Positions 1 through 33,908 of a stretch of DNA of 33,908 nt are shown piece by piece. The stretch is taken from the IMG/VR virus record IMGVR_UViG_3300049023_000115, positions 1 to 33,908 of that record. The stretch is one strand, 5' to 3'. The position numbers and the translations under genes were made by a program. The stretch is from a virus (lineage: Duplodnaviria; Caudoviricetes). Under the pieces are notes generated by a model. It did not search any database, was not told the DNA's origin, and worked only from the letters and a program-made list of their open reading frames with translations. The stretch's first letter is position 1. Each line of letters begins with the position of its first letter.

Positions 1-1457
1 ATGGCATCGGCAAGCCCATCCGCAAGGTCGCTCGTGAACCGTTGGCTCGCGCGCTCCGCCTCCATCAACTCGTCGCCGGTTCGTTTGGCCCAGCCGGCCA
101 ATTCCTCCATGGACATATTGGCCAGGGAACTGTCCTCGGCCAGCGCCGCCATCGCCTCCTGCCCATCCTCCAGTACCTTGATAGGCTCGGGCGCGATCTG
201 AGCGATTTCATCCTTGATCCGCTTCTCGCGCTCCTTTGCGGTTTCGCCCGGCCGCATCGATCGGGTCCTGCCGCCGCCGCCTCCACTTGTGGCGAAGACG
301 GGCAGGCCTCCGCTTGAGGGCGCGGATGCCCCGAACCCGAGCCCGGCCAGGAGAGAGGATGGTTGCGCTGCCGGCCCCGCCTGCTCGCGGCGCATACGCT
401 CGATTTCATGGAGAAGCTCCCGACGGCGAGACAGGAGCGTCTGATACTGGGGGAGCTTCTGCATCCCTGGCGAGCGCTGATAGGGCTCAAGCGCACGGGA
501 ATTAGCCGCCAGTTGCTGGTTGAGGCCACCTTGGGTGTTACGCGCCGCATAACCCCACCCGGCCATCCCGCCGAGATAGGCCCCGCCCGCAGCGCCGAGA
601 GGGCCAAACCGGGCGCCTATCGCCCCGCCTGACAGCGCGCCAAGGATCGCCGCGGCCCGCTCGGGATTGCTGCCGAGGAACTGCGCCACGCTGGATGCGA
701 GCTGAGAGAGGGAGTTCGCGAGCACGACGATGCTCGTTGCGTTTTCGGCGACTGTCTTGGCGAGGCGGGCCTCGAGTTGCTGGCGGACCATGGCGAGCTT
801 GTCAGCGGCCTCATCGGCCTGGCCGATCAGCTTGTCTGAAAGCACAAGCCCGGCCCGCTCCGCCTCGTCGGCGAGCGCCCCCACCCCACGCGCGCCCTGC
901 GTCAGCAGCGGGTCGAGCTTTTGTCCCGCACGGCCAAACAGATCGACTTCGACCCGCGCGCGCGATGCCGGATCCTTGATGCGGGCGAGAGCATCGGCGA
1001 TGCGCGGGATGATCTGTCCGGCGCTGAGCACCTTGCCGTTCGCATCAGTCAGCGAGACGCCAAGCTCGCGGAAGGTCATCACCGCAGCCTTGTTGCCCGC
1101 GAGCGCCTCGCCCATCGTCCGGGTGAGCTTCTGCAGGCCGGCGTCCATTTCCTCTTGGGTCAGCCCAACCTGCGAGGCGGCGAAGCGATAGACCTGCAAC
1201 TCGCGCGTAGTGACGCCAAGCTGCTGCGCGACCTCGCCGAGCGACGAGGCATAATCGAGCGCTCGCTTGCCCGCCGCGACGAGCGCGCCGCCCGCGATGA
1301 GTCCGGACACCGCTTCGAAACCCGTCCTGATGCGGCCGAGGTGCCCCTCTATCGCCTTCGACGACTTCGCCGTCTGGTCGACTGCCTTGCGCAGCCCGAC
1401 GACGAAGGACGAGGATTCGAGGGTGAGCGAGGTGTAGAGACTGCCGACCTGCGCCAT
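1..1457 (-). CDS. Tail tape measure protein, N-terminal part (runs off the window)
   Basis: Absent from the ORF track. Manual translation from ATG 1457 gives MAQVGSLYTSLTLESSSFVVGLRKAVDQ...ALDYASSLGEVAQQLGVTTRELQVYRFAASQVGL. AAGGAGG RBS upstream; helical and Ala-rich; follows the tail chaperones. Confidence 0.9.
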   Translation of the reverse strand, partial: MAQVGSLYTSLTLESSSFVVGLRKAVDQTAKSSKAIEGHLGRIRTGFEAVSGLIAGGALVAAGKRALDYASSLGEVAQQLGVTTRELQVYRFAASQVGLTQEEMDAGLQKLTRTMGEALAGNKAAVMTFRELGVSLTDANGKVLSAGQIIPRIADALARIKDPASRARVEVDLFGRAGQKLDPLLTQGARGVGALADEAERAGLVLSDKLIGQADEAADKLAMVRQQLEARLAKTVAENATSIVVLANSLSQLASSVAQFLGSNPERAAAILGALSGGAIGARFGPLGAAGGAYLGGMAGWGYAARNTQGGLNQQLAANSRALEPYQRSPGMQKLPQYQTLLSRRRELLHEIERMRREQAGPAAQPSSLLAGLGFGASAPSSGGLPVFATSGGGGGRTRSMRPGETAKEREKRIKDEIAQIAPEPIKVLEDGQEAMAALAEDSSLANMSMEELAGWAKRTGDELMEAERASQRFTSDLADGLADA

Positions 1458-1459
1458 GC

Positions 1460-1909
1460 CTACCTCCTTCGGCGCGCGATGCGCGCGGCCTTCTTCGCTT
1501 CACGCTCGATACCATCGCGCAAGCCGCCGATCTGCTTGCCGAGCAGCAATTCGCGCAGGGATTCGACGATCGGGCGGAACCACGGCTGCGCCGGCATCCT
1601 GACCGTCCCGAACTCAAGGAAATTGCCCCAAAAGGCGTTCCCCGTGGTGACGTTCATCGTGATGTGGCCCTGGTTGCGGGCGCGCTGGCGGCGGATGCGG
1701 ATATTGTCGCGCAAGTGCCCATAATTCTTCGCTCGTTTCTTCTCGCGCGGATCATAGGGGGCGGCCTGGATAAGCTCGGACTGAAGCAGCCTTGCGGCCT
1801 CCCGGTTCGCGCGGACGCCGATCCTCGTGGAAACCTCGACGCCGAGCTGCTCGAACGCCGCCTTCAACTCAGACACGCCCTCGACCTTGACGCGATCGAC
1901 CTTCGCCAC
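1460..1909 (-). CDS. HK97-gp10 family tail component
   Basis: Motifs VEGVSELKAAFEQL, GHLRDNI and FLEFGTVRMPAQPWFRP. Start placed at GTG 1909 rather than 2074. Confidence 0.88.
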   Translation of the reverse strand: MAKVDRVKVEGVSELKAAFEQLGVEVSTRIGVRANREAARLLQSELIQAAPYDPREKKRAKNYGHLRDNIRIRRQRARNQGHITMNVTTGNAFWGNFLEFGTVRMPAQPWFRPIVESLRELLLGKQIGGLRDGIEREAKKAARIARRRR

Positions 1910-1911
1910 CG

Positions 1912-2231
1912 TCACCGCCCTTTCAACGCCCGTTTCCACAACCGCATCGAATGCATCATCTGCTCGGGGGACTGGCGGGCCTGCGCCCGCTGCCGGTCTC
2001 CACTCAAGTCCGCGAGCTTCGGAAACCGGCGCGGGTTCCACTGCGACAGTGCGCCGGAGTGCCATGCGAGCCACGCATTCTCGCGATGGCGCTGCTGCGC
2101 CGCCTCAACCCTGCCATCCATCACCGCGGCGAATGTGCGCGGCGTCTGCCGCCAGAAGGATTCTGGATCGAGCCCTTCACCAACCCATCGGCTCAACCAG
2201 CCGAGGACTTCCCATCCGCCGCCTTCCGAGG
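1912..2231 (-). CDS. Tail assembly chaperone, gpT-like part of a -1 frameshift (gpGT) product
   Basis: Lies in the -1 frame of the upstream chaperone. Reads GGGWEVLGWLSRWVGEGLDPESFWRQTPR, open from the slippery site at 2232-2238. Confidence 0.75.
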
Positions 2232-2549
2232 GTTTTTCGTAGCGCCCTCGCTCGCCGGAAACGCACCCGCCAGCGCCTTGCGCATCGCATCGGCCGCAAT
2301 TTTCGTGGTCGCCACCGCGATGATCTCACCTGCCTCGATGAGACCGCAAGGATGGTGCCGCTGGAGCCCAGCCCATACGACCGCGCGCAGCACCTTGAGG
2401 CTGGCGCCAGTCTCAAGATGACCGAGCAGTTCACCGATGGGGAGACCGGACGCGTCCTCAGCCTCGCACAACGCGTTGATGTCATAAGCGAGGGTGTAGC
2501 TCTGATCGCCGGCCTTGAACGATGCCTCGCCGCGAAGAGGGTTCGCCAT
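2193..2549 (-). CDS. Tail assembly chaperone (gpG-like / GTA-gp10-like)
   Basis: MANPLRGEASF...YTLAYDINALCEAED...LRAVVWAGL; directly follows the tail tube gene. Confidence 0.82.
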   Translation of the reverse strand: MANPLRGEASFKAGDQSYTLAYDINALCEAEDASGLPIGELLGHLETGASLKVLRAVVWAGLQRHHPCGLIEAGEIIAVATTKIAADAMRKALAGAFPASEGATKNPRKAADGKSSAG

Positions 2550-2977
2550 TACGCGCTAGGCCCCTGCGTCAGCGCGCCGCTCACCTTGAGGGTAGCCGAG
2601 AAGGTCTGCTTGCCGTCCACCTCGAACCCGTCCGGGCCGTAACTGGTGACGATGCAGCTCCCCTCGATATCCTCGGTGCCGGACGCCGCCTTGGCGACGA
2701 TCTCGAACGCGCGGACATCGCCATCGGCAAGCGCGTCGAGCATCAGGTCATCGGAGGCGGAGCCTGCGACATAATTGCCCTGGATGGTGATCTCGCCCGG
2801 GTCATAGGTGCCGTCGCCGATATAGGTCTTGGCGCCGCCGGCGGTATCGTGGGCGGTCGTCTCAATGGTCGCACGCGACTGCTGCGGCGGAGAGACGCTG
2901 AACACTTCAGAGACCGTGGTGAGAGTGGAGCCATTGTGCAGCTTGAAAACTGCACCGAACGAGGTCTTCGCCATCAT
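2549..2977 (-). CDS. Major tail (tube) protein
   Basis: IETTAHDTAGGAKTYIGDGTYDPGEITIQGNY...TFSATLKVSG motifs and position. Confidence 0.9.
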   Translation of the reverse strand: MMAKTSFGAVFKLHNGSTLTTVSEVFSVSPPQQSRATIETTAHDTAGGAKTYIGDGTYDPGEITIQGNYVAGSASDDLMLDALADGDVRAFEIVAKAASGTEDIEGSCIVTSYGPDGFEVDGKQTFSATLKVSGALTQGPSA

Positions 2978-2983
2978 TGTCTC

Positions 2984-3388
2984 CTATGCGGCGGCTGCGT
3001 GGTAGATGTGGAAATCCAGCGAGGTCCGGTGGACGAGAAGGCCGCTGGCGTCCTCCTCTGGATCGAAATCGATACGCGAGATCAGCTTGGCGTGATCGAA
3101 GGAGACGCCCCCCTCGGTCGCGCCGGGCTCCAGTTCATCGATCAGAGCGGCGCGCACCGCATCGACCTGCCCGGGCGAAGCCCCCCAGATATCGAACTGC
3201 ACGCGCGGCCTCTCCAGATCGTCTGCCGCGCCATGATGATAGGCACGGCCTTGGTCGATGACCTTGAACGAGATCGACGGCAGCGGATCGCCCTGCGGCC
3301 GCCACATCCGATAGACTCGGCCGCCCACAAGGCCGGCAATGGCCGCGTTTGCGAGCCTGTCCCGCAGCGCCGCCGTCATGCTCGCCAT
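2984..3388 (-). CDS. Tail terminator/completion protein (DUF3168-like)
   Basis: IAGLVGGRVY..RPQGDPLPSI...RVQFDIWG...AVRAAL; immediately upstream of the tail tube gene. Confidence 0.88.
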   Translation of the reverse strand: MASMTAALRDRLANAAIAGLVGGRVYRMWRPQGDPLPSISFKVIDQGRAYHHGAADDLERPRVQFDIWGASPGQVDAVRAALIDELEPGATEGGVSFDHAKLISRIDFDPEEDASGLLVHRTSLDFHIYHAAAA

Positions 3389-3391
3389 CGC

Positions 3392-3802
3392 TTACAGCGA
3401 CACGCCGCTGGGCTGGATGTCGACGTTCAGCGCCGTCGTGGATGTCGCCATGCCGATGAGGACGGAATACTCGCCCGACCCGATGTCCGCGACGGGGCAG
3501 ATACCACCCGGCGTATCGGATAGATAATAACCGACGCCTGCCGTGATGGTCGCGCCGATGGTGATCGAGCCCGACTTGAGAATGGCGATGGGCTGGTTGA
3601 TCGCGCCGCCGTTCAACGCAATGCCACGGGGCGCGCGAGCCGCTGCCGTCGCAGAATTGCTGTCGGCGAGCAGATATTTGCCCGTCGTGCTGTCGCGATA
3701 GACAACCTGCCCGGCGGTGATCGTAGCGCCGGCCGTGCCATGCTCGATGCCATCGGTTGAGCCAGCGACCACATTCGCCGCGGTGATTGTGATATCAGCC
3801 AT
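3392..3802 (-). CDS. Virion structural protein, cement or short-fibre-like (possible beta-tulip fold)
   Basis: AGATITAGQVVY...LADS...GIALN...YYLSDTPGG pattern; rich in small residues; GGAGGA RBS. The fold is inferred. Confidence 0.55.
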   Translation of the reverse strand: MADITITAANVVAGSTDGIEHGTAGATITAGQVVYRDSTTGKYLLADSNSATAAARAPRGIALNGGAINQPIAILKSGSITIGATITAGVGYYLSDTPGGICPVADIGSGEYSVLIGMATSTTALNVDIQPSGVSL

Positions 3803-3822
3803 CGTGTTCCTCCTTCATCCCG

Positions 3823-4161
3823 TCAATCCGCCCCGGCGCGCGCCGATATCTCGAGCCCTTCGCGTCGGCCGATCTCCATCACACTCAGGATCGCCCAGGT
3901 TTTCCCCGCGTAGCTGATCCGGTCCTTCGGGTTCACGTCGGCCACCAAGCTCGAATAGCGGATGCGAAAGACCATCATGGCCTGCGCCGCGATCTCAGCG
4001 TTAACGAGACGCTCCGATCCTGGTGCTGGCCACGCGCTGGCCCATGCCACCGCCAGATCGGTCCACTGCGGCAGCGGATCGCCATACTGATCTTCGACAG
4101 ACTGGAAGCGCTGGATCGTTATCCGCCGGTCGAGCTTGCCTGCGTCGATCAGTTTGCCCAT
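3823..4161 (-). CDS. Head closure (head-tail adaptor, SPP1 gp16-like)
   Basis: AGKLDRRITIQR...DQYGDP..W...FRIRY...DRISY...GRREGLEI. ATG 4161 overlaps the upstream TGA. Confidence 0.9.
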   Translation of the reverse strand: MGKLIDAGKLDRRITIQRFQSVEDQYGDPLPQWTDLAVAWASAWPAPGSERLVNAEIAAQAMMVFRIRYSSLVADVNPKDRISYAGKTWAILSVMEIGRREGLEISARAGAD

Positions 4162-4715
4162 CAGAACGCGTACCGCCGATACGGCGCGAGCAGCGACTTC
4201 ACCACCTCCGGCCAGGCACTCTCGCCTCGATTGTCGAACCATCCCGAGACAAGGAACTGGAGCGCAAGGCGAACCGGCTCTGGCGCGGCGTTGATGTCGC
4301 CATAGCCCACCACCGCCGTGATCGTGACCGCCGCCGGGCTCGCATAGACGCCTGGCCAGCTTTCCCCATCCGCGCGGCTGAGCATCGGCGCCAGGCCGAA
4401 CAGATGCGTCTCATAGACATCGCTCGAAAGCGTCTGGCTCGCTCCATCCACATCGAGATATTCGACCGTCACCGACTGCACCGGCGCTATCGGCAGATAG
4501 AGCGCATCGCAGAAACCGGCACGACGGAGCTTCACCGTTTGCGTGACGAGCCGAATCCCCGTCACATCTTCGATCGACTGCCGCGCCGCGATCATGAGGC
4601 CGAGCAGCGTCGAATCCTGGTCCGATCCGTCGATCCGGCACCATTCGCGAAGCTGCCCCATCGTGATCGGCTCGGATGCCGGCGCGACCGTCGTCTCGAT
4701 CGGGAGCCACGTCAT
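4161..4715 (-). CDS. Head-tail connector protein (long gp6-like form)
   Basis: PASEPIT..LREWCRID..DQD..L..AAR..IE..TG...AVTITAVVGYG...PEPVRLA...WFDNR...LLAPYR. Confidence 0.9.
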   Translation of the reverse strand: MTWLPIETTVAPASEPITMGQLREWCRIDGSDQDSTLLGLMIAARQSIEDVTGIRLVTQTVKLRRAGFCDALYLPIAPVQSVTVEYLDVDGASQTLSSDVYETHLFGLAPMLSRADGESWPGVYASPAAVTITAVVGYGDINAAPEPVRLALQFLVSGWFDNRGESAWPEVVKSLLAPYRRYAF

Positions 4716-4999
4716 TCACTCGTCTCCACCGATCCAATCCGAACGCTCACCGTGCGAACGTCCGTCCTGCCCTGGCTCGTCGTGATCGTGTTGGTCAGTT
4801 CATAGACGTGGCGGAACAACCCATCCTCGACGATGCAGCTCGTCGTCGCGCTGCTGATCGCGGGGGTACCGACCTTCACGGCAAGCCCGCCAGTTTCCAC
4901 CGGCGATACCACCCATGTCGACGTGCTGATCGTCTCACCGTCCGCCAGGGTCCATTCGATAGGGAAATCCAGCTCGGAGCCTGGGGCCTTGAGGTGCAT
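4712..4999 (-). CDS. Small structural protein, putative fibre-tail (collar) adaptor
   Basis: KAPGSELDFPIEW..GETISTSTW...YELTNTITTSQGRTDVR resembles the K-x-P-x3-LD[YF]-x2-[DE]W adaptor family; translationally coupled to both neighbours. Confidence 0.6.
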   Translation of the reverse strand: MHLKAPGSELDFPIEWTLADGETISTSTWVVSPVETGGLAVKVGTPAISSATTSCIVEDGLFRHVYELTNTITTSQGRTDVRTVSVRIGSVETSE

Positions 5000-6435
5000 T
5001 ACAGTCTCCGTGCCCGCGTCAATCTCGATCCGCCCGCCGCCGTAGCCCTTCCGCCAAACGCTCGCGTCGTGCGCGTCGCGCTGGGCAGGTAGGGTGATAC
5101 CGATTGGCCGGCCGCCGCCAGCGTCACAATACCGATCGCCGCTGCTGCCTCCGCGCTGATCGGAAGCACACCCACCGCCGATGCCGTCACCGGATCAAGG
5201 GTGATCGCCGCCCCTCCCGCGACAGGAAGGCTTCCAGCGCCCGATACCGTGATCGCCCCAAGCGTTGCCGCAGCATGGCCGTCGATCGGGATCGTGCCCG
5301 CCGACGACAGGCTGATCGTTCCAATGCCCTGCGCGAGTGAGCCCGTAAGGTTCTGCCCGCCCTCTGCCGCGAGGCCGATCGCACCGATGGGTGCCGCCAA
5401 ACCGCCAGCAAGAGCCAGTTGACCGGCCCCAGACAGTCCGACAGCACCAATCGACCCCGACAGTGCGCCGCCGATCGCCAACACGCCAGACGCCGAAAGA
5501 GACACCGCCCCAAGGCTGGCGGATGACTGCCCGGTGAGCGCCAAGGCGCCAGCGCCGGACAGCGCCACGCTTCCGATTGAAGCCGTGGCGGAGCCTGCTA
5601 TCGCGGCCGTCCCCGCAGCCGAAATGGCAACGGTGCCGATGCTCGCCGATGTCGTGCCCGCGATGGCGAGCGCGCCGGTCGCCGAGGCCGTTATCCCACC
5701 AACGGTGACCGACGCTTCGCCGGTAATGCCCGATGCCGCGGCGACGGCGGCGAGCATTGGTCCGAAGCCATGATCGTTCGCAACGCGAAGGCGATCGATG
5801 TTCTTCTTTGTGCCGATGGTGGTGCATGGCATCCGGAAGCCCCGGACATTGCCCTGCGCCGCCTTCATCGGCACCCATTCCTGAAAGATGTCAGGCCTGA
5901 TCTGGCAGGGAGGCGTCCCCTTGAACAGCGCCACGGCCTGCGCCTTGGTGAGCCGCCCATTCCAGCAGGCGAAATCCTCGATCAGTCCATCCCAGCCGCG
6001 ATTGGTCGTCTGGTTGTTGCCGATGTGCCACTTGCTGACAGTCGTCGCCGTAGGTGTGCCGGACGGAGACTGATTGGTGGTGACGGATGCCGCGACGCCG
6101 TTGATATAGACCGTGGGCGCAGCGGTCGAATTGCTGTCCCACATCATCACCGTGTGAACCCATACGCCGGTCGATGCGGAACTTTGCGCCGACCACTCCC
6201 ACTGCCCGCTCGTCGTCGAATAATTGCGCTGGAAGCGCATATTCGGCGAACTGAAATAAAGTTGATGGTCACCGTTCGCCGTATCGGAGGCAAAGACGCG
6301 CCCCAGACTATTCCCGCCGGCCCCGCGGCGATTGTACCAGAACGCCACCGTCTGGATGGAGCCCGGCGTGAATGAGCCGGTGCTGACCCTATCCGTGGTG
6401 CCGACGCCGAGCGTCGAGAAGAAGCCCCGCGACAC
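4999..6435 (-). CDS. LamG/ConA-like domain protein with C-terminal 21-aa Gly/Ala repeats (putative fibre rope or receptor-binding protein)
   Basis: LamG-like motifs TVAFW, GVWVHTVMMWD, VYINGV, HIGN..GWDGLIEDFACWNGRLT, then ten 21-aa repeats. Confidence 0.75.
   Translation of the reverse strand: MSRGFFSTLGVGTTDRVSTGSFTPGSIQTVAFWYNRRGAGGNSLGRVFASDTANGDHQLYFSSPNMRFQRNYSTTSGQWEWSAQSSASTGVWVHTVMMWDSNSTAAPTVYINGVAASVTTNQSPSGTPTATTVSKWHIGNNQTTNRGWDGLIEDFACWNGRLTKAQAVALFKGTPPCQIRPDIFQEWVPMKAAQGNVRGFRMPCTTIGTKKNIDRLRVANDHGFGPMLAAVAAASGITGEASVTVGGITASATGALAIAGTTSASIGTVAISAAGTAAIAGSATASIGSVALSGAGALALTGQSSASLGAVSLSASGVLAIGGALSGSIGAVGLSGAGQLALAGGLAAPIGAIGLAAEGGQNLTGSLAQGIGTISLSSAGTIPIDGHAAATLGAITVSGAGSLPVAGGAAITLDPVTASAVGVLPISAEAAAAIGIVTLAAAGQSVSPYLPSATRTTRAFGGRATAAGGSRLTRARRL
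5098..5727 (-). repeat. Ten degenerate 21-aa (63-bp) protein repeats
   Basis: ITGEASVTVGGITASATGALA / IAGTTSASIGTVAISAAGTAA / IAGSATASIGSVALSGAGALA ... ISAEAAAAIGIVTLAAAGQSV, with no indels. Confidence 0.85.
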
Positions 6436-6915
6436 CTATGCGCTCTGCGCCAGAATGCCTTGATAATGAAGCGAGTGATTGCCCCCGGTCGAATCGAGGG
6501 CCGCCCCGGACTGGTTTTCGATGACCAAGCCCCATTTCGCCGGTATGCCCCCATAGCCGAACGCACGGGCGAGATTGAACGTGCCGGTGAAGGTCGTGCC
6601 GTTCGCGTTCATCGTGATCGCGCCAAGGAAGGCCAGGTTGGTCTTTTCGCCCGAATAGGCGGCGTCGGATCCAGTCGCCCCGGATGTGTAGGTCGTGCCG
6701 CCGTCCGCCGTGGCATAGGCGTAGACGTTGACGAAACCGGTCGAAGAGGTACCGGCAGCGTTCGACTTGAGCTTGGCCGTCACGATAACGTCCATGAACA
6801 AGTCGGTGGTGTTATCGACAACGGTGGATTCGCGCGAGGACGTCGAGCCGAGCGAGGCAACCGTGCAGGTGATGGCCTGGTTGCCGGTGCCGAACTTCTG
6901 CTTGATGTCGCCCAC
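6436..6915 (-). CDS. Hypothetical beta-rich virion protein
   Basis: 159 aa, Thr/Gly/Ser-rich, alternating beta pattern, abuts the LamG gene. Confidence 0.65.
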   Translation of the reverse strand: MGDIKQKFGTGNQAITCTVASLGSTSSRESTVVDNTTDLFMDVIVTAKLKSNAAGTSSTGFVNVYAYATADGGTTYTSGATGSDAAYSGEKTNLAFLGAITMNANGTTFTGTFNLARAFGYGGIPAKWGLVIENQSGAALDSTGGNHSLHYQGILAQSA

Positions 6916-6919
6916 CGGA

Positions 6920-7327
6920 TCAGGCCCCCGGCGCGGTCAGCGTGAAGGTCGAGATGGTGAACGACTGGCCAGCCGCGAAACTGGTATTATCGACGGTCAG
7001 GTCGCCACCGCCGCCGGTCGCCGTCACGGTGCCCTGCCAGTGGCACGTGGTTCCATCCGAGGCGTAGAGCCGGAAGTGCGCCGCCGTGCCCGTAGCGTCG
7101 GCCGAAGCGTCCTGCCACGTCCCGGACTTGGCCTTGGAGCCACCGGATGCCGCCGCCATCCAGTCGGACGGAAGGCTGAGCGTGGCAAGGACCGTGCCGC
7201 TATCCGCAGTGCCGCAATTCGCAGGCGCGGCGCCGGTCCTGATCTTGAGCACCGCCGACGTGCCGATCGCCGTCTCGATCGCATCGAGCAGCGCGTTACG
7301 CACTGCGTCGGAGAATTGAAGGGCCAT
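6920..7327 (-). CDS. Conserved beta-rich virion protein (putative fibre bead subunit)
   Basis: RNALLDAI...LKIRTGAAPA...VLATL...ADATGTAAHFRL...QGTV...GGGDL...GQSFTISTFTLT is a pattern typical of minor phage structural proteins. Confidence 0.65.
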   Translation of the reverse strand: MALQFSDAVRNALLDAIETAIGTSAVLKIRTGAAPANCGTADSGTVLATLSLPSDWMAAASGGSKAKSGTWQDASADATGTAAHFRLYASDGTTCHWQGTVTATGGGGDLTVDNTSFAAGQSFTISTFTLTAPGA

Positions 7328-7339
7328 CTAAGCCTCGCG

Positions 7340-7369
7340 AAAATATGGGCCGCCGCGAACGACGGCCCA
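7340..7369 (-). terminator. Probable intrinsic terminator after the capsid gene group
   Basis: Minus strand reads TGGGCCGTCG-TTCG-CGGCGGCCCA-TATTTT. Confidence 0.6.
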
Positions 7370-7395
7370 GGTTGGCCCGCAGGAGAGGTCGCGGG

Positions 7396-7767
7396 TTAGG
7401 CTACGAGCACGTGGAAAACGCCGGTCTTGGCGTTCCCGCCCTGCGCCAGCACGATCTTCACGCGGTCATTCGCGAGCGCGATCCTGTCCTGAACGGCGGT
7501 GCCGCCGGCTGCGAACAAAGCCGCGGTGCCAGCAGCGTCCGAGGTCGCGACACGCGGGTTCGCCACGAAGGCTGCAGAGACGTTCGTCCTGGAGGCGAGC
7601 GACTGCCCCGTCGCCTCCGACGTGATGGTCATGTCGACCGTGTTATCGTAAGGCGTCGTACCATCGGGAACATAATGGACGGCATAGAGCAGCCCGGAGA
7701 GGCGCGGGGTGTATGCTGTCGCCGAGCCATCGGCGGCGGTCGTGACGGAAACCTTGTAACGCTTCAT
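7396..7767 (-). CDS. Hypothetical beta-rich head-associated protein
   Basis: 123 aa, strong AAGGAG RBS, lies between the major capsid gene and the terminator. Confidence 0.65.
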   Translation of the reverse strand: MKRYKVSVTTAADGSATAYTPRLSGLLYAVHYVPDGTTPYDNTVDMTITSEATGQSLASRTNVSAAFVANPRVATSDAAGTAALFAAGGTAVQDRIALANDRVKIVLAQGGNAKTGVFHVLVA

Positions 7768-7797
7768 GGTGTTTCTCCTTGAGCGGCGCTCGCGCGC

Positions 7798-8031
7798 CTA
7801 TCTGGACTTGCGCCCGGTGGCGGCCTTGTTCGCGGCAGCCGCGCCTTCGGCCTTGTTCGCATGATCAGGCTCAGCCTTCGCTGCCGGCTCAGGGGCCGGC
7901 CCGATGGGCTCAAGAACATGCGGGATTAGATGCTTGACCTCGGTCTCCAGCGCCGTACGCGTGTCGCCCACATTGTAGAGGCGATCTCCGTCATGGCGCC
8001 GAACGACGCGATATTCGGTCATCTTGCTCAT
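7798..8031 (-). CDS. Small hypothetical protein after the capsid gene
   Basis: AAGGAG RBS; YRVVRRHDGDRLYNVGDTR followed by an Ala/Lys-rich tail. Confidence 0.7.
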   Translation of the reverse strand: MSKMTEYRVVRRHDGDRLYNVGDTRTALETEVKHLIPHVLEPIGPAPEPAAKAEPDHANKAEGAAAANKAATGRKSR

Positions 8032-8083
8032 GATGAACTCCTTGCCCGGCGGACATCAGCCCGCCGGGTCAATGAGGAAGCGG

Positions 8084-9295
8084 TCAGGCGGCGAGCGCGG
8101 TGTCGAAGTCGCCGTAGATGAACGCTTCCGGGCGATAGACCGCGAGGGCCAGACGCTCTTCGGCGAGGATCGTGACGAGGTTTTTGATGAAGTCGTCCTC
8201 GTTCTCGGTCGCCAGTTCGACGCGCGCCGACCAACGATCGAAAACCTGCGCACCGAGCTTGAACGCCCCAGTCAGGAATTTCCGAACCGTGATTGCCTGC
8301 GTCGCCACCACAGGGAGCCCCCAGAGCGTCGGCTGCGTGGTGCCCTGCGGATTGCCGATGATATACCGGCCGTCCGCGTCCTTGAGCGTTTCGATGGTCG
8401 CCCAGTCGGTCGGGTGCATGACGTGCCCGGTGGCCGGATATTCCGCGAGAACCGCCTGCAGCATCGCCAGCCGGAGCACGTCGATGATGTTGAGGTCCGC
8501 AATCGTGACCGGCGCCGAGAAGGCGGTCGCCTGCGGGATGATCCCGTAGAGGTTCTGGCCGGTGTTATCGCCGTTGAGGAGTTGGGTTTCCTCCTTGTAG
8601 GCGAGGCCGTACAGAAGCCGCTCGTCGATGACCGAGCGCAGCTGCGAGATGTCGTCCATCACCTGGCGCGAAGCCTTCATGTAATGGGCGATCACCTTGG
8701 CGCTGGTCGTATACAGCTCGAACTTGATGTCCGAGGCTGGCTTCGCAGCACCTTCCGCAACCATGCCGGCGCTGTTCGTGAAGCCAGTCTCCTTCACATA
8801 TTCGAGCGTGTTGCCGTCCATGCGGCCCTGAGAAATCAGGTCGCGAACGGTCATACGCCTGTTGGGGAGAAGCCGGATACCAGGCAGGCGGGTGTTGTCG
8901 ATCGCGTCGCCCACCGAACCGGCCGCGTCGGTCGTGAGCGAGGTCAGGGTGGCCTTCGTCTCAAACGACGCCTTGCCACGGAACGAACTGCCCTGGGCAA
9001 GCATGTTCTTCGCCGCGTCGGATTCCGCGAACCGATCGCCGAGCGTCTTGTTCTCGGGATTCTCCCGCTTCATCGAGGCGACCATCTTCTGCTCAAGTTC
9101 TTCGACCTGGCCCTTGATGGTGTTCATGACGATCAGGTGCTCGTCGGCCTTCTCCTTGAGGGAGGTCGACAGTTCCTCGCCACTCTTGGCCTTGCCCAGC
9201 GCCTCTTCGGCGATGGCCTTGACCGCATCGACAGCCTTGTTGAAGTCAGCCTTGATTTCGCCGGCAAGCTGCTCGGCGCTCTTCTGTTCAGACAT
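8084..9295 (-). CDS. Major capsid protein, HK97 family
   Basis: Aligns by eye with HK97 gp5 (RRMTVRDLISQGR, VAEGAAKPASDIKF, KASRQVMDD, FIKNLVTILAEERLAL); coiled-coil delta domain at the N-terminus. Confidence 0.97.
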   Translation of the reverse strand: MSEQKSAEQLAGEIKADFNKAVDAVKAIAEEALGKAKSGEELSTSLKEKADEHLIVMNTIKGQVEELEQKMVASMKRENPENKTLGDRFAESDAAKNMLAQGSSFRGKASFETKATLTSLTTDAAGSVGDAIDNTRLPGIRLLPNRRMTVRDLISQGRMDGNTLEYVKETGFTNSAGMVAEGAAKPASDIKFELYTTSAKVIAHYMKASRQVMDDISQLRSVIDERLLYGLAYKEETQLLNGDNTGQNLYGIIPQATAFSAPVTIADLNIIDVLRLAMLQAVLAEYPATGHVMHPTDWATIETLKDADGRYIIGNPQGTTQPTLWGLPVVATQAITVRKFLTGAFKLGAQVFDRWSARVELATENEDDFIKNLVTILAEERLALAVYRPEAFIYGDFDTALAA

Positions 9296-9316
9296 AACAA
9301 ATCCCTTATGAGTGAG

Positions 9317-9979
9317 TTAGTTGGGCGAATGCGCCCCAAGAGCCGCAAGGAACCTTGCGGCTTCGTCGGATGCACTGCCGGACTCACTCCGGAGCAGATG
9401 CAAGAACCCTTTGCCGGCGATCACCGAGCGCTGGGATTTCGAGAACCCTGCCTCACGCAGGATGTCATCGAATTGGTCGAGCGAAGGCACGCCCCCGCTT
9501 TCGAGTAGGGTTTTCACGGTCGTCACCCGCGCCTCAATGTTCATCGGCATGGTGACAAGACTGATCTCCCGGAGATCGATCTTTTTCAGGCGGGTGACGC
9601 GGCGCTTATCGTCAGGCTCCGCGCCGCCGGGCGGGATGGCATAGCCGATCGACATGCCACCAAGAGCCTTAGCCTTGAGAAGCGCGTGCGCCCGCTTGGC
9701 CAGTGGATCCGCCTCCACAAGAAGCTGGCCCTGCACGAACAAGCCCTTCGCATCTTCGGCGATGTCCTTCCAGACGCCGATGGGCTCGCGGTGGTCGTGC
9801 TGCCAGAGCATCGGAATACTCCGGCCATCCTTCTTGGCCTTGACCACGCTCTCGATGAACGCGCCGGGCTCAACCACGTCACCACCTTGGTCGACGTTCC
9901 CGAACGTGGAGGCGTAGCCCTCAAACTCTCCGGTCTCCTTGAGCGCCTTCGTTTCCAGCGAGAAATCGAAATGCTTCAC
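9317..9979 (-). CDS. HK97-family prohead protease
   Basis: FEGYASTFGNVDQGGDVVEPGAF, MLWQHD, GMSIGY, EISLVTMPMN. Confidence 0.96.
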   Translation of the reverse strand: MKHFDFSLETKALKETGEFEGYASTFGNVDQGGDVVEPGAFIESVVKAKKDGRSIPMLWQHDHREPIGVWKDIAEDAKGLFVQGQLLVEADPLAKRAHALLKAKALGGMSIGYAIPPGGAEPDDKRRVTRLKKIDLREISLVTMPMNIEARVTTVKTLLESGGVPSLDQFDDILREAGFSKSQRSVIAGKGFLHLLRSESGSASDEAARFLAALGAHSPN

Positions 9980-11199
9980 TGCGGGCCTCCCGCCGGCATC
10001 TGGCCAGCCTCGGTGATCGGGACATTCTGCATCTGCATGCGCGGCACATCACCACCTTCGACCGGCGGCAGATTCTCGCGACGGCGCACCTCGTTGATCG
10101 TCAGCCATCCATTCTGGAGGCCGCTAGCGTGGAAATCGGCGCGGGTCTTGCTATCGCCGCGCAGTAAGCCCTCGACATTGAACTCGATCGATATTCCTTC
10201 CGCCCGGTCCCGAGGTGTCAGCAGGTATTTCTCCAGCGCTTGCTCGATCCGTTTGAGCCGCCGGCGCATCGTGTATTGCACAAAACCGATCGTCTGCTGC
10301 TCAATCCCAGTGCCCCAGCTCGTCGACTTCTCGGTATGGCCGATCATGTGCGGCGGGACGCCGAACAGGCGGGCCACCTCCTCGATCGAGAAGGCGCGCG
10401 ATTCGAGCATCTGCGCGTCTTCCGGGTTGATCGTGAGTTGCTGCCAGTCGACGCCGCCCTCAAGCACCATCGGCCGCCCCGCGTTGACCGAGCCGACGAA
10501 CTTCTCCGTCATGCGGCTTTCCGCAAGCTGGCGCTGCTCAGGCTTGAGCCATTCCTTGAACTTCAACACCCCGGAAGGGCGCGCGCCGTTGGCGAATGTC
10601 GCATCCGCCGCCCGATCGACCGCGAGGGCCAGACCGAACACGCGCCGGCCGTGTGTGAGCGTCGACAAGCCGCCTTCCGGAGCGCCGCCGAAACCTCGGA
10701 TATGCAGTATCCGGCCGGCGTCGATCAGTTCACCCTTGCGCCGATATTCAAGCGGCCCGCCTTCCCGGCGACTTACATTCAGGTCGTCCCAGGCCAGTGG
10801 CGTCAACGCCAGAACACGCCCATCGCCAGCGCGGTCTATCTCAGCTACCGCGTTGCCCTTCAATTCCAGGGACGCGAATGCCCCCTCCCAGAAATCGACA
10901 GCTGTCTGCTCAGCATTCGGGCTGTCATGCAGCACCCGGTAGAGCGGGTGGTCGGTCGCCGTCTCGCGCCGATCCCCGCGCATCCGGTAAACCATCAGCG
11001 GAAGCGTCGCGCCTGTGCCGGCGATCAGGTTCACACACGCCCACACTGCCGATAGCGACAGCGCGGCTGTGCCGCCCGCCGCAAAGCGATCATCGAACTC
11101 CGCAAGCGTCACCTTGTTAGTGACAAGATTATTCCCGTCCTGCCGCCCCGGCCATATCCCGGTAGACAGCCACCAGGCCGTCTTCATGAAGAGGTTCAC
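9976..11199 (-). CDS. Portal protein, HK97 family
   Basis: AVWACVNLIA, PNAEQTA, LKGNA, FANGARPSG, DAQMLESR, ARLFGVPP, TINEVR. Confidence 0.97.
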   Translation of the reverse strand: MNLFMKTAWWLSTGIWPGRQDGNNLVTNKVTLAEFDDRFAAGGTAALSLSAVWACVNLIAGTGATLPLMVYRMRGDRRETATDHPLYRVLHDSPNAEQTAVDFWEGAFASLELKGNAVAEIDRAGDGRVLALTPLAWDDLNVSRREGGPLEYRRKGELIDAGRILHIRGFGGAPEGGLSTLTHGRRVFGLALAVDRAADATFANGARPSGVLKFKEWLKPEQRQLAESRMTEKFVGSVNAGRPMVLEGGVDWQQLTINPEDAQMLESRAFSIEEVARLFGVPPHMIGHTEKSTSWGTGIEQQTIGFVQYTMRRRLKRIEQALEKYLLTPRDRAEGISIEFNVEGLLRGDSKTRADFHASGLQNGWLTINEVRRRENLPPVEGGDVPRMQMQNVPITEAGQMPAGGPQ

Positions 11200-12704
11200 G
11201 CGGCTAAGCTCGACAGCCAGTCGTCGATCGAGCCGCTGCTGCCGCCACCCGCCATCGCCTCAACCCCTTCCGCCATCGCCAAGGCCACCAGCCCGTCGAT
11301 CCGCCCAGTCGCCTTCGCCTTGTCGAGTTTCCTGTTCCCCGCCGGGTCCGAAACCGCCACCGCATTGGCAGCGCACATCGCCAGCACCGGGTTGCCGCCG
11401 TGTCGAATGCGCTCGATCAGCAAATCTGCCTCAAGAGCATCGATCGCAGGGCTCATTGAGCGATACCCCTGCCCAAACGGTTCCAGCGGCAGCACAACAC
11501 CGGCCGCTTCCAATTCCTTCTGCAATCGGTCCATGCGCCAGTGGTCAAAGCCCAGCTTCACAAGATCGAGCCCACCGCAAATCTCGCCGATGTCTCGCGC
11601 GACGAAAGCGTAATCGATCACCTTGCCCGGGGTCGTCCGAATGAAACCCTGTCGCACCCACACATCATAGGGCGCACGATCGCGCTTCGCCGCGTCCTGA
11701 ACCGAATCTTCCGGCATCCAGAAATGGGCATGGACGTTCAGAACGTCGTCGCGCCGGTTGGTCAGCACCAGAGCGGTCAAGTCCGTCGTCGCCGAAAGAT
11801 CAAGGCCGCCATAGACGGAGCCGAAGATTTCCCCGACCGCGCCGTTACCGGCCTTCCACACGGCCGGGGAAACGAATGCCGAAACCATGTTGACGCGTTG
11901 GTTCAGGTACAGATTGCGGAAGCTGTTCTCGAACGACGGCATTCGCGCCGCCTTCTCCGCCGTCTGCTCCAGCTCAACCAACGACCGGAACGTCCCGAGA
12001 GCTGGATTCGCCCGTTCCCAGCCCTTCCGATCCATCACCTCCGCATCTTCGCCGGCCGTGTAGACATGGCAGACCGTATGCGGATCCTCGCTCCTTACCG
12101 CGTCGTCGATCCACACCGACAGCATATCGGCATCGGTCGGCGCCTGCGTCGAAATGACGAGTTGCAGACCGTCGTCGTAAGCACCTTGCGCTGTCTCCAG
12201 CGCCTCGACGAAGGAGTCAGTCGGCCCCTTCACCTGTCCCAGCTCGTCAAGGATCACGACCACCGGACTCAATCCGTGGGCCGTTTTCCCCTCCGCCGCG
12301 AGAGCCTTGTATTCGACGTTCATCGGCAAGCCGATCAGCCGCTTTCCAGACGGTATCACCCGGACGATCTTGCTCAATTCAGGCGAGAACTGGACCATTT
12401 TCCAGGCGAGGTTGAACACCAGCGCCGCCTGGTCTCGCGATCTCGCCCCAGAGACAATCTGCGCGTTCTGTCTTGCTTCCGGCCCGACGATATGCGCCAG
12501 CACCATCGCCGCGATCAAGCCGGACTTGCCGTTCTTCCTCGCGATCGACAATATGCCGCGGCGCGTTCCGGCCGGATTGTCGTAGACCTCGCGGATGAAC
12601 CGCTTCTGGAATTCCTCCAACTTGAGCGGCTGGCCTACGCGCATCCCCTCTGGGACAACGCAAAACCGTTCGACAAATGCAATAACCCGGTCGCCTCGGG
12701 TCAC
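11196..12704 (-). CDS. Terminase large subunit
   Basis: Walker A IARKNGKS, Walker B VILDE, nuclease GLDLS and RIDGLVA. Confidence 0.97.
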   Translation of the reverse strand: MTRGDRVIAFVERFCVVPEGMRVGQPLKLEEFQKRFIREVYDNPAGTRRGILSIARKNGKSGLIAAMVLAHIVGPEARQNAQIVSGARSRDQAALVFNLAWKMVQFSPELSKIVRVIPSGKRLIGLPMNVEYKALAAEGKTAHGLSPVVVILDELGQVKGPTDSFVEALETAQGAYDDGLQLVISTQAPTDADMLSVWIDDAVRSEDPHTVCHVYTAGEDAEVMDRKGWERANPALGTFRSLVELEQTAEKAARMPSFENSFRNLYLNQRVNMVSAFVSPAVWKAGNGAVGEIFGSVYGGLDLSATTDLTALVLTNRRDDVLNVHAHFWMPEDSVQDAAKRDRAPYDVWVRQGFIRTTPGKVIDYAFVARDIGEICGGLDLVKLGFDHWRMDRLQKELEAAGVVLPLEPFGQGYRSMSPAIDALEADLLIERIRHGGNPVLAMCAANAVAVSDPAGNRKLDKAKATGRIDGLVALAMAEGVEAMAGGGSSGSIDDWLSSLAA

Positions 12705-13153
12705 TGGAGAATTGGCCTCGCGATCAAGTCGTCATCCATCGGATTCGCCGCCTCGATCGCCTTCGCCATGGCTCTGCGCGGGCCGACTTTTTCAGCCTCG
12801 CCACCGCGCGCGCGCGCATGAAGCGACAGACTGCGGCGGGTCGCCAATATCCGGTTTCCAATTGCTACCAACACATTCGACCGAGGGTTCGCCTTCCCCT
12901 CCACGACTTCACCCTCTGAGCGGATAAGCCGCCTATTACGCTCAGCGTCCGACATGTCACGCGCGAGCATCGCCGCTAACTCAAGCTGGTGGTCGGTCCA
13001 TTCCGACCGCGCGAACTCAGCCACGACACTCGCCCAGAACGGCAGATCGCATTCGTCGAGCTGAACATGCGCCGGAGGAACAATCTCGCGCGCAGCCTTC
13101 GCCATTACCTCGACAGCGGCCGTGACGGAATTGATCGGTTGACGCTTCGCCAT
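12701..13153 (-). CDS. Terminase small subunit
   Basis: PPAHVQL...FW...EGEVV..ANPR...RSLSL; coupled to the large subunit. Confidence 0.85.
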   Translation of the reverse strand: MAKRQPINSVTAAVEVMAKAAREIVPPAHVQLDECDLPFWASVVAEFARSEWTDHQLELAAMLARDMSDAERNRRLIRSEGEVVEGKANPRSNVLVAIGNRILATRRSLSLHARARGGEAEKVGPRRAMAKAIEAANPMDDDLIARPILQ

Positions 13154-13234
13154 AAAAACTCACTTCGCAATACTTCGGAGCTTGGGCGGCGGTTTCCAGT
13201 GCCATCATCTCAAAGTTTCGACCCGCCCCCCCCG
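13154..13234 (-). other. Probable cos packaging region
   Basis: Intergenic gap between HNH and terS beginning GGGGGGGCGGGTCGAAA; the usual cos position in HK97-like phages. The cut site cannot be determined by eye. Confidence 0.5.
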
Positions 13235-13549
13235 TCACTCGACCGGCCATCCATCAGCGGCAATACGCCGCTTCACCCTCGGCACCGTTCTACCTTGAGC
13301 CCTCGCACTCTCCGCCGCTGTCTTCTCGTCATGATGGAGCTTGCACATGCCAGCCCAGTTGGATCGCTCGTCTGTACCGCCATCAGCCAGTGGGCGAATG
13401 TGGTCGACGACCACACTGGTGCTGTCCTTGTTGACCCTGCCTGTCCTGATGCATTCGCGGCAGATCGGCTCTTCAGCCAAGACCTGCTCGCGGATCTTCA
13501 TCCACCGTCGACCGCGGATTCGGTTGGGTGATGCGCCTTGCCAGGTCAC
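13235..13549 (-). CDS. Terminase-associated HNH endonuclease (HK97 gp74-like)
   Basis: CREC...VVDHIRPLADGGTDERSNWAGMCKLHHDEKT, next to terS. Confidence 0.92.
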   Translation of the reverse strand: MTWQGASPNRIRGRRWMKIREQVLAEEPICRECIRTGRVNKDSTSVVVDHIRPLADGGTDERSNWAGMCKLHHDEKTAAESARAQGRTVPRVKRRIAADGWPVE

Positions 13550-13652
13550 GGCAGGATGAACTTAGGGCGAGTTTCAGAAATCCCGTCGAGACGCTGCTGC
13601 GTCCGTCCGGTCATCGGGAGCCTGATCAGGGGGCAGTGCCGCACTTGGCCAA

Positions 13653-14198
13653 TCAGGCTGCCAAGCCCGTCACTAACGCAACAGGCTGAGGACTCTTTGC
13701 CTCACTTTCTGGCAAAAGCCAAGTATCTATTTTGATGGTGAGCCTGCCGCCGAAGCAAAGCACAGTCTGCCTTGTGTTGCTCTGCTGAACCACCCCGTAC
13801 ATTCCAGCGAAACCGCCCTGGCCCATGCGCACCACATCGCCGGGGCTGAACGACCGCTTCGTGTCTGGTGCGGATATCCGGCGCTCTTCCGCGCGTAGTG
13901 GCTCGATATCACGGTCAGCAATCAATGGAATGCGGCCGAGGTATCGGAAAACGCTGAAATCCGCGTGAGGGCTGGTTGGATTGAAGGATTCGGCCAATAG
14001 GCCAGCGATCTGGCTTGCTCGCGCGAAAACAAAGGTCGGCATGAGCGGCACCTTGATCTTCACCCTATCCGGCTTGCGTGGCACGCGGCGGCGCTCGAAA
14101 ATAACAGGTGTCCACACTTCGAAACCTGCCATGTCCAGAGACGCCGCAAGCGGGATCGTATTTCGCCCGGAAGTGCGAAGAATGAACCAGTCGCTCAT
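13653..14198 (-). CDS. NusG-family transcription antiterminator (late regulator)
   Basis: WFILRT...GFEVWTP...PLMPTFVFAR (NGN domain) and FSPGDVVRMGQGGFAGMYGVV (KOW); sits where lambda Q does. Confidence 0.88.
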   Translation of the reverse strand: MSDWFILRTSGRNTIPLAASLDMAGFEVWTPVIFERRRVPRKPDRVKIKVPLMPTFVFARASQIAGLLAESFNPTSPHADFSVFRYLGRIPLIADRDIEPLRAEERRISAPDTKRSFSPGDVVRMGQGGFAGMYGVVQQSNTRQTVLCFGGRLTIKIDTWLLPESEAKSPQPVALVTGLAA

Positions 14199-14272
14199 CT
14201 AACTACCCCTCAGTCCTCCGCTAGAGCTTGGTCGATTGCTGCTTGCCAGTCGTTCGGCATGGTTTGGTCCCT

Positions 14273-14443
14273 TTAGGCTGCGCGGTTGATGTAGCGAGTG
14301 CCGTCTTCCAGCGCCGAGACGAAATATGGCTTGTCGCTGGCCCGAACCCAGTGAAACGAGTTCAGAAACTCGCAGTGATCGTCCACGGACCTGGAATGCG
14401 GGACCGGGCGATTGCCGGTCATCAGCGGGTTATCTCGCGCCAT
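14273..14443 (-). CDS. Small hypothetical protein (56 aa)
   Basis: Manual translation MARDNPLMTGNRPVPHSRSVDDHCEFLNSFHW...NRAA; overlaps the end of the replication gene. Confidence 0.5.
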   Translation of the reverse strand: MARDNPLMTGNRPVPHSRSVDDHCEFLNSFHWVRASDKPYFVSALEDGTRYINRAA

Positions 14444-15116
14444 CGTAGCTGCCTTCTATCAATTTTGTGAATGACTTAGGCTGAAGGAAGAAATCAAAAT
14501 CGGCCTTCCACCCTCGCCCGTTCTCGCCGAGAAGGAACGGGCTGCGCGGCACGGCGTCGATTGCTTCAGTGAAGTCCTCAAGCGGGTGCTCTCGGATCAT
14601 GGTCCTCAGCCGCTTCGTTCTGGTCGGGGTGAGTTTCTTGACGATGGGTAGGCCGCGAGGAGCAGCCATCTCGTTCCACGCCTCCACGACGTGTTCCGGC
14701 CTCAAAACAGGATCGGCTGGGGGAGTATCCTCGTTAGAGGATACAGGGGTTAAAGGTTCAAGAACAGTATCCGTGTCCCGTTTTTGGGACTGTTTCGCGG
14801 GAAAATCGGTACTGTTCCGTTTTCGGGACTGTTCCGTTTTCGGGACCGTTGACATCTCCAGGCGATAAACCTTGATTTGGCAGGTTTTCCCAGCCCTCTC
14901 GCCTGTGTCTTGAAGGACGCCATCAGATTCAAGCTGGCTAACGGCTGAAATGATCGTCTTGCGGTTCAGACTGGTAAACTCACACAGCCACGGGATCGAT
15001 GGATAGGCGCAGCCGGTTTCTTCGTTGTGCCTATCCGCATAAGCGAACAGGACGAGTTTTATCGCCGCGCTTTGAGCCCGGTATTTTGATGCCCAAGCGA
15101 GCGCGGAAAAGCTCAT
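14430..15116 (-). CDS. Replication initiator (lambda O-like, N-terminal HTH)
   Basis: KLVLFAYADRHNEETGCAYPSI..L...TSLNRKTI..L; C-terminal FLLGENGRGWKADFDF..KLIEGSY; contains iterons. Confidence 0.88.
   Translation of the reverse strand: MSFSALAWASKYRAQSAAIKLVLFAYADRHNEETGCAYPSIPWLCEFTSLNRKTIISAVSQLESDGVLQDTGERAGKTCQIKVYRLEMSTVPKTEQSRKRNSTDFPAKQSQKRDTDTVLEPLTPVSSNEDTPPADPVLRPEHVVEAWNEMAAPRGLPIVKKLTPTRTKRLRTMIREHPLEDFTEAIDAVPRSPFLLGENGRGWKADFDFFLQPKSFTKLIEGSYDGAR
14774..14846. repeat. Replication origin iterons (17 bp)
   Basis: TGTTCCGTTTTCGGGAC at 14813-14829 and 14830-14846; TGTCCCGTTTTTGGGAC at 14774-14790; degenerate copy between; AT-richer stretch adjacent. Confidence 0.85.
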
Positions 15117-15598
15117 GCGCCTACCCACTCCCCTACCTGGGCAGCACAGCCGCGAGCGTCTCGGTGTATTTCCGATCCTGAGAAACGCATCACGAATATG
15201 TCATTTGCCGCGAACCATCGGTCCCGACGGCGATCACGGTCGATTTGCGTTTCGCTGCCGTGAAATTCGCGGCCATCACATTCAACGATGAGCCTACGCC
15301 TAACCTCTCGGCGGCGATCATCGATCAGAATGTCAGCCCTATATGGACCGATCGCAGCCTGCGGCTTGACCTTCACACGCGTAATCTCATGGAAGTCGAG
15401 CCAGCCCTTTATGGCCTGGAGCATCTTCTTCTCGATCGGGCTTTCCGTGGCCGCGTCGTCTTCGCTCGCCTGTGGCCGGAAGTTTTGGCCGAACCAGCGT
15501 TCGCGGTGCATCGATTTGCGGTCGCCTCTGCGCCCCATGCAAGGGGTACGCGGGGCGGATCCGCATTTCGGACAGAATCGTTCCCAAGGATGGCTCAC
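15113..15598 (-). CDS. Zn-finger plus DUF559 (PD-(D/E)xK-like) endonuclease
   Basis: CPKCGSAPRTPC...HRER; ESPIE; YRADIL...IVECDGREFH...DRRRD...VMRFSGSEI. Confidence 0.85.
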   Translation of the reverse strand: MSHPWERFCPKCGSAPRTPCMGRRGDRKSMHRERWFGQNFRPQASEDDAATESPIEKKMLQAIKGWLDFHEITRVKVKPQAAIGPYRADILIDDRRREVRRRLIVECDGREFHGSETQIDRDRRRDRWFAANDIFVMRFSGSEIHRDARGCAAQVGEWVGA

Positions 15599-15786
15599 GC
15601 CGCCTCCCCGAAATGCTGATATTCTTCGATGTCCCCGCAAGTGCCGTTGTGCGACCAACGCCAGCCCTTCGCAGCCGTGGGTTCGCGCTTCTCTGCGTCT
15701 GTGCGGGAGAGGACACGGATGCGGGGACGCACCATGCTTTCAGGCGCTACAGGACATGCTCCGCCTCTGTGGGGGTGCCATTTCAA
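15595..15786 (-). CDS. Small hypothetical phage protein
   Basis: W..H.GG.CPV...WRWSH...DIEEY; coupled to neighbours. Confidence 0.6.
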   Translation of the reverse strand: MKWHPHRGGACPVAPESMVRPRIRVLSRTDAEKREPTAAKGWRWSHNGTCGDIEEYQHFGEAA

Positions 15787-15899
15787 AACAGGTGCTCCAC
15801 GACTGGCTTGCTCGGCGCGGCCGGCCGAGCTTTCTTCGCCTGGCGCTCGGCGGCGAAGCGGAGGCGGCGGTCATACGCCTTGCGCTCGGTCTTGGTCAT
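15783..15899 (-). CDS. Small basic hypothetical protein (38 aa)
   Basis: Manual translation MTKTERKAYDRRLRFAAERQAKK...; 4-bp overlaps at both ends. Confidence 0.45.
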   Translation of the reverse strand: MTKTERKAYDRRLRFAAERQAKKARPAAPSKPVVEHLF

Positions 15900-16228
15900 G
15901 CCAGCGCATCCTTTCTGCTAGAAAGTTCATCTTGAAGGATTTTCGCAGGAATTTTCGGCAGGAGACCGACGAGAATATTTAAACCAATGGCGCGCTCGAA
16001 AGCGCAGCCGATGCCGCTAGAATTGTGACGATTGTTCCATTTCCGGGAGGCGTCTGTTAAACTTTCTCCAGCGCCGCCCCCACCGAAACAGGAAAGGCAG
16101 GCAACCTCGTATTCCAATGAACCATCAAGAAACTTTTGCGAAACCATCTTCAGTTCGCCTGAACCGCAAAATGGGCAGTCCTTGAGTTCTGGCGCACGAG
16201 TTGTAGCCGTTGGGAGCGGGCGTCTCAT
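15896..16228 (-). CDS. Lar-family (restriction alleviation-like) Zn-ribbon protein
   Basis: LKDCPFCGS...YEVACLSC...ASRKWNNR. Confidence 0.75.
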   Translation of the reverse strand: MRRPLPTATTRAPELKDCPFCGSGELKMVSQKFLDGSLEYEVACLSCFGGGGAGESLTDASRKWNNRHNSSGIGCAFERAIGLNILVGLLPKIPAKILQDELSSRKDALA

Positions 16229-16590
16229 CCCAGCACCTCTATGCAGACCTTGCCGCCCTTACAGGGATCGCCAATGTAGGCGCGGGCGTCGAAACGCTGG
16301 TCGTTCACCCCCATGGCATCGGCCAGCCCATCCAGGCCTGATTTGAGCCATGCGATCAGATTATCCCGGTCAGGGACGTGCTTCGTCTTGGGGTAGACGG
16401 TAATCCGTATGGCTATGTCGCCGTCGCCTCGCGGGGCGCTAAGGTGGGCGCTCTTGGCGATCCAGAATACCTGTTCCCGATAGGCTTTCTTCGCCCGTGC
16501 TTTTGCCATGTGATGCGGGCGCGCGTTGGGGTGCAACTCGCGCGGCGGCAGCGGAAGCTCGATGCTGTTCGACGGCTTGGGATCAAGCAC
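16225..16590 (-). CDS. RusA-like Holliday junction resolvase
   Basis: LPLPPRELHPNAR...PDRDNLIAWLKSGLDGLADAMGVNDQRF; GTG 16590 with GGAGG RBS. Confidence 0.85.
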   Translation of the reverse strand: MLDPKPSNSIELPLPPRELHPNARPHHMAKARAKKAYREQVFWIAKSAHLSAPRGDGDIAIRITVYPKTKHVPDRDNLIAWLKSGLDGLADAMGVNDQRFDARAYIGDPCKGGKVCIEVLG

Positions 16591-16714
16591 CTGCGCGCCT
16601 CCGTTTGAGCTGGGCGGCGCGGTTCTTCGCATACAGTTTCGTTTCGAAACTCTCGCGCTTGGCCTTGACGATCCGGGCGAGCTTGCGTTGGGCGAGCCAT
16701 TGCTTGAGGGTCAT
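16583..16714 (-). CDS. Small basic hypothetical protein
   Basis: MTLKQWLAQRKLARIVK...; ATGA overlap with the upstream gene. Confidence 0.5.
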   Translation of the reverse strand: MTLKQWLAQRKLARIVKAKRESFETKLYAKNRAAQLKRRRAGA

Positions 16715-17208
16715 GCGGCGCGCCTTTCCTGGACGTAGCGCTCGGCCCAACCCACAGTCGAACGAGGCCTGCCAGTCACGGTATGGAGCCCGAGCTTCAC
16801 CCTCCAGCGGCGCTCGGTTTCGCGACCGATGCCATAATGGGCGGCGACGGCGGTGCGCGTGCCGAGGCGCTTGGAAACTTCCACGAAATCGGCTGGTATC
16901 GGCTTCGGGGGGTGCGCCGAACTCTTGGGCTTGTAGTTTCTCCCCTTCTCGGCAATCCATCGATTGATGACGGCGATGCACGTCGAATAATGCCGCGCAA
17001 GCTGATGCTTGGTCATCTCGTTGCAGTAGAGGCCCCAATCGCCCGGAATGGGGCGGCGGGTGTCGATGGCCGCCGGCTTGCCGCCGCGCTTGAGAAAGCG
17101 ACGGATGCTCTCCGGGTGCCTCTTGACCACAGCGGCTATGGCGTAGAGGTCATGGACCTCCGCCAGCTTGAGGATGCGCGCAGCCTCCATCTCTCCAATG
17201 CGCTTCAT
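16711..17208 (-). CDS. Hypothetical protein with repeated HTH-like segments
   Basis: PIPGDW...QLARHYST....INRW and PIPADF...AVAAHYGI....ERRW form an internal repeat. Start placed at ATG 17208. Confidence 0.6.
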   Translation of the reverse strand: MKRIGEMEAARILKLAEVHDLYAIAAVVKRHPESIRRFLKRGGKPAAIDTRRPIPGDWGLYCNEMTKHQLARHYSTCIAVINRWIAEKGRNYKPKSSAHPPKPIPADFVEVSKRLGTRTAVAAHYGIGRETERRWRVKLGLHTVTGRPRSTVGWAERYVQERRAA

Positions 17209-17384
17209 GCCGCCCTCCGCGCCGGGCAATTGCCCCACTCGCATTTGAGCCGGTGACGGTTGCAGCCGGGGCAGCGATCGGCTTCGGTCTTTACAGGGAC
17301 GACCCGCAGCGGCTCGATCGTGACCACACGGCCGTTCGATTTCTTGATGTGCGGGCCGCGCATGATGGCGGCGATGTCGCTCAT
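17205..17384 (-). CDS. Small hypothetical protein (CxxC)
   Basis: MSDIAAIMRG...RCPGCNRHRLKCEWGNC; coupled overlaps. Confidence 0.5.
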   Translation of the reverse strand: MSDIAAIMRGPHIKKSNGRVVTIEPLRVVPVKTEADRCPGCNRHRLKCEWGNCPARRAA

Positions 17385-17521
17385 GCATCCCCTCCCCAAA
17401 TCATCGTCCTCGCGAGGCTGATCGACCGCTGGTAGGCGGACCCGAACCGCATCGAGGCTTCGAGATATTGCCAATATTCTTCGCGGGTCATTTGAGACGG
17501 GAGCTTGAAGAGCCAGGGCAT
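17381..17521 (-). CDS. Small hypothetical protein (46 aa)
   Basis: Manual translation MPWLFKLPSQMTREEYWQYLE...; TAATG and ATGA overlaps. Confidence 0.4.
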   Translation of the reverse strand: MPWLFKLPSQMTREEYWQYLEASMRFGSAYQRSISLARTMIWGGDA

Positions 17522-17988
17522 TAGGCCACCGCCCGCAGCTTGAGCCGCTCGCGAAGTTGGTCGATATATTGCCCGGCGTCTTCGATGAGGGCGCGGCGCT
17601 GGGCTAGCTCAACCTCATCAACCTGATCGTCGTCCTCGGTCGCCTCTTGGAGCGACAGGACGGCCCGCATAAGGGCCGTGACGCCGCGGCGATCCTCGAG
17701 ACCCCCGGAATCGAGCGGGACGATCTTCATTCCGATCAGCGCCAGCACGTCATTGGCGAAGCGGCCGTTCCAGCGCTCGCAGCCGCGCAGGAACGAGGTC
17801 ATCGGCATCTCGGCGAGGCCGGTCCGATATTTCTTGCCCTGATCAACGCCCTTGCCGAGGAAGCCGCCAAGCTCCTCGTCGGTCAGATCGTCTTCGCGCT
17901 TGATCTCAGTGAGGCTGCCGGCAACGGCGTTAACCAGTTTCGAAGCCGAAATAGTCCGAAATGGAGGGACGATTGTCCGAGCGCTCAT
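17521..17988 (-). CDS. CII-like regulatory protein
   Basis: Two genes downstream of cro; helical with an HTH-like N-terminus. The call is mainly positional. Confidence 0.55.
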   Translation of the reverse strand: MSARTIVPPFRTISASKLVNAVAGSLTEIKREDDLTDEELGGFLGKGVDQGKKYRTGLAEMPMTSFLRGCERWNGRFANDVLALIGMKIVPLDSGGLEDRRGVTALMRAVLSLQEATEDDDQVDEVELAQRRALIEDAGQYIDQLRERLKLRAVA

Positions 17989-18203
17989 CGGTTATTGCCC
18001 TTCTCATGAGTACCGAAAACATCAGTGGCGACACGGGCCAGATCCTCCGGCGAGAGACTCTCTGCCTTAGGTTCAGGAGCGTCGGGGAAGTGGCGGGTGA
18101 AATAGTCGCCGGGATACTTCCGCTTCTCCCAGGCGTAGATGAGGGCGCACAGGAGAGTGCTCAGCCCGATGGCGGACAGGGCGATGGCGATCTCCCGTGT
18201 CAT
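17985..18203 (-). CDS. Small membrane protein
   Basis: MTREIAIALSAIGLSTLLCALIYAW hydrophobic segment; GGAGG RBS. Confidence 0.55.
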   Translation of the reverse strand: MTREIAIALSAIGLSTLLCALIYAWEKRKYPGDYFTRHFPDAPEPKAESLSPEDLARVATDVFGTHEKGNNR

Positions 18204-18246
18204 TGACCCCGCCTCCGTTCTGTAGCTTTGCGCTCTGTGGGGATGG

Positions 18247-18483
18247 TCATGCGGCCTCACCGAGGGCGGCGGCGCTTTCGCTTGCGGGAAAAGGGGGCGT
18301 GGCATCCGGCCTGTATGTCGCCATGAAGCGGCGGACTTTGGCTTCGGTCTCAGGCCACACTCGCCGGCCCTCCCTGATCTGACGCACGAAATGACGGTCG
18401 CCGAGGGCGAGGTCTCCGAAGCGGGTCGGCGCCATCCCATGGGCCTTCAGGAACGCTTCGATGTCGGAAAGCAGCGGTTTCAT
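18247..18483 (-). CDS. Cro-like HTH regulator
   Basis: LLSDIEAFLKAHGMAPTRFGDLALGDRHFVRQIREGR; divergent from the repressor. Confidence 0.85.
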   Translation of the reverse strand: MKPLLSDIEAFLKAHGMAPTRFGDLALGDRHFVRQIREGRRVWPETEAKVRRFMATYRPDATPPFPASESAAALGEAA

Positions 18484-18574
18484 GACGCCGCAAAATAGGT
18501 GTGATGGCGCACACCGTCAAGGTGTGTTTTATCGCGTCTCGCGCTATCGAGGCGCTGTGTGTGATACGCCACAC
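18484..18574. promoter_or_regulatory. OR-like switch: PR promoter and GTGTG-N6-CACAC operators
   Basis: Operators GTGTGATGGCGCACAC (18499-18514), GTGTGATACGCCACAC (18559-18574) and degenerate GTGTGTTTTATCGCGT (18522-18537). Minus-strand promoter TTGACG-N17-TATTTT. Confidence 0.85.
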
Positions 18575-19180
18575 ATGGCCGATGGGTTCGACATAGACGC
18601 GGTGCGCGCCTCAATAGAGGTCCTCATGAAGCGGGATGGCATCAAGCGGAAGCCGCTCGCCCAGAAGGCTGGGCTCGGCGAAACCGCTATCCGTGACATC
18701 TTCGACCCCAAACGTCAGGACGTGAAGGTCGGAACCCTTCTGAAGCTAGCAGACTTCTTTGGCGTAACCTTGGACGAATTAGCTGGCCGCGAACGGGTTC
18801 CCCTCCTTGGACGAGTGGGCGCGGGGGGTGTCATCTTGTTCGAAGAAGACAGTGAACCTGAAACTGTAGAGAGGCCGCCGCTCGGGATGGGGAGGCTCAT
18901 GGCCCTAGAGGTGGTCGGCGATTCCATGCTTCCAAAATATGAGGCTGGCGACATTGTGTACGTCCGCCGCGACCATGACGGCGTACTGCCCGCTTATCTG
19001 GGCGACTACTGCGCGGTCCACACCGCCGACGGCGGAACGTGGCTAAAGATCCTGTCTCCAGGCTCCCAGGCGGGGCGCTACACTCTTCGTTCACTGAATG
19101 CGGCCGATATGGAGAACGTTGAGGTCGAATGGGCGTCGCCGGTCCTGTGGGTGATGCCACGTCGGTCTAGGGTGCAGTAA
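18575..19180 (+). CDS. CI-like repressor (HTH plus S24 peptidase)
   Basis: HTH LAQKAGLGETAIRDI; cleavage site VGAG; catalytic VVGDSMLP and WLK. Start placed at ATG 18575. Confidence 0.94.
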   Translation: MADGFDIDAVRASIEVLMKRDGIKRKPLAQKAGLGETAIRDIFDPKRQDVKVGTLLKLADFFGVTLDELAGRERVPLLGRVGAGGVILFEEDSEPETVERPPLGMGRLMALEVVGDSMLPKYEAGDIVYVRRDHDGVLPAYLGDYCAVHTADGGTWLKILSPGSQAGRYTLRSLNAADMENVEVEWASPVLWVMPRRSRVQ

Positions 19181-19191
19181 GGGAGGCCGGT

Positions 19192-19617
19192 ATGGTTCGC
19201 GCGACGACTTTAGCGATCGCCTTGCTGTGCGCAATAGCCGGTACTGATGCGCGCGCCCGCTGCCTAGATCCAGATGACTCTACCCCCGCCGGGCTGCGGC
19301 TTTTGGACGTTGGAGAGCCATGCAAGCGGAGCAATGCTCAATTATCTGAACGACAGAAGATCGAACGGCACGCCGCTGCCGCAAAAGCTCGGGACGCTAT
19401 ATGGGCAACTCAGGTTGAGTACCTGTCATTGCGGCCGGGAATGCCATATTTATCCGTTGAAAGCATTATCGGATTCGCGGGCATCGAACAGTCGAGAACG
19501 GACATCTATGGCGTCAGTTCTGTTTATTATATTTGGTCCAATCCAGACACCTCCTATTTGATCGTCAATTTTCAGAACGACAAACTGGTTTCAAAATCAC
19601 AGAACGGCCTCCCATGA
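19192..19617 (+). CDS. Exported protein with DUF3862/BLIP-like C-terminal domain
   Basis: Signal-like MVRATTLAIALLCAIAGTDARA; Y..L.PGM.Y..V..IIG..G...Y.W.N.D.S....FQN.KLVSKSQ.GL. Confidence 0.7.
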   Translation: MVRATTLAIALLCAIAGTDARARCLDPDDSTPAGLRLLDVGEPCKRSNAQLSERQKIERHAAAAKARDAIWATQVEYLSLRPGMPYLSVESIIGFAGIEQSRTDIYGVSSVYYIWSNPDTSYLIVNFQNDKLVSKSQNGLP

Positions 19618-19778
19618 TCCTCGTCCCCACCACCATCTGCGGCAACCGATCGCAGCAAGGGGAGCCCTATATCTGCATCCGTGAGAAGGGGCATGAGGGC
19701 CTGTGCCGCTATGAGCGTGAGGCCAAGGTTTGGGTGGAGGTGCCGCGCTTGCCGAGCATCTGCGTAGCGAGCTTTTGA
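19614..19778 (+). CDS. Small Cys/His-rich hypothetical protein
   Basis: ATGA overlap; C-x11-C-x5-H-x3-C. Confidence 0.4.
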   Translation: MILVPTTICGNRSQQGEPYICIREKGHEGLCRYEREAKVWVEVPRLPSICVASF

Positions 19779-19869
19779 AGCTGGCGGGGATGGCGGAGCG
19801 AGGCTCGGTTTTGCCTTAATTGGAGAGCAAGCGTTTCGGTGCTAAGGGCTGATTCGATTGGAGGCGAAC

Positions 19870-20124
19870 GTGACTGAAATCCTGAACCATCCCGTGTATT
19901 TCACGGAGCTGGAAGACGGGACCTTCCTGGCGCTGTCGATCCAGCGGCCGTGGTTCTGCGTTTCCGGCGGGACGCTCGATTTGGCGCGCGCCAAGGCGCA
20001 GCGGGCGCTTGCTCTCTATGAGAGCCGGAAGCCGACGATCAAGCCATACCGCCAAGAGAAGACCATCACCCCCTTCGCCCCGGTGCGCGTCGAGAACCTG
20101 CGGGCGGAAGCACTGGATGCATAG
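19870..20124 (+). CDS. HicB-like antitoxin-fold protein
   Basis: VYFTELEDGTFLALSIQRPWFCVSGGTLDLARAKAQRALALY fits the HicB N-domain pattern; GGAGG RBS. Confidence 0.6.
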   Translation: MTEILNHPVYFTELEDGTFLALSIQRPWFCVSGGTLDLARAKAQRALALYESRKPTIKPYRQEKTITPFAPVRVENLRAEALDA

Positions 20125-20365
20125 GGCGCATCGGTTCATCTTCACTGTTGACCACATGACGGACGAGCAACTCAGCTTTTTCGGCTGGGTTGCCGTCGAG
20201 GAGTGGCCGGACTTCAAACTCTATCGCCGTATGCACGACGGGGAGGAGCAGATGGTCTCAAACGAGACGCCGAGACGCTTCGTTGTGGACGATGTGAACG
20301 ACGCTCAGCAGATGTCCGCCGGCGGCTTCATGACCGGTCCCGACCCGCTCGACAATGACCACTAG
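20117..20365 (+). CDS. Hypothetical protein, possible divergent HicA-fold partner
   Basis: Overlaps the HicB-like gene by 8 bp; helix-GW-three strands-helix pattern. Confidence 0.45.
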   Translation: MHRAHRFIFTVDHMTDEQLSFFGWVAVEEWPDFKLYRRMHDGEEQMVSNETPRRFVVDDVNDAQQMSAGGFMTGPDPLDNDH

Positions 20366-20436
20366 CCCGCTTCACCGGAAGTAACTTCCACCCCGAGCCC
20401 CGCCCTAACCCGGCGGGGTCGTCACAAGGAAAAGCG

Positions 20437-20697
20437 ATGGCCGCGAAGATCTACCTCCGGGTCATTGATGATGTCGACGACGGGAAGGACTCCATTCTCG
20501 TCGCCGGGGTCCTACCGATGTTCAAAGGCTCCGAGGATGAGAACCTGGCCTGCGGATCGTGCAAGCAAGTGCTTTGCAGGAATGTCTCCACCCGGACGCT
20601 TTACGAGCGTTTCGCTACTCAGGGGCGGCTTGTTCTGCGCTGCATTTGCGGGGCGTTCAACCTAGCCCCCACCCAGAGGCTCGCCGAGCCAGACTGA
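20437..20697 (+). CDS. Zn-ribbon hypothetical protein
   Basis: CGSC...CICGAFN; AAGGA RBS. Confidence 0.6.
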   Translation: MAAKIYLRVIDDVDDGKDSILVAGVLPMFKGSEDENLACGSCKQVLCRNVSTRTLYERFATQGRLVLRCICGAFNLAPTQRLAEPD

Positions 20698-20859
20698 CGC
20701 GCCTAGCGCGTAGGGGCTACCCTCAAGGACAACCGGCACTCCTGCGTCGATAAGCGTCTGCATCGCGACCGCGTTGTCGGTCACGCCATCATCGATCAGG
20801 CGCAGCTCTCGCCCGTCTCCGTGGCGATAAAGCCCGCCTCCTTCATACTGCCATCCCAT
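20662..20859 (-). CDS. Small hypothetical protein
   Basis: MGWQYEGGGLYRHGDGRELRLIDD...; AGGAG RBS. Confidence 0.4.
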   Translation of the reverse strand: MGWQYEGGGLYRHGDGRELRLIDDGVTDNAVAMQTLIDAGVPVVLEGSPYALGASVWLGEPLGGG

Positions 20860-20928
20860 TCCCGATCTCCTCGCGCTCCATGGCGTAGGGGCGTTGTAGC
20901 ACGTGATTCGCGGGAGGCGATAAATAAA

Positions 20929-20982
20929 ATGTGACACTGCACACTTTATTCATTGACACGGTGTGATCCAGCACACTATTAT
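20929..20982 (+). promoter_or_regulatory. OL/PL-like early promoter with two operators
   Basis: ATGTGACACTGCACAC (20929-20944) and GTGTGATCCAGCACAC (20961-20976); TTGACA (20953) N18 TATTAT (20977). Confidence 0.85.
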
Positions 20983-21014
20983 CTCCCCCACAAGCCGCCG
21001 CATGGAGGGTGGAG

Positions 21015-21311
21015 ATGAGTGAAGTAGGGCATACAAAAGGACCTTGGTTCGTCAGCGGGCCGTTTGTCGGTCCCAGGCTGAACCCCGAGAGCGGCATTCT
21101 GATCAAGGTTGCCCGCGTAGCTGGCGTCGAAACCGACGAAGAATCCATCGCCAACGCCCGCCTGATCGCCGCCGCGCCTGAGTTGCTCTCCATCGTTAAG
21201 CGGTTCGTCGCCCTGCCGAGCGGGGCTTGGCACCCTGAACGCCATGCTGCGGAGGAGGCTGAGCTTGTGCGCGATGCCCGCGCCGCCATCGCCCGCGCCG
21301 AGGGCCGCTGA
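21015..21311 (+). CDS. Conserved phage hypothetical protein
   Basis: HTKGPW...ANARLIAAAPELL...ARAAIARAEG family motif. Confidence 0.8.
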   Translation: MSEVGHTKGPWFVSGPFVGPRLNPESGILIKVARVAGVETDEESIANARLIAAAPELLSIVKRFVALPSGAWHPERHAAEEAELVRDARAAIARAEGR

Positions 21312-21342
21312 GCGCACATCCCAAATTCAAATGGAGATTTTC

Positions 21343-22335
21343 ATGGCCAAAGCCAAGCAGCCTTCAGAGATCGTCTCGTACAAGGGTTTCGACAAAGACC
21401 TGAAGTGCCGCGAATATCAATTCGAGATCGGCAAGACTTACACCCATGACGGCGATGTCGAGCAGTGTGCTTCGGGCTTCCACGCCTGCCCTGTCGAGCA
21501 TCATCCGTTCTCGGTGTTTGAGTTCTACCCTCCCGCTGGATCGCGGTTCTGCGAGGTGCGCCAGTCGGGCGCGACAAGCAACGGCGGAACGAAACTGGCT
21601 TCTGCGGTAATCACCATTGGTGTCGAACTGACGATCCACGATCTTGTGAAGCGGGCTTGGGAATATGTCTGGTCGCGCGCGACGAAGAGCGACGAGAACC
21701 ACAGCACCGGGAACTATGGCGCTGCGTCCAGCACCGGGTACCAAGGCGCTGCGTCCAGCACCGGGACCCAAGGCGCTGCGTCCAGCACCGGGTACCAAGG
21801 CGCTGCGTCCAGCACCGGGTACCAAGGCGCTGCGTCCAGCACCGGGTACCAAGGCGCTGCGTCCAGCACCGGGTACCAAGGCGCTGCGTCCAGCACCGGG
21901 GACTATGGCGCTGCGTCCAGCACCGGGAACTATGGCGCTGCGTCCAGCACCGGGTACCAAGGCGCTGCGTCCAGCACCGGGAACCAAGGCGCTGCGTCCA
22001 GCACCGGGTACCAAGGCGCTGCGTCCAGCACCGGGAACTATGGCGCTGCGTCCAGCACCGGGAACCAAGGCGCTGCGTCCAGCACCGGGAACTATGGCGC
22101 TGCGTCCAGCACCGGGAACTATGGCGCTGCGTCCAGCACCGGGTACCAAGGCGCTGCTATGGCCTCTGGCTACGAAGGTCGCGTCATGGGCGCAGATGGC
22201 AATGCCCTGTTCGCAGTCGAGCGCGGCAAGAATTACAAGATCGTCTCCGTCGCCGCCGGCATCGTTGGCCAGGACGGGATCAAGGCGAACGTCTGGTACA
22301 CGGCCCGCAGCGGCAAGCTGGTGGAGGCCGCATGA
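21343..22335 (+). CDS. Phage early protein with conserved N-domain (DUF7666-like) and 9-aa STGxxGAAS repeats
   Basis: YKGFDKDLKCREYQFEIGKTY...C.SGFHAC; 17 repeats; C-terminal GIVGQDGIKANVWY. Confidence 0.85.
   Translation: MAKAKQPSEIVSYKGFDKDLKCREYQFEIGKTYTHDGDVEQCASGFHACPVEHHPFSVFEFYPPAGSRFCEVRQSGATSNGGTKLASAVITIGVELTIHDLVKRAWEYVWSRATKSDENHSTGNYGAASSTGYQGAASSTGTQGAASSTGYQGAASSTGYQGAASSTGYQGAASSTGYQGAASSTGDYGAASSTGNYGAASSTGYQGAASSTGNQGAASSTGYQGAASSTGNYGAASSTGNQGAASSTGNYGAASSTGNYGAASSTGYQGAAMASGYEGRVMGADGNALFAVERGKNYKIVSVAAGIVGQDGIKANVWYTARSGKLVEAA
21703..22161 (+). repeat. 17 x 27-bp coding tandem repeat
   Basis: AGCACCGGG-NNNNNN-GGCGCTGCGTCC; only two codons vary (last unit ends GCTATG). 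Confidence 0.97.
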
Positions 22336-22550
22336 TGCTCCATCCATTCGATATTCCGAGCCCCGCACCCCCGGCGGGTCAGCGCCGGGAGGACGCTACC
22401 CTGTCGTTCTCCCGGCGCGCCTTGCGGATCGGCAAGCGCATCGCCCGCCATCTCGATGACCGTCCAGACGATATCTGGCTGGCGATGGTGTGGACCGTGG
22501 CCGTGATCACGTGGGGCGCGCTGCTCTTCGACAAGATGGGGATTTGGTAA
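22332..22550 (+). CDS. Small membrane protein
   Basis: C-terminal hydrophobic IWLAMVWTVAVITWGALLF; coupled overlaps. Confidence 0.6.
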   Translation: MMLHPFDIPSPAPPAGQRREDATLSFSRRALRIGKRIARHLDDRPDDIWLAMVWTVAVITWGALLFDKMGIW

Positions 22551-22963
22551 TGGCAACCGTCCTATCTGATATCCAGCAAGGTCTCTCCGAGGCCGCGCGA
22601 TACCAGCGCGAAACCGACGAGATCAACGAAGCGTCGAAATGGTGGCAGGACGATACGGTCAAGCTGCTGATCGAAGCGCGCTGTGCCTCCGACGAATGGG
22701 CGAACAAGCTGCGCCTCGCGACCTATTCGGCCAAGGTCGGATCGCTCGAATACTACAGCGCCGACAGCTACGCGGCTGAGTTCCGCAAGATGGTCGAAGG
22801 CATCGACGCCGAACTGTCCGAGCTTCGATCAGCTGCGATAAGCCAGTGCTGCACCTTCGACGAAGGCGATGACTACGAGGACGATGCCGAGCGCTTCGTG
22901 ACCTCTGTTCAGGATGCAATCCGCAAAGCCCGTGATGATTTCGAACGGGCGAAGGCGAAGTAA
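22550..22963 (+). CDS. Hypothetical acidic helical protein
   Basis: TAATG coupling at both ends. Confidence 0.7.
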   Translation: MATVLSDIQQGLSEAARYQRETDEINEASKWWQDDTVKLLIEARCASDEWANKLRLATYSAKVGSLEYYSADSYAAEFRKMVEGIDAELSELRSAAISQCCTFDEGDDYEDDAERFVTSVQDAIRKARDDFERAKAK

Positions 22964-23754
22964 TGCAGGAGAATGAGATGGAAATTCTGATCGATGACGC
23001 GCGTGTAGCTGAGGTTGCCAAACTGGGGCTCAAGGCAGGCGGACACAAACGTATCGCCGATGGCATGTGCGCGATGGAAGCCGCCTCGTATATCGCTGGC
23101 GAGCCTTGGTCCGATCATCCCGAATGCGTCTGCCCGGTCATTGCCGCTTTCCTCCGGAATTGGAACGACAGCCTCGACACCGAGGACCGTAACCGGCTGA
23201 TCACGCCGGCCCTGATTGTAAAAACGATCGGAACGCGCGGCTCAAAGGAACTGGAGAAGCGGCGCTCCCTCATGGCTGCGGACTGGCTTATCCGGACCCA
23301 TGCACCCGCATGGCTCAGGCTCGCTAAATTGGACGCGCAGGCCGATCTGATCGCCGGGCTCCCTGAAATTACCGATATGGCGCAATATCCATCTCTCCGC
23401 GCCCCGCTTGAGGCCGTGAGAAAAGATGCGGCCGCCGCATGGGACGCCGCAGGGGACGCCGCATGGGACGCCGCAGGGGACGCCGCATGGGACGCCGCAA
23501 GGGCCGCCGCATGGGACGCCGCATGGGACGCCGCAGGGGACGCCGCATGGGACGCCGCAAGGGCCGCCGCATGGGACGCCGCATGGGACGCCGCAAGGGA
23601 CGCCGCAGGGGACGCCGCATGGGACGCCGCATGGGACGCCGCATGGGACGCCGCAGGGGACGCCCTCAAACCAACGCAAACCCTTCTCCAAGCCAGCGCT
23701 GGCGAACTGATCGAACGCATGTGCGCCGCGACGGAAGAAAAGCTCGCCGCATGA
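22963..23754 (+). CDS. Phage early protein with AWDA-type tetrapeptide repeats
   Basis: CAMEAASYIAGEPWSDHPECVCPVIAAFLRNWND N-domain plus a repeat tract. Confidence 0.8.
   Translation: MQENEMEILIDDARVAEVAKLGLKAGGHKRIADGMCAMEAASYIAGEPWSDHPECVCPVIAAFLRNWNDSLDTEDRNRLITPALIVKTIGTRGSKELEKRRSLMAADWLIRTHAPAWLRLAKLDAQADLIAGLPEITDMAQYPSLRAPLEAVRKDAAAAWDAAGDAAWDAAGDAAWDAARAAAWDAAWDAAGDAAWDAARAAAWDAAWDAARDAAGDAAWDAAWDAAWDAAGDALKPTQTLLQASAGELIERMCAATEEKLAA
23437..23664 (+). repeat. 19 x 12-bp coding tandem repeat
   Basis: GCA[T/G/A]GGG[A/C]CGCC encoding AWDA, AGDA, ARAA or ARDA. Confidence 0.96.
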
Positions 23755-23834
23755 CCACCCAAGCCGCCCCGGATCGCCTAGCGACGGCCCCTCTACCCGC
23801 TGCAATTTCCGGGGGTGCAGCGGAGGGAGGTTCT

Positions 23835-24452
23835 ATGACTACGCCGAAGGTCTATGAGGCCATCGCGAAGGTCCAGGCTGAACTTGCGCGGACCGGCATC
23901 TCGAAGGACCGCACGAACAGTCAGCCGGGCGCGAACTACAAGTTCCGCGGCATCGACGACGTGTACAATGTCCTCGCGCCGCTTCTGTCGCAGCACGGGC
24001 TTTGCATCCTGCCCCGGATGCTCAGCCGCGATGTTGTCGAGCGCCGGAGCGCCAAGGGCAACGCTCTGTTCTACGTCACCCTCGAAGCCGAGTTCGATTT
24101 CGTCGCGGTCGCAGACGGTTCCAAGCACACTGTTCGGACCTTCGGCGAGGCGATGGACAGCGGCGACAAGGCAACGAACAAGGCGATGTCTGCCGCCTAC
24201 AAATACGCGGCGTTCCAAGCCTTTGCCATACCCACCGAGGGCGACAACGACGCAGACGCTACGACGCATGAGGTCGCCGCCGCCTTCATCACCGAGGATC
24301 AGGCAGCCAACCTCCAGGCGATGGCCGAAGAGGCCGGCGCGGATATCCCGCGGTTCTGCAAGTACCTCAAGGTCCGCACGCTGTCGGCGATCCCGGCTGC
24401 GCAATACCAGCAGGCGCTGGCCGCGCTCGAAGCAAAAAGGAAAGCAGCGTGA
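23835..24452 (+). CDS. ERF-family single-strand annealing protein
   Basis: YKFRGIDDVYN...GEAMDSGDKATNKAMSAAYKYA..FAIPTEGDNDAD; ATG 23835 with GGAGG RBS. Confidence 0.92.
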   Translation: MTTPKVYEAIAKVQAELARTGISKDRTNSQPGANYKFRGIDDVYNVLAPLLSQHGLCILPRMLSRDVVERRSAKGNALFYVTLEAEFDFVAVADGSKHTVRTFGEAMDSGDKATNKAMSAAYKYAAFQAFAIPTEGDNDADATTHEVAAAFITEDQAANLQAMAEEAGADIPRFCKYLKVRTLSAIPAAQYQQALAALEAKRKAA

Positions 24453-25111
24453 TGCTCCAGCGCACCGATGACTGGATGGCCGCCAGATGCGGGAAAGTGA
24501 CCGCATCGCGCGTCGCTGATGTCATCGCCAAGACCAAATCAGGGCCGAGCGCGAGCCGGGCCAACTATCTCGCCCAGCTCGTCTGCGAGCGGCTGACCGG
24601 CGAGGTGGAGTCATCGTTCGTGAACGCGGCCATGCAGCATGGCATCGACACCGAGGAAGAGGCGCGGATCGCCTATTGCTTCCGGCACGATGTCGATGTG
24701 GCGGAGGTGGGGTTCATCGACCACCCGACCGTCAAGATGTCAGGCGCATCCCCGGATGGGCTCATCGGTGATCTGGGCATGATCGAGATCAAATGCCCGA
24801 ACACATCTACCCATATCGAAACGCTGCTGAGCGGGACGGTGCCAGCCAAGCACATCACACAGATGATGTGGCAGATGGCGTCAACCGGCCGGGGCTGGTG
24901 CGACTTCGCCAGCTATGATCCTCGCGTCCCCGAGGCGATGCGGTTGTTCGTCAAGCGGGTCCACCGCGACGACACGATGATCTCCGATCTCGAGCGCGAG
25001 GTTTCCGGCTTCCTTGGAGAAGTCGAGGACAAGGTTGACCAACTCCGCCGCCGCTTCGACCCCGACTACGCCGGGGCGCAAAAGGTGGTGGATCTTCTGA
25101 GGGCGGGTTGA
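24449..25111 (+). CDS. YqaJ / lambda-exonuclease family protein
   Basis: QRTDDWMAARCGKVTAS, GASPDGL, IEIKCP, QMMWQM. Confidence 0.94.
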   Translation: MMLQRTDDWMAARCGKVTASRVADVIAKTKSGPSASRANYLAQLVCERLTGEVESSFVNAAMQHGIDTEEEARIAYCFRHDVDVAEVGFIDHPTVKMSGASPDGLIGDLGMIEIKCPNTSTHIETLLSGTVPAKHITQMMWQMASTGRGWCDFASYDPRVPEAMRLFVKRVHRDDTMISDLEREVSGFLGEVEDKVDQLRRRFDPDYAGAQKVVDLLRAG

Positions 25112-25578
25112 TGAGCAGTCTTAATCGTGTGCAGTTGATCGGCAATCTCGGGCGCGACCCCGAAAGCCGGTCCTTCCAGAATGGTGGCAAGGTTGTGAAC
25201 CTCAACCTCGCCGTCACCGAGCGCTGGAAAAAGGACGGGGAGACCAAGGAGCGCACCGAATGGATTTCGGTTGCGATCATGAACGAGAATATCGGCTCTA
25301 TCGCCGAACGATATCTCCGCAAGGGATCGAAGGTCTACATCGAGGGCAAGTTCTCCACCCGCAAGTGGAAGGACCAGCAGGGCAACGACCGCTATTCAAC
25401 CGAGGTTGTGCTGCAGGGCTTCGACGGGAAGCTCGTCCTTCTCGACGGCAAGGGCAGCGAGCGCCAGGAACAGCGCGGCGGAGGCGGTTCGGCATACGAT
25501 GCTGATCTGGACGGGGACGACGTTCCTTTCGTTTCGTGCGACCCCCGCCGGGAGAACAGGCGGAAGGTGGCGCTGTAA
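25111..25578 (+). CDS. ssb: Single-stranded DNA-binding protein
   Basis: LNRVQLIGNLGRDPE...YLRKGSKVYIEG...DRYSTEVV...DDVPF. Confidence 0.96.
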   Translation: MSSLNRVQLIGNLGRDPESRSFQNGGKVVNLNLAVTERWKKDGETKERTEWISVAIMNENIGSIAERYLRKGSKVYIEGKFSTRKWKDQQGNDRYSTEVVLQGFDGKLVLLDGKGSERQEQRGGGGSAYDADLDGDDVPFVSCDPRRENRRKVAL

Positions 25579-25581
25579 GCC

Positions 25582-25971
25582 ATGCGCGTCAACGTCGCCC
25601 CTCGCCGCAAGAACTCGCCTCGCCCCGAGGAAAAGAGCGCGCCAACCTACCTGCAATGGCTGCGTGGGCGCGAATGCTTCCTAGACGGGCGGGGCTGCGG
25701 CTGGGGCGATCCTCCGCGCAAAAGCTTCATTGAGGCGGCGCACGTCGATCACGGCGGAGACAAGGGCATGTCCACCAAGGCGAGCGACCGCTTCGCCATC
25801 CCCCTCTGCCAGCGCCACCATGACGAGCAAGGTGGGAAGATCGGGTCTTTCCGCCAGCGCGGTGGCTGGCGCTCGTTCGAGCTGAAATACGGGTTCGACG
25901 CGGTCAAGGCTGCAGCGGCCTATTGGGAGCGCTGGCCCAGCCGGACGAACTGGGAGGCCAAGCATGGCTGA
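25582..25971 (+). CDS. DUF968-like HNH-type nuclease
   Basis: YLQWLRGREC...EAAHV...GMSTKASDRFAIPLCQRHHDEQ. Confidence 0.8.
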   Translation: MRVNVAPRRKNSPRPEEKSAPTYLQWLRGRECFLDGRGCGWGDPPRKSFIEAAHVDHGGDKGMSTKASDRFAIPLCQRHHDEQGGKIGSFRQRGGWRSFELKYGFDAVKAAAAYWERWPSRTNWEAKHG

Positions 25972-26407
25972 TGAAATGCCCCTGATCTTTCGGAAGCAAC
26001 TCGGAAGCCTCCGCCCTGCCAACCACGCGGCGGAGAAGGCCCTTGCAGCGATCGACGGCACCGTTCGGGTGCGGATCACACGGGTGAGCCCCAACGTGCG
26101 CCGTATGGGTTTTTACTGGCTCATGTTGCAGGTCGCGGCTGAGGCGCTCAACGAGCATCCGCAGTTCGACGGCCAGCTCGACGCGGAATCGCTCCACCGG
26201 CTGCTCAAGCACAAGCTGGAATTGGGCAAGTGGATGCAGCTGCCGTCTGGCGAACGCTGGCTCGACGTGGACAGCATCTCCTTCGGCAAGATGTCCGAAC
26301 CCGAGCGCGCGGCGTGGGTCGATCGCGTCGCGGCGCTGCTGTCCCGCTGGCTGTCCGTGCCGATCGAGGATTTGATGAACGAAGCCCGCGCAAGGGAGGC
26401 TGCATGA
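25964..26407 (+). CDS. NinB/DUF1367-like recombination protein
   Basis: RRMGFYWLML...LHRLLK...SISFGKMSE; position in the recombination module. Confidence 0.65.
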   Translation: MADEMPLIFRKQLGSLRPANHAAEKALAAIDGTVRVRITRVSPNVRRMGFYWLMLQVAAEALNEHPQFDGQLDAESLHRLLKHKLELGKWMQLPSGERWLDVDSISFGKMSEPERAAWVDRVAALLSRWLSVPIEDLMNEARAREAA

Positions 26408-26583
26408 TCTGCTTTCGCGACAGGCTATTCTGTTCCGCGCGCTGCGCTACGGTCGAATGCGACCGTCATTGGAATGAGACGCTGGCCGCTCAGGCTCGGG
26501 CATGGTGGGGCAAGGACGGTGCGCCGGTTGCCTCTGCCGACATGAGTGTTGGGTGCATCGATTATAAGCCGGAGGCTGCATAA
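26404..26583 (+). CDS. Small Cys-rich hypothetical protein
   Basis: MICFRDRLFCSARCATVECDRH; ATGA overlap. Confidence 0.6.
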   Translation: MICFRDRLFCSARCATVECDRHWNETLAAQARAWWGKDGAPVASADMSVGCIDYKPEAA

Positions 26584-26584
26584 T

Positions 26585-26920
26585 ATGGGATCTTCAAAAG
26601 CGACGCCAGAATTGTTGGCCTGCCCCTTTTGCGGGAGTGCTGATGTCGAGCTTAGAGACGGAGATGCCTTCGAAGTGGCGTGCAACAACTGCGGTGCAAG
26701 AACGGGCAAAGCGTGGTCGCTCATAGACGGACGCAAGCGCGCCATCGCCGCATGGAACACCCGCCACCCTTCCGAAGCCCCCGCTATGGAAGCCGCGCTT
26801 CGGGATTTGCTGCGGATGCTGGATGGTGTCCGGTACACAGTCGGACTGGGCAAGAAACAGCTTGAGCGCATGGACAACGCCCGCGCCATCCTCGCTCGCA
26901 TAGACGGGGGCGAGAAATGA
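26585..26920 (+). CDS. Lar-family (restriction alleviation-like) protein
   Basis: LLACPFCGS...VACNNCGART...AIAAWNTR. Confidence 0.8.
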   Translation: MGSSKATPELLACPFCGSADVELRDGDAFEVACNNCGARTGKAWSLIDGRKRAIAAWNTRHPSEAPAMEAALRDLLRMLDGVRYTVGLGKKQLERMDNARAILARIDGGEK

Positions 26921-26965
26921 TCGACGCCCGCACCGGACGCGCTCAGGTGTCTTTAGGAGGATAAG

Positions 26966-27148
26966 ATGGGCAAGTTTATGGAAGTTAGTCGCGACACCTA
27001 TTATGCTCAAGCGGCGAATTGCTTGTTCTGTTTGCACATCGGATACACAGCTATATTCTTCGGGATTGGCGCTGGCGGTTACGGGGCAAGACTGGAACTT
27101 TTCACGCCATCGCGGTTGTTCCGCTTTCGCCACAGGATTCCCGCATGA
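26966..27148 (+). CDS. Small hypothetical protein
   Basis: AGGAGG RBS; lower GC. Confidence 0.5.
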   Translation: MGKFMEVSRDTYYAQAANCLFCLHIGYTAIFFGIGAGGYGARLELFTPSRLFRFRHRIPA

Positions 27149-27300
27149 ACTACACCCTATCCACCCATCGCCACGGCGGTCCTAGCAAGGACTGGCTGGA
27201 GCGCAAGCCCATGTACGAGGAGGCTATACCTCTTTCGTTCAAGGTGAAGTGGGCGGGGATTTGGATCTCTGTTGGGATTTTGATGGGGGTGATGTTGTGA
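27145..27300 (+). CDS. Small membrane protein
   Basis: ATGA overlap; C-terminal hydrophobic segment. Confidence 0.5.
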   Translation: MNYTLSTHRHGGPSKDWLERKPMYEEAIPLSFKVKWAGIWISVGILMGVML

Positions 27301-27599
27301 TCAAGATACACGCAATCAACAACGTGTATGCAGACTTGGTTGATCTTTATGGTAGGATCGGCGGGCGCGCAATCGCTAGTCTAACCACGCAGGAACTGAC
27401 AGACGGCTCCTTCTCAGAGCCATTCGTGAGAATGAATCCAGCCGAGGCTCAGGAGCTGGCAGATAGTCTGTGGGCCGCTGGCATTCGACCGTCTCAAGGA
27501 AAGCAATCCGAAGGGGTCACTGCCGCGCAAGCCCGGCACCTCGAAGATATGCGCCAGCTCGCGTTCGCAAAACTCAACGTCGAGAAACCCAATGACTGA
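27297..27599 (+). CDS. Conserved phage hypothetical protein
   Basis: AQELADSLWAAGIRP...HLEDMRQLAF; GTGA overlap. Confidence 0.7.
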   Translation: MIKIHAINNVYADLVDLYGRIGGRAIASLTTQELTDGSFSEPFVRMNPAEAQELADSLWAAGIRPSQGKQSEGVTAAQARHLEDMRQLAFAKLNVEKPND

Positions 27600-27825
27600 C
27601 CTCTCTATCCTGGCGAGCAAGCTGAGTGAGGCGGAGAAGAGCCTCATTATAACTGGGCATGGTGAAAAGATATCGGTTGCCCATCTGAACCAACTTGGGC
27701 TTCTGACGTACGAGCCGATCTATCATTCGGTCCCAGGCCTCGGCCGCAAGAAAATCGGCTACAAGGCTGGATATACCGACCTCGGCCTCTCTCTCCGCTC
27801 TTACTTGAAGGGGATGGAAGAATGA
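27592..27825 (+). CDS. Small hypothetical protein (wHTH-like)
   Basis: KLSEAEK...L..LGL...TDLGLSLRSYL. Confidence 0.6.
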   Translation: MTDLSILASKLSEAEKSLIITGHGEKISVAHLNQLGLLTYEPIYHSVPGLGRKKIGYKAGYTDLGLSLRSYLKGMEE

Positions 27826-28256
27826 CAGACGAGTATTTGGGCGCGTCCTTCGGATCGGGCTCGCGGCCCTTCGGGCTTGAGCCTGCTGCGCAGTCTCAAC
27901 CAGAGGCGCTGATCCCTCGCGCGGGTCTGACGAAACGCGCGGCCGAGTTTGTGCGGATCAATCGGACCTACTCCGTCGTGTCGGGCACGTGGCTGGACAA
28001 GGACGGGAGGAGGCCGAAGGGCGGGCCTGAGACTTGGGCGAAAATGAGCTACCGACTGGATAACGGGCAGCAGTTCACACTCAACGAAGCAGAACTTGCC
28101 GGGCTCAAAGCTATTGGCTTCCGACCTGTGTGGTGGGGCGATCGGTTCCGCCGCGCCGCGTCAGCGATGAGCACCGGAACAGCGAAAGCGCCGCAGGCGG
28201 TTGAGGGGCGAAGCCCTGCCAGCGCGGTGGCGAAGCCAGACGCCCAGGAGCAGTAG
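27822..28256 (+). CDS. Hypothetical protein whose N- and C-termini are encoded by structured inverted elements
   Basis: Open frame coupled upstream by ATGA, spanning both hairpin elements. Confidence 0.6.
   Translation: MTDEYLGASFGSGSRPFGLEPAAQSQPEALIPRAGLTKRAAEFVRINRTYSVVSGTWLDKDGRRPKGGPETWAKMSYRLDNGQQFTLNEAELAGLKAIGFRPVWWGDRFRRAASAMSTGTAKAPQAVEGRSPASAVAKPDAQEQ
27838..27917 (-). repeat. Structured inverted element, left copy (three c-GNA-g hairpins)
   Basis: Minus strand: CTGC-GCA-GCAG, GCCC-GAA-GGGC, TCC-GAA-GGA, ending CGCCCA. Confidence 0.8.
28163..28246 (+). repeat. Structured inverted element, right copy (three c-GNA-g hairpins)
   Basis: Plus strand: CGCC-GCA-GGCG, GGGC-GAA-GCCC, TGGC-GAA-GCCA, ending CGCCCA. 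Confidence 0.8.
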
Positions 28257-28257
28257 C

Positions 28258-28671
28258 ATGACCACTAAAGAGACAGCCGATATAGTGGGGTGGCTCCATG
28301 TCCGCAGCCAATGCACCTATCACCACGAAGCTGAGATCGTAGGAACGCGCTCCGGGCTTGAGGCTCTCCAGTGCGCGGTCGAAGAGGCGTTGGGCACTGG
28401 CACCGGAACCGCCGCCGCGTGCGCGTCAGATGGCGAGGGCTATGCGCTCCGCGTCAGGCGCACATCGACAATAGCAGGTCTCGGGCGTCCTACATACCTT
28501 GATGAGATCGGGCGTGAATTAGCCGACATGGAGCGGAACCATCTCGTTCACACAAGTCGGGCTGTGGAGAAGCAGGCGAAAGAAGCGTTAGAGGCTCTTC
28601 GCTGGTGCCGGGTGAACGGAAACCCGCATCTCCCCACCCCTCCAGTAGAGGGGGAGAACCGTGGGAGCTGA
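28258..28671 (+). CDS. Hypothetical protein
   Basis: AGGAG RBS; H.EAEIVGTRSGLEAL...ASDGEGY. Confidence 0.7.
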   Translation: MTTKETADIVGWLHVRSQCTYHHEAEIVGTRSGLEALQCAVEEALGTGTGTAAACASDGEGYALRVRRTSTIAGLGRPTYLDEIGRELADMERNHLVHTSRAVEKQAKEALEALRWCRVNGNPHLPTPPVEGENRGS

Positions 28672-28987
28672 GCTGCTGACAGCGGACGAGGCGGCCGCGC
28701 GGCTGCACGTATGCGAGCGGACCTTGCGCAAACTGCGGAAGGAGGGCTTGATCCTCTATGTCGCCGTCACCGACCGGAAGTTCCTCTACCGGCCTGAGGA
28801 CTGCGACGCCTATCTGGAATCGCGCCTTCGCAAGGATGAACCGTGTCCGTCTACAAAACCGACAAGTCGCCGTATTGGCAATACGACTTTCAGCGCAAGA
28901 AGCAGCGGTTTCATGGCAGCACGGGCTGCACGTCGAAGCGCGACGCAGAAGCCTTCGAGGCCCGCCTCAAGCGAGAGGTCGCGCTAG
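28661..28987 (+). CDS. Excisionase (MerR-like HTH)
   Basis: LLTADEAAARLHVCERTLRKLRKEG.I.Y...YRPED...YL; overlaps the integrase start. Confidence 0.85.
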   Translation: MGAELLTADEAAARLHVCERTLRKLRKEGLILYVAVTDRKFLYRPEDCDAYLESRLRKDEPCPSTKPTSRRIGNTTFSARSSGFMAARAARRSATQKPSRPASSERSR

Positions 28988-29967
28988 GCCATGAGGCAAA
29001 GCGGCCGATCACCCTTGACGCCGCCTGCCAGGCCTATTGGAAGGACAAGGGCCAGCACGAGAGCAGTTCGACCACGACCGATTACCAGCTCGCCAATCTG
29101 TGCGAGGGCATCGGGGCCAATCGCTTGCTAAGCTCGATCGGCACCGAAGATTTCCGGCGCTACATCGCCAAGCGCCGCGCGACGGTGAGCAACGCCAGCG
29201 TCAATCGCGAATGGCAACTGGCCCGCCGGGTCTGGAAGCACGCTGCGGCCGCCGGGTACGATCTTCCGATCCCAGGAACCCCCGACGCGATCGACTGGAG
29301 CAAGCTGCGCCTGGACGAGCCGAAGGAGCGTGTCCGCGAGCTTACAGCCGATGAGGAAAAGCGGCTGTTCGAGAAGCTTCCCGAAAGCCTCAAACCAGTC
29401 GTGGAGTTCGCCGCGCTGTCCGGGCAGCGCCGCTCCGCGGTGATAGGGCTCCTTTGGGACAAGGTGGATCTATCCGGCCCGCGCGCGACGATCGGGCTCA
29501 AAGGGGGAGGGGAGCACACCTTCCCTCTTACACCCCGGCTCGTCGAGATCATCGAGGCGCAGCCGGTGGTTGAGGACTGCCCGTTCGTGTTCACCTATGC
29601 CTGTGAGCGGCCGAGCCCGCCCCGGAAGGATCGGCCCCGGCGCTACAAGGGCCAGCGCTATCCGTTCAGCAAGCAGGGCTGGATGCGCAAGTGGCGCAAG
29701 GCCCTTGCCGACGCCAAGATCACCAACTTCCGCTTCCACGATCTGAGGCACACGCGGGGGACGCGCATCCTCCGCAGCACCGGCAACCTCAAGACCGTCC
29801 AGAAGCTCCTGGGACATACGGACATCGCCACAACAGCCCGCTACGCGCACGCACTGGAGGACGATATCCGCGACGCGATGCTTGCAGGCGAATCCCGGAA
29901 TAGTACCGGACAGGCATTGACAAAGAAGCGCCAATCCCGCAGAAAAGCTAGTGAAACGGAGCAATAG
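28843..29967 (+). CDS. Tyrosine integrase
   Basis: Catalytic R (SGQRRS), K (LKGG), HxxR (FHDLRHT), H (LLGH), Y (TARYAH). Confidence 0.97.
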   Translation: MSVYKTDKSPYWQYDFQRKKQRFHGSTGCTSKRDAEAFEARLKREVALGHEAKRPITLDAACQAYWKDKGQHESSSTTTDYQLANLCEGIGANRLLSSIGTEDFRRYIAKRRATVSNASVNREWQLARRVWKHAAAAGYDLPIPGTPDAIDWSKLRLDEPKERVRELTADEEKRLFEKLPESLKPVVEFAALSGQRRSAVIGLLWDKVDLSGPRATIGLKGGGEHTFPLTPRLVEIIEAQPVVEDCPFVFTYACERPSPPRKDRPRRYKGQRYPFSKQGWMRKWRKALADAKITNFRFHDLRHTRGTRILRSTGNLKTVQKLLGHTDIATTARYAHALEDDIRDAMLAGESRNSTGQALTKKRQSRRKASETEQ

Positions 29968-29973
29968 AATGCA

Positions 29974-30023
<50 letters not shown>

Positions 30024-30305
30024 AATTCCTGTTTTCAAGGATTTTTCCCCCGCGGTCTGAACTTGCGCGAAACCCGCGCAGTTCTGCGCCAATTCGCCGA
30101 GCCGCTTCCGTCCGCGTGCCACCGAGACGTTTCGAGCCCTTAAAACGGCGCAAAAATGTCCGTCCGTCTCTGTCGGCCCAGAAGGTGGCATTCAGAATAG
30201 CCGGCGCGGCGCGAACCGCTCCGGTCGACCACCACGAGTTCGACCGCCCGCCCGATTGAGCAATGGGAGGACGAGCGATCCCTATGTCGCTATCGAAGGG
30301 TGGGA

Positions 30306-30921
30306 TCAGGCAAATCCGAGCCGGCGGCGCTGCTCGGCCCAACCGAGCGGCAGATCCTTGGCGCGGATCAGTTGCCGGGCGCTGAGGCCGTCAGGTTGAC
30401 GACCCGTCAGGATGGATTCGACGATGTCGGGAGCAAGATAGGTCAGTTTGGCGAAGCGGAGGAGCTCGTTGCGGTAACGCTTGTCGCTCCCCGGGCCGAT
30501 TTGGAGCAGCTCATCTCGCGATGTGCGGGCTTTGACCAGCAGCGCGATCAGGCCGGGATCCTGCTTCGCGGGCCGGGACGAAGGCGGCTCGAACACGATT
30601 CGGCTCTCCTTGCCCCGACGACGAACGGTGGTGCGAATCTCGATGGGAAGACGCGCGAGGTCGCCGACATTGCTGTTCCCGCCGTCGACCAGCGCCAGCA
30701 GGCGCCCAATCGAACAGCTCGCATCTACGTGATCCTCCCTGACGAGGATCTGGAAATCGAGCTTTTGCAGGAGCAGTCTCGCCTCGGAGACGCGGGCACT
30801 TTTGATCTGCTTGGCGAGTTCGCGACACCGCCGTTCGGCATATTTCGCGGTATGGGCATCATAATCGCTCCAGCGCTCGTGAACCGGCTGGGCCTGATCG
30901 AGCATGACGGCGACGGCATCG
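30306..30921 (-). pseudogene. C-terminal remnant of a large serine recombinase-family gene
   Basis: DPGLIALLVKA...RFAKLTYLAPDIVESILTGRQP..L....L....LPLGWAEQRRRLGF tail motif; no catalytic N-domain. Confidence 0.75.
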
Positions 30922-31755
30922 CTTCTCGCAGCGCTGGAGTTGCGAGCGCGCGTGGGCTGGACGGTCGATCTGGTGGATCCGCTGCCAACCGGACAGGTTG
31001 ATGCTAGTGAATTCGTGGCGCGGATCCGGCCCGAGACGGCATTCGTGTCGCTGATGCAGGCGAACAACGAGACGGGCGTGATCCAGCCGGTGGCGAAGAT
31101 TGGCCGCGCAATTCGTCGGATCGCTCCCGGCGCACTGTTCCACGTCGACGCAACGCAGGTCCCCGGCCGCCTCGCTTCATCGTTCGACGACGACCTGGCT
31201 GACGTCGATTTCCTGTCGATCTCGGCCCACAAGTTTCATGGTCCAAAGGGCATCGGCGCCTTGTTTGTTGCGGATGGCCGGGTTCCGGCGCTGATCCACG
31301 GCAGCCAGGAATCGGGGCAGCGTGGCGGAACGCTCAACACGGCGGGTGCAGCGGGCCTGGCGGCTGCTGCGAAGCTCGCGCGGATCCGAATCGGGGAGAT
31401 GGACCGAGTCCGCGCGCTTCGTGACAGCTTCGAGCAGGGCTTGCGCGAGCAGATCGGAAGCGTTCAGATCCTCGGCGACGAGGCGGAGCGGCTGCCCAAC
31501 ACATCCGCTTTCTCCTTGCCCGGCATTGATGCTCTGGAAGTGGTGGACGCGCTCGCGCGGGACGGCATCGTGATCGCCTCGGGCGCGGCCTGTGCGAGCG
31601 GCGCTACAGCGCCCTCGCATGTCCTTACGGCCATGGGACTCGACTATGCCCATGCCAAGAGAGCGCTGCGGGTCAGCTTGTCGCGCCTGACCACCGAAGT
31701 GGAGATCGAAGCAGTCATCGAGCGAATCTGCGACGTCGCCCGCGTTCGAGCCTGA
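30904..31755 (+). pseudogene. 5'-truncated cysteine desulfurase (NifS/IscS/DndA family)
   Basis: MQANNETG, FHVDATQ, SAHKFHGPKGIGAL and SGAAC...PSHVLTAMG are present; the N-terminal YLD..ATT, FTSG.TE and EH motifs are absent. Confidence 0.85.
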
Positions 31756-31764
31756 CGGGCGCTT

Positions 31765-32952
31765 ATGGTACCGACGCGAACGGGTATACTGGGCCGCGCA
31801 TTCGACTCGACCGCGGCCAGCTATAAATTCTTATGGTTTCTTGCGGTGCTGCGCTTGCTGCCCCGCACTTGCGACGCCCACGCGGCGCTCAGCGTTCGCG
31901 CGATTGTGGCCGAAATGATCGTCATCGCCTGGGCGCCGGCGGCCCTATACCGACTCTCCTTCGGCGCGCATGACCGTCTTCAGGACGCCGTCCGAGATCT
32001 GCAGTCGGCGGCCCGCCTGCGACGCACAGCCTCGGAAGCGCAAGTGCGCAGGGCATTGGCCGGTTGGTCGCAGGCTGCCGCGCGCATCGACGCGCTATCG
32101 AACCTTGTTCCCACACGCTTTCTGGGCCCATGGCTGGAGATCGATCTGCCATCATCCATTCGAGACGACCGCCGAACTCGGGCCATTGTAAAACTGGCGC
32201 GGCAGACACTCGCCGAGAGTGATGGCCCGCCCTGCGCCATCGAGCGGGGCGCGGACGGAACGATGATCGTTCTCGGGGCGGGCTGGCGAGATTGGTTGTT
32301 GGCGCACCAACTGATTTTGGATAGTCATGCCGAGCTCGCCCTCGCCCGATTTCTGCAAGCGCGAAACCCGCACGTTCCCGGAATAACCGAGAAGGTCCGG
32401 ATGCCGGGAAGTCGAAAGCTCGCGCCAGCGCGGCGAATGTTCTCTCACCTGCGGGCGCGCCAAGGGTGCCTCCTCGACGTCTACGACGGTACCACGCTCG
32501 ATGATCGCTTTGCCATCGACCATGTTCTGCCCCGTGCTTTCGTGGCGCATGACCTGTTATGGAATCTGGCGCCCACCCAGCAGCAAATGAACCGAGACAA
32601 AGGCGAGGCGCTGCCCGACTCGTCCTTGCTGGCGCGCATCGGCGCGTTCCAATACGAACTGATTCAAGCAGCGCCAATGGGAGCGAGCGAACTCGAGGAC
32701 TACCTGGCGGTCTTCGGATTGGATGAGCAAGAACTCCGCACCTTATCCCAAACGAGTTTTGTGAACCGATATCTGGAGCTGTTGACGCCCTTGATGCTTG
32801 TCGCCGCCGCTCAAGGATTTCGCACCCATTGGCGTCCGTCAGTCACAAGAGGCGCGGATTCGCAATCCGATCAGCTCCAGCTCTTGACGAAATCCGCTTC
32901 CGGCAATCGGAGCGTTTCGGGGAGCTCACCTTCGCAGGTGATCCCGAGATAG
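31765..32952 (+). CDS. HNH endonuclease domain protein (candidate restriction/defence nuclease)
   Basis: N-terminal SYKFLWFLAVL...AW.P...RLSFG..D; HNH IDHVLPRAFVAHDLLWNL.....NRDK. Confidence 0.82.
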   Translation: MVPTRTGILGRAFDSTAASYKFLWFLAVLRLLPRTCDAHAALSVRAIVAEMIVIAWAPAALYRLSFGAHDRLQDAVRDLQSAARLRRTASEAQVRRALAGWSQAAARIDALSNLVPTRFLGPWLEIDLPSSIRDDRRTRAIVKLARQTLAESDGPPCAIERGADGTMIVLGAGWRDWLLAHQLILDSHAELALARFLQARNPHVPGITEKVRMPGSRKLAPARRMFSHLRARQGCLLDVYDGTTLDDRFAIDHVLPRAFVAHDLLWNLAPTQQQMNRDKGEALPDSSLLARIGAFQYELIQAAPMGASELEDYLAVFGLDEQELRTLSQTSFVNRYLELLTPLMLVAAAQGFRTHWRPSVTRGADSQSDQLQLLTKSASGNRSVSGSSPSQVIPR

Positions 32953-33041
32953 GTGGCGGTTCGGGTCGCGCCTACATACAGAAATCGCGCGTAAAGCTCC
33001 TGCTGCTCGGCAAGCTGGTCGATCGCTCAAGCTTTGACGTG
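32871..33041 (-). pseudogene. Remnant of a UvrD-like (SF1) helicase C-terminus
   Basis: Manual translation gives a broken HVK(G)LE, then IDQLAEQQELYARFLYVGATRTATYLGITCEGELP...FVKSWS-stop (motifs V and VI). Confidence 0.7.
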
Positions 33042-33342
33042 CTATCACTTTGCAGCTCTTCAATTGCCAATGCCAGTCTCCTACCGGCAACTTTGCCGCC
33101 GTCCGGAAAGCCGCCATCCGACGTCCCCCATGGCGAGATGAATGTACGGCCGGTTTCGCGGAGCGTGCCTTGGGACAGGAATGGCGCCTTTGTTGGCGCT
33201 CGCTGACGTTAATCCTTCGCCTAGGCTGATGTCAGCTCTCCCCACGTCCCTGATTGGAAGCCGTCGTTTGGAACCGGGCCCACTTCGGCCCGGATCCGCA
33301 TTGGGAGGAGTTGCTCAAGTAGGAGCGAACAACGGTCTCTCT

Positions 33343-33908
33343 CTACCCGGCCAGCCCCATCGCCAATAACATCAAGAAAAACAATAGTACCGCCGCATAG
33401 GAGCCCACCAGCAACGCGAAGGTGCGCCAAAGTGCCCCTGCCCGCGTCAGCGCGTAAGCTTCCTTCAACTGGCGATACATGTGAAGCGGCGGCATTACCA
33501 ACAGCGCAAGCAATATCCAGCCCGCCGATAGCCCGATCGCCGCAGCCAGACTCAATGCGATTACCAGCAGGATCATCGCGCTTAGCGAATAAGCCGCGAA
33601 GATCGCATGATCATAAAGCCCCACATCGCGCCGAAACGCGAAGAGTAGCCAGATGAACGGCACCGAGATCGGAATCAAAACCCAAGCGAATTTATAGGCG
33701 CTCGACTGGATTTTGTAGAGCAGCAGCCGGGGATTCTCATTGGCATGACGAACTGCCTCGTCGAGCACCGGCCAGCCCGTCTTCATTTCAATGCTTCCGC
33801 CATTCCCCATCTGGTTCGTACTCTGCGCCGTGTCTACAGCCTTCAGCCGCCTGCGCGCCTCGCCCAGCGCGGGATCAACCGGCGCGGTATCCCGTTTAGC
33901 GGCGGCGG
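33343..33908 (-). CDS. DUF3667-like membrane protein, C-terminal part (host gene)
   Basis: Frame open to the window edge; ANENPRLLLYKIQSSAYKFAWVLIPISVPFIWLLF...YDHAIF; several TM helices. Confidence 0.75.
   Translation of the reverse strand, partial: AAAKRDTAPVDPALGEARRRLKAVDTAQSTNQMGNGGSIEMKTGWPVLDEAVRHANENPRLLLYKIQSSAYKFAWVLIPISVPFIWLLFAFRRDVGLYDHAIFAAYSLSAMILLVIALSLAAAIGLSAGWILLALLVMPPLHMYRQLKEAYALTRAGALWRTFALLVGSYAAVLLFFLMLLAMGLAG

Follow-up and report, generated by a model that had tools for sequence, protein, structure and literature searches.

Outward-facing folded DNA elements around an exchangeable phage gene belong to a widespread, strand-specific family and may mark the start of complementary strands

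What are two inverted, similarly structured DNA elements doing at the two ends of a single small phage gene? The window, meaning the whole stretch of 33,908 nucleotides that was analysed, is a 33.9-kb virus record; its left part carries the head and tail genes, and its right part is an early arm. Based on PHROG and Pfam matches, the early arm encodes Erf, exonuclease, SSB, NinB, Lar, small genes without known function, excisionase and integrase. Related loci in Sphingomonas and its kin indicate that the host is probably alphaproteobacterial. Soil and rhizosphere sequencing runs contain DNA near-identical to the window, and three RNA runs match it, each with only 5-18% of words. The two elements lie just inside the ends of a 144-codon gene and both direct their 3' end out of it. 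Neither Pfam nor PHROG assigned this ORF to a family, and the cargo between the elements had no homologues among proteins of 30-78 aa. The relevant features are:

23844 to 25578, plus strand: recombination module of Erf-like annealing protein, exonuclease and SSB (PHROG matches)
27780 to 27837, no strand assigned: left shared block with the end of the upstream gene, ribosome-binding site and start codon, common to both alleles
27822 to 28256, plus strand: 144-aa ORF, in frame through both folds, its start overlapping the stop of the upstream gene
27838 to 27922, minus strand: left fold, P1 formed by 27922-27918 with 27845-27841, 62.6 bits to covariance model R1
27923 to 28157, plus strand: cargo of about 78 codons (235 bp), swapped for other sequence in a co-occurring allele
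28158 to 28246, plus strand: right fold with the architecture of the left one and a degenerate inner stem, 65.8 bits to model R1
28257 to 28294, no strand assigned: right shared block (start of the next gene), where the other allele rejoins; joints 27922>28257 and 28294>28630
28661 to 29967, plus strand: excisionase and tyrosine integrase of a temperate phage, the sole site-specific recombinase found in the window

Several other features of the window were observed. Tandem repeats are found in two ORFs, specifically, a 27-nt repeat at 21621-22268 in a 363-aa ORF of the early arm (phrog_4433, collagen/tail-fibre-like repeats) and a 12-nt repeat of about 20 or more units at 23370-23712 in a 263-aa ORF directly upstream of erf. 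An HTH_36 replication-type gene contains 3-4 direct repeats of about 17-24 nt (14774-14853), possibly iterons or an origin. A 14-nt word in an HNH-like gene (25852-25865) equals part of the 3' strand of P2 in the right element; it was missed by the model and is probably due to chance. Translations of 29973-30020, 3' of the integrase, resemble the 3' part of a tRNA and this is likely an att site; ARAGORN called no whole tRNA. Host-type genes (aminotransferase V, HNH) come after the putative att site.

The layout initially proposed for both elements, with GCA, GAA and GAA loops in this order, linkers of 6, 11 and 8 nt, a common CGCCCA end and compensatory changes in the stems, was confirmed in the sequence in all points. 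The supposed linkers turned out to pair with the 5' part of each element, forming two long-range stems called P1 (5 bp) and P2 (interrupted by A.G mismatches). The folds therefore extend to 27922 and from 28158, so the exchangeable cargo, put at about 245 bp by the sequence-only reading, measures 235 bp (27923-28157), whereas its exchangeability is upheld by the presence of another allele in soil populations. The left fold consists of P1, P2, an inner stem with the GCA hairpin, two GAA hairpins and a CCA tail. GNA mini-hairpins are an established stable structure of single-stranded DNA. Three c-GNA-g hairpins within 60 nt occur in exactly two clusters in the window, which are the two elements; among 200 Markov resamples, one contained a single such cluster and none contained two. 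A chance origin of the folds can be ruled out by this resampling together with the pairing census of pattern matches given below. It should be noted that the DNA folding energy of the whole elements is unremarkable (z of -1.9 for the left and -0.1 for the right) and does not set them apart from shuffles. A terminator reading was discarded, the 3' flank being A-rich and devoid of a U tract.

IMG/VR was scanned with a pattern that left the pairing free, which gave 120 matches at 119 loci. The last hairpin was fully paired in 39 of these matches, with three of its four pairs formed in only one. Covariance model R1 is based on 32 of 36 distinct copies, four short or odd variants being left out, and 92.4% of the cells of its alignment pair compared with 68.6% in shuffles. 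The scan filter had picked P1 positions 8-9 and one P2 pair, which are thus circular as evidence; pair 16-81, which it had not picked, is formed in every one of the 32 sequences and takes four forms. Across the alignment, three A.G mismatches are almost without variation. A census of 142 distinct members, drawn from the best 150 of 164 matches, showed GNA in 326 of 521 triloops, and the model pairs comprise 3582 Watson-Crick, 48 G.T and 27 A.C pairs. The GNA triloops and the rarity of G.T pairs fit DNA better than RNA. Each copy is predicted to form a branched structure of about 85 bases in single-stranded DNA. Conservation at the protein level was ruled out, as the end peptides vary freely while the pairs persist and most plasmid copies lie in unannotated DNA. 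Comparison of the window cassette with GenBank phages by blastn yielded chance matches only, and a pattern for the subtype of the window, mostly matching by chance, returned 119 loci, of which 80 were searched and gave seven model hits in four loci.

Model R1 identified further copies with covarying stems, namely 1-13 copies per record in 36 related phage records, all of which had been picked for holding a copy. Pair statistics for tailed phages are based on 135 copies, after removal of eight small ssDNA-phage records and two duplicated stretches. Strand alternates between 79 of 103 neighbouring copies. Outward (minus-plus) pairs within 900 nt number 37, compared with a mean of 14.5 for randomly assigned strands, and none of 5000 randomizations gave as many; a single ORF spans both ends in 21 of the 37. 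Inverted pairs around unrelated cargo, mostly single genes, had been anticipated from the window and are indeed the rule here. The 3' end of a copy coincides with a gene start (antisense) or gene end (sense) for 74 of 135 copies; flipping the copies lowers this to 17 of 135, and among random places it was the case for 417 of 2653, the ORF rules used for this count being crude. When flanks were compared between phages, only the outer sequence was shared in 16 comparisons, only the inner in one and both in one. Three loci (L161, L168 and L175) combine an identical pair of outer blocks with differing folds and three unrelated cargos, and two others (L148 and L159) share flanks around unrelated cargo. 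Alleles of one slot differ in the elements themselves. Of the two end peptides of the window's 144-aa ORF, only the left one recurs in the otherwise unrelated proteins P0002 and P0004 and only the right one in P0003. Directly 3' of the folds, near-identical blocks of 25-60 nt are found, and such blocks also mark many fold-free gene borders in related phages. Outward pairs around single genes, one ORF running through both ends and the same flanks around unrelated cargo would all be expected if these were attC- or HUH-like folded-ssDNA sites at which an enzyme supplied in trans excises, inserts or inverts the cargo.

The soil populations allow this explanation to be weighed at the slot itself. 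In four of eight soil runs, a contig carrying another allele departs from the window sequence at 27922, where the left P1 has its inner foot, and returns to it at 28257, outside the right fold; a fifth run shows a loose end at 27922. The depth of the other-allele contig is close to that of the window allele in all four runs (17 vs 19, 11 vs 10, 78 vs 84 and 21 vs 21). Neighbouring slots that lack folds are replaced in the same way (26968-27144, 27252-27588, 27641-27780 by 123 other letters and 28294-28630 by 227). Altogether, five consecutive gene slots at 26968-28669 have alternative alleles in soil populations, joined at shared blocks of 30-110 nt with or without a fold. This looks like the outcome of two related phages sharing short blocks, and it shows that the slots are exchangeable, not that shuffling is ongoing. 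Patterns from the window's own flanks found no match in viral contigs or metagenomes, and a shorter flank pattern returned 83 loci but no true copy and no named record of the other allele at the slot. For site-specific recombination, the departure at precisely this foot of the left P1 is fitting, but the rejoining point outside the right fold, the equal replacement of fold-free neighbours and the differences between elements of one slot are not. No inversion, circle or empty-site joint was listed in the eight runs, which were available as contigs that drop rare variants. The Y1 HUH transposase (Y1_Tnp) was found in 0 of 16 carrier phages and in none of the window ORFs scanned, a result that concerns enzymes in cis and not a host enzyme in trans, and attC-type core and inverse-core ends occur in 0 of 142 members. 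Further, the alternating strands do not form a direct array as in integrons and no integron integrase is encoded among the window ORFs. The sequence-only reading was right that no cognate enzyme is evident in the window, where only the phage excisionase and integrase were found, but the recombination or transposition sites it had proposed, and with them an enzyme-driven cassette system, were not supported. We consider site-specific recombination clearly unlikely, also in view of replicons that carry single or same-strand copies.

All eight small ssDNA-phage records (seven inovirus-like and one microvirus) contain one main copy on the gene-sense strand; in the microvirus it is located between the capsid gene and the next gene. 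A second scan returned 121 loci. An inovirus or microvirus marker is present in 93, and the element is found on the marker's (gene-sense) strand in 92, corresponding to 56 distinct sequences vs one. Many of the 92 loci are near-identical Pf prophages, and three are records that had already come up in the first scan. The sole ssDNA-phage-like locus with the opposite orientation (L428) could be misjoined or contain a different type of element. In a Pf4-type prophage, the element is situated at the end of PA0719. None of six reference inoviruses (Pf1, Pf3, Cf1c, RSS1, RSM1 and M13) contains it, and Pf1 has about 180 nt of unrelated sequence where Pf4-type phages carry the element, which is therefore dispensable or replaceable. 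This Pf1 segment (about 7085-7270, compared with 3630-3800 of a Pf4-type locus, L176) is AT-rich and represents a candidate functional replacement.

Whole plasmids (five records) carry seven copies, all seven in leading regions and on the strand that serves as template for the neighbouring run of genes. In F-like plasmids this is the predicted transferred strand (T-strand), just as the gene-sense strand is the one packaged by filamentous phages. The identity of the packaged virion strand and of the plasmid T-strand is here taken from established knowledge, and for three of the plasmids the T-strand is the one we presume. The F plasmid contains two copies in its leading region, at 58090-58176 and 63478-63564, beside Frpo1 and Frpo2. 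They lie about 90 nt outside the published ssiD fragment, within the block duplicated at Frpo1 and Frpo2, and the duplicates are 95.5% identical in the element and 87.3% in the ssiD part. At a query coverage of at least 80%, the F-type copy is found in 3757 of 72,556 plasmid records. Three other loci (L187, L195 and L206) have copies on the template strand upstream of ArdA/ArdC genes. GTDB loci (n = 26) fall into two groups, prophage-like pairs and runs of copies on one strand that neighbour relaxase, ArdA, ArdC, Toprim or YspA-like genes, and several adjoin transposase, defence or metabolic genes without belonging to a clear class. Marine proteobacterial chromosomes (G040, G039, G041; L186, L202-L204, L209) likewise contain several islands in which 2-3 copies follow one another on one strand, frequently next to genes of the YspA/SLOG family. 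The Frpo* candidates 2, 6 and 7 of PMC11541004 include the element or its start, and the accessible part of that paper does not comment on it. In the literature outside subscription journals and bioRxiv supplements, no description of the fold as ssDNA or as a cassette end was found. The single copies of ssDNA phages and the same-strand copies of plasmid leading regions speak against recombination or transposition sites. We conclude that the element is a real, widespread and strand-specific fold with, in tailed phages, exchangeable cargo.

The sequence-only reading could not assign the element to a named family, which is too strong a statement, as its core is that of Flavo-1 (RF01705), a motif filed in Rfam as an RNA and described by Weinberg 2010 (PMC2864571) from Bacteroidetes chromosomes, where it occurs in many copies. 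According to the alignment in the supplement of PMC2864571, both share a 5' GCG-NN-AG-S-GAT, a 3' AGC-S-CG and A.G mismatches. The window copies keep this core without the GAAG word that follows it in Flavo-1 and, unlike Flavo-1, have three GNA hairpins; Flavo-1 has one long inner stem, and its model stops short of the last hairpin and of the P1 3' strand. The element family, unlike Flavo-1, resides mostly in Proteobacteria, on their phages, plasmids and islands. Scanning the window region with Rfam gave no relevant match and the window copies no Flavo-1 hit, the Flavo-1 model did not hit F or Pf4, and the best family member scored 32.5 bits, below the gathering threshold of 42. A Flavo-1 member published in the supplement, on Bacteroides plasmid p5482, is detected by R1 with a score of 27.5 bits and keeps P1, P2 and the last hairpin. 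The same plasmid (L419) holds a second Flavo-1-type copy at 31046-31132, which precedes an ArdC-like gene, lies on the template strand and is absent among the Flavo-1 rows examined in the supplement. Comparison with Rfam, REP and attC thus revealed only sub-threshold kinship to the Flavo-1 core and no REP or attC match. Judged by sequence, the element is a variant of the Flavo-1 kind, though not a member by Rfam score.

Core identity with Flavo-1 raises the question of whether the fold functions as a structured RNA, either an sRNA or a cis-element, as Rfam files it. This appears very improbable: the two window copies occupy different strands of a single ORF, those of plasmids are found on the template strand, and the triloops are GNA with no excess of G.T pairs. 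In addition, Flavo-1 hits in F. psychrophilum lie sense, antisense or outside transcribed regions in the data accessible in PMC9723704. Flavo-1 also bears on a different possibility, namely a selfish miniature repeat of the REP, MITE or RPE type. Such a repeat would be copied in trans, and its in-frame insertions at gene ends would be tolerated with no benefit to the carrier. The supplement of PMC2864571 places about 95 Flavo-1 copies on one chromosome (NC_009613.1), where identical sets suggest recent spread. On the F. psychrophilum chromosome, at least 87 copies, some of them identical, show no replichore strand bias (52 of 87; 162 of 300 shuffles were as good), based on 87 of 99 listed places; of the remaining twelve, three belong to other motifs and the last nine were left out. 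This result and the in-frame location within proteins are consistent with a selfish repeat, but the strict strand rule in ssDNA phages (92 of 93), the confinement of whole-plasmid copies to leading regions and the extensive compensatory change are not. No target duplication was seen in the window, and a REP-type guide tetranucleotide at the hairpin foot near an end is present in only 15 and 12 of 142 members. We regard a selfish origin as quite improbable. The missing replichore bias of Flavo-1 in F. psychrophilum also argues against a general priming role.

Inoviruses, the microvirus and relaxase-transferred plasmids share a single strand that needs to be converted by the host, and a host-read start signal would be the simplest function common to them. 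As the Rep and relaxase families of the carrier replicons are unrelated to one another, the reader would seem to be provided by the host. We hypothesize, with about even confidence, that the fold is a host-read signal for starting the complementary strand. A host protein, with primase, the PriA primosome and RNA polymerase as candidates, would read the folded single-stranded copy and begin the complementary strand. In tailed phages, an outward pair would equip both strands of the gene with a 3'-terminal fold, just inside the shared blocks of 25-60 nt. The exonuclease/Erf/SSB module is the presumed source of single-stranded DNA and of exchange at short blocks: it would turn the region single-stranded and the gene could be swapped by annealing at the shared blocks. 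The fold would then let the host copy back over the non-homologous cargo, whichever strand survives, and genes carrying a fold would spread more easily. This rescue of resected, annealed cargo in dsDNA phages is the more speculative part, and as fold-free genes exchange equally well, any benefit of the fold to a cassette is only presumed.

Conversely, the fold may protect or stall instead of prime. As a shield it would guard entering or resected DNA from nucleases or SOS sensing, and GNA mini-hairpins are nuclease-resistant, which counts toward this role. In the stalling form, polymerase would stop at the 3' foot, where the shared blocks directly follow, and the nascent end, carrying such a block, would switch template and thereby swap the cargo. 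The strand rule would be equal to that of the priming explanation, and the leading-region hairpin ssp2 is a demonstrated roadblock in the accessible part of 10.64898/2026.01.09.698686. However, a roadblock would hamper an inovirus or microvirus, the near-invariance of bases within irregular stems hints at a specific contact with protein, and slots without folds exchange too. We regard protection or stalling as unlikely.

If the fold is indeed a host-read start signal, an Rfam motif without a function since 2010 would gain one as DNA. A wider form of this explanation, which we consider possible but less likely than not, is that of an ancient folded-DNA signal, with Flavo-1 as the Bacteroidetes form, that generally starts second strands in filamentous phages, microviruses and conjugative leading regions; outward pairs would then be self-priming cassette ends, enabling recombinase-free shuffling via host replication and phage annealing proteins. 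Two open questions are touched by this, the priming of incoming plasmid and filamentous-phage DNA and the swapping of single accessory genes by phages. Replicons tractable in the laboratory carry the element, namely F in its leading region and Pf4-type phages, and so do thousands of F-like plasmid records.

Known single-strand initiation (ssi) signals, specifically, the n'-pas of phiX174 and ColE1 read by PriA, the G4 signal read by DnaG, F ssiD/Frpo read by RNA polymerase and the M13 minus origin, are likewise folded ssDNA on the entering strand. The microvirus element (L139) directly follows the capsid gene, as does the annotated origin of G4, and the F element is co-duplicated with Frpo1/2, yet lies outside the ssiD fragment. 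In sequence, the family is distinct from these signals: with R1, the best E value against phiX174, G4 and ColE1 was 0.27, which is no match, and neither their origin regions nor F ssiD nor the M13 intergenic region contain the P2 core. The n'-pas heptamer occurs in only 25 of 142 members, and both window copies lack it, Frpo-type -35 and -10 hexamers occur in one and none of 142 with no sigma-70 boxes, and a primase triplet is not conserved in the flanks (34 and 42 of 142). Early conversion at Frpo/ssp1 loci is rifampicin-sensitive and is explained by promoter transcripts in the accessible part of 10.64898/2026.01.09.698686. With integron attC cassettes, IS200/IS605 ends and REP/RAYT elements, too, single genes that can be exchanged are bordered by folded ssDNA, but the element is inverted instead of direct, has a multi-branch fold and lacks their core motifs. 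RSF1010 ssiA and ssiB, as presented in the accessible part of PMC8567376, are likewise two inverted priming-type structures; they serve a plasmid primase at one origin, whereas the element occurs in numerous pairs within a genome, each enclosing accessory sequence, and a cognate primase was not found. The boundary sequences of mosaic phages in the accessible part of PMC3029335 are plain homology and resemble the near-identical 25-60-nt blocks between variable genes. Compared with these, the folds represent an extra part on the cargo side that is conserved in structure and variable in sequence.
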